Assembly (NCBI GenBank): GCA_034666725.1
Contig: JAXDLE010000169.1
Location: 1 to 46,201, forward strand
Length of the DNA: 46,201 bases
Direction of reading: 5' to 3'
Source: Chloroflexota bacterium
Lineage (GTDB): Bacteria; Chloroflexota; Limnocylindria; Limnocylindrales; CSP1-4
This document shows, piece after piece, positions 1 through 46,201 of this stretch. Both the position numbers and the translations under genes were made by a program. Within the stretch, counting starts at the first letter, position 1; each line of letters starts with the position of its first letter. The notes beneath the pieces are model-generated. The model saw only the letters and a program-made list of their open reading frames with translations. It made no database searches and was not told where the DNA came from.

Positions 1-819
1 TGGGCGCTGCGCGGCGGCGGCGGCAATTTCGGTGTCGTGACGCGCTTTCGGCTCGCCCTCAACCCGATCCACGAGGTTCTCCAGGGGATGCTGCTCATGC
101 CCGCGACGGCCGAAACTGTTCCTGCCGTATTGGCGCTGGGTCATGCCGCGCCAGAAGACCTGACGCTGATGCCCTACGTGATGGCCATTCCGCCCATGGA
201 CGAGGTCCCGCAGACCCATCACGGCAGGCTCGGGCTGTGGGTGGATACGCTCTGGGCTGGTCCCGATGCGTCCGGTGACGATGTGCTGGCGACGCTGCGC
301 GCGCTTGGACCCATCCTCATGGACACCATCGTCGCGAAGCCGTATCCACAGGTATATCCCGATCCGGGCGACGGCCCGCGCGGCGCATGGACGTCGAGCT
401 CGATCTTCCTCGACGACGTCGACGCCGGCGTGTTCGAGACGGTGCGCGACGTGCTGGCAGAAGGGCCGCCGGGCGACAACCTGGCCATCTTCCGCATCCT
501 TGGTGGTGCCGCCGGGCGAGTCGCCAACGACGCCACGGCCTTCGGTTGGCGTGACCATCGATACCTGCTCTGGCTCATCGCCGACCACGCGTCGTCAGAG
601 CCCGGAGCTCCCTATGCGAGCTGGGTGGCCAGTGCGAGGGCGGCGCTGGCAGACCGCGGCATGGGTGCTTTCGTCAGCTTCATGGCCGACGGTGGACCGG
701 AGAGCGTTGCCGCCGCATACCCAGCGGCGACGCTGCACCGTCTACGCGAGATAAAGCGCCGCTGGGATCCCGACAACCTATTTAGACATAACCACAACAT
801 TCTGCCCAGCAACGGGTGA
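1..819 (+). CDS. FAD-binding oxidoreductase, berberine-bridge-enzyme-like (5' truncated by window edge)
   Basis: Frame 1 is open from base 1 and reads WALRGGGGNFGVVTRF; C-terminal BBE motif AAYP..TLHRLREIKRRWDPDNLFRHNHNI. Confidence 0.88.
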   Translation, partial: WALRGGGGNFGVVTRFRLALNPIHEVLQGMLLMPATAETVPAVLALGHAAPEDLTLMPYVMAIPPMDEVPQTHHGRLGLWVDTLWAGPDASGDDVLATLRALGPILMDTIVAKPYPQVYPDPGDGPRGAWTSSSIFLDDVDAGVFETVRDVLAEGPPGDNLAIFRILGGAAGRVANDATAFGWRDHRYLLWLIADHASSEPGAPYASWVASARAALADRGMGAFVSFMADGGPESVAAAYPAATLHRLREIKRRWDPDNLFRHNHNILPSNG

Positions 820-899
820 CAGCGGCTTCCAACTGCCCCGCAAGTGGGGCATCATTGGCACTTCAGCCGTGTGGGACAGGTCATTAAGGGAGGAAACCG

Positions 900-1475
900 A
901 TGCTGCGTAAGAGATTGGTCGCCGCGCTGGGCTTCGCACTCGTTCTGGGCACCGTCATCGCCGCGCCGGCGGCGGCCGAAACGGTCATCGACCCGTGCAA
1001 CGGGCCCAGCGGCGGCACGTGTGGCTACTACGAGGTGTACGACAACGATCCGGGCATGAAGGGCGCCGTATGCAAGTACGAGACCGCCAGCTACGACCTC
1101 GACTGGATCTCGGTTCGGCCGCCCCTGATGCACGGGCCGTATTCGTACAAGACCAAGGTCCAGTGGAAGTTCAACATCCTCCGCTCGACCAACTTCGGAG
1201 CGTCATACACGGGCATCTACAACAGCTCGTGGCAGGTTGCCATGGCGAACGACGCCATCCCGGCCCGCGATGGCAGCGGCTTCAGTCGGCGCACCTGGTA
1301 CGCCGCCGATCCAAACCCGACTGGTTGGTTCAAGGTGCGCCTGCTGCTGTGGTGGAAGAATGGCGCCGGCAACGTGGTGGGAAAGATGAAAATTGAGTAC
1401 GACCACTATCAGGGCAAGTGGAACGGCAACACCGACAACCGGACTGGCTACGACTACTGCCTCCAGGACTGGTAG
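900..1475 (+). CDS. Secreted hypothetical protein (4 Cys, Trp/Tyr-rich); paralog of 5423-5989
   Basis: SD GGAGG upstream; signal peptide ending APAAA|ETV; clear similarity to 5423-5989. Confidence 0.85.
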   Translation: MLRKRLVAALGFALVLGTVIAAPAAAETVIDPCNGPSGGTCGYYEVYDNDPGMKGAVCKYETASYDLDWISVRPPLMHGPYSYKTKVQWKFNILRSTNFGASYTGIYNSSWQVAMANDAIPARDGSGFSRRTWYAADPNPTGWFKVRLLLWWKNGAGNVVGKMKIEYDHYQGKWNGNTDNRTGYDYCLQDW

Positions 1476-1523
1476 CCCGTCGGCTCCGTAAGCGGAGATT
1501 CGACCGAACATCACCTGTGGACC

Positions 1524-1552
1524 GAAGGTTTTGGCCAGGCCATGGCGTCTAA
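1524..1552 (+). promoter_or_regulatory. Candidate ECF-sigma promoter GAAGG-N17-CGTCTAA
   Basis: ECF-like -35/-10 (CGTC) spacing directly upstream of the operon that encodes the ECF sigma factor. Confidence 0.4.
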
Positions 1553-1582
1553 CGTGCACCACGCAGACGAGGTGCACGAGCA

Positions 1583-3760
1583 ATGTCCAATCGCGCAACG
1601 AAGCTACGGCCTGATGCGAGATGGCCACACCTCAGGCTAGCCGGGGCAATTGCCTGCGCCCTCGCCATCGCGTGCGGGGCGCCGACCAGCATTCCATCCC
1701 CATCGCCGAAGCCTTCGGCCACAGGTGCTCCCCCGGCAACTGCGTCGGTCGCGACGACCGCGCCGGCCTCGGGATCGCCGACTTCGTTGCCCCCGGTCGC
1801 AGACGTGCCGTTCTACAAGGGCGACGCTGCCCGAACCGGTGTGCACCCGGGGCCTGGTCCGCAGGTCGCTCCCCAAGAGGTCTGGAGCACCCAGATCGAC
1901 TGCGCCCTTGATAACCACACCGGGGTCGTTGGCAATGGCCTGTATGTCGTCGGATGTGACATCGGGGTGCTCGTCGCGCTCGACGTCCACAGCGGAACCG
2001 TCGTCTGGACGGCGGAGCTCGGCGGGCCGGTGGAGGGTTCTCCGGCCTTGGCCGATGGTGTCGTGTACGCCTCGGATTCGAGCGGCCACGTAACCGCGCT
2101 CGACCTCGATACGGGTGCCATGGTCGAGACACTCGACATCCCTGGGATGAGGCACCCAGTCGTCGTCGACGGGACACTCTACGTTGGCACCAAGGACGGC
2201 CGATTCCTAGGGATCAGCACCGGTGACCGGTCGATCAGCTGGACCTGGAACGCGCCGGCCGGCGTTACCGAAGTCTCCGGCACGGTCGTCGGCGACACTG
2301 CCTACATCGGTGCAGACGACGGCAATCTGTACGCCGTTGCCCTATCCAGCGCGACCGAACGCTGGCATTTCCACGTGATCTCCGGTCGAGTCAGCACTCC
2401 TGCAATCGGCTCGGATGCCATCTACGTTGCGGCTCTTCAGAACGGCGACACGCCATCCGGCGAGCTTTATGCCCTCGACCTAGCAACCGGCACCGAGCTC
2501 TGGCGATACCGGACGGCGACGGGCAATCAGATCGCCCCGCCCACCGTTGCCGACGGCATCGTCTATGCACCATCGCAAGACGGCGGCCTATACGCACTCG
2601 ACGGGCTATCGGGCGACGTTCTGTGGCAGACACCCACTGAGCGTACGGACGGGCAGACGCCCGCCCTCTCTGGCGGGTTCGTCTATCTGGCCGCAGATCG
2701 CACGGTTGGCGCATACGAAACGTCAGAGGGCACCCAGGCATGGCTTGTCGACCTTGGGGCGGACACGGACAGCAGCCCGGTGGTCACAGGCGGAACAGTC
2801 ATCGTCGGCGACAACTCCGGCCGCGTCCGCGCGTACGCCGAGCCGGCCCTGGCCGTCCTCTTCCCCGATGTGGCCAGCACCCCAGCCCCGTCGCAGTCAC
2901 CCGCAAGCGCGTTGGGCATGGACTTGGTCGAAACTTTCGAGTCGGACGACTACTCCTTTCCCAACGGGATTGACGTTGGGCCGGACGGCCGGATGTACAT
3001 CGTCAACGCGTTCGCCAACCAGATCCTCGTGCTGGATCGTGAAACAGGCGCGACCCTGGATCGCTGGGGCAGCCCGGGGTCCGAGGCGGGTCAGTTCAAC
3101 TTCATTCGCGATCCCAACGATCCGGGAAGCTCCATCGGCGGCCTCGTTGTCGCCGACGATGGCTCCGTCTACGTCACCGACACTGTCAATCGGCGCATTC
3201 AGGTGTTCACGTCTGACGGTGACTTCCTTCGCCAGTGGGGCCGCTTCGGTAGCGCCGACGGACAGTTCCTTGATCCCATAGACGTCGCTCTCGGGACGGA
3301 TGGGGACGTATACGTGGTGGACGATCAGCGCGACGACGTCCAGCGCTTCTCCCCGGACGGCGAGTTTGAGGCCGTATTCGGCGGGCATGGGACGGAGCCG
3401 GGCCAGATGAACTTCACCGGCGGCATCTGGGTCCAGCCTGACGGATCCATCTTGAACGCGGACTGGCAGAACTATCGGATTCAGGCGTTCGATGCGGACG
3501 GCGCGTCGCTGTGGACCTACGGGAGTCGCGGCTCTGGACCCGGTCAGTTCAACTTGCCGGGTGACATTGCCACCGATCTGGACGGCAATATATATGTGAC
3601 AGACGACACCAGGCTCGTCGCGCTCAGCCCCGATCGCCAGTTCATTGCTGCGCGCGAGTTCAACATCGTCAGCATGGGTTACATGATCCGAGATGGCACT
3701 CGGCTCTACATAACCCTGCCGTGGGACGATCAGATCCTGGTGCTCGAGGTGAGCGATTGA
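1583..3760 (+). CDS. Lipoprotein with N-terminal PQQ-binding-like (BamB-type) beta-propeller and C-terminal NHL-repeat propeller
   Basis: Lipobox-like LAIAC; P/S/T linker; YKGDAARTG then repeats such as SPALADGVVY..ALD..TG...W; NHL repeats GSADGQFLDPIDVA and GSGPGQFNLPGDIA. Confidence 0.88.
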   Translation: MSNRATKLRPDARWPHLRLAGAIACALAIACGAPTSIPSPSPKPSATGAPPATASVATTAPASGSPTSLPPVADVPFYKGDAARTGVHPGPGPQVAPQEVWSTQIDCALDNHTGVVGNGLYVVGCDIGVLVALDVHSGTVVWTAELGGPVEGSPALADGVVYASDSSGHVTALDLDTGAMVETLDIPGMRHPVVVDGTLYVGTKDGRFLGISTGDRSISWTWNAPAGVTEVSGTVVGDTAYIGADDGNLYAVALSSATERWHFHVISGRVSTPAIGSDAIYVAALQNGDTPSGELYALDLATGTELWRYRTATGNQIAPPTVADGIVYAPSQDGGLYALDGLSGDVLWQTPTERTDGQTPALSGGFVYLAADRTVGAYETSEGTQAWLVDLGADTDSSPVVTGGTVIVGDNSGRVRAYAEPALAVLFPDVASTPAPSQSPASALGMDLVETFESDDYSFPNGIDVGPDGRMYIVNAFANQILVLDRETGATLDRWGSPGSEAGQFNFIRDPNDPGSSIGGLVVADDGSVYVTDTVNRRIQVFTSDGDFLRQWGRFGSADGQFLDPIDVALGTDGDVYVVDDQRDDVQRFSPDGEFEAVFGGHGTEPGQMNFTGGIWVQPDGSILNADWQNYRIQAFDADGASLWTYGSRGSGPGQFNLPGDIATDLDGNIYVTDDTRLVALSPDRQFIAAREFNIVSMGYMIRDGTRLYITLPWDDQILVLEVSD

Positions 3761-4329
3761 CCCATGCCGGCGCGGGCTCGCATCGGGCCGCCACAGGCGC
3801 GGAGCTCGTTCGCGAGCTCCTCGCGACCTTCGCCGACCCTGACGCCTTCCGCGTTTGGTATGAAGATGCGGTCGTCCGTGTGTACCGGTATCTGTTTCCG
3901 CGCTGCGGAGGGGACGCGGGTTTGACGGAGGAAATCACTCAGCAGACGTTCATCTCTGCGATTGAGAACCGCTCTTCCTTCGCGGGACGTTCCGACTCCG
4001 TTACCTGGCTGTGCGCCATCGCCCGCAACAAGCTGGCCGACCACTACCGCCGTATGGATCGGATCGACCGACGCCATCTCCGCCTTGTGGTGAGAGAGAT
4101 CGACGTTGAAAGCGACCGCACGTCGGTCATCGAGGACAGAGACATGTTGATGTCCGCGCTGAGGAAGATGCCCGCGATGCAGCGCGCGGTACTCGTCCTC
4201 TGCTACCTCGACGATCTCTCGGTCGCCGAGGCCGCGGGGATCCTGGAGCGCAGCGAGTCAGCGACCGAGTCGCTGCTCACCCGAGCGCGCGCCAGGCTGC
4301 GCGAGATTCTGTCGGGAGAGATGCAGTGA
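3757..4329 (+). CDS. ECF-family RNA polymerase sigma factor
   Basis: Region 2 EEITQQTF..WLCAIARNKLADHYRR; region 4 LVLCYLDDLSVAEAAGIL..SLLTRARARLRE; likely TTG start overlapping upstream TGA, with GAGGTG SD. Confidence 0.92.
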   Translation: MTHAGAGSHRAATGAELVRELLATFADPDAFRVWYEDAVVRVYRYLFPRCGGDAGLTEEITQQTFISAIENRSSFAGRSDSVTWLCAIARNKLADHYRRMDRIDRRHLRLVVREIDVESDRTSVIEDRDMLMSALRKMPAMQRAVLVLCYLDDLSVAEAAGILERSESATESLLTRARARLREILSGEMQ

Positions 4330-5288
4330 ACGACGAATCCTTGCGGCGCCACCTACGCTCCGCCCTTGACACGCCGGCCATGCCGCGTGACGAGTTCGCT
4401 GCAGAGCTACATGACGATCTCGCTGCTCGTCTCCGGCTCGCGCCGCCGCGAGCCACCGCGGTGGCCAGTCATCGTCGACGTCCCCATCGGAGCACCTGGC
4501 TGCTTCTCGCGGCCACGCTGGCACTGCTCATAGCGCTCCTGGCAGGGCTGGCAGCGGCGGGTGCACTCCCAGACCTGTTGCCAAGGGGCGTGCCGGTCAT
4601 GCGGCAGATCCAGATTGATGGCCAGGTGCGCGTGGCGGTGAGGCCCGATCGGCCTCAGGCATTGAGTCCAGGTGGAACGCTCGACGGCTTCGATGTCAGG
4701 GTCGCCGAAGAGGTTGCGACGCGGCTCGGGGTCGATGCCGCACGTTCAACTCTGACAGTCCAGGAGATGCTCGGGCCAACGCCCGCCTGGCAACTGGCCC
4801 TGCCCAGCCAGTCCCTCCCACGAGGACGGGCCGACGAGTACATCGCGAGCACGCCGTACTACTTCTGGCCGCATTACATCGTCGTGGCCTCGGCATCCCC
4901 GGCGTCGTCAATCGCCGATCTAGCCGATGAAACTGTGTGCGCAGCGCAAGGCAGCGCGGGCCAGAGCTGGCTGAGCGAGATGGAGTCATTGGTTCCACGG
5001 GTGCTCGCCGACGAGAGCGCCTGCGAGGCCTCTGTCAGATCGGGCGAATCGCAGGCATTCGTGTCAGAGCGGCGGCTGCTGCCTGATTTTGCCTCTGACG
5101 GAGCTTTCCGCGCCCTGAGCGAACAGCCGGTCCTGCTCGAGCCACGGGCCATGCTTGTGCCGCGCTCGCTACCGGGCGCCCGCGAGTTCGTGGCCGAAAT
5201 AGACTTGCTTATCGAGGAAATGCGCGCGGACGGCACGATCAGCGAGTTGTCGAGGACCTGGTTCGGCGGGCAGGATCTCGCCCGCTAG
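4326..5288 (+). CDS. Putative anti-sigma membrane protein with C-terminal ABC amino-acid-type substrate-binding domain
   Basis: GTGA overlap with sigma stop; short cytoplasmic N-terminus, one TM (WLLLAATLALLIALLAGLAAAG), then SBP family-3 motifs LDGFDVRVAEEVATRLG and MRADGTISELSRTWFG. Confidence 0.75.
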   Translation: MNDESLRRHLRSALDTPAMPRDEFAAELHDDLAARLRLAPPRATAVASHRRRPHRSTWLLLAATLALLIALLAGLAAAGALPDLLPRGVPVMRQIQIDGQVRVAVRPDRPQALSPGGTLDGFDVRVAEEVATRLGVDAARSTLTVQEMLGPTPAWQLALPSQSLPRGRADEYIASTPYYFWPHYIVVASASPASSIADLADETVCAAQGSAGQSWLSEMESLVPRVLADESACEASVRSGESQAFVSERRLLPDFASDGAFRALSEQPVLLEPRAMLVPRSLPGAREFVAEIDLLIEEMRADGTISELSRTWFGGQDLAR

Positions 5289-5422
5289 GGGCCGGGCCGA
5301 AGCGGCCGCGTGCGAGAATTCGCGCCCTCGACCAAATAGGGCGTGTTACGGTCCAATGACTTGGGCCGTGTGCGCTGAGCCGTGAATTGGAAGCACGCGC
5401 TCACTAGACCAACGGAGGTCAA

Positions 5423-5989
5423 TTGAATAGACGATCCACGCGCGGCATCCTTGTCGTGCTTGCGTTCGCGCTGGGCTCACTCGTCGTCGCCGCCCCGGCC
5501 GCGGCCGAGACTGTGCTTGATCCTTGCACCGGAACGTGCGGCTCATGGGAGGTCGAAGACCAGGGACCAAGCGGTCCCGCGGGCGCGAATTGCCGCTACG
5601 AGACGGCGAGCCAGGAGCTCGACACCGTCTCCGTGCGACCACCGCTGATGTTCGGCACCTACACGGCTACCACCCGAGTCGAATGGCGCTTCAAGATCCG
5701 CCACTCGAATTCGTTCAGCGGGCACCGCACAACGATCTTCACCAGCTCATGGCAAGCTGCGATGGCTGACAACTCCTTCCCCGCCCGCGTCGGCCACGGC
5801 TTCTCGCGGCGATACTGGTCGGCATCAGAGAACCCAGTCGGCTACTACGCCGTCCGTGTCGAGATGCGCTGGTGGCACAGCGGCTCGGTCGAGGGCACCG
5901 CGCTCGTCCAGTACGACTGGTACAAGCTCCAGAACACGGGCTTCGGGGACGAGGTGAGCCCCGACCCGTACTGCTACGAGGTCGCCTGA
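5423..5989 (+). CDS. Secreted hypothetical protein (4 Cys); paralog of 900-1475
   Basis: TTG start with GGAGG SD; signal peptide APAAA|ETV; shared motifs DPC, GTCG, C.YETAS, SVRPPLM, SSWQ.AMA, GFSRR.W, WW, YC. Confidence 0.85.
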   Translation: MNRRSTRGILVVLAFALGSLVVAAPAAAETVLDPCTGTCGSWEVEDQGPSGPAGANCRYETASQELDTVSVRPPLMFGTYTATTRVEWRFKIRHSNSFSGHRTTIFTSSWQAAMADNSFPARVGHGFSRRYWSASENPVGYYAVRVEMRWWHSGSVEGTALVQYDWYKLQNTGFGDEVSPDPYCYEVA

Positions 5990-6005
5990 CCGTTAGTCCG
6001 GCAAT

Positions 6006-6046
6006 ATGGCCGGTCGTGCGAGAATCAACGTTGCACGACCGGCCAT
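6006..6046. repeat. Perfect 14-bp inverted repeat (hairpin) upstream of glyQS
   Basis: ATGGCCGGTCGTGC (6006-6019) pairs with GCACGACCGGCCAT (6033-6046); no U-tract. Confidence 0.7.
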
Positions 6047-6076
6047 GCCATGCGCCGGCACGCAAACGGAGATCCC

Positions 6077-7471
6077 GTGACCTCAAATCCTGACCCGACG
6101 CCCGCCGTCGCCAATCTCGACACCATCGTGTCGCTCGCCAAGCGGCGGGGCTTCGTGTTTCCTTCATCCGAGATCTACGGCGGCATCAACGCCGTGTGGG
6201 ACTACGGGCCTCTGGGCGTCGAGCTCAAGAACAACGTCAAACGTGCCTGGTGGCGCGCCATGGTCCAGGAGCGCGACGACATCGTCGGTCTCGACGCGGG
6301 CATCCTGATGCATCCCCAGGTCTGGGTGACGAGCGGCCATGTCGCGTCGTTCAGCGATCCGCTGGTCGAGTGCGCCGAGAACAGCCATCGCTTCCGGCTC
6401 GACGAGCTGCCCGGAACCGAGGGCTTGACCGAGACCGATAAGCGCGATCCGGGCATCGTCGAGCGGCTCAACCTGCGCTGCCCCACGGACGGCTCGAAGC
6501 TGGGTCCGCCGCGACGCTTCAACCTGATGTTCAAGACGCACATGGGCCCGATCGAGGAGGACTCGAACGCGGTCTACTTGCGCCCTGAGACCGCGCAGGG
6601 CTCCTACGTCAACTTCAAGAAAGTCCAGCAGTCATCGCGTAAGAAGCTGCCGTTCGGCATCGCCCAGATCGGCAAGAGCTTCCGCAACGAGATCTCGCCG
6701 GGCAACTTCGTATTCCGTATGCGCGAGTTTGAGCAGATGGAGATGCAGTACTTCGTGCCCCCCGCGGACGCGGCGCGCATCTTCGAGGAGTGGCTGCCCC
6801 GGCGCTGGGCTTGGTACACGGCCTACGGCGTCACCGAGGAGCGGCTGCGTTTCCGCGAGCACGCGCCCGACGAGCTTGCGCACTACGCCAAGAAGGCGAT
6901 CGACGTCGAGTACCGCTTCCCCTTTGGCTGGAAGGAACTCGAGGGCATCCACAATCGCGGCGACTGGGACCTGTCGCGTCACCAGAAGGAGAGCGGCGAG
7001 AACCTCGAGTACTTCGATCCGACGACGGAGACGAGCTTCATTCCGTGGATCGTCGAGACCGCAGGCGGCCCCGACCGCGCCGCATTCACTTTCCTGATCG
7101 ACGCGTATCGCGAGGAAGAGGTGCGCGGCGAGAAGCGTGTCTCATTGGCGCTTCACCCGCAGCTCGCGCCTTACAAGGTGGCGGTTCTGCCGCTGCTCAA
7201 GAAGCGGCCCGAGATCGTCGAGCTGTGCCACAAGCTGGTGAACGACCTGCGGCGCGACGTCATGGCCGTTTACGACGACACGGCGTCGATCGGCAAGCTG
7301 TATCGCCGCCAGGACGAGATCGGCACGCCGTGGTGCGTGACGGTCGACGTCGATTCGCTCGAGGACGGCGCGGTGACGGTGCGTGAGCGCGACACCATGA
7401 CCCAGGAGCGCGTGCCCGTCGAAGGCGTCAAACGGCTGATCCTGGACCGATTGGCCGCCTCGCTCCCGTGA
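6077..7471 (+). CDS. glyQS: Glycine--tRNA ligase (alpha2 type)
   Basis: [71 protein letters not shown]. Confidence 0.97.
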
Positions 7472-8139
7472 CTGAGATGCAGCCGCCCCTGCCACCGGCG
7501 GAGGAGGCGGCTCAAGGCGAGCAGCCCACAGAGCTGTCGGAGCGCGCTCGCGTCAACCTGGCCCAGCTCGCAAGCCTGCGCTGGGTGCCATTGACGGCTG
7601 CCTTGCTGTCCTTGGTGCTGTCAGTCGTGGCGATCTATACCTCGACGCAGCAGCCGTCGATCTCCTTGCTCATGCCCAGCCAGGTGCGCATTGCCCAGGG
7701 CCGATCATCGGGCGCCGCTTATCTCTACCTCCAACCAGCGTTCGTCAACACGGCGCAGAACAACAGGGTCGAGGTGATCAGCGGCATGGCTGTCCATGTT
7801 TCCGGTACGGACGCGACCACGCCCGGGACGGACTTCACCTGGACGCAGCAGCTGCGCCTCGTCGTTGATAGCTCGTCGGGACAGCTCACCTATCAGTACG
7901 TTGGTGACGCTGTCCCGCTTGTTGTCAGCCCGAACAACGCGGCTTCGCCCCTGGCGCTGTTCGAGGCGCCGCCCGGCTGGTTTTTCGCTGCCGGCAGCTA
8001 TCAGTTCAGCCTGACGGCCGATCGTGTTGTGGCCGACAGTCCATTAAGCGCCACATTCAGCGTGGATCTGACCGCGGACGACGTGGCGTTTCTTGATCAA
8101 CCTGGGCCGGACAAGTTCCTAACATTCAGCATTCGCTAA
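7468..8139 (+). CDS. Hypothetical membrane-anchored protein
   Basis: GTGA overlap with glyQS stop; single TM ([19 protein letters not shown]) followed by a beta-rich domain. Confidence 0.7.
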
Positions 8140-8155
8140 AAGCGAACGCTGCGGC

Positions 8156-9022
8156 CTACTGGTCCGAGTTGGACTCGGCGGCGTCGATCGCTGTCGCGAG
8201 GTCGGCGCCCGCCAGGCCGCGCGGCTCCTTGCCCTTGGGCCAGTACAGCTCCTTGTGGACCTGCTCCTCCGCGTAGCCGCGGGCGAGCAGCCGCTCTTCG
8301 GCCGTCATGATCATGTCCGGGTTGCCGCATATGTACGCGACCGAGTTCGCCGGGGTGAGGCCGAGCTCGTCGAGCACAGGCTCCAGGATGGACTCGACGC
8401 GACCAAACCGGCCGGTCCAGTCGGCGTTCTCCGGCGCGTTCGCCCGTGACACGGTCGGGACGTACGTGACCGGGTAACCCCCGTCACGCTCCCAGCCCTC
8501 GAGCAGCGCGCGGTAGCCGATCTCGTGCGCATATGAGACGCCGTTCAGGAACACCGCCTTGCGCGGGCACCCGTCGGAGAGCATCTGTTTCATCATCGAG
8601 ACGAACGGTGCGTTGCCGGTGCCCGATGAGATGAAGACATGCGTCCGCGCGTCGTCCGGCTGGAGCATGAACTTGCCCTTGGGCCCGATCATGCGCATCC
8701 GCTGGCCGAGCGCCATGTCCCACAGCAGCGGGGTGAACGTGCCGCCCTCGACGAGACGCACGTAGAACTCGTAGCCGGTGTCGCCCGCCTCGACCGGCGG
8801 TGACGCGACTGAATACGGGCGCTGCACGATCTTGCCGTCGACATAAACGCCTATCGTCATGTACTGCCCAGGCTCGAAGGGCGTGGGCGCGCCGTCGAAG
8901 CGGACCCAGAAGTAGGCAAGCGATTCCGACTCGTCCTCACGCCTTACGAGCGACGCGTTGTAGAGCTCGTGCTCGGGCGCGATAACGCGCTCAGCGGTGG
9001 CGGGCACGACAGGCAATGTCAT
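8156..9022 (-). CDS. fpr: Ferredoxin/flavodoxin--NADP(+) reductase family
   Basis: FEPGQYMTIG, RPYSVAS, SSGTGNAPF, YICGNPDMI, ELYW. Confidence 0.9.
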   Translation of the reverse strand: MTLPVVPATAERVIAPEHELYNASLVRREDESESLAYFWVRFDGAPTPFEPGQYMTIGVYVDGKIVQRPYSVASPPVEAGDTGYEFYVRLVEGGTFTPLLWDMALGQRMRMIGPKGKFMLQPDDARTHVFISSGTGNAPFVSMMKQMLSDGCPRKAVFLNGVSYAHEIGYRALLEGWERDGGYPVTYVPTVSRANAPENADWTGRFGRVESILEPVLDELGLTPANSVAYICGNPDMIMTAEERLLARGYAEEQVHKELYWPKGKEPRGLAGADLATAIDAAESNSDQ

Positions 9023-9041
9023 GCGCGGATGTTAGGGGACT

Positions 9042-9425
9042 TCACCTGTCTGGCTTCTTGCCGGGCTCCTTGACCGGCTCGTCGTCATCCTCGTCCAGGT
9101 GCAGCGCATGCAGCACGCGGTGGAGCACCGGAGCGAGCGTTACTCCGGCTGCGCCGATGATCACGACCCCACTGACGATTGCGTAGACGCCCGCGAAGAT
9201 CTTGGCCGAATCATCGGTCAGGATGTCCACCGGGCCCATCCCACCGGCGATCATGGCCGCGTTCAGAAAGGCGTCGACAAGCTTGAGGTGGCCGAACCAG
9301 GCGTAGCCGAGCATGCCCAGCAGGAGCCAGGCGCCCAGCAGTCCGAGCGTCAGCGCGAAGTGCTTCGCCAGGCGCACCAGGAAGGCGCGCCTGCTGATCA
9401 TCGGCTGACCGTAGCTCTCGTACAT
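9042..9425 (-). CDS. Small two-TM membrane protein with a K+-channel-pore-like segment
   Basis: TM1, then DAFLNAAMIAGGMGPV, then TM2 KIFAGVYAIVSGVVIIG; start taken at MYESYG. Confidence 0.7.
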   Translation of the reverse strand: MYESYGQPMISRRAFLVRLAKHFALTLGLLGAWLLLGMLGYAWFGHLKLVDAFLNAAMIAGGMGPVDILTDDSAKIFAGVYAIVSGVVIIGAAGVTLAPVLHRVLHALHLDEDDDEPVKEPGKKPDR

Positions 9426-9537
9426 CACGCCCTTGATGTTGGCAGGTCGGAAAGGGCTCCGCGCGTACAATCGGCCCTTCGAAAACACAGAAAGCCGAGA
9501 TGTTGCCGGCTTCCCAGCAGCCTCCGAGGTCGCCCGC

Positions 9538-12333
9538 ATGACTCAGACCCCCACCGTGCCTGCCGAGCGTGCCCATCAGGCCGCCAAGCGCTACATCTAT
9601 GCGTTCGGCGGCGGCCACGCCGAGGGCGATGCGAAGATGCGCGACGAGCTCGGTGGCAAGGGCGCGGGCCTGGCCGAGATGACCAATGCCGGCCTGCCGG
9701 TGCCCCCTGGCTTCACGATCACGACCGAGGCATGCAATGACTACTTCGCCGCGGGCGAGAAGCTGCCCGACGGTCTGTGGGACGACGTGCTCGCTGCCGT
9801 GGCAGACGTCGAGGAGGAGACCGGCAAGGGCCTCGGCAACGCCGCGAATCCGCTGCTGGTGAGCGTCCGGTCGGGCGCCAAGTTCTCGATGCCCGGCATG
9901 ATGGACACGGTCCTCAACCTGGGCCTCAACGCGGACACGCTTCAGGGCCTCGTGGCGTTGACAGGCAATGAGCGTTTCGGCTGGGACGCGTACCGGCGCT
10001 TCATCCAGATGTTCGGGCGCATCGTCATGGACGTCGACGGCGCGAAGTTCGAGCATGCCATCGACGCGGCCAAGGAGGCACGCGGAGTCAAGCAGGACAC
10101 AGAGCTCGATGCCGACGCCCTGCGCGAGCTGGTCGCCACATTCCTGAGCGTGGTCAAAGAGTCGGCCGGGCGCGAGTTCCCCACCGATCCACACGAGCAG
10201 CTCGACCTGGCCATCAAGGCCGTCTTCGCCTCGTGGTTCGGCAAGCGCGCGCATGACTATCGCGAGTACAACCACATCGCCCACGACCTCGGCACCGCGG
10301 TCAACGTCGTGACGATGGTCTTTGGCAACATGGGCGATGACTCCGGCACGGGTGTCGCCTTCACGCGCGACCCGAATACCGGCGAGAAGGTGCTCTTCGG
10401 CGAGTACCTGACCAACGCCCAGGGCGAGGACGTCGTCGCCGGCATCCGCACCCCACAGCCGATCAGCCAAATGAAGGACGAGCTGCCCGAGGCGTATGCC
10501 GAGTTCGAGCGGATCGGCCAGCGGCTCGAGAAGCACTACAAGGACGTCCAGGATCTCGAGTTCACGATCGAGCGCGGCCGCCTGTACATGCTCCAGACGC
10601 GCTCCGCAAAACGGACCGCCGCAGCCGCCGTCCGCATCGCTGCCGACCTCGTGGACGAGGGCATCATCACCGAGCGCGAGGCGCTCTCGAGGATCGAGCC
10701 CGCCCACGTCGACCAGCTGCTGCGCGACCAGTTCGACCCGACCGCGAAGAGCAGCGCGAAGAAGATCACCGCGGGCCTGAATGCATCGCCCGGCGCTGCC
10801 GTCGGCAAGGCCGTGTTCAACGCGGATCGCGCCTTCGAGATGGCGCAGCAGGGCGAGAAGGTCATCCTCGTCCGTATCGAAACGTCGCCCGACGACTTCC
10901 ACGGCATGGCCGCGGCACAGGGCGTGCTGACGGCGCGGGGTGGCGCGACGTCCCACGCAGCTGTCGTAGCGCGCCAGATCGGCAAGCCGTGCGTCGCCGG
11001 CTGCGCGGCGCTCATCATCGATTACGCCACGAAGAGCGCGCGGGTCAACGGCCTCGGGTTCTCTGAAGGGGAGTGGATCTCGCTCGACGGGACCACGGGC
11101 GAGGTATTCGTCGGCGCGCTGCCCACCACAGCGGCGCGCTTCGAAGATCAGGCCGAGCTGCAACAGGTGCTGACGTGGGCCGACAAGGTGCGCCGGCTCG
11201 AGGTGTGGACGAACGCCGACAAGCCCGAGGAAGCGGCGCAGGCCCGGCGCTACGGCGCACAGGGCATTGGCCTGTGCCGGACCGAGCACATGTTCCGCGA
11301 GGGGGAGCGGCTCGACATCGTGCGCGACGCGATCCTGGTCGCCTTCCAGGCCACTCGGGCGAAGGAGAAGACGGCCGCCGGCGGCACGCTGTCGGACGAC
11401 GACGCGGCCGCCGTCAAGAGCTTCGACGAGGCCATCGCCAAGCTCGAGGTGCTCCAGGAGGGTGACTTCTACGGCATCTTCGAGGCGATGGACGGGCTGC
11501 CCGTCGTCATCCGCCTCATCGACCCGCCGCTGCACGAATTCCTGCCGAACCACAGCGAGGTGCTGGTCGAGGTCACGAAGATGGAGGCAAAGGGCGTCGC
11601 CGCGAGTGATCCCGGATACGTGAAGGCCAAGGAGCTGCTGCGCGCGGTGGAGGCGCTGAAAGAACAGAACCCCATGCTTGGCCTGCGCGGCATCCGTCTC
11701 GGGCTGATGATCCCCGACCTCGTGAAGATGCAGACCCGGGCCATCCTCAACGCCGCGATCCGTCGCCAGAAGGCAGGCGGCCATCCTCACGCCGAGATCA
11801 TGATCCCGCTGGTGGGCCACGTGAACGAGCTCGCCGAGACGCGCAAGATCCTTGACGCCGAGGCGAAGGCCGTCCAGGAGGCCGCCGGCACGACCGTCGA
11901 CTTCATGTTCGGCACCATGATCGAGATCCCGCGCGGCGCCCTGACGGCCGACGAGATCGCCGAGCATGCCGAGTTCTTCAGCTTCGGCACCAACGACCTG
12001 ACCCAGATGGCGTTCGGCTATTCGCGCGACGATGCTGAGGGCGGCTTCCTCCTGAACTACGTTGAACGCGGCATCCTGCCGGCCAACCCATTCCAGACGC
12101 TCGACATCGTCGGCGTCGGTCAGCTGGTCCGCATTGCCGTCGAGAAAGGCCGCAAGGCACGGCCGGGCTTGAAGATCGGCATCTGCGGCGAGCACGGCGG
12201 CGACCCGGCGTCGATCGCGTTCTTCAACGAGGTCGGTCTCGACTACGTGTCGTGCTCACCGTTCCGCGTCCCCGTGGCGCGTCTGGCCGCGGCACAGGCG
12301 GCACTCTCCGGCGCAGCCGAAAGCGACAAATAA
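9538..12333 (+). CDS. ppdK: Pyruvate, phosphate dikinase
   Basis: LGGKGAGLAEM, SVRSGAKFSMPGMMDTVLNLG, GGATSHAAVVAR (catalytic His), FSFGTNDLTQM, GICGEHGG. Confidence 0.98.
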   Translation: MTQTPTVPAERAHQAAKRYIYAFGGGHAEGDAKMRDELGGKGAGLAEMTNAGLPVPPGFTITTEACNDYFAAGEKLPDGLWDDVLAAVADVEEETGKGLGNAANPLLVSVRSGAKFSMPGMMDTVLNLGLNADTLQGLVALTGNERFGWDAYRRFIQMFGRIVMDVDGAKFEHAIDAAKEARGVKQDTELDADALRELVATFLSVVKESAGREFPTDPHEQLDLAIKAVFASWFGKRAHDYREYNHIAHDLGTAVNVVTMVFGNMGDDSGTGVAFTRDPNTGEKVLFGEYLTNAQGEDVVAGIRTPQPISQMKDELPEAYAEFERIGQRLEKHYKDVQDLEFTIERGRLYMLQTRSAKRTAAAAVRIAADLVDEGIITEREALSRIEPAHVDQLLRDQFDPTAKSSAKKITAGLNASPGAAVGKAVFNADRAFEMAQQGEKVILVRIETSPDDFHGMAAAQGVLTARGGATSHAAVVARQIGKPCVAGCAALIIDYATKSARVNGLGFSEGEWISLDGTTGEVFVGALPTTAARFEDQAELQQVLTWADKVRRLEVWTNADKPEEAAQARRYGAQGIGLCRTEHMFREGERLDIVRDAILVAFQATRAKEKTAAGGTLSDDDAAAVKSFDEAIAKLEVLQEGDFYGIFEAMDGLPVVIRLIDPPLHEFLPNHSEVLVEVTKMEAKGVAASDPGYVKAKELLRAVEALKEQNPMLGLRGIRLGLMIPDLVKMQTRAILNAAIRRQKAGGHPHAEIMIPLVGHVNELAETRKILDAEAKAVQEAAGTTVDFMFGTMIEIPRGALTADEIAEHAEFFSFGTNDLTQMAFGYSRDDAEGGFLLNYVERGILPANPFQTLDIVGVGQLVRIAVEKGRKARPGLKIGICGEHGGDPASIAFFNEVGLDYVSCSPFRVPVARLAAAQAALSGAAESDK

Positions 12334-12381
12334 CCCGCCTCGTCGCGGACTGACCTCTGGCAGATTTGGCGCGGACAAAGT

Positions 12382-12415
12382 AAGAGCCCCGACCTCTGCG
12401 GCCGGGGCTCTTTGC
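12382..12415. terminator. Probable bidirectional intrinsic terminator
   Basis: AAGAGCCCCG...CGGGGCTCTT stem with A-rich and T-rich flanks between convergent genes. Confidence 0.75.
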
Positions 12416-12446
12416 TTACTGACTGAAGGTCAGCGCTGAGGCGCGC

Positions 12447-12812
12447 TCAGGCGCGGCGGCGCTGGAAGCAGTCGTCGCAGAAGACGGGCTTGCCGCTCGT
12501 GGGCCGGAACGGCACCATCGCCGTCTTGCCACAGTTCGAGCAGGTAGCCTCGAACATCTCGCGCGGTCGGCGCTCGCGGAAACCACCGCCACCGCCGCCG
12601 GAGCTGTAGCCGCCACCGCCGCCGGCGCTGTAACCGCCGCTACCACCACCCATTGAATCGCCAGAGCCCATCGACGCCTTACGGGCGGCGCGGCATGAGC
12701 GGCAACGGCGCGGGTCGGTGAAACCACGCTCCTGGTAGAACTGCTGCTCGCTGGCGGTGAACACGAACTCCTGGCCGCAATCGGCACAGGTCAGAGTTCG
12801 ATCTGCTTGCAA
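12447..12812 (-). CDS. Zinc-ribbon (zf-trcl-like) plus CxxC-x17-CxxC domain protein with Gly-rich linker
   Basis: TTG start with AAGGAG SD; CADCGQEFVFTASEQQFY...CRSCR; REMFEATCSNCG...PVFCDDCF. Confidence 0.92.
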   Translation of the reverse strand: MQADRTLTCADCGQEFVFTASEQQFYQERGFTDPRRCRSCRAARKASMGSGDSMGGGSGGYSAGGGGGYSSGGGGGGFRERRPREMFEATCSNCGKTAMVPFRPTSGKPVFCDDCFQRRRA

Positions 12813-12945
12813 GAAAAAACGCTCCTTCTCGAGCCGGGCTTCGCGACTTAGTTCTCGCGTAAGACCCGTGAGAGGAGCGTCGTTGTGGACCGGCGTATTA
12901 CACCCGTATCGACGGGCTTCCGTGCTCAATCGTACCGAATGAGCA
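12813..12945 (-). promoter_or_regulatory. Structured 5' leader with SD-sequestering stem (candidate cis-regulatory RNA)
   Basis: On the transcript ACGCTCCT pairs with AGGAGCGT, which contains the SD; additional hairpins upstream. Confidence 0.55.
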
Positions 12946-12950
12946 TCCGC

Positions 12951-12979
12951 AGTGTGACCCAAGCGCCCCGCACGGTCAA
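12951..12979 (-). promoter_or_regulatory. Sigma70-type promoter TTGACC-N17-CACACT
   Basis: Near-consensus -35, exact 17-nt spacer, about 135 nt upstream of the zinc-ribbon gene. Confidence 0.65.
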
Positions 12980-13044
12980 GAGGCGACTGCGCAGATGATC
13001 AGTTCGCGTACGCTCACACGGCCGATGAGCCGACTGCCTGCCCT

Positions 13045-13587
13045 ATGAGCGACCAGCCCAGCCTGCGCGAGCTCACGGCCCTGGGCGAACTCGACCCCGG
13101 CGTCGCAGCACTCCTATGGCTGCTTGCCGAGTACGGTCTGCCGCTCACCGTAGCGTCGCCCGATCGAGCCGCCGCGGAGCGGACGCGCGCGGCCATCGTC
13201 GCGGCGGCCGGCACCGGGCGCGCGGCGCGCCTCGCACCGGCCGGTGGGGTGATGCTCGCCGACTCGCTCGAAGGAGTCCTGCGGCTGCTTGGCGGTGACG
13301 TCGCGCTCAACGACGCGACGCGCGACCTTGGCCTGGTGGTGATCCACGACGGCCGGCGGGTGCGCCGCGTGCACTACGTGCGGCCGGTCGAGCGCGACGG
13401 CGCGGGCCACCTGCAGCGCCGTCCGCCGGCGGTCCTCGCCGACTGGAACGAGCCCGCCGACAAAATCGACGACTTCTCCTGGGCGGTGACCGATGAGCTC
13501 GCGGACCGCACCGGCCTGACGCGCGAGGAGCTGGAGCGCCACGTTGACTTGCGGCGCGACCAGCTGGCCGGCAGCGCCCGCGCCTAG
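13045..13587 (+). CDS. Hypothetical protein, possibly a degenerate secretion-ATPase-like fold
   Basis: LRELTALGELDPGVAALLWLLAEYGLPLTVAS resembles the segment preceding Walker A in VirB11/CpaF-like ATPases, but there is no GKT. Confidence 0.6.
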   Translation: MSDQPSLRELTALGELDPGVAALLWLLAEYGLPLTVASPDRAAAERTRAAIVAAAGTGRAARLAPAGGVMLADSLEGVLRLLGGDVALNDATRDLGLVVIHDGRRVRRVHYVRPVERDGAGHLQRRPPAVLADWNEPADKIDDFSWAVTDELADRTGLTREELERHVDLRRDQLAGSARA

Positions 13588-13853
13588 CCTCCGGCTACGG
13601 CCGGTATGACGTGAACCACTGACCCTTCACTCAGCGCCGTCCCGAGCTCGCGCTGGCGCTCGCCGTCGACAAAAACGTTGATGTGCTCGCGCAGCCGCGG
13701 TCCCGCTTCGACAAGGCGATCGCGCATGCCCGGCCAGCGCTGATCGAGATCATCGACCAAGCCGGCGAGAGACGTCGAGGGCAGCTGCAGATGCCGCGGC
13801 GGCGGATCGGTGAAGAGCGTCACAAGCGAGCGTGGCAGGTGGACGGTGGCCAT
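13584..13853 (-). CDS. MoaD/ThiS family ubiquitin-like sulfur carrier
   Basis: 89 aa; HINVFVDGE; C-terminal IPAVAGG. Confidence 0.92.
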   Translation of the reverse strand: MATVHLPRSLVTLFTDPPPRHLQLPSTSLAGLVDDLDQRWPGMRDRLVEAGPRLREHINVFVDGERQRELGTALSEGSVVHVIPAVAGG

Positions 13854-13877
13854 ATGTCGGTACCGGGAACGTCGGAC

Positions 13878-14963
13878 CTAGGCGTCGACTACCGCGGCCT
13901 CGACCGACCAGATCGGCGGCAGGTAGTCGGCCATCAACGTCCAGCTGTCGCCCTCATCGGCGCTGCCGAAGACCTGTCCCGTGCTGGTGCCGAAGTAGAC
14001 GCCCGGCTGGTCAAGCGAATCGATCGCCATGTTCTCGCGCAATACGGTCACGAAGGCGTCCTTGGCGGGCAGGCCATCAGAGAGGCGCTGCCAGGTGTCA
14101 CCACGGTCGCGACTGCGGAACACAGCAGCCTGGCCGTCGATCATCTGGCGGCCATCACTCGGGCCGCTGTGGGGAATGACGTAAATGGTCCTGGGGTCGT
14201 GCGGGTGGATGACCATGGGGAAGCCGAATTCGGAGGGCAGTTCGTTGGTGATCTCGGTCCATTGCTTGCCGCCATCGTCGGAGCGGTAAACACCGCAGTG
14301 GTTCTGCTGGTAGAGCCATTCGGGCTCATCGGGGTGGAGGCGCAGCTTGTGAACGCACTGGCCAAAGTCGGGCGGCGGGCCAGGCTGGAAGTCGGCCCGA
14401 ACGCCCTTATTGCGCGTCTCCCAGGTCTTGCCGCCATCGGTGGTCTCGAAGGTGCCCACGGCTGAGGCGGCGACCCACATCCGGTCGGGATCGGTCGGAT
14501 GGGTGACGATCGAGTGCAGGCACAGGCCGCCGTTGCCGGGCTGCCAGTCGGGCCGCGACGGGTGCTCACGTAGCCCATGGACGTGGGTCCAGGTCTCGCC
14601 GTGGTCCTCACTGCGGAACAGGCCCGCCGGCTCAACGCCGGCAAAGACGGTGCCATTCGCGCCGGCCGTCGCAAGCTTCCAGATAGTCGTGATCCTTGGC
14701 GCATCCTCGCCGTCGCCGTACGTCATGCCAGCGCTCGACTGGGTCCAGGACTCGCCGTTGTCCGTGCTGCGCCAGACCGATGGGCCGTACCAATTGTTGC
14801 CGCCACCGGCGTAGAGCGTCCCGTCCGCGGCGCGAATGAAGTCGTGAGTGGGCCAGTTCTGGCAGAAAGGGCCACGCAGCTTCCAATCGCGTCGCGCAGA
14901 ATCACTCTCGAGAATGAACGCGCCCTTCTTGGTCCCGACGAGGACCTCGACCCTCCGAGTCAC
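13878..14963 (-). CDS. BNR/Asp-box repeat beta-propeller protein (sialidase-like)
   Basis: Repeated S/T-x-D-x-G-x-T/S-W boxes; GTKKGAF N-terminus; no signal peptide. Confidence 0.9.
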   Translation of the reverse strand: MTRRVEVLVGTKKGAFILESDSARRDWKLRGPFCQNWPTHDFIRAADGTLYAGGGNNWYGPSVWRSTDNGESWTQSSAGMTYGDGEDAPRITTIWKLATAGANGTVFAGVEPAGLFRSEDHGETWTHVHGLREHPSRPDWQPGNGGLCLHSIVTHPTDPDRMWVAASAVGTFETTDGGKTWETRNKGVRADFQPGPPPDFGQCVHKLRLHPDEPEWLYQQNHCGVYRSDDGGKQWTEITNELPSEFGFPMVIHPHDPRTIYVIPHSGPSDGRQMIDGQAAVFRSRDRGDTWQRLSDGLPAKDAFVTVLRENMAIDSLDQPGVYFGTSTGQVFGSADEGDSWTLMADYLPPIWSVEAAVVDA

Positions 14964-15004
14964 GCCTCCAGATTAACGGAGGCGCGCTCAGAGGTCAGAA
15001 CGCT

Positions 15005-15538
15005 TTAGGGCCTGCGCGCGAACGACCAGCGCCGGCGAACGTCGTCCCGAGTCGCGAGCAATGCGCCCAGGACCGTGCTCGCTACCGCGATGGTCAGAGC
15101 GAAGACCGTGCCCCACCCGGCACTCTGGATCTGGTCCGGAGTGAGCTCATCGACCGAGGTCGTCAGTACGCCGGCTGTCGATCCCAATGCCGCTCCCGCT
15201 CCCAGCGCGATCATCAGAACCAGCAACACGACGAACAGGCCCCACACAAGGAAGCCGTGCATGATCGCCGATTCCGGCTCATCGACATGCGCGGTCCATA
15301 CGGCCACGAAGCCACCGACCAGAAACGCCAAAACGCCCAGCAGTCCAGCGATGATGGAGCCGACCACCTCGCCGTACTTGAACGGTGTGTCCACCGATTC
15401 GAGCCCGGCGGCAACCGCGATCGCGCCGAAGAGCACAAACAGCCCGAAGGCGGTTACGACTCCGGCACCGATCGAGCTCCAGCTGATCAGGTCGGTGCGC
15501 GCCACATCCGTGCGCCCCGGACGAGTCTCTGCGGCCAT
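15005..15538 (-). CDS. Multi-pass membrane protein of unknown function
   Basis: ISWSSIGAGVV...AFLVGGFVA...HGFLVWGL; four hydrophobic segments; ATG coupled to upstream TAA. Confidence 0.75.
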   Translation of the reverse strand: MAAETRPGRTDVARTDLISWSSIGAGVVTAFGLFVLFGAIAVAAGLESVDTPFKYGEVVGSIIAGLLGVLAFLVGGFVAVWTAHVDEPESAIMHGFLVWGLFVVLLVLMIALGAGAALGSTAGVLTTSVDELTPDQIQSAGWGTVFALTIAVASTVLGALLATRDDVRRRWSFARRP

Positions 15539-15600
15539 TAGATCAACCTCAGCAGCAGGATGACCAGGATGATCACCACGAGCAATCCGATGATGCCCAC
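15538..15600 (-). CDS. Small 20-aa hydrophobic peptide MGIIGLLVVIILVILLLRLI (not in ORF track)
   Basis: GGAGG SD 8 nt before GTG; TAA stop overlaps next ATG (TAATG). Confidence 0.7.
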   Translation of the reverse strand: MGIIGLLVVIILVILLLRLI

Positions 15601-15775
15601 GCCTCAAACCTCCCATTCTGGCCCCCGCCTCGGCCACGCCATCGCGGGCGACCTCGAGGGGCAGCATGGGCTGGACGACATTTCAGCCGCGCCACTTTCT
15701 GGCGCGACGCCGCGTGTGACTTCGTATCGGCGGTGAAGGCCGTGGGCCCGAAGCCTCGCCTCGACCACGCTCAGC

Positions 15776-17053
15776 TCATGCGTCGGGAGTGCAGATCCCT
15801 TCGGGGACTTGGAGGTTGCCGAGGTTGTCCGTCCATGTATTCGCGGTGTCGGCTGTGCCCGAGCCGCTGGTCCCGTCGTAACAGTCGGTCCCCAGGTTGC
15901 CCCTGAAGTCGTTGTCATGGATGTTGTTGCCGCTGCCGGTGACGCTGATGCCATAGTCGTTGCCCGACGTGTGGTTGTCATGCCACTCGTCGTTGTCGCC
16001 AGAGACCTGATAGCCGTAGTGGGCGGCGTACACCCAGTTGTCATAGATCACGGCTCCGTCGGCGTCGGCACGGGTGACGATGCCACCCAGCGTCCGACGC
16101 ACGACGTTGTCGTGAATGTCCGTGGTTTCGCTGCCGTTAAGGCCAAGCAGGCTGATGCCGTCGTTCATGGTCGGCGTGGCGGTTAGTGAACAGCTGTAGC
16201 TCGGGCCGGTGCTGCAGGCGTTGGGGCCGCTCGATATCGCGTTGCGGATGATGTCAGCGCGCGCGCCTGACTCGACACCGATGCCGAACGTCCCGAAGAA
16301 ACCGCCATTGACCGATGGCCTGACCGTGATCGCACAGGAGGTGAAGGACACCGCGTTGCACTCGTGCTCGTGGAAGAACCGGAGCGTATTGCGCCGCACG
16401 TATGCATAGGAGTCCGCGTCCTCCACGAGGATGCCGCCAATCTTGAAGTCGGTCACCCAGTTGAAGGTGACGGATGCTGTGGCCGAGTCGGCGTGCTGGC
16501 CGACCACGATGCCGTAGTCGAAACCGCACGCGCCGCTGAGCGTGTCATCGCCGGAAGCAATGATGCGGTTGTTGCGCACGTAGTCATTGCTCCCGCGCAC
16601 CAGGACCGCCGTGTCGTAATGGGCGCAGACCTCGAATGAAGGGCCGAGTGTTGCCGGAGCGCTGTTGGTGAACACCTTGATGGAGAAGCCGCGCAGCTGG
16701 GCGTTGTCGCCCGTCAGCTCAATGAGATTGCCGGTGCCCGCCGCCGGACCCTGGATCTCAGCACCCAGCAGTGGCCGCGCCCTGACCTTGACGCCGGCCG
16801 GGATGACCAGCTCCTCAAGATAGATACCCGGGCAGACGTACACCCAGTCACCGGCGGAAGATTCGTCGATCGCCAGTTGAATCCCTGTGTAAGAGGCGGT
16901 GTCGCACTGGTCCGGGCCGTCGCCGGCGGTGAGGTCGTCATCGACCCAGCGGGCCGAGCTCGTCGCCGATGCCGGCGCGGCCAGCAGACTCAGTAGCAGC
17001 GCGGCACTGGCCGTCGCTCCCAGCAGACGACCAAAGATCCGGGTCGCAATCAC
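15776..17053 (-). CDS. Secreted right-handed parallel beta-helix (pectin-lyase-like/NosD-like) protein
   Basis: GGAGGAGG SD; signal peptide APASA; YTGIQLAID..GDWVYVCPGIYLE; Asn-ladder repeats (IHDNDFRGN). Confidence 0.85.
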   Translation of the reverse strand: MIATRIFGRLLGATASAALLLSLLAAPASATSSARWVDDDLTAGDGPDQCDTASYTGIQLAIDESSAGDWVYVCPGIYLEELVIPAGVKVRARPLLGAEIQGPAAGTGNLIELTGDNAQLRGFSIKVFTNSAPATLGPSFEVCAHYDTAVLVRGSNDYVRNNRIIASGDDTLSGACGFDYGIVVGQHADSATASVTFNWVTDFKIGGILVEDADSYAYVRRNTLRFFHEHECNAVSFTSCAITVRPSVNGGFFGTFGIGVESGARADIIRNAISSGPNACSTGPSYSCSLTATPTMNDGISLLGLNGSETTDIHDNVVRRTLGGIVTRADADGAVIYDNWVYAAHYGYQVSGDNDEWHDNHTSGNDYGISVTGSGNNIHDNDFRGNLGTDCYDGTSGSGTADTANTWTDNLGNLQVPEGICTPDA

Positions 17054-17193
17054 GTGAGGCCTCCTCCGAGGTTGCCGGTGGGGGCAACCGTTCGCGGTCA
17101 GGCTACTCGCGTGGAGCGCTCTTGGGTAGGCGCGCCGCCTGGTCAGGCTTCGCGTCTTATCCACCGATTCGGGGTTCCCCTTACGATCACCTC

Positions 17194-18612
17194 ATGGCAT
17201 ACCCCACACCCGCTGGATCGGTTAGCGATCTGATGGCGACGCTCGATGGCAGCGCCCATGTCGCGGACGGCAAGCTGGTCATCGACGACGAGTCGCGGAT
17301 GCGTAGCGACGGCATTCGCGCGGCTGCGTGGTCCGCGACATTCAGCGAGGACAAGGACGTCATCGAAGCTGCACGATGGATCATCTGGGAAGCGTCGCAG
17401 GCACTGGGCGCGCCGTCGGCGAGCATCCACGACCTGTACATGGCGCGCGGCCGGGGCGAGGTTCACGGCTTCACAGTCCCTGCGGTCAACATCCGCACGC
17501 AGGTCTTCGACATGGCCGCGACGATGTGCCGCGCGGCGGACGAGCTCGACGTGGGCACGATCGTCTTCGAGCTGGCGCGGAGCGAGCAGGAGTACACGTT
17601 TCAGCGGCCCGGCGAATACATCACGAGCGTCCTGGCGGGCTGCGTCGCTGCCGGCTGGCGCGGCCCGGTCTTCGTCCAGGGCGACCACTACCAATTCAAT
17701 GCGGCCAAGTACAAGGCCGACCCGGAAGCGACGGCTGAAGGCATCCGCAAGCTGACCCGCGAGGCGCTCGCGGTCGGCTACGGCAACATCGATATCGACT
17801 CGTCGACGCTGGTCGATCTGTCACAAGCGAGCGTCGACGAGCAGCAGCGCACGAACTACCAGCGCGCGGCCGAGATCAGCGCGCTGATTCGCGAGAACGA
17901 GCCTGCGGGCATGACCGTCAGCATCGGCGGCGAGATCGGCGAGGTCGGCAAGGAGAACTCGACCGAAGAGGAGCTGCGCGCCTATCTCGACGGCTACATC
18001 GCAGAGCTGCGCCGGCGCGCAGGCCAGGATGCCGTGGGCATCTCCAAGGTCAGCGTCCAGACCGGGACCTCGCACGGCGGCGTGCCGCTTGCCGGCGGCG
18101 GCGTCGCAAGCGTCAAGCTTGACTTCGGCACATTGGAGCGTCTATCGGCGGTGGCGCGCTCATACGGCCTGGCCGGTGCTGTCCAGCACGGTGCCTCGAC
18201 CCTGCCAGACGAGCTTTTCCACCAGTTCACGCGCGTCGAGACGGCCGAGATCCATCTCGCCACAGGCTTCCAGAACGCGCTGTACGAGCACGGCGCATTC
18301 CCGCGCGACCTGCTCGCCGAGATCGAGGCCTGGTGCGTCGCGAATTGCGCCGAAGAGCGCAAGCCCGGCGAGGCCGAGGACGTGTTCATCTACAAGACGC
18401 GCAAGAAGGCGCTCGGCCCGTTCAAGCGCCACCTGTGGGAGCTGCCAACCAAAGAGGAGATCCTGGCCGACCAGCACAAGAAGCTGCGCTTCCTGTACGA
18501 GCAGCTCGGCGTGGCGGGCTCCAAGGAGATGGTTGCGCGCTACATCAAGCCGCTGCGCAACTCGCGCCCCGCGCCGGCCGCTCTGTCCGCTGTCGCTGAG
18601 GTCGCCCGCTGA
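17194..18612 (+). CDS. Class II fructose-bisphosphate aldolase family protein (long form)
   Basis: FTVPAVN, QGDHYQ, GGEIGEVG, GTSHGG, VQHGASTLP. Confidence 0.88.
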   Translation: MAYPTPAGSVSDLMATLDGSAHVADGKLVIDDESRMRSDGIRAAAWSATFSEDKDVIEAARWIIWEASQALGAPSASIHDLYMARGRGEVHGFTVPAVNIRTQVFDMAATMCRAADELDVGTIVFELARSEQEYTFQRPGEYITSVLAGCVAAGWRGPVFVQGDHYQFNAAKYKADPEATAEGIRKLTREALAVGYGNIDIDSSTLVDLSQASVDEQQRTNYQRAAEISALIRENEPAGMTVSIGGEIGEVGKENSTEEELRAYLDGYIAELRRRAGQDAVGISKVSVQTGTSHGGVPLAGGGVASVKLDFGTLERLSAVARSYGLAGAVQHGASTLPDELFHQFTRVETAEIHLATGFQNALYEHGAFPRDLLAEIEAWCVANCAEERKPGEAEDVFIYKTRKKALGPFKRHLWELPTKEEILADQHKKLRFLYEQLGVAGSKEMVARYIKPLRNSRPAPAALSAVAEVAR

Positions 18613-19682
18613 TGGCACTCTCCGAATCCGCAGTGATGGCTGCGCTGAGCACGGTCCAGGAGCCCGAACTGGGGCGCGACATCGTGACGCTCAACATGGT
18701 CAAGGACCTCGAGGTCACCGATTCGCAGGTCAGCATGAAGATCGAGCTGACCACGCCCGCCTGCCCGCTCAAGGACGAGATCGAGCGCAACGTCCACACC
18801 GCTCTGGGCGACATCGGCGCAACGGAAGTGACGGTGACCTGGGGGGCCATGGTGCGTCGCGCGCAACCGGCGCAGGCGCAGCAATTGCTGCCCGGGGTCA
18901 AGAACATCATCGCCGTCGCGTCGGGCAAGGGCGGCGTCGGCAAGAGCACAGTTAGCGCCAACCTCGCCGTTGCTCTGGCGATGGAGGGCGCGTCGGTCGG
19001 CCTGCTCGACGCCGACATCACCGGTCCGAATATCCCGCTGATGCTCGGTGTGGAAGGCGCCCCGGCTGCCAGCCCTGAGGGCAAGATCACGCCGCTCGAG
19101 CGCTACGGCGTCAAGATCATCTCGATTCAGTTCTTCGTGCCCGAAGGCCAGCCCATCGTCTGGCGCGGGCCGCTGGTCGGCGGCGCGATCCAGCAGTTCC
19201 TGCGCGATGTCGATTGGGGCGAGCTCGACTATCTGGTGATCGACCTGCCACCGGGCACCTCCGATGCCCAGCTGACTCTTGCCCAAGCCGTCCCGATCTC
19301 GGGCGCGCTGCTTGTAACCACCCCACAGGACGTGGCAGTGCTCGACGTCTCCAAGGCGCTGGCGATGTTCAGGCGCATGAGCGTGCCCGTGATGGGCATC
19401 GTCGAGAACATGAGCAACTTCATCTGTCCGCACTGCGGTGAGGCGACCGAGATCTTCGGCCGCGGCGGCGGGCAGCGCTTCGCCGAGCGGAATGAATTGG
19501 AGTACTTCGGCGGCGTGCCGATCGATGTCAAGGTGCGCCAGGGCGGCGATGCGGGCGTGCCCGCGGTCGCTCAGCGTGAACCGGGCGCGGCCGCGGAAGT
19601 GCTGCGTGCCCTCGCGCGCCAGGTCGCGGCGCGCATGAGCGTCCGCGCCGCGCAGCAGGCCCCGGCGATCACCATCAGCTAG
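18612..19682 (+). CDS. mrp: Mrp/NBP35 (ApbC) Fe-S cluster carrier ATPase
   Basis: N-terminal LTTPACPLK domain; SGKGGVGKST; WRGP; DLPPGTSD; ENMSNFICPHCG. Confidence 0.96.
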   Translation: MALSESAVMAALSTVQEPELGRDIVTLNMVKDLEVTDSQVSMKIELTTPACPLKDEIERNVHTALGDIGATEVTVTWGAMVRRAQPAQAQQLLPGVKNIIAVASGKGGVGKSTVSANLAVALAMEGASVGLLDADITGPNIPLMLGVEGAPAASPEGKITPLERYGVKIISIQFFVPEGQPIVWRGPLVGGAIQQFLRDVDWGELDYLVIDLPPGTSDAQLTLAQAVPISGALLVTTPQDVAVLDVSKALAMFRRMSVPVMGIVENMSNFICPHCGEATEIFGRGGGQRFAERNELEYFGGVPIDVKVRQGGDAGVPAVAQREPGAAAEVLRALARQVAARMSVRAAQQAPAITIS

Positions 19683-19803
19683 GCCACTCGCTGTCAGCCA
19701 CACTGACAAAACGCGGTCAACCGGGGCGTTAGGCCGCTCGATCGCGCCCCGCCCATGCTGTGCGCACGAAGCACGAGCGTGAAATGCGATCCGCGACCTG
19801 GGC

Positions 19804-21003
19804 TTAAGGCTTTGTAGCCTCAGGAATGTCAGCCTGGCTGACCTCGGCGGCGCCTAACCAGGTCCAGAGGGCGGCGGCACAAGCAATTGCCGCGCGGCGA
19901 CGGCCCTCGTCGCCCGCCAGGAACGCGACGCGCGTCATCTCGACGACCTCACTGTCGGTGATGATCGCGATGCGCACGTGGGTGTCCGTGTCTTGGCGGA
20001 CAAAGACCGCCATCCCGATGTCCACGCTGCCGACGTCGCGGACGAACTCGGCCTCCCCCGGAAGGTCTTCTCCGTCCCCTTCGTAGCTGCCATTTGAGAA
20101 TTGACCAAAACGCAGGAACGGGGCAGCGCCAAGCAGCGTAAGCAGCGCACCGCCCATACCTGCTTCGCGGATTGCCACGGTGTGGCCGGCAAGTCTGTCG
20201 GCCAAGGCGTCGGACCAGGTCTGGTCGTCCTCCGCGAAGATGAACTCGCCCACTTGGGTGCGTAGCTTTGCCACTGCCGCATCGACGATGGTCTGCGCGG
20301 TCAGTCGGCCGTCTCCTTCCGCGCTGACGACGACATCGACCGCGTCCGCCCGGGCGTATGTCGCGACCTGCGGGTTCGCCCCGCGGAGCACGTCCTCGCC
20401 AATCAATGCGACCAACGCCGACTCGCCCACACCGGTCAGGCGCAGCGTGCGGGTCGCACGCTCAACGCCCAGCGCGCCGGCTCGCAGGCGCGACAGGGCA
20501 TGCTCGCGCCACATGGGCCACATCTCCCTGGGCGGTCCGGGCAGGGCAATGATCACCTGGCCCCCTTTGTGCTCGACCCACCACCCGGGCGCGGAGCCGT
20601 GCGCATTGGGGAGGGCGTCAGCACCATCGATGAGCCATGCCTGCTTGCGGTTAGCTTCGGGCATCGCGATGCCGCGGCGCGTGAACAGCGCCTCGATCTC
20701 CGCGAGCAGCGCCTCGTCGACGCGCGGCTCGAGCCCGCATGCGGCGGCGATCGCCTCGCGCGTCAGGTCATCGGGGGTAGGCCCCAGGCCGCCCGTTGTG
20801 ATCACCAGATCCGCATCGCGCAGGGCGTCTGCGACCGCCGTCGTGGCGATGGCCAGGTCATCGGGGAGCGCCACGCTGCGCAACACGCGCACGCCCAGGC
20901 TGGTCAGCTCGCGCGCCAGATCGCCGCTATTCGTGTCGCGCGTCGTGCCCGTGGTCAGCTCGCTGCCCACGGCCAGGATCACGGCCGTCCTGATGGCCCT
21001 CAC
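19804..21003 (-). CDS. cinA: CinA-family protein (MoCF-binding N-domain, degenerate C-terminal PncC domain)
   Basis: AVGSELTTG..DTNS, TTGGLGPTPDDLTRE, NRKQA, GSAPG, LPGPPREM. Confidence 0.88.
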   Translation of the reverse strand: MRAIRTAVILAVGSELTTGTTRDTNSGDLARELTSLGVRVLRSVALPDDLAIATTAVADALRDADLVITTGGLGPTPDDLTREAIAAACGLEPRVDEALLAEIEALFTRRGIAMPEANRKQAWLIDGADALPNAHGSAPGWWVEHKGGQVIIALPGPPREMWPMWREHALSRLRAGALGVERATRTLRLTGVGESALVALIGEDVLRGANPQVATYARADAVDVVVSAEGDGRLTAQTIVDAAVAKLRTQVGEFIFAEDDQTWSDALADRLAGHTVAIREAGMGGALLTLLGAAPFLRFGQFSNGSYEGDGEDLPGEAEFVRDVGSVDIGMAVFVRQDTDTHVRIAIITDSEVVEMTRVAFLAGDEGRRRAAIACAAALWTWLGAAEVSQADIPEATKP

Positions 21004-21065
21004 TCCTGCAAGGTAGCGCAAGCATGGCTTAGCGCAGCCACGCGACCTTGAGCCATCGGCGACTT

Positions 21066-21467
21066 CTAACCCTCGTAGATATCGAGCTCCAGCATCAGGC
21101 AACCCTTTCGCGTGGTGAATGGGCCATGCCAAATGCCCGCCGGTCGAGCTGCGAAGGTGAGCGGCTCAAACTGCTCCCCGCCGTTTCCCTCGGCGTCGCA
21201 GCCCACGACGAGGTCGCCTGACAGCAGCAGGATCTCTTCACGGTAATCGTGTCTAACCTGCTCCGGCAGCAACGTGCGCGGCTGCCATCTCGCGAGACGC
21301 GTACGCGAACCCGTCTGCGTTTGCTCGTCGAGATTGTCGGCCAGGATCACCTCTGAGATCCATCCCTCGTGGCCGGATACCGGCTGCCAACGAACGTCCC
21401 CGAGCGCGGCCCCATCGTGGGGCACGGCAAAGAATTCGCGGTGCTGTTTTGGGCGTGCTGGGGTCAT
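21066..21467 (-). CDS. Cupin domain protein (ChrR-like)
   Basis: HDYREEILLLSGDL and RPAGIWHGPF cupin motifs. Confidence 0.8.
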   Translation of the reverse strand: MTPARPKQHREFFAVPHDGAALGDVRWQPVSGHEGWISEVILADNLDEQTQTGSRTRLARWQPRTLLPEQVRHDYREEILLLSGDLVVGCDAEGNGGEQFEPLTFAARPAGIWHGPFTTRKGCLMLELDIYEG

Positions 21468-21501
21468 GGCGAGAGTTGTAGCACCCACGTGGTGGGTCGA
21501 G

Positions 21502-21528
21502 TTAGCAATCTCATGACCAGAGTGCTAA
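21502..21528 (+). promoter_or_regulatory. CIRCE element (HrcA operator)
   Basis: TTAGCAATC-N9-GAGTGCTAA, one mismatch to TTAGCACTC-N9-GAGTGCTAA, upstream of groL. Confidence 0.93.
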
Positions 21529-21611
21529 CCTAGGCAGCGTTGCGGCCGCCCGACTGACGCAGCCGCGCGAGACAGACGCCGAGCCAGACGAGAGAGGTAG
21601 ATCCAACAGAC

Positions 21612-23252
21612 ATGGCCAAGCTCATTACGTATGACGAGGAAGCCCGCGCAGCGATGAAGCGCGGCATGGACGCGCTCGCCGAGGCGGTCAAGACGACGCT
21701 CGGCCCCAAGGGCCGCAACGTCGCGCTCGACAAGAAATACGGCGCCCCCACCGTGACCCACGACGGCGTCACCGTGGCCAGGGACATCGAGCTCGATGAC
21801 CCGTTCGAGAACATGGGCGCGCAGCTCCTCAAGGAAGCTGCCACCAAGACCGAGGACGTAGCCGGAGACGGTACGACGACCGCCACGGTGCTCGCCCAGG
21901 CGATCGTCACCGAGGGCCTCAAGAACGTCGCCAGTGGCGCAAACCCCATGCAGATGAAGCTCGGTATCGACAAGGCCGCCAAGGCGGTTTCCGACTCCAT
22001 CAGGGCCGCCGCGACGCCGGTCAAGGGCCGCGACGAGATCGCCCAGGTGGCCACCGTGTCCGCCGCGGACAAGGAGATCGGCAACCTCATCGCCGAAGTC
22101 ATGGACAAGGTCGGCAAAGACGGCGTGATCACCGTCGAAGAGTCGAAGACGATGCAGTTCGAGACCGAATACGTCGAGGGCATGCAGTTCGACCGCGGTT
22201 ACACCAGCGCCTACTTCGTGACCGACGCGACGCGTATGGAAGCCACTCTCGACGATCCTTACATCCTGATCACCGACAAGAAGATCAGCGCCATTCCGGA
22301 CCTGCTGCCGACGCTCGAGAAGATCCTCACGTCGGGCAAGAAGGACATCCTGATCATCGCCGAAGACGTCGATGGCGAAGCGCTCTCGACGCTCGTGGTC
22401 AACAAGCTGCGCGGCGTGCTCAACGTGCTCGCCGTCAAGGCCCCGGGCTTCGGTGATCGGCGCAAGGAGATGCTGCGCGACATCGCCATCCTGACGGGCG
22501 GCACGGTCATCTCCGAGGAGCTCGGGCGCAAGCTCGACTCGGTCGTCGTCGAGGACCTTGGTCGCGCGCGGCGCATCGTCACCAACAAGGACAACACGAC
22601 GCTCATCGAAGGCCGCGGCAACGAAGCCGACATCGCGGCGCGGATCAAGCAGATCAAGACGCAGATCGAGGACACGACCTCGGACTACGACAAGGAGAAG
22701 CTCCAGGAGCGCATGGCCAAGCTCTCCGGCGGCGTGGCGATAATCAAGGTCGGTGCCGGAACCGAGACCGAGCTCAAGGAAAAGAAGCACCGCGTCGAGG
22801 ACGCGCTTTCCGCGACGCGCAGCGCTGTCGAGGAAGGCATCGTGCCCGGTGGCGGCGTGGCGCTGATCAACGCCCAGGCCGCACTGGACTCGCTCAAGCT
22901 TGACGGCGACGCCGGCGTAGGGGTGGGCATCGTCCGCCGCGCGCTGGAAGAGCCGCTCCGGCAGCTCGCCGAGAACGCCGGCCTGAACGGCCAGGTGGTG
23001 CTCGAGAACGTGCGCCGCAACCAGGCCGAGAAGAAGAGCACCACGATTGGATACGACGTCATGTCCGACGAGTACACCGATCTCGTTGTCCAGGGCATCG
23101 TCGATCCGGCGAAGGTCACCCGCTCGGCAGTCGAGAACGCTGCTTCGATCGGCGGCATGGTGCTCACGACCGAGGTCATGATCACCGACAAGCCCGAGCC
23201 CAAGGGGGCCATGCCCACAGGCATGCCGCCGGGCGGCATGGGCGACTTCTAA
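21612..23252 (+). CDS. groL: Chaperonin GroEL
   Basis: [34 protein letters not shown] tail. Confidence 0.99.
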
Positions 23253-23274
23253 GCGCCTTTCCCAAGAACCGACG

Positions 23275-23310
23275 CGAGGCCCGGCCGCACGAAGGTCGGG
23301 CCTCGTTGAT
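23275..23310 (+). terminator. Probable terminator hairpin after groL
   Basis: CGAGGCCCGGCC-loop-GGTCGGGCCTCG followed by TTGATT. Confidence 0.65.
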
Positions 23311-23391
23311 TCCTCCGCAATGCCGCTGTATGCGTCGCGGGCCGAACGGCGCTTGACCGATCTGCATCCCCACCCGAGCATTTGATGCGAA

Positions 23392-24204
23392 ATGAGTGAT
23401 GAGCGCGCGCCCGGGCTGGGCGCCCAGTTCGGCCGCACACGGGCCGCGGTCGTTGGCCTTTTCCAGTCGCACGTCGACCTGCTCAAGGCCGAGATCTCCG
23501 AGATTGCGTCGCAGCTAAAGCTGATCGCCGCTCAGGCCGGGTGCGCGCTGGTCATCCTTCTGATGACCAGCACCCTGCTGTACGTCGGCGGCTTCCTCTT
23601 CATGGGGGAGTGGCTCTTCGGGTCGATCGGCTGGGGGCTCGCCCACGGCGTGCTCTTTGGTTTCGCGCTGGCCGTGATCCTGGGTTTGGCGATCATCGGT
23701 GCGTCACGCCGCGCGGCTCTGGGCAGCCTGTTCCTGGCGGTCCTGGTGACGATCGGTCTGGCCGCGCTGTGCGGCTCGAACGTGGGCTACAACGCGGCAA
23801 GCAACGCCGCTCAGCAGCTCGCCTTCCCGCTGAATGGGACAGTCGCGGTTGCGCTCGTCGCTGGTGCCGTTGTCGGGGCGATCCTGTTTGCACTGATGTT
23901 GGCGCGCGTGGCCGGTCGAGCCGGATTCGTCGGCGGACTGTTCCTGGGCGCAATCGTCGGCATGCCGATCGGCTGGCTGATCGCTGCCGCGCCGTGGACG
24001 TGGCCGCCTGCAATCGGGTTCGCGATCACTCTCGGATTGATCTCGTGGCCGATATTTGACGCGGTGCTCGCGCTGCCCGGGCTCGATCCGGCAGAGCGCT
24101 TCGCGAAGCTCTACCCGCGCGAGTCATTAGAGGCCGCGAAGGAGACGCGCGCATGGTTGGAGGAGCAATGGCAGACGAGACGAGCGAAGCTCGGCGGCCG
24201 GTAG
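23392..24204 (+). CDS. Multi-pass membrane protein, phage-holin-family (YhjD-like) N-terminus
   Basis: LFQSHVDLLKAEISE start and P.ESLEAAKETRAWL end are typical of that family; extra TM helices between them. Confidence 0.7.
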   Translation: MSDERAPGLGAQFGRTRAAVVGLFQSHVDLLKAEISEIASQLKLIAAQAGCALVILLMTSTLLYVGGFLFMGEWLFGSIGWGLAHGVLFGFALAVILGLAIIGASRRAALGSLFLAVLVTIGLAALCGSNVGYNAASNAAQQLAFPLNGTVAVALVAGAVVGAILFALMLARVAGRAGFVGGLFLGAIVGMPIGWLIAAAPWTWPPAIGFAITLGLISWPIFDAVLALPGLDPAERFAKLYPRESLEAAKETRAWLEEQWQTRRAKLGGR

Positions 24205-24767
24205 CGCCGAAGGTGGCCGCGGCGCGCAAAGGCGTCGAGGCTGCCCGCGAAGGCGTTGCCACCGAGTTCGACAACCTCAACAGTTCGGTCCGCGCCGCGG
24301 CCGACATCCCGGCCAAGATCAAGCGCAACCCGGTGCCCACGCTGGGCGCCGCGGGTGGCGCGGCGTTCCTCCTGCTGGGCGGCCCGAAGCGCGTCGCGCA
24401 GAGCGTCGAGAGACGCCTGTTCCCCAAGCGCCAAAGCCGCCCGCCCAAGGTGCTGCCGCGCGACGTCGAGAAGAGTCTCGACAGACTGCCCGAGGAGGAC
24501 CGCGCCATGGTGCGCGCTCATCTCGAGCGTGATTTCGCCACGTACCTACGCGAGGAGCACGCCAAGGATCCGCCCAACGCGCGAACCGCGGCCTGGAAGA
24601 CGTATGACCTGGTGCTGGGCATCGTCGGCGCCGCCGCGGCGCGCGAGCTCGTCAAGAAGCTCTTCGCGGTGCCCAAGGAAGTGCGCGTCGATGAGCGGAA
24701 GGAAACCGCCGAGGTGGAAGTCGACGCCGAAGAGCAGAAGGCCGAAGCGCGCTCGAAGGCGCGCTAG
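24168..24767 (+). CDS. Hypothetical protein, DUF3618-like partner of the holin-like gene
   Basis: GGAGGAG SD; VEAAREGVATEFDNL...IKRNPVPTLGAAGGAAFLL. Confidence 0.65.
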   Translation: MADETSEARRPVAPKVAAARKGVEAAREGVATEFDNLNSSVRAAADIPAKIKRNPVPTLGAAGGAAFLLLGGPKRVAQSVERRLFPKRQSRPPKVLPRDVEKSLDRLPEEDRAMVRAHLERDFATYLREEHAKDPPNARTAAWKTYDLVLGIVGAAAARELVKKLFAVPKEVRVDERKETAEVEVDAEEQKAEARSKAR

Positions 24768-25615
24768 CAGCAGCCGCCCGCGCCGCAGCCGCAACCCGCG
24801 CTCGCGGCCTTCGCGAGGGGCAGCTCGCGCCGGCTCATATCGATCTGTGGAGCGGCGCCTGACGCCCCTCCAGCGACTGGCTTCGTCGCCTTGATGATCG
24901 CGCTGTCCATCCCGTCCGCGACGGCGTGCGTCGCGGTCAGGCTGATATCGGTCAGTCCGACGGACTCGAGGCCCGACACGAACTCGGCGTACGACAGCGC
25001 GCCGGCGATGCACCCTACGTACGAGCCGCGCTCGGCGCGCTCCGTGGGGGAGAGGTGGTCCTGCGCGACGATGTCGGTGATGCCCATGCGGCCGCCGGGC
25101 TTCAGGACGCGGGCGATCTCGCGGAACACAGCCGGCTTGTCGGCGGCGAGGTTAATGACGCAGTTGCTGATGACGACGTCAACCGATGCGGCGGGGAGGG
25201 GGATGCTCTCGATGTGGCCGCGCACGAACTCGACATTCGTCGCGCCGGCCTCGGCAGCGTTGCGCTGAGCCAGCGCGAGCATCTCGTCGGTCATGTCGAG
25301 ACCGATCGCCCGGCCAGTTGGGCCGACGCGTTTTGCCGACAGCAGCACGTCTATGCCACCGCCTGATCCCAGATCGAGGACGCGCTCGCCCTCGTGCAGG
25401 TCGGCGACGGCAATCGGGTTGCCGCAACCCAGGCTGGCCAGGACAGCCGCGTTGGGAAGCTCCGCGCGTTCGAGCGCCGAGTAGAGCTCTGAGCCGTAGC
25501 TGTCGCTATCGACTGCGCAACCGGCTTTGGCGCTGATAGCGGCCGCGGCGTACCTGGCGCGGACCCCTTCGTGAATTGTTTCTGTGGACGGCGTCGTTGG
25601 GGCTGTCGCGTTCAT
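24764..25615 (-). CDS. arsM: Arsenite S-adenosylmethionine methyltransferase
   Basis: [42 protein letters not shown]; Cys-rich tail. Confidence 0.93.
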
Positions 25616-25619
25616 GCTG

Positions 25620-25657
25620 TATTGATACTTGCAAATATCGATACTTGTCAATACCAT
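25620..25657. promoter_or_regulatory. Divergent arsM/arsR promoters with probable ArsR operator
   Basis: AT-rich island; + strand TTGCAA-N17-TACCAT, - strand TTGACA; GATACTTG direct repeat inside ATTGA...TCAAT inverted ends. Confidence 0.65.
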
Positions 25658-25667
25658 CGGCGAAGAA

Positions 25668-26009
25668 ATGAAGAAACCGACGGATCCGGACCACCGATTG
25701 CTCCAGGGCGCTGCCGATCCCACACGGCTGGAGATCTTGCGCCAGCTGGCCGCCGCCAGTGGCGTGTGCGCGTGTGACTTCACGTCGTGCTGTGACGTCG
25801 CCCAGCCCACTGTGAGTCACCACCTGAAGGTTCTGCGGGAGTCGGGTTGGGTGCGCGCCGAGCGGCGCGGCTCGTTCGTCTACTACTTCCTGCGGCCGGA
25901 GGCCGTGGCGCGCTTCCAGGAGCTCGCCGGCCAGCTCAGCCCAATGTTCGCCGCAGCGACCACGCCGCCCTCGCCGCGCGCTCTACCGGTCATCCAGCCG
26001 CTCGCCTAA
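25668..26009 (+). CDS. arsR: ArsR/SmtB metalloregulator
   Basis: ADPTRLEIL, VCACDF, QPTVSHHLKVLRESG; divergent from arsM. Confidence 0.92.
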   Translation: MKKPTDPDHRLLQGAADPTRLEILRQLAAASGVCACDFTSCCDVAQPTVSHHLKVLRESGWVRAERRGSFVYYFLRPEAVARFQELAGQLSPMFAAATTPPSPRALPVIQPLA

Positions 26010-26019
26010 ACTCGATTCC

Positions 26020-26108
26020 GGGCGAGTGGCGAAATTGGCAGACGCAAGGGCCTTAGGAGCCCTCGCCGCGAAAGCGGCGTGCCGGTTCGAATCCGGCCTC
26101 GCCCACCA
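26020..26108 (+). tRNA. tRNA-Leu (anticodon TAG), CCA encoded
   Basis: Acceptor GGGCGAG/CTCGCCC-A-CCA; anticodon arm AGGGC-CTTAGGA-GCCCT; long variable arm; GTTCGAATC T-loop. Confidence 0.96.
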
Positions 26109-26111
26109 GCC

Positions 26112-27401
26112 TCAGCCGTTGACGGCTGTCACCACGAGCGCGAGCGACATCACCACAAGGACCACGGTCACCGTCCAGCCGAGCGCCAGGTTTATCCGGC
26201 CGCTGACGAGATTGCCCATCAGCCGGCGATCGCCTGCCAGCAGCATCACGAAGACCAGGATCACCGGCAGCAGCAGCCCATTGATGACCTGGGCCACAAA
26301 CATCACCTGGATGAGCGGCAGGCCGGGGATCAGCATGAACAACGCCGCGAAGCCGATGAAGAATGCCAGCAGGCCATAGAACGCCGGCGCCTCGCGCCAG
26401 CGCCAACCGACACCCTGCTCCCAACCGAAGGCCTCGCACGCGGTGTATGCCGACGCGAGAGGAACGACCCCCAAGCCCAACAGCGACGCGGCCAGGAGTC
26501 CAATCGCGAACAAGACGGACGCAACTGGTCCGGCGAGCGGACCCAGCGCCTGCGCGGCCTGTGCGGCGTCGCTGATCTCGTGCTGGCCGGCCGCGAACAG
26601 GGTCGCCGCGCAGGCAATGACGATGAACGCGGCCACGACGTTGGTTATCAGCACGCCAATCAGCACGTCGAGCCGCTCGGCGGCTAGCTCCTCGGGCCGC
26701 AACCGCTTGTCGACGACGTACGCCTGGATGAAGCCTTGCCCCCACGGTGTGATCGTGGTGCCCACCGTGCCGACGACGGCAAGCATGTATGCGCCGCTGA
26801 ACGTGCCGTGCGGCACAACCAGTGAGATAGCCGCGACCGACCAGTCGGGCCGCGACAGCACGGCCGACACCACGTACGCGATCGAAACCAGCAAGCCGAT
26901 GCCCACGAACGCGTACTGGACGCGGCCAAAGCTGCCCTGACTGATCAGCGTGATCACCGCGACCGCGGCAATCAGCGCGCTGACCGGCACCGGCACACCG
27001 AACAACGAGAGGGCCGCGCTGATGCCCGCGAATTCCGACACGGTCGAGCCCAAGTTGGCGAGGATCATCGTCAGGGCGGCGAACGCGGCCCAGCGCACGC
27101 CGAAGCGCTCGCGGATCAACCCGGTCAGGCCCTGTCCGGTTGCGAGGCCCATCCGCGCCCCGATCTCCTGGGTCACGAACAACGCCAGCTGGGTGACGAG
27201 GATGACCCACAGCAGGTCGTAACCGAACTTGGCGCCGGCGAGCGAATAGGTCGTGATGCCGCCGGCGTCGTTGTCGGCGAAGCCGCTGACGATGCCCGGC
27301 CCGAGCACCGCGAGGACCGCCGCGAAGCGCGCTCGCCGGCCGAAGCGCGGCGGCCCGTGAGTCCTCTGCTGGCCGGCGACGCCGCGCGGCGCCGCGCTCA
27401 A
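26112..27401 (-). CDS. NRAMP-family divalent cation transporter (Mg2+-type NRMT-like)
   Basis: GPGIVSGFADNDAGGITTYSLAGA, GTTITPW; about 11 TM segments. Confidence 0.9.
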   Translation of the reverse strand: MSAAPRGVAGQQRTHGPPRFGRRARFAAVLAVLGPGIVSGFADNDAGGITTYSLAGAKFGYDLLWVILVTQLALFVTQEIGARMGLATGQGLTGLIRERFGVRWAAFAALTMILANLGSTVSEFAGISAALSLFGVPVPVSALIAAVAVITLISQGSFGRVQYAFVGIGLLVSIAYVVSAVLSRPDWSVAAISLVVPHGTFSGAYMLAVVGTVGTTITPWGQGFIQAYVVDKRLRPEELAAERLDVLIGVLITNVVAAFIVIACAATLFAAGQHEISDAAQAAQALGPLAGPVASVLFAIGLLAASLLGLGVVPLASAYTACEAFGWEQGVGWRWREAPAFYGLLAFFIGFAALFMLIPGLPLIQVMFVAQVINGLLLPVILVFVMLLAGDRRLMGNLVSGRINLALGWTVTVVLVVMSLALVVTAVNG

Positions 27402-28663
27402 CGCCGGCTACCGGGAAAGCGTCGCGGCAGGTGGCTCTTCCAGCCCACGGGTAGGAGCGAGTCGAGTGTGTCGTCGACCGTGACGATGCCCTCCAGCCGG
27501 CCATGCTCATCGACTACCGGCACTGCCAGCAGGTTGTAGCGCGCCACCAGGTTGGCCACCTCGCGCTGGTGATCGAACACGCCCACTGCTACCGGCTCGT
27601 CGATCATCACCTCGCCGATGGTGGCGTCTGCCTTGGCAACGATGAGGTCGCGCAGCGAAAGTACGCCGACCAGCCTGCCGTCGTCATCGACCACGTACAC
27701 GTAGTAGATCGTCTCGGCCGAAGGCTCGAGCGCGCGCAGCTGGTCGATCGTCTGGCCTGCTGTGAGCGTGGCCGGCACCGCAATGAACTCGGTGGTCATG
27801 ATGCCGCCGGCGGTCTCCTCGGGGTAGCCCAGCAGCTCCTTGACCTCGTCCGCCTCGGTCTTCTCCATCAGCGCCAGGATCTCGGCGCGTGTCTCGTCGG
27901 AGAGGTCGGCCACCAGGTCGGCGGCGTCATCGGGGCTCATCTCCTCGAGGATGTCCGCGGCTCGGTCGGGCTGGAGCTCCTCCAGGACGTCGACCTGTGA
28001 CTCCGGTTCGAGCTCCTCCATCGCGTCGGCAACAGCCTCGTCATCGAGCGATGCCAGCAATCCGGCGCGGTCACGCGGCGTGAGCTGATCGATGATCGTC
28101 GCAAGGTCGGCCGGGTGCAGCTCGGCCAGGCCCGCGTGGGGCACGCGCAGCTTGACCGCGGCAATCGTGCTTTCGAGCGGATCGACGTCTTCCCAGTCGA
28201 TGTAGCGCTCGCCGATCGGCCGGCCCAGGCCGCCGAAGATCGCCCGATAGGGCCGCTCGATGCCGAGACGCCGCAGCAACCCTGCCGCACCTACGTCGAC
28301 GGCCACCAACCGCAAGGAGCCCTCGACCACGTCCAGGCTCACGTCGTTGACGCGCACGACGCGCCGGCCGTCGATGTCGACGATCTGCTTGTCGAGCAGG
28401 TCGAGCTTCAGCAGGATCTCGTTCGGCCGCTGGCTGAACTTGGTGATGTCGAGCTGGGGAGTGCTCAACGTGGCGCCGCTGATGTCGACCGACGCGACCG
28501 ACGACCACGGCAGAAAGATCTGGCGCCGGTCGGTGTTGATCACGAGCCCGGTCACCGGCGGGTAGCGCTCACCGACGGCGACGATCAGGTCGGCGACCTT
28601 CCCGATCGACTCGCCGTTCTGGTCGCGAACGGGTTGGCCGATGACCTGGGTGAGGTGGATCAC
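27398..28663 (-). CDS. PRC-barrel + MgtE N-terminal + CBS-pair protein (no TM domain)
   Basis: LLDKQIVDIDGRRVVRVND, LHPADLA, MSPDDAADL, YPEETAGGIMTTE, YNLLAVPVVD..GIVTVDD. Confidence 0.9.
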   Translation of the reverse strand: MIHLTQVIGQPVRDQNGESIGKVADLIVAVGERYPPVTGLVINTDRRQIFLPWSSVASVDISGATLSTPQLDITKFSQRPNEILLKLDLLDKQIVDIDGRRVVRVNDVSLDVVEGSLRLVAVDVGAAGLLRRLGIERPYRAIFGGLGRPIGERYIDWEDVDPLESTIAAVKLRVPHAGLAELHPADLATIIDQLTPRDRAGLLASLDDEAVADAMEELEPESQVDVLEELQPDRAADILEEMSPDDAADLVADLSDETRAEILALMEKTEADEVKELLGYPEETAGGIMTTEFIAVPATLTAGQTIDQLRALEPSAETIYYVYVVDDDGRLVGVLSLRDLIVAKADATIGEVMIDEPVAVGVFDHQREVANLVARYNLLAVPVVDEHGRLEGIVTVDDTLDSLLPVGWKSHLPRRFPGSRR

Positions 28664-28675
28664 TCGGCAGCGAGT

Positions 28676-29380
28676 TTAGTGCGCCAGGTCACGCGCAATT
28701 TCGGCGACATCGACCGTGCCCGCGAGATTCATTCCGCCGTCGCTGAACCACACGTCGGTCAGCCGCCAGGGATCCGAGGGCTCGGGCTGGAGCAGAACCT
28801 GCGCGCCGCCCACGCCGGGATCGATCAGCAGCGCGCCGCCGCGTACCAGGAGCCGCGCGTCAGCCTCGATGCCGTGCACCGTGACGCGCACCCCAGCCGC
28901 GCTGAGGGTGACCTTCTGCAGCGTCAGCCCGTTGTGTACGGCCGCGATCGTGAGCAGCCGCACCACCTCGTCCGCGGCGAAACGGGCGGTCATCGTGGCG
29001 GAGTTCGCGGTGCCCGAGACGGTGGCACTGGTGGCGCTGATGGTGTCATTGCCCATTTCCAGGCGTACGTCGGCGAGATCACCCGAGACGCTCTCGAAGC
29101 TGCGCTCGAGATAGGAGACGTTGCCCAGGCCCAGGTGCAACGAGCCAATCGTCGCCGGCGCCATGTCCAGGTTCGTCGCATCGATCGTGACCTGGCGCGA
29201 GCGGCCCAGGAACAGGCTCGGATCGAACAGCGCGACATTCACGTTGAGCGTGTCCGCGCGGACGCCCATGTCGCGCACAACGCCGGTCAGTAGCGGCCCC
29301 ACGAGCAGCGGCAGGCCTATCAGCACGAAGCTCGCGACGAGCAGCACGAACCACGCCAAGAAACGGAGGAAACCGGCCAC
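28676..29380 (-). CDS. LmeA/DUF2993-like membrane-anchored protein
   Basis: N-terminal TM, LFLGRSRQVTIDATNL, C-terminal LTDVWFSDGGMNLAG. Confidence 0.6.
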   Translation of the reverse strand: MAGFLRFLAWFVLLVASFVLIGLPLLVGPLLTGVVRDMGVRADTLNVNVALFDPSLFLGRSRQVTIDATNLDMAPATIGSLHLGLGNVSYLERSFESVSGDLADVRLEMGNDTISATSATVSGTANSATMTARFAADEVVRLLTIAAVHNGLTLQKVTLSAAGVRVTVHGIEADARLLVRGGALLIDPGVGGAQVLLQPEPSDPWRLTDVWFSDGGMNLAGTVDVAEIARDLAH

Positions 29381-29402
29381 GCCCGTATACTCGGACCTTC
29401 CA

Positions 29403-30887
29403 ATGATCAATGCCGAGACTGGTCCCAAGAAGGTCACGACCAGGCCGGCCGAGCGAAGCTCTGTCGTGCTCGAGGTCGAGTTTCCGGCCGCAGAGGTCCA
29501 GCGCTCGGTGGCCGAGTCCGTGCGCCATCTCGCGCTCAGCACGCGGGTGGCTGGTTTCAGGCCCGGGAAGGCGCCGCGCGCGCTGATCGAGCGCTCGCTC
29601 GGCATCAATCGCGCCGATCCAGCCGCGCCCGACCCGCTCTACGACGATGCCAAGGAGCATCTCTTCGAGACGTCCGTGCTCGAGGCCGCGCGCGAGCAGA
29701 ACCTGGACCTGTTGGCCGTGCCGGCGCCCGAGTGGCTGACCTTCAGCGAGGCCGGCGGCGCCAGCTATCGCGTCGTGCTGCCGATTCGCCCGGAGGTGAA
29801 GCTCGGGGCCTACGCCGACTACCCGTTCGGCATAACCATCGATGAGATCTCCGATGCCGACGTGGACAAGGTGATCGACCAGCTGCGCGACCAGCAGGCT
29901 TCGCTCGTGCCGGTCGAGGGCAGGCCTGCCGCGATCGAGGACTACGTCGTGATCAGGTTCACGGGGTCGCGCGATGGTGTCCCCATCGAGGGCGCCCAGG
30001 CCGAGCGCATGCCGCTGATCATCGGCCGCGAGCGCTTCGTGCCCGGGTTCGAGGACCAGATCGTCGGGCTCACCGAAGGGGAGAGCAAGTCTTTCTCGCT
30101 GACCTTCCCTGACGACTACCCCGAGGCCGAGCTGGCCGGCAAGCCGGTCGACTTCGAGGTGACATTGCTCGAGCTGCGGACCAAGCGGATGCCCGACGGC
30201 GATGATGACTTCGCGCGCTCACTCGGCGCGTACGCCGATCTCGCGGCGCTTCGCACCGAGATTCGCGCACGGCTGGAGCGCAACGCGCTCGATCGCGCGC
30301 GCCACGTCTTCTCCGATCGGATCATCGAGTTCGCGGTCGCCAATGCGACCCTCGAGGTCCCGGATCTGCTGATCGAGCGCGAGCTCGAGATCATGCTCGA
30401 TGAGCTGCGCGTCCGCCTCGCCGAGCAGGGCATCGCCTATGACGAGTACCTGCGCGCGACCGAGCGCGACGAGGCCAAGGTCCTGGACGAGTTCAAGCCG
30501 GACGCCGATCGGCGCGTGAAGACACTGCTCGTGCTCTCTGAGATCGCCCAGAAGGAAGACGTCGAGATCAGCGACGCCGAGCTGGACTCGGAAGTCGAGC
30601 GCTCGCGCGAGCGTTATTCGGGCAACCCCAAGCTCGTCGCCTACCTCGAATCGGCGCGCGGCAAGACCTACACGCGCTCGCTGCTGCGCCGCGCCAAGCT
30701 GGTCGAGACGCTCGTCGATCGTTGGATCGACCAACATCCCGAGTTCAAGAACGTGCAACATCTACATGACGGGCAAGACGCAGGCGAGCAATCGCCTCGC
30801 GATGGCTCGCCGGAGTCGCGCAGTAGTGACCAGCAGGCCCCTGCCGAGACAGAAGCCGTTAAAGACGCAGAAGAGGTTAGGTCCTGA
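29403..30887 (+). CDS. tig: Trigger factor
   Basis: GFRPGKAP ribosome-binding motif; FKBP domain [24 protein letters not shown]; upstream of clpP/clpX. Confidence 0.95.
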
Positions 30888-31567
30888 TGCTCGTCCCGAT
30901 GGTCATCGAAACGTCCGCACGGGGTGAGCGCGCGTACGACATCTACAGCCGCCTGCTGCGCGACCGGATCATCTTCCTGGGCGACGTGATCGAAGACCAC
31001 ATGGCCAACCTGATCATCGCCCAGCTGCTGTTCCTCGAGGCTGAGGACCCGGACCGCGATATCAGCCTTTACATCAACTCGCCCGGCGGCGTCGTCACGG
31101 CGGGCCTGGCGATCTACGACACGATGCAGTACCTGCGCGCACCGGTCTCGACGATCTGCATCGGCATGGCCGCGTCGATGGCGAGCGTCCTGCTCGCGGC
31201 CGGCGCCCACGGCAAGCGCTACGCACTACCGAACAGCCGGATCATGATCCACCAGGGCTCGGGCGGCTTTCGTGGCAACACGCCTGACGTCTTCATCCAG
31301 GTCAAGGAGCTCGAGCGGCTTAACCAGATCAACCACGAAATTCTGGCCAAGCACACGGGTCAGCCCGTCGACAAGATCATCCGCGACACCGAGCGGGATT
31401 ACTTCATGGCCCCAACCGACGCCAAGGCTTATGGCATCATCGACGAGGTCTACACCGCGCCCGATCAGTCGCTGATCAGCGAAGCACGCCACAAGGGTCT
31501 CCTTGGCGGCGAGGGAGCTGCAGCGGCGGCGGATGAGGAGAGTGGGCCCAAGCCTGCCAAGGGATGA
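30887..31567 (+). CDS. clpP: ATP-dependent Clp protease proteolytic subunit
   Basis: [38 protein letters not shown]. Confidence 0.98.
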
Positions 31568-31601
31568 ACTGACGAGCGGTTGATCGGAGGCATCGGGCTA
31601 A

Positions 31602-32903
<1,302 letters not shown>

Positions 32904-33368
32904 GTGGCGGATCCCGTGATCGAGGCGACGCGCCTCGTCCTCGACGAGAGCCTGGGCGAGATCCGCAAGGGCGTTGCCGGTCTTTCGGTCGAACAGCTCA
33001 ATGCCCGCCCGGCCGGTGGGGACACGAACTCGGTCGCCGTCATCTGCGCCCACGCCCTGGGCTCGACGCGCTCGTGGCTGAGCCTCGCGTTCGGTCTAGC
33101 ACAGCCGCCGCGCGACCGCGACGCGGAGTTCAAAACCATTGCCGATGCCGGCTTCAAGGAATGGACCGATCAGGCGATCGCAGCCTGCTTCGCGCTGCTC
33201 GAGGGCGCCAGATGGGATCCGAACCTGACCGGCGTCCCCGCCTGGAACAACCGCCTGGGCGCACAGCCGCGGAGTGCGCCCTATTCGCTCGGCCACGCGC
33301 TGGCCCATTTGGGCGAGCACGTCGGCCATCTGCATATGACGCGCGAGCTACTCCGCCCCGCGTCGTGA
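32904..33368 (+). CDS. DinB/YfiT superfamily protein
   Basis: EQLNARP..NSVAVICAHA...HALAHLGEHVGHL. Confidence 0.8.
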   Translation: MADPVIEATRLVLDESLGEIRKGVAGLSVEQLNARPAGGDTNSVAVICAHALGSTRSWLSLAFGLAQPPRDRDAEFKTIADAGFKEWTDQAIAACFALLEGARWDPNLTGVPAWNNRLGAQPRSAPYSLGHALAHLGEHVGHLHMTRELLRPAS

Positions 33369-33372
33369 GAGC

Positions 33373-34293
33373 TTGAGCAACGGCCTCGGCGGGTTCGGCG
33401 GGCGGAACCTCGCCGCGCTCCTTGGACGAGTCGGCATCTGGAGCTTCGCGCTGCAACGCCTCGCGGCGCGCGACGAGATCGCCGCTGCGCGGCAATTCGA
33501 AACGTTGCGCTTCCCTGCTCTCTGGATCCCCGAGAGCCTCGGCAGCAAGGACGTCATGGCCCACGCCGCGTTGCTCCTCGCCGGCACCGAGGGCGTGCCG
33601 CTCGCGACGGGCATCGCCAACATCCATGCCCGCGATCCCATGGCGATGGCCAACGGTGCGCGCGCTCTGGGCGAGGCATATCCGGGTCGGTTTGTCCTCG
33701 GGATCGGCGTCTCGCACGCGCCGAGCGTCGAGATGCGCGGCGGTGACTACAAGAATCCGCTGGCCCAGCTGAAAGCCTATCTCGATGCCATGGATGCGGC
33801 GCAGTACGCCGCTCCCGCGCCCGACCCGCCGGTGCCGCTCGTCCTGGCCGCGCTCGGGCCGAAGATGCTCGAGCTTGCCGCGGCGCGCGCGGACGGGGCG
33901 CATCCCTATTTCGTACCCGTCGAGCACACGCCGATCGCGCGCCAGCAGCTCGGCCCCGACCCCTGTCTCGCGACCGAAGTCACGGCCGTCCTGACGACCG
34001 ACCGATCAACCGGCCTCGACATTGGCCGCAAGTTCGCCCACAACTACCTGGTGCTGCCGAACTACGCCAACAACCTCAAACGGCTTGGTTGGACTGATAC
34101 CGACATCGAGTCAGAGGCCGACAAGCTCATCGACGCGGTCGTCGTGATCGGCGACGTGGACGCGATCGTCAAACGCGTCAAAGACCACCTGGACGGCGGT
34201 GCCGATCACGTGTGCGTGCAGATCCGGGCTGAGAAGTCCACCGACCCGGCAATCGGTGCCTACCAGGAGCTGGCGGCCGCCTTCAATCTCTGA
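33373..34293 (+). CDS. LLM-class (probably F420-dependent) oxidoreductase
   Basis: LATGIANI, RFVLGIGVSH, AALGPKMLELA..ADGAHPY, LPNYANNL, GADHVCVQ. Confidence 0.88.
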   Translation: MSNGLGGFGGRNLAALLGRVGIWSFALQRLAARDEIAAARQFETLRFPALWIPESLGSKDVMAHAALLLAGTEGVPLATGIANIHARDPMAMANGARALGEAYPGRFVLGIGVSHAPSVEMRGGDYKNPLAQLKAYLDAMDAAQYAAPAPDPPVPLVLAALGPKMLELAAARADGAHPYFVPVEHTPIARQQLGPDPCLATEVTAVLTTDRSTGLDIGRKFAHNYLVLPNYANNLKRLGWTDTDIESEADKLIDAVVVIGDVDAIVKRVKDHLDGGADHVCVQIRAEKSTDPAIGAYQELAAAFNL

Positions 34294-34311
34294 GGTCGCG
34301 GCCGCAACAAG

Positions 34312-35082
34312 CTACTGCGGCGGTGTGTTGGCGTCGACGAAGTCGAGGACGCGCTTCCAGGCGTCGGCCGAGTCCGCCGCGTACTCATCCGCCTTGCGAT
34401 CGAAGAACGAGTGCGGCGCATCGGGGTAGGTGATCACCTGGTGGGGCGCGCCGGCACCTGCCAGGGCGCCGCGATACGACTCGACGACCTCCGCGGGTAG
34501 TCCCTGGTCGGCACCGCCGAAGAGGGCCAGGATGGGTGCGCCGCCGGCAGAAACGCGGTCGATCGGGGCCGGAACGCCACCGCGCGCCTCGCCCGTGGGC
34601 CAGCCATAGAAGCCAACCACGCCGGCCATGGCCAGCTCCTCCTCAGAGGCAAGGAGAAGCGACAGCCGGCCGCCGAAACAGAAGCCGACGCTGAACACGC
34701 CACGCACGCCCGGCCAGCCCTCGATCTCGTGCCGCGCGGCAATGATGTCGGCGCGCAAGCCCGGCCACGTCACCTGGGAGATGTGCGGGTTGTGATCGAA
34801 GCCTACCGGCCGCGGCGCAGCGCCGGCCGTGCGGCCGAAGTAGTCGATCGCCAGGGCAGCTACACCCGCCTCGGCAAATCGCAGAGCGAGCTCCTCGTAG
34901 AACGTGAAGAGGCCGCGCACGTCAGGCAGGATGAGCATGGCGGCCCCGGTGGGCTGAGCCGGCTGAGCGGCGAACGCGCCGAAGTCGGTCCCATCGGCCG
35001 AGTGGAGGGTGATCCGCTTGCCGTCCACGGCGGCGCCGGCAATCGGTGGGATCGGTGGGTGGCTGTCCTCGTCGAAGCACAT
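34312..35082 (-). CDS. Dienelactone hydrolase family protein
   Basis: GFCFGG nucleophile, GGAD, YPDAPHSFF. Confidence 0.92.
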   Translation of the reverse strand: MCFDEDSHPPIPPIAGAAVDGKRITLHSADGTDFGAFAAQPAQPTGAAMLILPDVRGLFTFYEELALRFAEAGVAALAIDYFGRTAGAAPRPVGFDHNPHISQVTWPGLRADIIAARHEIEGWPGVRGVFSVGFCFGGRLSLLLASEEELAMAGVVGFYGWPTGEARGGVPAPIDRVSAGGAPILALFGGADQGLPAEVVESYRGALAGAGAPHQVITYPDAPHSFFDRKADEYAADSADAWKRVLDFVDANTPPQ

Positions 35083-35113
35083 GACCGGGATGTTAATCTG
35101 GCGGCTCGTTCCA

Positions 35114-35344
35114 GTGACCGGAAGGAGTAGCGCCGCTCCGGCCCGAACAGAGAATCCGGCAGATGGCTGAGAGCCGGACCAGGCACGGTGGCGCGAACGT
35201 CATCCACGAGGAGCGCGGGCTGCGCCCGATAGCGCGCACAGAGGGTGCCGAAAAAGCGGCCGCGGGATGACCGCGGTACGGCCGGCACCGAACCAGCAGG
35301 TGGTACCACGACCCCGTTCGTCCGCTGGACGATCGGGGCGTTTT
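35114..35344 (+). ncRNA. T-box riboswitch leader of valS (Val specifier GUC)
   Basis: Stem I motifs AGGAGTAG, AGAGA, GCTGAGAG; GAAC-GTC specifier at 35199-35201; T-box GGTGGTACCAC at 35299-35309; terminator hairpin plus TTTT. Confidence 0.92.
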
Positions 35345-35359
35345 GATGTTGGAGACAAG

Positions 35360-38083
35360 TTGGCGCTCGCAAAGCCTCAGACGACCGATATGGCGCCGGC
35401 CTACCAGCCGGGTGACGTCGAGCCGGCGATCTATGACCGCTGGCTGGATGCGGACGTCTTCCGGCCGGAGGGCGCGGGCAGCAGGGCCGACTGGTCCAAG
35501 CCGCCCTTCGTGATCAACCAGCCGCCGCCCAACATCACCGGCTCGCTCCACACGGGTCACGCGCTCGGCACAACGATCCAGGACCTGATGGTGCGTCGCG
35601 CGCGCATGCAGCGCCAGCCGACGCTGTGGGTGCCCGGCGTCGATCACGCGTCGATCTCGGCGCAGGTCGTGCTCGACAAGATCATCGCCAAGGATGGCGA
35701 GACGCGGAACTCACTCGGCCGCGAGCGATATCTCGAGCGCATGTGGGCGTTCATCAACGAGACGCGCGAGATCATCGGCAACCAGCACAAGCGCCTGGGC
35801 GCGTCAGTCGACTGGAATCGGCTGCGCTTCACGATGGACGAGGGCTCGGCGCGGGCCGTACGTGTTGCCTTCAAGAAGCTCTACGACGACGGCCTCGCGT
35901 ATCGGGGCGAGAAGCTCATCAACTGGTGCCCGCGCGACCTGACCAGCGTGTCCGACCTCGAGGTGATCGCGACTCCGACGAAGGGCACTCTCTGGAGCGT
36001 CCGCTACCACCTCATCGATGAGTCGGGTCACTCACTGCCTGACGAGACCATCACCGTCGCGACGACTCGTCCGGAGACGATCCTCGGCGACACGGCCGTG
36101 GCCGTGCACCCGGGCGATGCGCGGTACACGAAGCTGGTTGGTCGGAGCGTGCTCATCCCGTTCGTGGATCGGGTCGTGCCGATCATCGCCGACGATGTCG
36201 TGCGCCAGGACTTCGGCACCGGCGCGGTGAAGATCACGCCTGCCCACGATCAGGACGACTTCGAAACCGGCACGCGCCACGCCCTGCCGGTCATCGACGT
36301 CATGACCGATGACGGCCGCATCAACGAGAACGGCGCCTCCTTTGCAGGGCTGACGCTCGCCGACGCGCGAACGCGCATCCTCGACGAGCTGCGCGAGCGC
36401 GGCGATCTCGCGGGCGAGCAGCCGCACGACATGGTCCTGGGCCGCTGCGAGCGCAGCAACGATGTCATCGAGCCACGCCTCAAGACGCAGTGGTTCGTGC
36501 GCACGCGACCCATGGCGGACAAGGCAATGGCCGCGGTAAACGAGGGCCGCACAACGTTCGTCCAGGCACATCACCGCAAGGTGTTCTTCGACTGGATGGA
36601 GAACATCCACGACTGGAACGTCAGCCGTCAGCTCTGGTGGGGCCATCGGATTCCCGCGTGGTATTGCCCCGACGGCCACATCACGGTGTCAGATGCGGCG
36701 GCCGGTCCAGCCGCGTGCGATGTCTGCGGGCGGGCCGCAGGGGAGCTTCGCCAGGAAGATGACATCTTCGACACGTGGTTCTCGAGCGGCCTTTGGCCAT
36801 GGTCGACGCTGGGCTGGCCCGAACAAACACCCGACCTTGAGAAGTTCTACCCGACCACCGTGATGGAGACGGGCTACGACATCCTCTTCTTCTGGGTCGC
36901 GCGGATGATGATGCTCGGCGAATGGCTGACCGGTCGCGAGCCCTTCAGGTTCGTTTACCTTCATGGCATCGTTCGCGATCCGCTCGGTCAGAAGATGTCC
37001 AAGTCGAAGGGCAACGTGCTCGACCCACTGGGCGTGATCAACGAGCTCGGCGCCGACGCGCTGCGCTTCGCGTTGCTGCACGGACCGGAGCCGAGCCAGG
37101 ACCAGAAGATGTCGCGGCCGCGGCTCGAGGACGCGCGCAACTTTGCCAACAAGATCTGGAACGCGGCGCGCTTCGTGTTGAGCGTCCGGCCGCAGGAGAT
37201 GTTCGCTGACTTCGAGCTTGGCTTGATCGACGACGACCAGCTGGGTCCGGCCGAGCATTGGATCCTGCGGCGCTGCGAGGTCACCCTGGCCAGCGTGGAC
37301 GCCGCGTACGCGAACTTCGAGTTCGGCGAGGTCGCCCAGCTGCTGTACGACGCGATCTGGAACGACTTCTGCGATTGGTATGTCGAACTGGCCAAGATCG
37401 GCCTGGCCGACCACTCGGCTTCGGCTGGCCGCAAACGAGCGATCTGGTCGACGCTGACCTGGGTGCTCGACCGCTACCTGCGCCTGTTGCACCCATTGAT
37501 GCCGATGCTCACCGAGGAGATCTGGGGCAAGCTGCCCCACCGCTCAACCGATCCCGAGCTGCTCATCGTCGCGGACTGGCCGCTCGCTGCTGACACCGGC
37601 CTCGCGGCCGATGCGCAAAGAGCCACCGGTGCCAGTGCCTTGATTGAGCTGGTCAGCGCAATACGCACGGCGCGCGCGGAATCGGGCATCGAGGCGGCCG
37701 AGATCCTGCCCGCGCAGGTATGGCTGAGCGACGGGCCGGCGCGCGCCGCATACGAGGAGATGGCCGCGCACGTGGCGCGCCTGGCGCGCGTCACGCCAAC
37801 ACTGGTTAATGACCGCGCCGCTCTCGCGGATGGTCTCGCTGTGGTGACGGCGGTCGCCGAAGCGCGGCTCTCGCAGTCAGCCGAGCAGCGCGATCGCGAA
37901 CGTGTCCGTCTCGACAAGGAATTGAGCAGCCTTGAGACTCAGCTCAGTGCCACCAATGCGCGTCTGGCCGACGCCAACTTCACCGCTCGAGCCCCCGCGG
38001 ACGTCGTGAATCAGGCTCGTCGCCGTGCGGTCGAACTTGAAGGCCAGGTACAGGCGCTCATAGGTCGCCGCCGGGAGGTCTGA
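35360..38083 (+). CDS. valS: Valine--tRNA ligase
   Basis: PPPNITGSLHTGH, TTRPETILGD, SRQLWWGHRIP, KMSKS, C-terminal coiled coil; start TTG 35360 or ATG 35390. Confidence 0.98.
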   Translation: MALAKPQTTDMAPAYQPGDVEPAIYDRWLDADVFRPEGAGSRADWSKPPFVINQPPPNITGSLHTGHALGTTIQDLMVRRARMQRQPTLWVPGVDHASISAQVVLDKIIAKDGETRNSLGRERYLERMWAFINETREIIGNQHKRLGASVDWNRLRFTMDEGSARAVRVAFKKLYDDGLAYRGEKLINWCPRDLTSVSDLEVIATPTKGTLWSVRYHLIDESGHSLPDETITVATTRPETILGDTAVAVHPGDARYTKLVGRSVLIPFVDRVVPIIADDVVRQDFGTGAVKITPAHDQDDFETGTRHALPVIDVMTDDGRINENGASFAGLTLADARTRILDELRERGDLAGEQPHDMVLGRCERSNDVIEPRLKTQWFVRTRPMADKAMAAVNEGRTTFVQAHHRKVFFDWMENIHDWNVSRQLWWGHRIPAWYCPDGHITVSDAAAGPAACDVCGRAAGELRQEDDIFDTWFSSGLWPWSTLGWPEQTPDLEKFYPTTVMETGYDILFFWVARMMMLGEWLTGREPFRFVYLHGIVRDPLGQKMSKSKGNVLDPLGVINELGADALRFALLHGPEPSQDQKMSRPRLEDARNFANKIWNAARFVLSVRPQEMFADFELGLIDDDQLGPAEHWILRRCEVTLASVDAAYANFEFGEVAQLLYDAIWNDFCDWYVELAKIGLADHSASAGRKRAIWSTLTWVLDRYLRLLHPLMPMLTEEIWGKLPHRSTDPELLIVADWPLAADTGLAADAQRATGASALIELVSAIRTARAESGIEAAEILPAQVWLSDGPARAAYEEMAAHVARLARVTPTLVNDRAALADGLAVVTAVAEARLSQSAEQRDRERVRLDKELSSLETQLSATNARLADANFTARAPADVVNQARRRAVELEGQVQALIGRRREV

Positions 38084-38088
38084 TCAGA

Positions 38089-38823
38089 ATGCCGTTGCCT
38101 TTCTTTGGTCGCTCAAAAAAACGCGTTCGCCCGGCGCCGCAGCGCGTCCGCATCCCGCCCGACCAGATCGACTTCACCACTCTGTCGATCAAATATCAGT
38201 ACTACTCGATGAGCAGCCACGGCGTGCGCACGCCGGGCACCCATGATGTGGCGCAGCGGCTGCCCGCTCTGCTAACCGGCTTCGCGACGTCGCCGGTCGA
38301 ACTCATCGAGCCCCTGCCTATCGACTTCGAGGACGCCGCGCCGTCGCTCGTCCGGCCAGAAGCAGCGCTGCAATGGATCAACGCCCACCATGGCCGGTCT
38401 CCGCTCGGCCGCCAGGCGCTGTTCGTGTTCGAGTCGCTCGACGTGGTCGATCTGGCCTACGAGACCTTCGCGCTGGCGCTGCTCCATGGCGATCTCGACG
38501 GCGAGGGCTTCCCCCGTTTTGACGCGATCTTCGGCGGCCCTATCAGCTACTGGGACGAGTCGAAAGGCGACCTCGTCGTTCGCTTTCTGCTGGGTTGGGG
38601 CGGCGAGGGCATTCGCGGTGACACCCAGCGCATTGCCCAGAGGCTGCTGGCGCGGCTGATGGGCAATCTGCTCGCGAGTCACGATGCAACCGAGCTCGGC
38701 TCGGTCGCCAAGCCAGTGGCGGTTGCCGACGCGCGTCACGAGCCCTGCTCGCACTGCGGCTTTCCTGCGATCGATAAGCGCTCGCAGTACTGCCCCAAGT
38801 GCGGCATGCGTCCGCGCGCCTAG
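38089..38823 (+). CDS. Hypothetical protein with C-terminal zinc ribbon
   Basis: CSHCG...YCPKCG; 5 nt downstream of valS. Confidence 0.75.
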   Translation: MPLPFFGRSKKRVRPAPQRVRIPPDQIDFTTLSIKYQYYSMSSHGVRTPGTHDVAQRLPALLTGFATSPVELIEPLPIDFEDAAPSLVRPEAALQWINAHHGRSPLGRQALFVFESLDVVDLAYETFALALLHGDLDGEGFPRFDAIFGGPISYWDESKGDLVVRFLLGWGGEGIRGDTQRIAQRLLARLMGNLLASHDATELGSVAKPVAVADARHEPCSHCGFPAIDKRSQYCPKCGMRPRA

Positions 38824-38825
38824 CC

Positions 38826-39170
38826 ATGCCACGGTACGACTACATCTGCGAGAACGGGCACATCGTCGAAGTGATGCACGGAGTTAACGACTCTGGGCCC
38901 GCCAAATGTGAGCGCTGTGGCACGGGGATGCGCAAACTGCTGTCGACACCGGCGATAGTGTTCAAGGGCTCGGGCTGGGCCAAGAACGACCGTTCGAGCA
39001 AGCCCACCACCAAGGACAAGCCGGCCACCGACAGTGAGGCAAAGCCAAGCACAGACACCGATGGCCAATCAACCAGATCAGACACCGACACCAAGCCAAG
39101 CGCCGACACCAAGTCAGGTACCGATAGCAAGTCAGGTACCGACAGCGCCGCCTCCGACCGCAAGCCCTGA
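38826..39170 (+). CDS. FmdB-family zinc-ribbon regulatory protein
   Basis: MPRYDYICENGH..CERCG..AIVFKGSGW plus a low-complexity S/T/D/K tail. Confidence 0.9.
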   Translation: MPRYDYICENGHIVEVMHGVNDSGPAKCERCGTGMRKLLSTPAIVFKGSGWAKNDRSSKPTTKDKPATDSEAKPSTDTDGQSTRSDTDTKPSADTKSGTDSKSGTDSAASDRKP

Positions 39171-40062
39171 GCCCACGGCGACGCTCAAGGCGTCGCAGAT
39201 CGATCGGCTGCGCTCGCGCGTCGATGCTCTGACCCAGCGGGTCACCGGCAACCCCTACGTGGCCTTTTTGCTGGCGATCATGGAGATCGCCAACGAAGCC
39301 GGCGCCTCGTTGTTCGCAGCGGCCCTCGCGTTCGGCACGCTGTTTGCGGTCATTCCGCTGCTGCTGCTGATGTCCGGCGTCATCGGCTGGCTGGTCGACG
39401 ACCCGCTCCAGCGCCAGGTGCTCGTCGATCAGCTGGTCGGCGTCTTCCCGCCGCTCGCGGGCGCCTTCGCGTCATCCCTCGAGGGCGCGGTCGAGCAGCG
39501 CGGCGCCCTGTCGATCATTGGCGTCGTCGGTTTGCTCTGGGGCGCCAGCGCCTACTACGGCGGCCTCGATGAGGTGATGCGCCGACTGTTCTCGGGCGGC
39601 GGCGTGCGCGGCGAGGTTTCGCGCCGGCTGCGTGGCGGGATCACGATCCTCGTGCTGGTGACGCTGATCATCGGCACGGTCTCTCTCAGCGGTGTCTGGG
39701 TCGCGCTCGATCAGCTGGCAGGCGGCCTCATCTTCTGGCGCTACCTGGCGCCCGCGCTAACCCTCGCGGTGATGGTGCTGATCGTGCTGTCGGTCTATCG
39801 CCTCGTGCCGACAGCCCCGCCGAGTGTGCGCGCGGCTCTGCCGCCGGCCATCATCGCGGGACTCGCCATCGGCCTCTTGACCGATCTATTCAGCCTGCTT
39901 GCGCCGCTGCTCATCGGCGGCATGTCGGGCTTCGGCGTTATCGCCACCGTGTTTGGCGCCCTGATCTGGCTGAATCTCAGCTATCAGATCCTGCTGTTCG
40001 GCGCCGCGTGGGCGCGCGTTCGGCGCGACCGCTCTCGGCCGGTACCGTCAGCCGGTGACTAG
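39061..40062 (+). CDS. YihY/virulence factor BrkB family membrane protein (start uncertain)
   Basis: AAALAFGTLFAVIPLLL, LLWGAS, YRLVP, LIWLNLSYQILLFGA. Confidence 0.88.
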   Translation: MANQPDQTPTPSQAPTPSQVPIASQVPTAPPPTASPEPTATLKASQIDRLRSRVDALTQRVTGNPYVAFLLAIMEIANEAGASLFAAALAFGTLFAVIPLLLLMSGVIGWLVDDPLQRQVLVDQLVGVFPPLAGAFASSLEGAVEQRGALSIIGVVGLLWGASAYYGGLDEVMRRLFSGGGVRGEVSRRLRGGITILVLVTLIIGTVSLSGVWVALDQLAGGLIFWRYLAPALTLAVMVLIVLSVYRLVPTAPPSVRAALPPAIIAGLAIGLLTDLFSLLAPLLIGGMSGFGVIATVFGALIWLNLSYQILLFGAAWARVRRDRSRPVPSAGD

Positions 40063-41057
40063 TGCGCCTGGGCGCTGCCGCAGCGGCGGCAGAAGTGCGC
40101 CCGCGCCGATAGCGTCAGGCGGCAATTGGGACACGGCCGCAGGCCGGCGGCGATGGCGTGCGCCGGCAACTCGGGCTGCCGCGGGGCAAGGAGCAGATGC
40201 GCCTCATACGCGGGCGCACTGGTGTGGGACGACGCTGCGACGCTGACCTGTGCGTTGAAGGCGATCTGCGCCGGGACCTGGTAAGCGGGGAGCGGCGGCA
40301 GCGGGATCGCGGGCGCACCAGCCGGTCGCGGGGGCGGTAGGGGCAATACGGGCATGCGCACAGGCGCTGGCTTCTCGACCGGCAGCTCGGGCTCGGGCTC
40401 GGGCTCGGCAACGACAACCGGCTCCGGTTCGAGCTCTGCAACGAAGACCGGCTCCGGTTCGGGCTCGGCAACCAAGACCGGCTCCGGTTCGGACTCGGCA
40501 ACGAAGATCGGCTCAGGCTCCGGTTCGGCGACCAAGACCGGCTCGGGCTGGGAGTCGACCTCAGCGACGAACACTGGGTCCGGATCGAGAATTTCGATCG
40601 GCTCGGGCTCGGGCTCGGGTTCGGCCAGGACGACGGGTTCTGCAAGGACGACTGGTTCGGCAAGGACGACTGGTTCGCGCTCAGGCAGCGTGACGTAGGC
40701 GGGCTCGGGCAGTGGCGGGTAGAAGGCCGGTGGGGGAATGCTCGGCGCGGCGAACGGCGGCAGATCCGCGGCGACAGGCAGTGGCGCCGGCTCGGGCAGG
40801 GCTTCGACCACGGGCTCTGGCAGCGGCGCGCACGTCTGGCATGCACCCTCGGCGTTGTTCCAGCACGTCGGACACGAGTAGCCGCGGCAGTTCAGGCATA
40901 GCCGCAGCCAGTCCTCGGTCGGTGTCGGCTGGTTCTCGGTGATGCCGACGGCATCCAGAACGCGCCTGGCCAGGATCCCGGCCGAGCGCTGCCCAGTCGC
41001 GTCGGGCTTGGGCTGCGACGTGCCGCAGCGCTCACAGAAAACGTCCACCCCCTGCAT
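40059..41057 (-). CDS. Hypothetical multi-zinc-ribbon protein with Pro/Glu-rich repeat linker
   Basis: CERC, CLNC-CPTC-C.TC cluster, EPEP repeats, C-terminal CPNC..FCRRCG. Confidence 0.8.
   Translation of the reverse strand: MQGVDVFCERCGTSQPKPDATGQRSAGILARRVLDAVGITENQPTPTEDWLRLCLNCRGYSCPTCWNNAEGACQTCAPLPEPVVEALPEPAPLPVAADLPPFAAPSIPPPAFYPPLPEPAYVTLPEREPVVLAEPVVLAEPVVLAEPEPEPEPIEILDPDPVFVAEVDSQPEPVLVAEPEPEPIFVAESEPEPVLVAEPEPEPVFVAELEPEPVVVAEPEPEPELPVEKPAPVRMPVLPLPPPRPAGAPAIPLPPLPAYQVPAQIAFNAQVSVAASSHTSAPAYEAHLLLAPRQPELPAHAIAAGLRPCPNCRLTLSARAHFCRRCGSAQAH
40385..40680 (-). repeat. Intragenic tandem repeats (30-nt EPEPVxVAEP units; 18-nt EPVVLA units)
   Basis: Directly visible, e.g. GGCTCCGGTTCGGGCTCGGCAACCAAGACC-like units. 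Confidence 0.85.
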
Positions 41058-41173
41058 AGGTATGAGGATCGCGCACAAAGGTCCCCACCGGTACTTAACG
41101 TTCAGTACCGTACCGAGCCCACATATGGTCCCAGCCGGCCGGGCAAAGTGGCCCTGCTAGACTCGGCCACCTG

Positions 41174-41980
41174 ATGGCAGGCCCCTTGACCGCTGTAGAG
41201 CGGTTCTTCGAGCGCCTGTTCGAGCGACCCGCGGCGCGACTTTTCCAGGAGCCGGTCGAGCGCGTCCAGATCCAGCGCGGCATCGAACGCGCCATGGAGT
41301 CCGAACGTGTCGTACGCGAGCGGCGCGCCTTTGTGCCGTCGCACTACCGCGTGCTGCTGAACGCCGCCGATGCGGCCGCGCTCGATGGTGACATGGCCGC
41401 GCTGACAAGCGATCTGGCCGAGAGTGTGCGGATCTATGCGCGCGCCCATCAGTACGTGCTCGAGGCGCGGCCGTCGGTCGAGGTGATCGGCTCGAACGCG
41501 GTAACGACCGGCGACGTGCGCGTATACGCCGATCGGGCGCCGGCGCCTACGCTGAAGGCACCGACGCTTCCGCCGGGGCCAATGACGTCCCCCGCTGCCG
41601 ACTCAGACGATGGCCCCGATGTAGATAGCGATCCGGCGATAGCCCCCGGCGCCACTGCGGTGTTTGCCGCTCCGCGGCCGAACTCGCCGCGCGCACAGCT
41701 CGCCGTGCGCACGCCTGGTCAGCCGGTATCGCGTCTCAACGTAAGGCCGGGCACGATCCGGTTGGGGCGCGCCCTCGACAACGAGATCGTGCTCTCGGAC
41801 GACAAGGTGTCACGCCATCACGGACAGATCGGCATCCGCCTGGGCATGCTCGTGTACACCGATCTCAACAGCACCAACGGCTCGTACCTGAACGGTGCCC
41901 ATGTGACTGAGATCGCGCTCGGCCCGGGCGACGTGCTCCAGATCGGCAGCTCGACGGTCACGATCGAGCCGGCACCTTAG
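41174..41980 (+). CDS. FhaA-like DUF3662 + FHA domain protein
   Basis: VERFFERLFE...VPSHYRVLLN..D; FHA GRALDNEIVLSDDKVSRHH..DLNSTNGS. Confidence 0.9.
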   Translation: MAGPLTAVERFFERLFERPAARLFQEPVERVQIQRGIERAMESERVVRERRAFVPSHYRVLLNAADAAALDGDMAALTSDLAESVRIYARAHQYVLEARPSVEVIGSNAVTTGDVRVYADRAPAPTLKAPTLPPGPMTSPAADSDDGPDVDSDPAIAPGATAVFAAPRPNSPRAQLAVRTPGQPVSRLNVRPGTIRLGRALDNEIVLSDDKVSRHHGQIGIRLGMLVYTDLNSTNGSYLNGAHVTEIALGPGDVLQIGSSTVTIEPAP

Positions 41981-42080
41981 ACTTCCAACTAAGGAGGACG
42001 TGACCACACTCATTGAGTGGGGTCACCGACGACGCGCAGCAGTGCGCGTGAGCGCTACTGCGGAGGCAGAACACTCCCGG

Positions 42081-42521
42081 ATGGACGTCTTTACCCTCAG
42101 CCTCTGGGCGCTGCGCCTGGGCTTCGTGCTGCTGATCTACGTGTTCTTCTTCTTTGTCGCGCGCGCCCTGTGGCGCGACCTGCGCGTGGGCGTGGCCGGT
42201 GCGGGCCGACCATTGGCGCGCCTGCTCGTGGTGGGCTCGCCTGAAGGACGGCCCCAGGCAGGCACTTCCATTTCGCTCGACGCGGTGAACTCCATGGGCC
42301 GTGACGTCAACAACTCCATCGTGCTGGATGACTCTTTCGTGTCGTCGGAGCATGCGCTGCTCACTTTCCGCGGTCGCGCCTGGTACGTCGAGGACCGCGG
42401 CAGCACCAACGGGACGTGGCTCAACGGCCAGCGCATCGAAGGGCTCGCGCCATTGGGTTATGGCGACGAGGTCCAGGTAGGCCAGGTCCGGATGCGCCTG
42501 GAGCGCCCGCGCCAAGAATGA
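42081..42521 (+). CDS. FhaB-like membrane-anchored FHA domain protein
   Basis: N-terminal TM LRLGFVLLIYVFFF..LWRDL; GRDVNNSIVLDDSFVSSEHA..GSTNGT. Confidence 0.9.
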   Translation: MDVFTLSLWALRLGFVLLIYVFFFFVARALWRDLRVGVAGAGRPLARLLVVGSPEGRPQAGTSISLDAVNSMGRDVNNSIVLDDSFVSSEHALLTFRGRAWYVEDRGSTNGTWLNGQRIEGLAPLGYGDEVQVGQVRMRLERPRQE

Positions 42522-42579
42522 CCGGAGCAAGCGCTTTGCGCGCAGCAGCGGCCCGCGGGCCAGCTGCGGAGGAATCGGC

Positions 42580-44010
42580 GTGACACTCGCTCTTTATCGC
42601 GCTGGAATCAGGCCTCGCCCGCGCTGGCGTGAGCTGCGCCTGTTGCTGGTGGTCGGAGCGGCCCTGGTGGTGGGCTGGATCAGCCTCGAGTCTTTCCGCA
42701 GCGGCCAGATCGGGCCGGGTAACATCTCGCTGCTGGCGGTCTATCTCGGCGCGCTCGCGCTGATCCACGTCGCGTTCGTCGTCAGTGGCCGGCGCATGGA
42801 CGAGATCCTGTTCCCGACCGCCGCGCTGCTCGCGGGCATCTCGCTGCTGCTCATGAACCGGCTGCCGCAGGACCTCGTCGTGCAATCGGTCGCGGGTACG
42901 GAGCTGCCGCTCGGCCCACTGCAGCTCGTCTGGATCCTGCTGGGCTTCACGTTGCTCGCGGTGAGCGCCGTTTTCGTCCGCAGCGACGGCTGGCTGCGTC
43001 GCTACAAGTACACCTGGGCAGCGGCCGGGATCGCGCTGCTGCTGCTCGTGTTTGCCTTCGGCAGCGTCGTTGGCGGTGCCCGCCTGACGCTGCACATCGG
43101 ACCTTTCGCGGGGCAGCCATCAGAGCTGCTCAAGGTCATCCTCGTCGTGTTCCTGGCCGGCTACCTGGCCGAGAATCGGGCGCTCCTCGCATCGTCGAGC
43201 ACACGAGTCGGCACGTTCACCTTCCCGCCGCTGCCATACCTGCTGCCGATGCTCGCCATGTGGGGCCTCGCCCTGGCGATCGTGATCGTCCAGCGCGACC
43301 TGGGCGCGGCGCTCCTCTATTTTTTGGTGTTCCTCGCGCTGCTCTACGTGGCGACCCGGCGCATCTCATACGTCCTCTTCGGCATCGTGCTCTTCCTCGT
43401 CGGCGGAGCGTTGCTCTACGTGTTGTTCACCCACGTCCAGGATCGGATCGACATCTGGATCAACCCGTTCACGGATCCGCAGGGCGCCGGCTACCAGGTC
43501 ATTCGCGCGCTTTATGCCTACGGCCGCGGAGGCATTCTAGGGACGGGGCTGGGCGCCGGGTTGCCGTCGGTGGGTGACGTGCCGTCCATCCCGGCGATCC
43601 ACACCGACTTCGTCTTCGCGGCGCTCGCCGAGGAGCTGGGCATGCTCGGCGCGCTCGCGATCCTGGGCCTCTATCTCGTCATTGCTGAGCGCGGCTTCCG
43701 TATCGCCGCTGCCGCGACCGATGACTTCCGCGCACTACTCGCAACGGGACTGACCCTGGTCATCGTCGTCCAGGCAGCGATCATCGCCGGCGGCAACCTG
43801 CGCGTGCTGCCGCTGACCGGGGTGACGCTGCCCTTCATCTCGTACGGCGGCTCGTCGCTGCTGGTCAACGGCGCGGTCATAGGCCTGTTGCTCGCGCTCA
43901 GTGACCGCGGCATCGAGCACAAGGCGCCCGACGCGCGGTCGAACGTCGTGGTCCGTGCCGCTCAGCGTGCTCGCGCGGTCGGCGGCCGGATCGAGGAGGC
44001 CATCTCGTGA
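42580..44010 (+). CDS. rodA: FtsW/RodA/SpoVE (SEDS) peptidoglycan glycosyltransferase
   Basis: QPSELLK, QRDLGAA, HTDFVFAALAEELG, PLTGVTLPFISYGGSS. Confidence 0.93.
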   Translation: MTLALYRAGIRPRPRWRELRLLLVVGAALVVGWISLESFRSGQIGPGNISLLAVYLGALALIHVAFVVSGRRMDEILFPTAALLAGISLLLMNRLPQDLVVQSVAGTELPLGPLQLVWILLGFTLLAVSAVFVRSDGWLRRYKYTWAAAGIALLLLVFAFGSVVGGARLTLHIGPFAGQPSELLKVILVVFLAGYLAENRALLASSSTRVGTFTFPPLPYLLPMLAMWGLALAIVIVQRDLGAALLYFLVFLALLYVATRRISYVLFGIVLFLVGGALLYVLFTHVQDRIDIWINPFTDPQGAGYQVIRALYAYGRGGILGTGLGAGLPSVGDVPSIPAIHTDFVFAALAEELGMLGALAILGLYLVIAERGFRIAAAATDDFRALLATGLTLVIVVQAAIIAGGNLRVLPLTGVTLPFISYGGSSLLVNGAVIGLLLALSDRGIEHKAPDARSNVVVRAAQRARAVGGRIEEAIS

Positions 44011-45581
44011 GCGGGCCGCGCCTCCGATTGCAGCAGCTTCGGCTGCATCTGCGGCCGCGCCTGCCGACGCGCAGCGCGACTCCGGCGCTCCCCGCCGGCG
44101 CCCTCGCCGCTCCGCCAAGGGTTGGCCGCAGCCTGTTGTCGCTGTCCGTCGCGCTCGCGGTGGCCTACACGGCGCTCGCCGGCGGCCTTGCCTACTGGCA
44201 GGTCGTGCAGGCGCAGGCGCTGACCGCGGATCCGCTCAACCCGCTGACCCTGGCCGCGGCCCGCTCGGCGCCGCGCGGCACGATCTACGACGTCAACGGC
44301 GTGGTCCTCGCAAGCAACGTGCGCGGCCCGAACGGCGAGCGGCTGCGCCAGTACAGCTACTCCATCGCGGCGCCGGTCGTCGGCTACGCAAGCCCCATCT
44401 TCGGCACAGCGGCGCTCGAGCGCACTTATGACGCCCAGCTGACGGGGCTCGTCTCGCTCCGGCCGGGCGACGAGCTGCTGCGCAAGTTCCGCGGCCAGCC
44501 GTACGACCCGTCTGACCTGCACCTGTCGCTCGACATCGCCCTGCAGCGTGTCGCCGCTGACCTGCTGGAAGGCCAGACTGGCGCCATCGTGGCCATCGAG
44601 CCCACGAGCGGACGCGTGCTGGCCCTCGTCAGCAGTCCCACCTACAACCCCAACCGCGTTGTCGACCCGGATGAAGGCCGGCCCTACATGGCGAGCCTCC
44701 AGGCACGTGACGACTCGCCGCTGCTCGATCGCGCGACGCAGGGCCTGTACGTCCCCGGATCGGTGTTCAAGATCGTGACTTCGATCGCCGGCCTCGACTC
44801 GGGCAGCATCACCCCGGCGACAACGTATGAGAACCAGCCGACGGAGTACGAGACCGGCTACCTGGTCGATGGCTTCCGCATCCACGACTTCCCGCGCGAC
44901 GTCCAGACCGACCACCCGCTCGACTACTACGAGGCGTTGGAGGTGTCGTCCAACATCTGGTTCGCCCACGCCGGGCTCGACACCGGCGGCGCCAATCTGC
45001 AGGCATGGGCGGCGCGGCTGGGTTTCGGGGCGCGCATCCCATTCGACCTGCCCAGCTCGCCCAGCCAGGTGACCGGCGGCGGCGGCGCGCTCGACGGTTT
45101 CCGTGACCGAGTCGAGCTGGCCAATGCCGCGTACGGCCAGGCGGAGGTGCTCGTGTCGCCGCTGCAGATGGCGCTGGTCGCGGCAACGATCGCCGACAAC
45201 GGCACGCTGATGCGCCCTTCACTCGTCGACTCGCTGACCTCCAGTGACGGCAGCGTGACGACGCTCAGCCCGCAGACGTGGACTCAGGTGTGCTCGTTGG
45301 AGACGGCGCAGATCATCGGCGACGCGATGCAGCAGGCGGTCGAGGGCCAATTCGCCTTCGCCGGTGCGGCGAAAGTGCCCGGTGTGCCGACGGCCGGCAA
45401 GAGTGGCACGGCCGAGATCGGGCCGGACGCGGCGCCGCATTCCTGGTTCATCGGCTTTGCGCCGGCGGATGCGCCGCGCATCGCGGTCGCTGTCATCGTC
45501 GAGGGTGGCGGCCTGGGTTCGCAGCGCGCCGTGCCCATGGCCGGCCGCCTCATGAGCGCGTACCTGGGCGTCTCACGGTAA
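44007..45581 (+). CDS. pbpA: Class B penicillin-binding protein (PbpA-like transpeptidase)
   Basis: RGTIYD; SxxK PGSVFK, SxN SSN, KSGT; HSWFIGFAP. Confidence 0.92.
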   Translation: MSGPRLRLQQLRLHLRPRLPTRSATPALPAGALAAPPRVGRSLLSLSVALAVAYTALAGGLAYWQVVQAQALTADPLNPLTLAAARSAPRGTIYDVNGVVLASNVRGPNGERLRQYSYSIAAPVVGYASPIFGTAALERTYDAQLTGLVSLRPGDELLRKFRGQPYDPSDLHLSLDIALQRVAADLLEGQTGAIVAIEPTSGRVLALVSSPTYNPNRVVDPDEGRPYMASLQARDDSPLLDRATQGLYVPGSVFKIVTSIAGLDSGSITPATTYENQPTEYETGYLVDGFRIHDFPRDVQTDHPLDYYEALEVSSNIWFAHAGLDTGGANLQAWAARLGFGARIPFDLPSSPSQVTGGGGALDGFRDRVELANAAYGQAEVLVSPLQMALVAATIADNGTLMRPSLVDSLTSSDGSVTTLSPQTWTQVCSLETAQIIGDAMQQAVEGQFAFAGAAKVPGVPTAGKSGTAEIGPDAAPHSWFIGFAPADAPRIAVAVIVEGGGLGSQRAVPMAGRLMSAYLGVSR

Positions 45582-45702
45582 GCAGTGGGGGAACCGCTAG
45601 CCCAAGTCGGGCGTACTATCTGCCGACGCCTCTCGTGACCGGGCCCAGACGGCAGAGGGCTTGCTGCACACGTCTGTCCAGGCAGGAGGGGCCGCTCGCA
45701 CC

Positions 45703-46201
45703 ATGACGATCGCGCAGACGACCGACAAGGTCATAGCCAATGTCGAGAAGGTCATTGTCGGCAAGCATGCCGAGGTCAGCCTCGCGCTCGTCGCGCTGCT
45801 ATGCCAGGGACACCTGCTCATCGAGGACGTGCCCGGTACCGGCAAGACATCGCTCGCCAAGGCCATCGCCAAGAGTCTCGGCTGCACGTTCCGGCGTATC
45901 CAGTTCACGCCGGACTTGCTGCCATCGGACGTGACCGGCCTGTCGATCTTCAACCAGAAGACGCAGGAGTTCGAGTTCCGCCCAGGGCCGATCATGGCCC
46001 AGATCGTGCTCGCCGACGAGATCAACCGCGCGACGCCCAAGACCCAGTCGTCGCTGCTCGAGTGCATGGAAGAGCGCCAGGCCACGGTGGACGGGACGAC
46101 GTACCTGATGCCCGACCCGTTCCTGGTGATTGCCACCCAGAACCCGATCGAGTACGAGGGCACCTTCGCGCTGCCCGAGGCGCAGCTCGATCGATTCATG
46201 C
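45703..46201 (+). CDS. MoxR-family AAA+ ATPase (3' truncated; not in ORF track)
   Basis: GGAGG SD; [51 protein letters not shown]. Confidence 0.95.

Follow-up and report, generated by a model that had tools for sequence, protein, structure and literature searches.

Whether five co-oriented genes, in which an ECF sigma factor operon is flanked on both sides by paralogous genes for small secreted proteins, constitute a single sensing module is the question raised by the locus described here. ECF sigma/anti-sigma pairs represent the third large pillar of bacterial signaling, and only for a few has the physical signal been identified. A sequence-only reading of this locus had proposed a self-contained module in which the sigma factor, set free when a small ligand is detected extracellularly, promotes expression of a propeller lipoprotein and, possibly, of the secreted pair. 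The analysis reported here favors, with a probability of about 0.72, two independent units, namely an autoregulated ECF operon (1523–5288) and an old pair of paralogs, A1 and A2, between which the operon cassette lies.

Organization of the Locus

The window, i.e., the whole stretch of 46,201 nucleotides that was analyzed (contig JAXDLE010000169.1 of assembly GCA_034666725.1), comes from a member of the Chloroflexota, and the host of the operon is a soil Chloroflexota (Limnocylindrales-like) bacterium. Gene content, paralogy, synteny, motif conservation and folds were all computed. As the sequence-only reading had described, five open reading frames (ORFs) lie on the plus strand between 900 and 5989: A1 (900–1475, 191 aa), encoding a small secreted protein; B (1583–3760, 725 aa), a propeller lipoprotein; C, an ECF sigma factor (3757–4329, 190 aa, or 3721–4329, 202 aa, according to the start codon); D (4326–5288, 320 aa), a predicted single-pass anti-sigma factor with an SBP_bac_3 ectodomain; and A2 (5423–5989, 188 aa), the A1 paralog. 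They are followed on the same strand by glyS (6050–7471), encoding glycine–tRNA ligase (NF003211, 626 bits with a cut-off of 312), which is considered only as context. The TTGA and GTGA overlaps reported for the middle three genes are indeed present: the B stop codon TGA (3758–3760) overlaps the C start codon TTG at 3757 as ATTGA, and the D start codon GTG at 4326 overlaps the TGA of the sigma gene (4327–4329) by 4 nt as GTGA. The TTG start of C is preceded by a Shine-Dalgarno-like run (GAGGTG); the alternative GTG start at 3721 has no such sequence.

Misassembly as the origin of the cassette position is ruled out by Logan contigs of a run (X1) that may derive from the source sample; these contigs span both cassette junctions (800–1589 and 3548–6100) with 0 differences. 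A second soil study (X2) provides 0-mismatch pieces of the first, second and fifth genes, none of them spanning a junction. No insertion scars were found across 1400–5500, where repeats are only short and at chance level, and inspection of the flanks revealed neither repeats nor mobile-element genes beside the cassette.

The Sigma Factor and Its Predicted Promoter

C contains a Sigma70_r2 (35.3 bits) and a Sigma70_r4_2 domain (50.6 bits) with no further sigma regions, scores 72.5 bits with TIGR02937 (cut-off 42.9), and its profile matches in the PDB are SigL, SigK, SigW, SigE and, weakly, CnrH (4cxf, E 3.1e-10). By these domain assignments, and with a length inside the range of about 170–200 aa usual for the group, it is an ECF (group 4) sigma-70 factor with only the sigma-2 and sigma-4 regions. 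The specific NCBIfam ECF models all score under their cut-offs on C, and the terms Chloroflexi, solute, PQQ, NHL and propeller occur 0 times in the main text of Casas-Pastor et al. (2021), the supplements of which may list such a group.

A predicted ECF-type autoregulatory promoter, CGAAGG-N17-CGTCTAA, is located on the plus strand at 1523–1552, 31 nt upstream of B. In the 287 kb made up by the window and the homologous loci, the pattern CG[AT]AGG-N17-CGT[CA][TG]A has 9 matches, 7 of which are found just 5′ of the first cassette gene (in the window, L043, L044, L045, L046, L047 and L048); counting L043/L044 as one, the motif-bearing cassettes represent 6 independent loci including the window, irrespective of their gene order. 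The exact N17-CGTCTAA form occurs once in the genome of this bacterium, whereas 10 order-2 Markov simulations each gave 0. In the 2.34-Mb assembly, the sole intergenic match to the strict motif is that of the operon itself, and four further strict matches fall inside long ORFs, with 1–4 expected by chance per simulated genome; the scan covers an assembly that is 85.6% complete, and regulon members on missing contigs would escape it. Looser forms of the motif match this contig solely at 1524, and a match at 41523–41551, antisense inside an FhaA-like gene, was taken as chance and discarded as a target.

C is thus accompanied, in silico, by a co-encoded anti-sigma factor as well as by a bipartite promoter for autoregulation, and its own predicted promoter very probably drives B, as the sequence-only reading had supposed; the conservation of this element 5′ of the cassette in the 6 independent loci argues for it. 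The additional suggestion that the sigma factor drives the secreted pair finds no support in the regions upstream of 900 and 5423, where the ECF motif is absent even in the loose form G[AT]AGG-N17-CGTC. Targets outside the operon can exist, as illustrated by one related genome (G120), where a PD40 propeller gene and an ABC transporter are faced by another, divergent motif copy.

A scan for sigma-70 promoters over 600–6300 returned 0 sites. Just past the A1 stop codon, a small stem-loop on the plus strand (1479–1504), present in both the MFE and the centroid structure, may act as a weak terminator; the 116-nt region that includes it is no stabler than shuffled sequences (z –0.83). D and A2 are separated by a gap of 134 nt, in which no terminator with a T-run was detected, the four terminator-like matches being located in D or glyS, and the GC-rich hairpins into which the 146-nt spacer folds are stable (MFE –65.6 kcal/mol, z –2.6).

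A Predicted Anti-Sigma Factor With a Solute-Binding-Type Ectodomain

D starts with a cytoplasmic N-terminus of ∼40 aa, conserved in the alignment of 10 homologs, followed by a basic stretch (HRRRPHRS) and by a hydrophobic transmembrane (TM) segment at about residues 58–81, so that its topology, read by eye, is N-in and single-pass. Residues 101–314 correspond to an SBP_bac_3 domain (PF00497, 48 bits with a cut-off of 26.4). The D profile matches polar-amino-acid binding proteins in the PDB, the best being AncQR (4zv1, E 1.4e-28, positions 103–332), together with Mycobacterium tuberculosis GlnH (6h1u, E 3.5e-16) and cyclohexadienyl dehydratase, and the atlas structure of D shows a TM of 0.58–0.61 to SBP_bac_3 clusters. 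The ectodomain is therefore assigned, by a profile match over both lobes, to the SBP_bac_3 Venus-flytrap fold.

Homologs with 29–62% identity to D keep the two-lobe fold, the GFD, PYY-WP and E-x-R motifs and two invariant Cys. The canonical ligand-anchoring Arg and Asp positions of classical amino-acid SBPs, which anchor the α-carboxylate and α-amino groups, vary across the ten aligned homologs; for this reason, not only the ligand of D but also ligand binding itself is putative. D homologs are automatically named as ABC amino-acid binding proteins, a name that does not hold for D, since the NCBIfam scores are 38 bits versus 312 and 32.1 versus 256, its immediate neighbors are a sigma factor and A2 with no ABC genes, and a cytoplasmic N-terminal domain plus a TM segment are found where a transporter SBP is expected to carry a signal peptide. 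With an alignment as query, the search for D homologs yielded 66 protein clusters, compared with 2 matches for D as single query, the closest homolog being P0109 (61%). In metagenome contigs, the single-protein query retrieved 36 loci, either generic SBPs (≤30% identity) or short C-terminal fragments, with the cassette in 0 of 36.

Binding of D to the sigma factor is predicted by co-folding with C, which gave an ipSAE of 0.85 in all 3 runs, the highest of 3 controls being 0.01, with a partner pLDDT of 70; no less than 91% of contacts recur between runs. Of the solved complexes, 58 of 80 attain the mark applied to the complex score, as do 2 of 110 mismatched pairs. The predicted contacts involve residues 25–70 and 127–185 of the sigma factor and residues 1–40 of D, the N-terminus of which would clamp sigma regions 2 and 4 and thereby act as an anti-sigma domain. 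This result may partly reflect likeness to known structures, because ECF/anti-sigma complexes have already been solved. None of the Pfam anti-sigma families matches the first 100 residues of 5 D homologs even at E ≤ 10, and residues 1–57 of D contain neither Cys nor a zinc motif; the absence of a Pfam match and of Cys led to the rejection of a Class I anti-sigma domain or ZAS, i.e., a four-helix ASD of ∼80–90 aa with HxxxCxxC. A segment of ∼40 aa placed on sigma-2 and sigma-4, as predicted for D, is presumably also what characterizes the CnrY-CnrH type (Class II/III short anti-sigma domains). Both are devoid of a zinc motif, and the likeness is one of description rather than of sequence or profile.

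The Propeller Lipoprotein

B contains PQQ_2 (146.7 bits) and NHL repeats, which form a PQQ_2/BamB-like propeller at the N-terminus and an NHL propeller at the C-terminus, and its profile matches in the PDB include the NHL domain of TRIM71 (E 1.7e-53) and BamB (E ∼1e-18). A lipobox-like LAIAC (…ALAIAC/GAP) was recognized by eye, and the lipobox Cys stands at the same place in 8 of the 9 B homolog ORFs listed, the exception being the 867-aa copy of L048. B is accordingly annotated as a putative bacterial lipoprotein with two propellers in one chain. It has PQQ_2 repeats in common with BamB, but it belongs to an ECF operon and is not an outer-membrane assembly factor: it scores 119.4 versus a cut-off of 285.2 with TIGR03300 and 95.6 versus 423 with NF008351, and it is 725 aa long and carries an additional NHL propeller, unlike a single eight-bladed propeller of about 390 aa. 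Identity with ScyF was likewise dismissed, the scores being under the cut-offs.

Conservation of the Cassette and of the Flanking Genes

B adjoins a full-length D homolog in nine other genomes of the same order (G092, G140, G138, G143, G120, G144, G127, G034 and G107). By the B-D pair, an ECF sigma gene was identified in 7 of the 9, and in G034 and G107 a possible one was read by eye only as a translated stretch upstream of D. The cassette has the order B-C-D or C-D-B, and the flanking genes are unrelated between loci. In the homologous loci, 10–20 nt separate the propeller gene from the sigma gene, and the sigma and anti-sigma genes overlap by 4 nt in 3 and by 11 nt in 2 of the 5 independent loci with both genes placed. 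At one locus (L049), where the identity of the sigma factor has fallen to 24%, the D-B adjacency is retained. B-C-D is a genuine conserved module. In the nine genomes, no A-family genes occur in the 10–18 kb flanks examined around the cassette; both gene sets are found in two genomes of the order sample (G000 and G144), in the latter on different contigs, and an A-family gene next to the cassette is seen only at 900–5989 of the window.

A1 and A2 are paralogs (48% identity, 89/186, E 4e-55), with signal peptides that both end in AAPAAAE; A2 starts with TTG, preceded by GGAGG. They had been described as members of an unrecognized secreted family, a view confirmed by the Pfam/NCBIfam search, which gave no match at E ≤ 0.01, while 0 curated families reach their cut-off with 10 distant A-family members. 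Four Cys of A1 are conserved in the family alignment, and its AF2 model (pLDDT 86.4) is all-beta. A Foldseek search of the PDB with this model found nothing at E ≤ 0.001 (TM ≤ 0.40), and the best VIA Z, 7.6, is inside the stated background of the tool. No function was deduced from the fold matches (RbmA, GH2 Ig-like domains, FnIII and GM2 activator), which are those of a generic beta-sandwich; the modeled fold is a generic Ig/FnIII-like one. A1 and A2 belong, then, to an uncharacterized, disulfide-bonded secreted beta-sandwich family outside the ECF module, which comprises 631 representative clusters with no curated model and could be proposed as a new domain-of-unknown-function entry.

At seven loci (L039, L040, L041, L042, L053, L054 and L055), A-family genes are located immediately 5′ of glyS without the cassette, and in 4 relatives their position is between recO and glyS. 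L041 is the sole one of the seven with both paralogs in tandem, in the order recO, A1-like, A2-like, glyS, and its A2-like gene is 93% identical to A2. The region upstream of A2 (5330–5422, plus strand) aligns with the A1-A2 spacer of this cassette-free locus and so delimits the inserted segment on its right side. A1 and A2 are old tandem paralogs, whose native slot is just upstream of glyS. In the lineage of this bacterium, a cassette of ∼3.85 kb would have come to sit between them, the symmetry of the flanking twins being probably an accident of insertion rather than design. As to the direction of the event, parsimony points to insertion here, the alternative being losses elsewhere. For genome scanning, the locus suggests some caution: symmetric flanking paralogs hinted at a designed module, and synteny indicates insertion between old tandem duplicates.

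That the five genes are nevertheless one module, in which the released sigma factor also activates the twins from their own promoters, could be argued from their co-orientation and tight spacing, from the extracytoplasmic or membrane-bound nature of all products save the sigma factor, and from the two genomes that carry both gene sets. Yet G144 has the sets on different contigs, no ECF motif precedes 900 or 5423, the A2 upstream region is conserved in the cassette-free L041, and the gene neighborhoods, with seven A-glyS loci lacking the cassette and nine cassette genomes lacking A in the flanks, leave the window as the only place of contact. The sequence-only reading had made its case depend on the five genes co-occurring elsewhere and, because A and the cassette adjoin only in the window, that case fails for adjacency. 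The one-module explanation is therefore very improbable and, as to conservation, close to refuted; what stands of the proposed sensing module is B-C-D, an ECF sigma/membrane anti-sigma unit with a solute-binding-type sensor, to which A1 and A2 do not belong. It is also unlikely, if less so, that A2 has been captured by accident, the twins being unrelated in origin to the cassette and read-through from the ECF promoter past D into A2, and perhaps glyS, making A2 sigma-responsive. The 134-nt gap, the common strand and the lack of a T-run hairpin at 5288–5423 would permit it, but the GC-rich spacer hairpins could, in an organism of high GC content, act as terminators, A2 retains its ancestral upstream region, and an essential tRNA ligase under a stress sigma factor seems improbable.

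A Possible Mechanism of Signaling

In the two-unit reading, the external SBP_bac_3 flytrap of D would be the sensor, and the short N-terminal helices of D would grip regions 2 and 4 of the sigma factor. If the flytrap gains or loses its ligand, or touches lipoprotein B, this may destabilize D, the removal of which would probably occur by regulated proteolysis, as with RsiV or RsiP. The freed sigma factor would then transcribe its own operon, so that B, C and D would rise together, with B as the sole evident output. Ligand gating, proteolysis and the role of B as output are what we infer.

The part played by B could be a different one. RseB acting on RseA, and CseA in the Streptomyces sigE operon, are models for a protein that, as a co-sensor or negative regulator, would bind the flytrap of D, the real regulon being elsewhere. 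This explanation is possible, though the less favored one: wherever another genome has a full-length D homolog (nine of nine), B is adjacent to it, despite the change of order and a sigma factor of 24% identity at L049, and the divergent motif of G120 lies by other genes; against it, the operon holds the only intergenic strict motif of the assembly, the other four matches being at chance level. Somewhat more doubtful is the view that the flytrap binds no small ligand and is a folded plug or protease substrate, D being an anti-sigma factor of the generic envelope-stress kind that proteolysis clears away. The variable Arg/Asp anchor positions in the ten homologs agree with it, but the conserved two-lobe fold, GFD, PYY-WP, E-x-R and Cys pair argue for a maintained pocket or hinge, and amino-acid anchors are also lost in SBP_bac_3 relatives with other ligands, such as the cyclohexadienyl dehydratase matched by D.

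Relation to Known Systems

In the RsiV-SigV system of Bacillus subtilis, RsiV is reported to bind lysozyme, which leads to site-1/site-2 proteolysis of the anti-sigma factor, and in the RsiP-SigP system of Bacillus thuringiensis beta-lactams are sensed by PbpP, followed by site-1/site-2 proteolysis of RsiP (PMC4183432, PMC5014341, PMC8844934). D resembles RsiV and RsiP in crossing the membrane once, with an N-terminus that binds sigma in the cytoplasm and an ectodomain that is folded, as well as in co-transcription with the ECF sigma gene and autoregulation of the operon, features predicted for D from its sequence. Unlike RsiV, the D ectodomain is an SBP_bac_3 Venus flytrap and not the RsiV fold; unlike both, D has an N-terminal domain of only ∼40 aa that matches no Pfam anti-sigma model, and a dual-propeller lipoprotein as obligate neighbor. 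The PF00497 fold serves as an extracytoplasmic sensor, not in transport, in BvgS-type kinases and in GlnH-GlnX-PknG of M. tuberculosis, according to PMC8050422 and PMC4810494; these signal through kinases, whereas the flytrap of D is fused directly to an anti-sigma domain. In the available text of the review PMC8050422, ECF sigma factors are named only in the introduction, with no SBP-ECF example, and no published anti-sigma/SBP fusion was found in the open-access literature searched.

B-C-D may tentatively be viewed as a so far undescribed class of ECF system, with a flytrap fused directly to a minimal anti-sigma domain and an obligate dual-propeller lipoprotein as both target and co-receptor. 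If so, D alone would serve a sigma factor as its small-molecule receptor, and B might capture or process an envelope or environmental polymer, a breakdown product of which would be sensed by the flytrap. With a solute-binding fold as sensor of the anti-sigma factor, the signal can be tested directly, and a circuit of one promoter and one operon is a potential compact orthogonal switch. On this view, the many homologs named "ABC-type amino acid transport substrate-binding protein" would be transcriptional sensors, and an annotation habit by which at least 66 D-family protein clusters are labeled as ABC-transporter binding proteins would be corrected.

Gene layout and assembly

The five genes lie on the + strand as open reading frames between 900 and 5989, namely the secreted twin A1 (900-1475, 191 aa), the propeller lipoprotein gene B (1583-3760, 725 aa), the ECF sigma gene C (3757-4329, 190 aa counted from TTG), the anti-sigma/SBP gene D (4326-5288, 320 aa) and the second twin A2 (5423-5989, 188 aa). 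The overlapping middle junctions described in the sequence-only reading are found as stated: B and C share ATTGA at 3757-3760, preceded by a GAGGTG Shine-Dalgarno-like run of a kind that the alternative C start (GTG, 3721) lacks, and the C/D overlap is GTGA at 4326-4329. The same reading had taken the outer genes for paralogs of an unrecognised family, and this too is confirmed, since A1 and A2 share 48% identity (E 4e-55) and are both blank in Pfam and NCBIfam.

The window is contig C169 of an assembly that comprises 2.34 Mb in 187 contigs and is 85.6% complete; its named relatives are Chloroflexota or Candidatus Limnocylindrales MAGs. GC content is even, and Logan contigs, built independently from one sequencing run (X1) that may be the source sample, span both junctions of the cassette (B, C and D). 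Exact stretches of A1, B and A2, none spanning a junction, also occur in a second soil study. The sole Rfam or ARAGORN match in the 46-kb window is a tRNA-Leu (anticodon TAG) at 26020-26108.

The cassette in related genomes

Nine more genomes in the order sample carry a full-length D homolog (G092, with two copies, G140, G138, G143, G120, G144, G127, G034 and G107), and a B homolog adjoins D in 9/9 of them. A C homolog at 44-66% identity is present in six of the nine; G127 carries an ECF sigma at 24% identity to C, and in G034 and G107 the translated stretch 5' of D, judged by eye, resembles sigma region 4. Gene order in the relatives is B-C-D or C-D-B. In the 151-genome order sample, ordinary SBP matches to D are found in 80 genomes.

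B has a lipobox-like LAIAC, with a Cys at the equivalent place in 8/9 listed homologs, followed by a Pro/Ser/Ala-rich tether, a PQQ_2 propeller and an NHL propeller. Identification of B as BamB or ScyF was rejected, the scores being far under the cut-offs. Two or three full-length B paralogs surround the cassette in the loci L048 and L049. On the minus strand of L047 (from G120), the B homolog is split into overlapping ORFs (5006-6046 and 6043-7347), which encode an NHL propeller of 346 aa and a PQQ_2 propeller of 434 aa; either the two propellers can exist as separate genes, as these ORFs would suggest, or the L047 gene is frameshifted.

A conserved promoter motif

ECF promoters have a -35/-10 layout with CGT within the -10 element. 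A bipartite motif with constant 17-nt spacing precedes the first cassette gene and is the signature expected of an autoregulated ECF promoter. The motif reads CGAAGG-N17-CGTCTAA in the window (1523-1552) and in L043/L044, CGTAGG-N17-CGTCTAA in L045 and CGAAGG-N17-CGTCGAA in L046, in each case 5' of B; 5' of the sigma gene it reads CGAAGG-N17-CGTCTAA in L047 and CGAAGG-N17-CGTATAT in L048. A degenerate pattern gives 9 matches in the 287 kb of window and loci, seven of which are operon sites; the remaining two are a second, divergent copy in the L047 intergenic region and a site in the window FhaA-like gene. The latter (CGTAGG-N17-CGTATA, 41523-41551, - strand) lies antisense inside an FhaA_N + FHA gene (41174-41980, +) and is probably due to chance. 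The strict pattern has 5 matches in the whole assembly, compared with 1-4 per genome simulated by an order-2 Markov model (ten simulations), and among the 5 the window site alone is intergenic. In its exact form, N17-CGTCTAA occurs once in the assembly and in 0 of the 10 simulations.

On contig C169, no motif is found 5' of A1 or A2, loose forms included: G[AT]AGG-N17-CGTC and GAAGG-N16-18-CGTCNA match at 1524 only. Of the sigma-dependent expression earlier proposed, that of B is supported by a predicted promoter of the operon, and that of the flanking pair is not.

In L047, two motif copies stand back to back 5' of the sigma gene (9023-9090). The second (9062-9090, +) faces two genes (9151-10158 and 10383-11339), the first for a secreted PD40/TolB-like beta-propeller (PF07676, 67.3 bits) and the next for an ABC ATPase. 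The regulon of G120 may also include a further propeller protein and a transporter.

Domains of C and D

C contains Sigma70_r2 and r4_2 domains (Pfam, NCBIfam). D opens with a conserved N-terminus (MxDERLxxxLR...EPRxEFxxxLHDxLAxxLGF), after which come a run of basic residues and a hydrophobic segment (about 58-81). No Cys is found in residues 1-57, none of the Pfam anti-sigma models matches D, and D tests negative for a class I/ZAS anti-sigma domain. Complex prediction with sigma (7-row alignment) and D residues 1-60 (10-row alignment) scored 0.85 in 3/3 runs, with 0.01 for the best of three controls; the tool's mark is attained by 58/80 solved complexes and by 2/110 mismatched pairs. In the model the partner pLDDT is 70, at least 91% of contacts are common to the runs, and sigma residues 25-70 and 127-185 are predicted to touch D residues 1-40. 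The prediction supports binding of sigma by D; ECF/anti-sigma complexes already solved may have contributed to the score. With the promoter motif kept and this predicted clamp, the view of the middle genes as a conserved ECF module holds.

The ectodomain of D is an SBP_bac_3 domain (residues 101-314, Pfam). Among solved structures, the D profile finds polar-amino-acid binding proteins and relatives of cyclohexadienyl dehydratase, the best match being AncQR 4zv1 (E 1.4e-28); M. tuberculosis GlnH (6h1u) is matched at E 3.5e-16. GFD, PYY-WP, E-x-R and a Cys pair show little or no variation among D homologs. The alignment columns of the carboxylate-binding Arg and amine-binding Asp of classical members are variable in the family, and the ligand of D is probably other than a plain alpha-amino acid. 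D also tests negative as a transporter SBP.

The D family counts at least 66 clusters, and its named members are automatically labelled as ABC amino-acid binding proteins. The proteins P0263-P0312, of ~320-335 aa and with an N-terminal anti-sigma segment, bear the automatic public name 'ABC-type amino acid transport substrate-binding protein', a probable systematic misannotation. Close D homologs cluster in this Chloroflexota class: of 401 phylum genomes, 18 have a match at E<=1e-15, and 17 of the 18 belong to two families of the class.

A possible mechanism and its alternatives

Operon structure, conserved promoter and domain folds are observed in silico, and the sigma-D clamp is predicted. 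D would retain sigma at the membrane until freed by a change at the flytrap, which could come about as a ligand binds or leaves or as B makes contact; regulated proteolysis, as in RsiV and RsiP, would be the likeliest route of release. The freed sigma would transcribe B-C-D, giving positive feedback; in this assembly B is the one output that is evident. Alternatively, B may act as a co-sensor or regulator, the Venus-flytrap domain may bind no ligand, and read-through may carry transcription on into A2, which has no motif of its own.

Such a module would work like known ligand-responsive ECF/anti-sigma pairs, and sigma C belongs to the ECF family. SBP_bac_3 sensors occur on kinases and other receptors (PMC8050422). 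No anti-sigma/SBP fusion was found in the literature searched; the ECF reclassification paper makes no mention of Chloroflexi, solute, PQQ, NHL or propeller in its main text, and its supplements may list such a group.

The flanking twins and the glyS locus

A1 is matched by 107 clusters at 90% identity, and the A profile by 631 representatives at 50% identity (E<=0.001), 302 of which reach 1e-10 and 40 reach 1e-30. The proteins have a signal peptide with an AxA end and conserved cysteines (C33, C41, C58, C187). Most representatives are about 190 aa long, with some two-domain fusions of about 350 aa; in P0154, P0155, P0181, P0189, P0192, P0219, P0223 and P0240 (~350 aa) the profile matches in two stretches, and these long forms are tandem two-domain beta-sandwich fusions. 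The Pfam cut-off is attained by 0/10 distant members scanned. The AF2 model is all-beta (pLDDT 86.4, pTM 0.80) and finds no Foldseek match at E<=0.001 (TM<=0.40), its Atlas neighbours are unnamed, and its best VIA-align Z, 7.6 to Ig/FnIII-like sandwiches, is inside the tool's stated background. Two distant paralogs in the same assembly (C173:8761-9330 and C86:356-886; about 30% identity, E ~1e-7) adjoin neither glyS nor the cassette.

When the five proteins and flanking genes were placed by tblastn on loci from relatives, A genes were found immediately 5' of glyS in seven loci, none of which has B, C or D. The order is A-glyS in L040, L042, L053 (G101, same genus), L054 (G144) and L055 (G116), BBE oxidase-A1 (84%)-TerC membrane protein-glyS in L039, and recO-A1-like (63%)-A2-like (93% identical to window A2)-glyS in L041 (7124-9359). 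The glycine--tRNA ligase gene glyS is confirmed by NF003211 (626 bits), and A genes lie between recO and glyS in L040, L041, L042 and L055. The place 5' of glyS is the sole regularity of the A family. Conversely, no A-family match lies in the 10-18 kb fetched around the relatives' cassettes, the flanks of which are unrelated. The A family occurs in 4 genomes of the order sample, together with the cassette only in the present assembly and in G144, there on separate contigs. With seven A-glyS loci lacking the cassette and nine cassette genomes lacking a nearby A, the five genes do not form one module; among the loci compared, twins and cassette adjoin in the window only, and the twin-flanked architecture is incidental.

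Because L041 carries both copies, the A1/A2 duplication predates the species split, and its arrangement indicates that the copies adjoin when the cassette is absent. Window positions 5330-5422, 5' of A2, are homologous at the DNA level to the spacer between A1 and A2 in L041, which puts the right edge of the extra segment near 5330; with its left edge just past the A1 stop, the segment measures roughly 3.85 kb. Parsimony favours insertion in this lineage over repeated loss in others. A repeat search and the flanking genes gave no repeats or mobile-element genes at the segment flanks.

The slot 5' of glyS varies, with recO-A-A in L041, recO-A in L040, L042 and L055, BBE oxidase-A1-TerC in L039 (5702-6628 region) and BBE oxidase-A1-cassette-A2 in the window (37-1475 region). 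In comparison with L041, whose glyS is 91.5% identical, identity is 93% for A2 but just 63% for A1, against 84% for A1 of L039, which suggests faster evolution or exchange of A1. A predicted membrane protein of 223 aa (7468-8139), without a family in Pfam or NCBIfam, has a 4-nt overlap with the glyS stop and is kept 3' of glyS in L040 and L055 (55-60% identity).

What the first reader, a model, noticed from the sequence alone, without database searches (positions are those of the whole stretch)
4326..5288. Anti-sigma-like protein using an ABC solute-binding domain as its sensor
Seen: a roughly 55-aa cytoplasmic segment (DESLRRHLRSAL..PRDEFAAELHDDL), one TM helix and a family-3 SBP domain. No ABC permease or ATPase is nearby and the gene overlaps the ECF stop codon. 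Inference: a transporter binding protein repurposed as a receptor controlling a sigma factor, an architecture I do not recognise as characterised.
Basis: partly seen in the sequence, partly recalled or inferred. Interest (0 to 1): 0.75.

Follow-up and report, generated by a model that had tools for sequence, protein, structure and literature searches.

The report
Anti-sigma factor with solute-binding sensor
This gene encodes a membrane protein that probably holds a stress-type sigma factor inactive with a short inner segment and senses the outside with a domain borrowed from a nutrient-transporter binding protein; public databases label such proteins as ordinary transporter parts.

Summary
Window 4326-5288(+) encodes 320 aa: two short N-terminal helices, a basic stretch, one TM helix and an SBP_bac_3 domain. 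Its GTG start overlaps the stop of an ECF sigma gene. The 46-kb contig has no ABC permease or ATPase gene.

It is not a one-off. Eighteen loci in 16 Limnocylindria (Chloroflexota) genomes share one cassette:
- ECF sigma
- this protein, with start and stop codons overlapping or abutting
- a PQQ/NHL double-propeller lipoprotein
- an ECF-type promoter at the head (type A: CGAAGG-N17-CGTCTAAC)

At least 85 clusters at 50% identity have the full architecture.

Evidence that the N-terminus is the sigma-binding part:
- It co-segregates 9:9 with two sigma subtypes.
- It matches no curated family.
- It also occurs on two other ectodomains, one of them seen next to the same sigma type.
- It is modelled on sigma-2 and sigma-4 in CnrY-like fashion (ipSAE 0.82; best control 0.00).

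Most members lack the canonical amino-acid-clamp Arg/Asp, so the ligand is unknown.

Verdict: a probable anti-sigma factor with a Venus-flytrap sensor, a new variant of a known kind. Five full-text searches found no description. No experiment or RNA data exist. This scan had not noted it before.

The parts
1523..1553 (+). ECF-type promoter candidate at the head of the cassette: CGAAGG (1523-1528), 17-nt spacer, CGTCTAAC (1546-1553), about 30 nt upstream of the propeller gene start
   Evidence: Same bipartite motif at the head of all 9 type-A cassettes, whether the first gene is the propeller or the sigma (7 exact to the search pattern; L020 has GACGG, L055 has CGTATA; L015 spacer 16). It is the top PWM score in the own genome (21.9, next 15.7). 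The strict pattern gives 4 hits in 2.34 Mb, and only this one has GAAGG. Function as a promoter is inferred.
1583..3760 (+). PQQ-like (BamB-like) plus NHL double beta-propeller lipoprotein, 725 aa; constant third gene of the cassette
   Evidence: Pfam PQQ_2 1.1e-42 and NHL/DUF5128. Lipobox AIAC-G near the N-terminus (by eye). A homolog is adjacent in 18 of 18 loci, upstream of sigma in 5 and downstream of the SBP gene in 13.
3721..4329 (+). ECF sigma factor, type A; longest ORF is 202 aa and the true start is uncertain; overlaps the propeller gene's end by 40 nt
   Evidence: Pfam Sigma70_r2 1e-08, Sigma70_r4_2 1.4e-13, Sigma70_ECF 2.2e-06. TIGR02937 scores 72 bits against a cut-off of 42.9. 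Nearest solved relatives are SigL, SigE, SigW, SigK and CnrH.
4326..5288 (+). The finding: single-pass membrane protein, 320 aa, probable anti-sigma factor with an SBP_bac_3 ectodomain
4332..4430 (+). Cytoplasmic two-helix sigma-binding segment (helix 1 residues 3-14, helix 2 residues 22-35)
   Evidence: AF2 secondary structure. Modelled contacts: residues 1-16 with sigma 139-163 and 190-197 (sigma-4); residues 18-38 with sigma 37-81 (sigma-2). Motif MDDERLxxRLR..P..P.F...L...LA..LG is conserved in the family. No Pfam or NCBIfam match.
4494..4556 (+). Transmembrane helix (residues 57-77), preceded by the basic stretch HRRRPHRS, which implies N-in/C-out topology
   Evidence: AF2 helix 57-77; hydrophobic run and positive-inside charges read from the sequence.
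4596..5267 (+). Extracytoplasmic SBP_bac_3 (Venus-flytrap) domain, residues 91-314, with a nearly invariant Cys205/Cys233 pair
   Evidence: Pfam. Foldseek top hits are amino-acid SBPs with target TM 0.70-0.76 at 17-24% identity. Cys205 is kept in 100 of 102 and Cys233 in 101 of 102.

Best explanation
The gene encodes a single-pass, N-in/C-out anti-sigma factor.

Proposed working:
- Its first ~38 residues form two helices that clamp the co-translated ECF sigma factor. Helix 1 sits on sigma-4 and helix 2 on sigma-2, the topology of class II anti-sigma factors such as CnrY. This keeps sigma off RNA polymerase.
- Outside the membrane sits a family-3 solute-binding (Venus-flytrap) domain, derived from the amino-acid SBPs of ABC importers of the same lineage. 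It serves as the signal-receiving part.
- A signal at this domain is proposed to release sigma. The signal could be a ligand closing the flytrap, or contact with the cassette's PQQ/NHL propeller lipoprotein.
- Release could go through exposure of the anti-sigma factor to site-1 and then site-2 (M50) proteolysis, or through a conformational change.
- Free sigma then transcribes the cassette's own promoter (CGAAGG-N17-CGTCTAAC). That raises the propeller lipoprotein, sigma and anti-sigma together.

Shown by computation: architecture, topology, family, synteny, promoter conservation, subtype co-segregation, modularity of the N-terminus, and a passing complex model.

Inferred: inhibition of sigma, the signal, the release mechanism and the regulon.
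For: (1) Architecture. See the observation check.

(2) Coupling to sigma. In 7 of 7 loci examined base by base, the start codon overlaps or abuts the sigma stop codon. All 11 further full-length hits among 401 class genomes have the sigma ORF ending at the gene's start. None of 18 partial (SBP-only) hit loci has a sigma within its flanks of about 1.5 kb.

(3) Contrast with ordinary SBPs. The 11 other SBP loci of relatives that I inspected (L002, L005-L014) encode lipoprotein SBPs next to permease-like and Walker-A ATPase ORFs. This was judged by eye from translations.

(4) Co-segregation. Two sigma subtypes (AFRxWY type A; HGQxLFGFVRRxGLS type B) pair 9:9 with two N-terminal subtypes, while the SBP domain stays the same.

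(5) Complex model of sigma 30-202 with residues 1-57:
- ipSAE 0.82 in each of three runs; best of 3 controls 0.00.
- The mark was reached by 116 of 157 solved complexes and 2 of 215 mismatched pairs.
- The runs share at least 95% of contacts; partner pLDDT is at least 71.
- I used my own alignments, so the calibration counts hold only roughly.

(6) Modularity. A profile of the first 48 residues, searched against 5.8 billion proteins, gave 46 hits at E<=1:
- 28 carry PF00497.
- 3 carry a PD40/DPPIV propeller.
- 1 carries an EAL fragment.
- 14 have no precomputed Pfam domain.
P0166 (propeller) shares a near-identical N-terminus, TM helix and linker with the SBP forms P0156 and P0164. P0170, P0176 and P0184 carry an unknown ~140-aa ectodomain. 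In 3 of 4 metagenome loci of that form, a type-B sigma ends at the gene's start; the fourth locus begins 60 nt before the gene.

(7) The promoter motif is conserved at the cassette head.

(8) M50 site-2 protease homologs are present in the genome on C98, C170 and C110.
Against: - There is no experimental datum of any kind, and every genome is a MAG.
- The N-terminus has no detectable homology to any curated anti-sigma family: 0 real hits in Pfam or NCBIfam for 11 of 11 segments. It has none to any solved chain either (best E 0.31). 'Anti-sigma' therefore rests on context and a model.
- Many ECF/anti-sigma complexes are solved, so the complex score may partly reflect learned likeness. Its controls do not exclude that.
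- A pass does not distinguish an inhibitor from an activator.
- The canonical alpha-carboxylate Arg is kept in only 12 of 102 members, the Asp/Glu in 27 of 102, and both in 10 of 102. The flytrap may therefore bind no small ligand in most members.
- The role of the propeller lipoprotein is unknown, and it could be the true sensor.
- The regulon inference rests on motif scans of an 85.6%-complete genome.
Confidence: 0.65

Rival explanations
1. It is an anti-sigma factor, but the SBP domain no longer senses a small molecule. It is a degenerate flytrap that docks the cassette's PQQ/NHL propeller lipoprotein. That lipoprotein would be the real sensor or modulator, comparable to RseB on RseA or CnrX on CnrY (both comparisons recalled).
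For: - The propeller lipoprotein is adjacent in 18 of 18 loci despite a change of gene order.
- The canonical Arg/Asp clamp is lost in about 90% of members, while 12 of 12 ABC-linked relatives scored keep the Arg.
- PQQ-type and NHL propellers resemble the sensor domains of the kinases AfsK (NCBIfam hit) and PknD (recalled).
Against: - The lobes and hinge fold confidently (pLDDT mostly 94-98 per 10-residue block over residues 91-320).
- Aromatic positions are strongly conserved: W155, Y178, Y179, W181, W215. Their place in the fold was not checked.
- The window's own protein keeps both R168 and E248.
- The propeller gene could equally be the output of the system.
Confidence: 0.25
2. It is an ordinary membrane-anchored substrate-binding protein that serves an ABC importer encoded elsewhere. 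The N-terminus would be only a long signal anchor, and the sigma gene an unrelated neighbour.
For: - Public names given by sources to family members are 'ABC transporter substrate-binding protein', 'ABC-type amino acid transport substrate-binding protein' and 'cystine transport system substrate-binding protein'.
- The fold and nearest structures are amino-acid SBPs.
- TM-anchored SBPs exist in monoderm bacteria (recalled).
Against: - No permease or ATPase gene lies on the 46-kb contig.
- Coupling to sigma is invariant in 18 of 18 loci.
- The cytoplasmic segment is conserved and co-segregates with sigma subtype.
- The same segment occurs on non-SBP ectodomains, and the unknown-ectodomain form again follows a sigma.
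- The complex model passes.
- The Arg kept in all 12 scored ABC-linked relatives is mostly lost here.
Confidence: 0.04
3. The protein binds sigma but acts positively, as an activator, tether or stabiliser needed for sigma function, and not as an inhibitor.
For: Context and a binding model cannot tell inhibition from activation.
Against: The modelled contacts cover sigma-2 residues 37-81 and sigma-4 at once. That is the pattern described for class I and class II anti-sigma factors, which block core binding (passages read in PMC7406223). Occlusion of the core-binding surface is my inference.
Confidence: 0.06

Closest known systems
[quoted passage not shown]
   Same: - Short two-helix cytoplasmic anti-sigma segment followed by one TM helix.
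- In the model, helix 1 lies on sigma-4 and helix 2 on sigma-2. This is how the CnrY/CnrH structure is described in a passage I read in PMC7406223.
   Different: - No sequence similarity was detected: the N-terminal profile finds no solved chain below E 0.31, although CnrH (4cxf) appears among the sigma matches.
- CnrY has only a short periplasmic tail and relies on a separate sensor, CnrX (recalled). Here a complete SBP domain is fused.
RsiV, the lysozyme-receptor anti-sigma factor of Bacillus subtilis sigma-V
   Same: A single-pass anti-sigma factor whose own ectodomain is the direct receptor for the inducer, with release by regulated intramembrane proteolysis. I saw the search listing and abstract openings of PMC4183432 and PMC5014341.
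   Different: - The ectodomain fold and the ligand differ.
- Proteolysis of the present protein is only proposed.
- The RsiV anti-sigma domain belongs to another class (recalled, not tested here).
RsgI anti-sigma-I factors of Clostridium thermocellum
   Same: A modular family of single-pass anti-sigma factors carrying interchangeable ligand-binding ectodomains (CBM, PA14) that sense extracellular substrates. I saw the listing and abstract openings of PMC10328401 and PMC6852018. The present N-terminus is likewise found on SBP, PD40-propeller and unknown ectodomains.
   Different: - The partner is sigma-I, not an ECF sigma.
- The N-terminal domain differs.
- RsgI signalling needs autoproteolysis of a conserved periplasmic domain that is not present here.
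SBP_bac_3 / Venus-flytrap domains used as sensors in other signalling proteins (BvgS-type kinases; GlnH-GlnX-PknG; ScrB-ScrC)
   Same: A family-3 SBP fold is used for signalling and not for transport. The review PMC8050422 (passages read) lists chemoreceptors, sensor kinases, c-di-GMP enzymes and Ser/Thr kinases as partners.
   Different: In the passages found in that review, 'sigma' occurs once, in the introduction's list of receptor classes. No SBP/anti-sigma link is described there. Here the SBP is fused in one polypeptide to a sigma-binding segment.
Polar-amino-acid ABC transporter substrate-binding proteins (PF00497), e.g. the ABC-linked lipoprotein SBPs of the same Limnocylindria genomes
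   Same: - Same Pfam family and same fold.
- Same conserved Cys pair and the GFD and PYY motifs.
- In a quick tree the ABC-linked set forms one clan (support 100), with some sigma-linked members (L029-L032) nearest to it.
   Different: - No lipobox or signal peptide; instead a cytoplasmic segment plus TM anchor.
- No permease or ATPase neighbours.
- The canonical Arg is lost in 90 of 102 members.

Membership tests
SBP_bac_3 (PF00497) domain family | Profile match above the curated cut-off | tested here: met
   48 bits against a cut-off of 26.4, residues 101-314. Relatives L004 and P0002 also match.
SBP_bac_3 (PF00497) domain family | Two-lobe periplasmic-binding-protein fold | tested here: met
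   AF2 model with pLDDT 91.4. Foldseek top hits are amino-acid SBPs with E about 1e-18 and target TM 0.70-0.76.
ABC-transporter amino-acid binding protein (functional class) | Encoded with a permease and an ATPase, and exported by a signal peptide or lipobox | tested here: not met
   0 of 29 permease and 0 of 50 ATPase matches lie on the contig. The N-terminus is a cytoplasmic segment plus TM helix.
ABC-transporter amino-acid binding protein (functional class) | Conserved alpha-carboxylate Arg and alpha-ammonium Asp clamp | tested here: inconclusive
   The window protein has R168 and E248 at the aligned positions. The family keeps Arg in 12 of 102, Asp/Glu in 27 of 102 and both in 10 of 102. 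ABC-linked relatives keep Arg in 12 of the 12 scored; 6 of 18 were not matched by the pattern.
ECF sigma factor (the partner gene) | Sigma-2 and sigma-4 domains only | tested here: met
   Sigma70_r2, Sigma70_r4_2 and Sigma70_ECF. TIGR02937 scores above its cut-off. The ECF group was not assigned.
Class I anti-sigma factors (ASDI; zf-HC2/RsiW-like) | Anti-sigma domain of about 100 aa (the cited study dropped hits under 50 aa; four-helix fold recalled) recognisable by profile, often with HxxxCxxC | tested here: not met
   Only two helices within about 38 residues and no Cys or His motif. There is no Pfam or NCBIfam match for 11 of 11 N-terminal segments. The one weak NCBIfam 'antisigma' hit has E 0.066 at 13 bits against a cut-off of 100.
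Class II anti-sigma factors (CnrY-like) | Short two-helix domain, helix 1 on sigma-4 and helix 2 on sigma-2 | tested here: met
   Met at the level of a model only. The contacts are listed, and the topology is as described for CnrY in PMC7406223.
Class II anti-sigma factors (CnrY-like) | Sequence homology to CnrY or NepR | tested here: not met
   The N-terminal profile against all PDB chains gives a best E of 0.31, to unrelated proteins.
Anti-sigma factor (operational definition) | Co-transcribed with its sigma | tested here: met
   Met at the level of gene arrangement: overlapping or abutting start and stop codons in 7 of 7 loci checked base by base, and the sigma ORF ends at the gene start in 11 of 11 further loci. 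There are no transcript data.
Anti-sigma factor (operational definition) | Binds and inhibits its sigma; released on signal | not testable with these tools
   Only a complex model is available. Inhibition and release need experiments.

The most novel reading that the evidence does not exclude
The cassette may be a previously unrecognised three-part extracytoplasmic sensing device of Limnocylindria. A Venus-flytrap domain that has given up amino-acid binding would be wired directly to an ECF sigma factor through a minimal, unclassified two-helix anti-sigma module. It would work together with a double-propeller lipoprotein, so that a non-amino-acid small molecule or the ligand state of the lipoprotein switches transcription without a kinase. 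The same plug-in N-terminal module would define a new class of anti-sigma domains that can be combined with SBP, PD40-propeller and other ectodomains.
Probability: 0.25. Interest if true: 0.75.

Novelty: new variant of a known kind. Interest (0 to 1): 0.55.

Why it matters
- It would add ECF sigma factors to the signalling outputs that solute-binding domains can drive. The 2021 review of SBP signalling lists kinases, chemoreceptors, c-di-GMP enzymes and Ser/Thr kinases, but no anti-sigma factor.
- It corrects a systematic annotation error. Sources name family members as ABC transporter binding proteins, and one gene call cut off the N-terminus.
- It defines a short sigma-binding module that no curated profile detects. 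That suggests many ECF partners in Chloroflexota go unrecognised.
- A compact sigma / anti-sigma / promoter set with a ligand-binding flytrap would be an attractive, testable part for ligand-controlled ECF switches.

Tried and rejected
- **Single-protein homolog search.** It gave only 2 hits, which wrongly suggested a singleton. Profile searches corrected this.
- **N-terminal HMMs against all 13,999 ORFs of the own genome.** Only the protein itself was significant (8.2e-16; next 0.087). The other ECF-adjacent single-pass proteins of this genome resemble it only in general layout. They are not detectably homologous.
- **Pfam and NCBIfam at E<=10 on 11 N-terminal segments.** Nothing apart from a chance-level Rop hit (E 0.1).
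- **ESM Atlas.** Only generic SBP clusters, best score 0.83, which is below the level the tool calls more than a lead.
- **The listing of cluster members.** The service was switched off, so cluster names and accessions could not be looked up. Names came instead.
- **RNA evidence.** No RNA holder was listed. Three DNA runs labelled soil metagenome hold all or part of the stretch, and one may be the source. I did not lay reads.
- **Sigma-70 promoter and terminator scan of 800-6100.** 0 promoter-like sites, and 3 overlapping terminator-like sites inside the gene, no more than in shuffles.
- **Careful ML tree.** It did not finish in the time allowed. Only the quick tree (SH-aLRT support, midpoint root) is reported, so the direction of evolution is not established.
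- **Type-B promoter.** The CTGAGCGTTTCG-N~15-CGTCG motif was seen by eye in 6 of 9 type-B loci (L016, L017, L058-L061). It was not seen in L018, L019 and L057, where another gene precedes sigma. I did not test it statistically.
- **Literature.** Five full-text searches listed no paper that, by title or abstract opening, describes an anti-sigma factor with an SBP or flytrap domain; (anti-sigma + SBP_bac_3) returned none. Term look-ups in the main text of PMC7826278, in its one held supplement (cut when stored) and in the held supplement of PMC7406223 found no 'SBP_bac_3' or 'PF00497'. Parts of those supplements that are not held could still list such an architecture.
- **Earlier scan notes.** Nothing on this place or sequence.
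Full report
**1. The observation**

- Window 4326-5288(+) is an open frame of 320 codons starting with GTG.
- Pfam places SBP_bac_3 on residues 101-314 (48 bits against a cut-off of 26.4). The ORF just upstream (3721-4329) carries Sigma70_r2, Sigma70_r4_2 and Sigma70_ECF. NCBIfam agrees: TIGR02937 scores above its cut-off.
- The sigma stop codon and the GTG start share bases (GTGA), and a GGGAGA lies 6 nt upstream of the start.
- An AlphaFold2 model built on 102 family members has mean pLDDT 91.4. It shows helices 3-14 and 22-35, a disordered basic stretch 45-55, a TM helix 57-77 and a two-lobe domain 91-312. The basic residues before the TM helix imply that the N-terminus is inside the cell.
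- None of the genome's 29 BPD_transp_1 matches or 50 ABC_tran matches lies on the window's contig.
- One public gene call starts the protein at Met92 (P0001, 229 aa). A 61%-identical relative keeps the whole N-terminus and has Leu at that position, so the long form is the real one.

**2. Not a singleton**

- Record titles of related contigs name Candidatus Limnocylindria/Limnocylindrales, Chloroflexota. The window's genome is a 2.34-Mb MAG in 187 contigs, 85.6% complete.
- Among 61 close relatives, one genome (G024, locus L004) has the same arrangement. The other 11 SBP loci I read (L002, L005-L014) are lipoproteins next to permease-like and Walker-A ATPase ORFs, judged by eye.
- A scan of species-representative genomes returned 6 loci, all with a sigma ORF ending at the gene's start.
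- A profile search of 401 genomes of the class gave 129 genomes with a match at E<=1e-25. Only 12 of these, including the window's own, match from profile position 1 or 2.
- All 11 foreign full-length loci have an ECF sigma abutting upstream. None of 18 SBP-only loci has one within its flanks. Two of those 18 comparison loci, L040 and L043, come from genomes flagged as unpublished.
- In a phylum-wide sample of 401 genomes, matches at E<=1e-45 occur only in families of this class (6 genomes, 2 of them full-length). None was found in the other families searched.
- A profile search of 1.84 billion cluster representatives gave 9143 hits at E<=1e-3 and 204 at E<=1e-30. Of the 151 proteins then held, 85 are full-length with the N-terminal motif.

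**3. A three-gene cassette with its own promoter**

- A homolog of the 725-aa PQQ-like plus NHL double-propeller lipoprotein (window 1583-3760) is adjacent in all 18 loci. It lies upstream of sigma in 5 loci, including the window, and downstream of the SBP gene in 13.
- At the head of all 9 type-A cassettes, whichever gene comes first, lies CGAAGG-N17-CGTCTAAC. Seven are exact to my pattern, L020 and L055 have one change each, and L015 has a 16-nt spacer. In the window it is at 1523-1553.
- In the own genome this site is the top PWM score (21.9, next 15.7). It is one of 4 hits to a strict pattern, and the only one with GAAGG. The sigma may therefore mainly drive its own cassette.
- That is an inference from an incomplete genome.
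- Type-B cassettes show a different motif, CTGAGCGTTTCG-N~15-CGTCG, in 6 of 9 loci by eye.

**4. The N-terminus as the sigma-binding part**

Four lines point the same way.

- **Co-segregation.** The sigma proteins fall into two subtypes and so do the N-termini: type A is MDDERLxxRLR..P..PxPxF...LHDxLA..LGF and type B is MDDERIERALRxGPPDEPxY. The two pair 9:9 without exception, while the ectodomain is shared.
- **Complex model.** Sigma residues 30-202 with residues 1-57 scored ipSAE 0.82 in three runs against 0.00 for the best of three controls.
  - The tool's mark was reached by 116 of 157 solved complexes and 2 of 215 mismatched pairs.
  - The runs share at least 95% of contacts, and the partner's pLDDT is at least 71.
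  - My own alignments were used, so those counts hold only roughly. Solved ECF/anti-sigma complexes may also bias the score.
  - Helix 1 touches sigma-4 (139-163, 190-197) and helix 2 touches sigma-2 (37-81). [quoted passage not shown]
- **No known family.** The segment is invisible to curated models and to all solved chains. It is not a known anti-sigma family by sequence.
- **Modularity.** A profile of the first 48 residues against 5.8 billion proteins returned 46 hits at E<=1.
  - 28 carry PF00497, 3 carry a PD40/DPPIV propeller, 1 is an EAL fragment on a 659-nt contig, and 14 have no precomputed Pfam domain.
  - The propeller form P0166 has almost the same N-terminus, TM helix and linker as the SBP forms P0156 and P0164. 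This looks like an ectodomain swap.
  - A third form (P0170, P0176, P0184) carries an unknown ~140-aa ectodomain. It sits directly after a type-B sigma in 3 of 4 metagenome loci; the fourth locus starts 60 nt before the gene.
  - A signal anchor of transporter proteins would not behave like this.

**5. The ectodomain**

- By sequence and fold it is nearest to amino-acid SBPs.
- In a quick tree, 18 ABC-linked SBPs of the class form one clan (support 100), with sigma-linked L029-L032 nearest to them. The root is only a midpoint and the careful search did not finish.
- The Arg that clamps the alpha-carboxylate, 10 residues before the PYY motif, is kept in 12 of the 12 ABC-linked proteins scored (6 of 18 did not match my pattern). 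It is kept in only 12 of 102 sigma-linked proteins. The partner Asp/Glu is kept in 27 of 102, and both in 10 of 102.
- The window protein has both residues (R168, E248). Its closest relative, P0002, does not have the Arg at that position.
- A Cys pair (205/233) and several aromatic positions are almost invariant.
- The ligand cannot be predicted, and an amino acid should not be assumed.

**6. Mechanism proposed**

- The protein sequesters sigma at the membrane.
- A signal at the flytrap, or at the lipoprotein, leads to release of sigma. Release could go by site-1 and site-2 proteolysis or by conformational change. M50 protease homologs exist on C98, C170 and C110.
- Sigma then transcribes the cassette.
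- Only architecture, context and the model are shown. Inhibition, signal and release are inferred.

**7. Comparison and novelty**

- Anti-sigma factors that are themselves receptors are known. Examples are RsiV for lysozyme and the RsgI proteins with carbohydrate-binding modules. I saw only search listings and abstract openings for these.
- SBP domains are known sensors for kinases, chemoreceptors, c-di-GMP enzymes and Ser/Thr kinases (passages read in PMC8050422).
- I found no description of the combination. Five full-text searches listed none by title or abstract opening. Term look-ups in the main text of PMC7826278, in its one held supplement (cut when stored) and in the held supplement of PMC7406223 found no 'SBP_bac_3' or 'PF00497'.
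- Sources name family members as ABC transporter binding proteins.
- I rate it a new variant of a known kind, of moderate interest. It has a bolder reading that remains open: a new anti-sigma module class and a three-part sensor.

**8. Limits**

- All genomes are MAGs. There are no transcripts and no experiments.
- Only one complex job was available, so the ectodomain/lipoprotein pair and the type-B pair were not modelled.

Noticed in passing
window 900-1475 (+) and 5423-5989 (+): Two paralogous secreted proteins of about 190 aa (E about 1e-50 to each other, signal peptide, conserved Cys) flank the cassette. Neither has a Pfam or NCBIfam match. Neither was found in the 17 other cassette loci searched.
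   Followed up: partly
L019 3612-4232 (+), L057 7688-8368 (-), L065 628-1299 (+): Some type-B cassettes begin with a secreted 206-223-aa Cys-containing protein just upstream of sigma. The L019 copy (identical to the L004 protein tested) has no Pfam match. The L057 protein matches the L019 one at E 7e-46. The L065 protein looks similar by eye only.
   Followed up: partly
own genome G000, 21 contigs (e.g. C84 7720-10328, C167 9636-11932, C171 515-3236): This 2.3-Mb MAG has about 21 ECF-type sigma genes. Most are followed, often with overlap, by single-pass proteins with a short helical N-terminus and large varied ectodomains. Only three partners show a ZAS-type HxxxCxxC motif.
   Followed up: partly
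proteins P0166, P0173, P0175 (395 aa) and P0170, P0176, P0184 (207-214 aa); loci L062-L065: The type-B N-terminus plus TM helix is also fused to a PD40/DPPIV-type propeller and to an unknown ~140-aa ectodomain. The unknown-ectodomain form follows a type-B sigma in 3 of 4 loci. The genomic context of the propeller form was not obtained.
   Followed up: partly
P0001 (window 4599-5288): A public gene call starts this gene at Met92. That removes the cytoplasmic segment and the TM helix and makes the protein look like a leaderless SBP.
   Followed up: yes
G221 contigs C6 6432-7409 and C10 2384-3361: The same cassette gene scores identically on two contigs of one genome. This is either a duplication or assembly redundancy.
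   Followed up: no
P0163 (110 aa, contig of 659 nt): A type-B N-terminal motif is joined directly to an EAL-domain fragment without a TM helix. It may be an assembly chimera.
   Followed up: no
window 7468-8139 (+): A 223-aa ORF whose start overlaps the stop of the preceding 473-aa ORF (6050-7471; glycyl-tRNA-synthetase-like by my reading, not Pfam-tested). It has one hydrophobic segment and no Pfam match.
   Followed up: no
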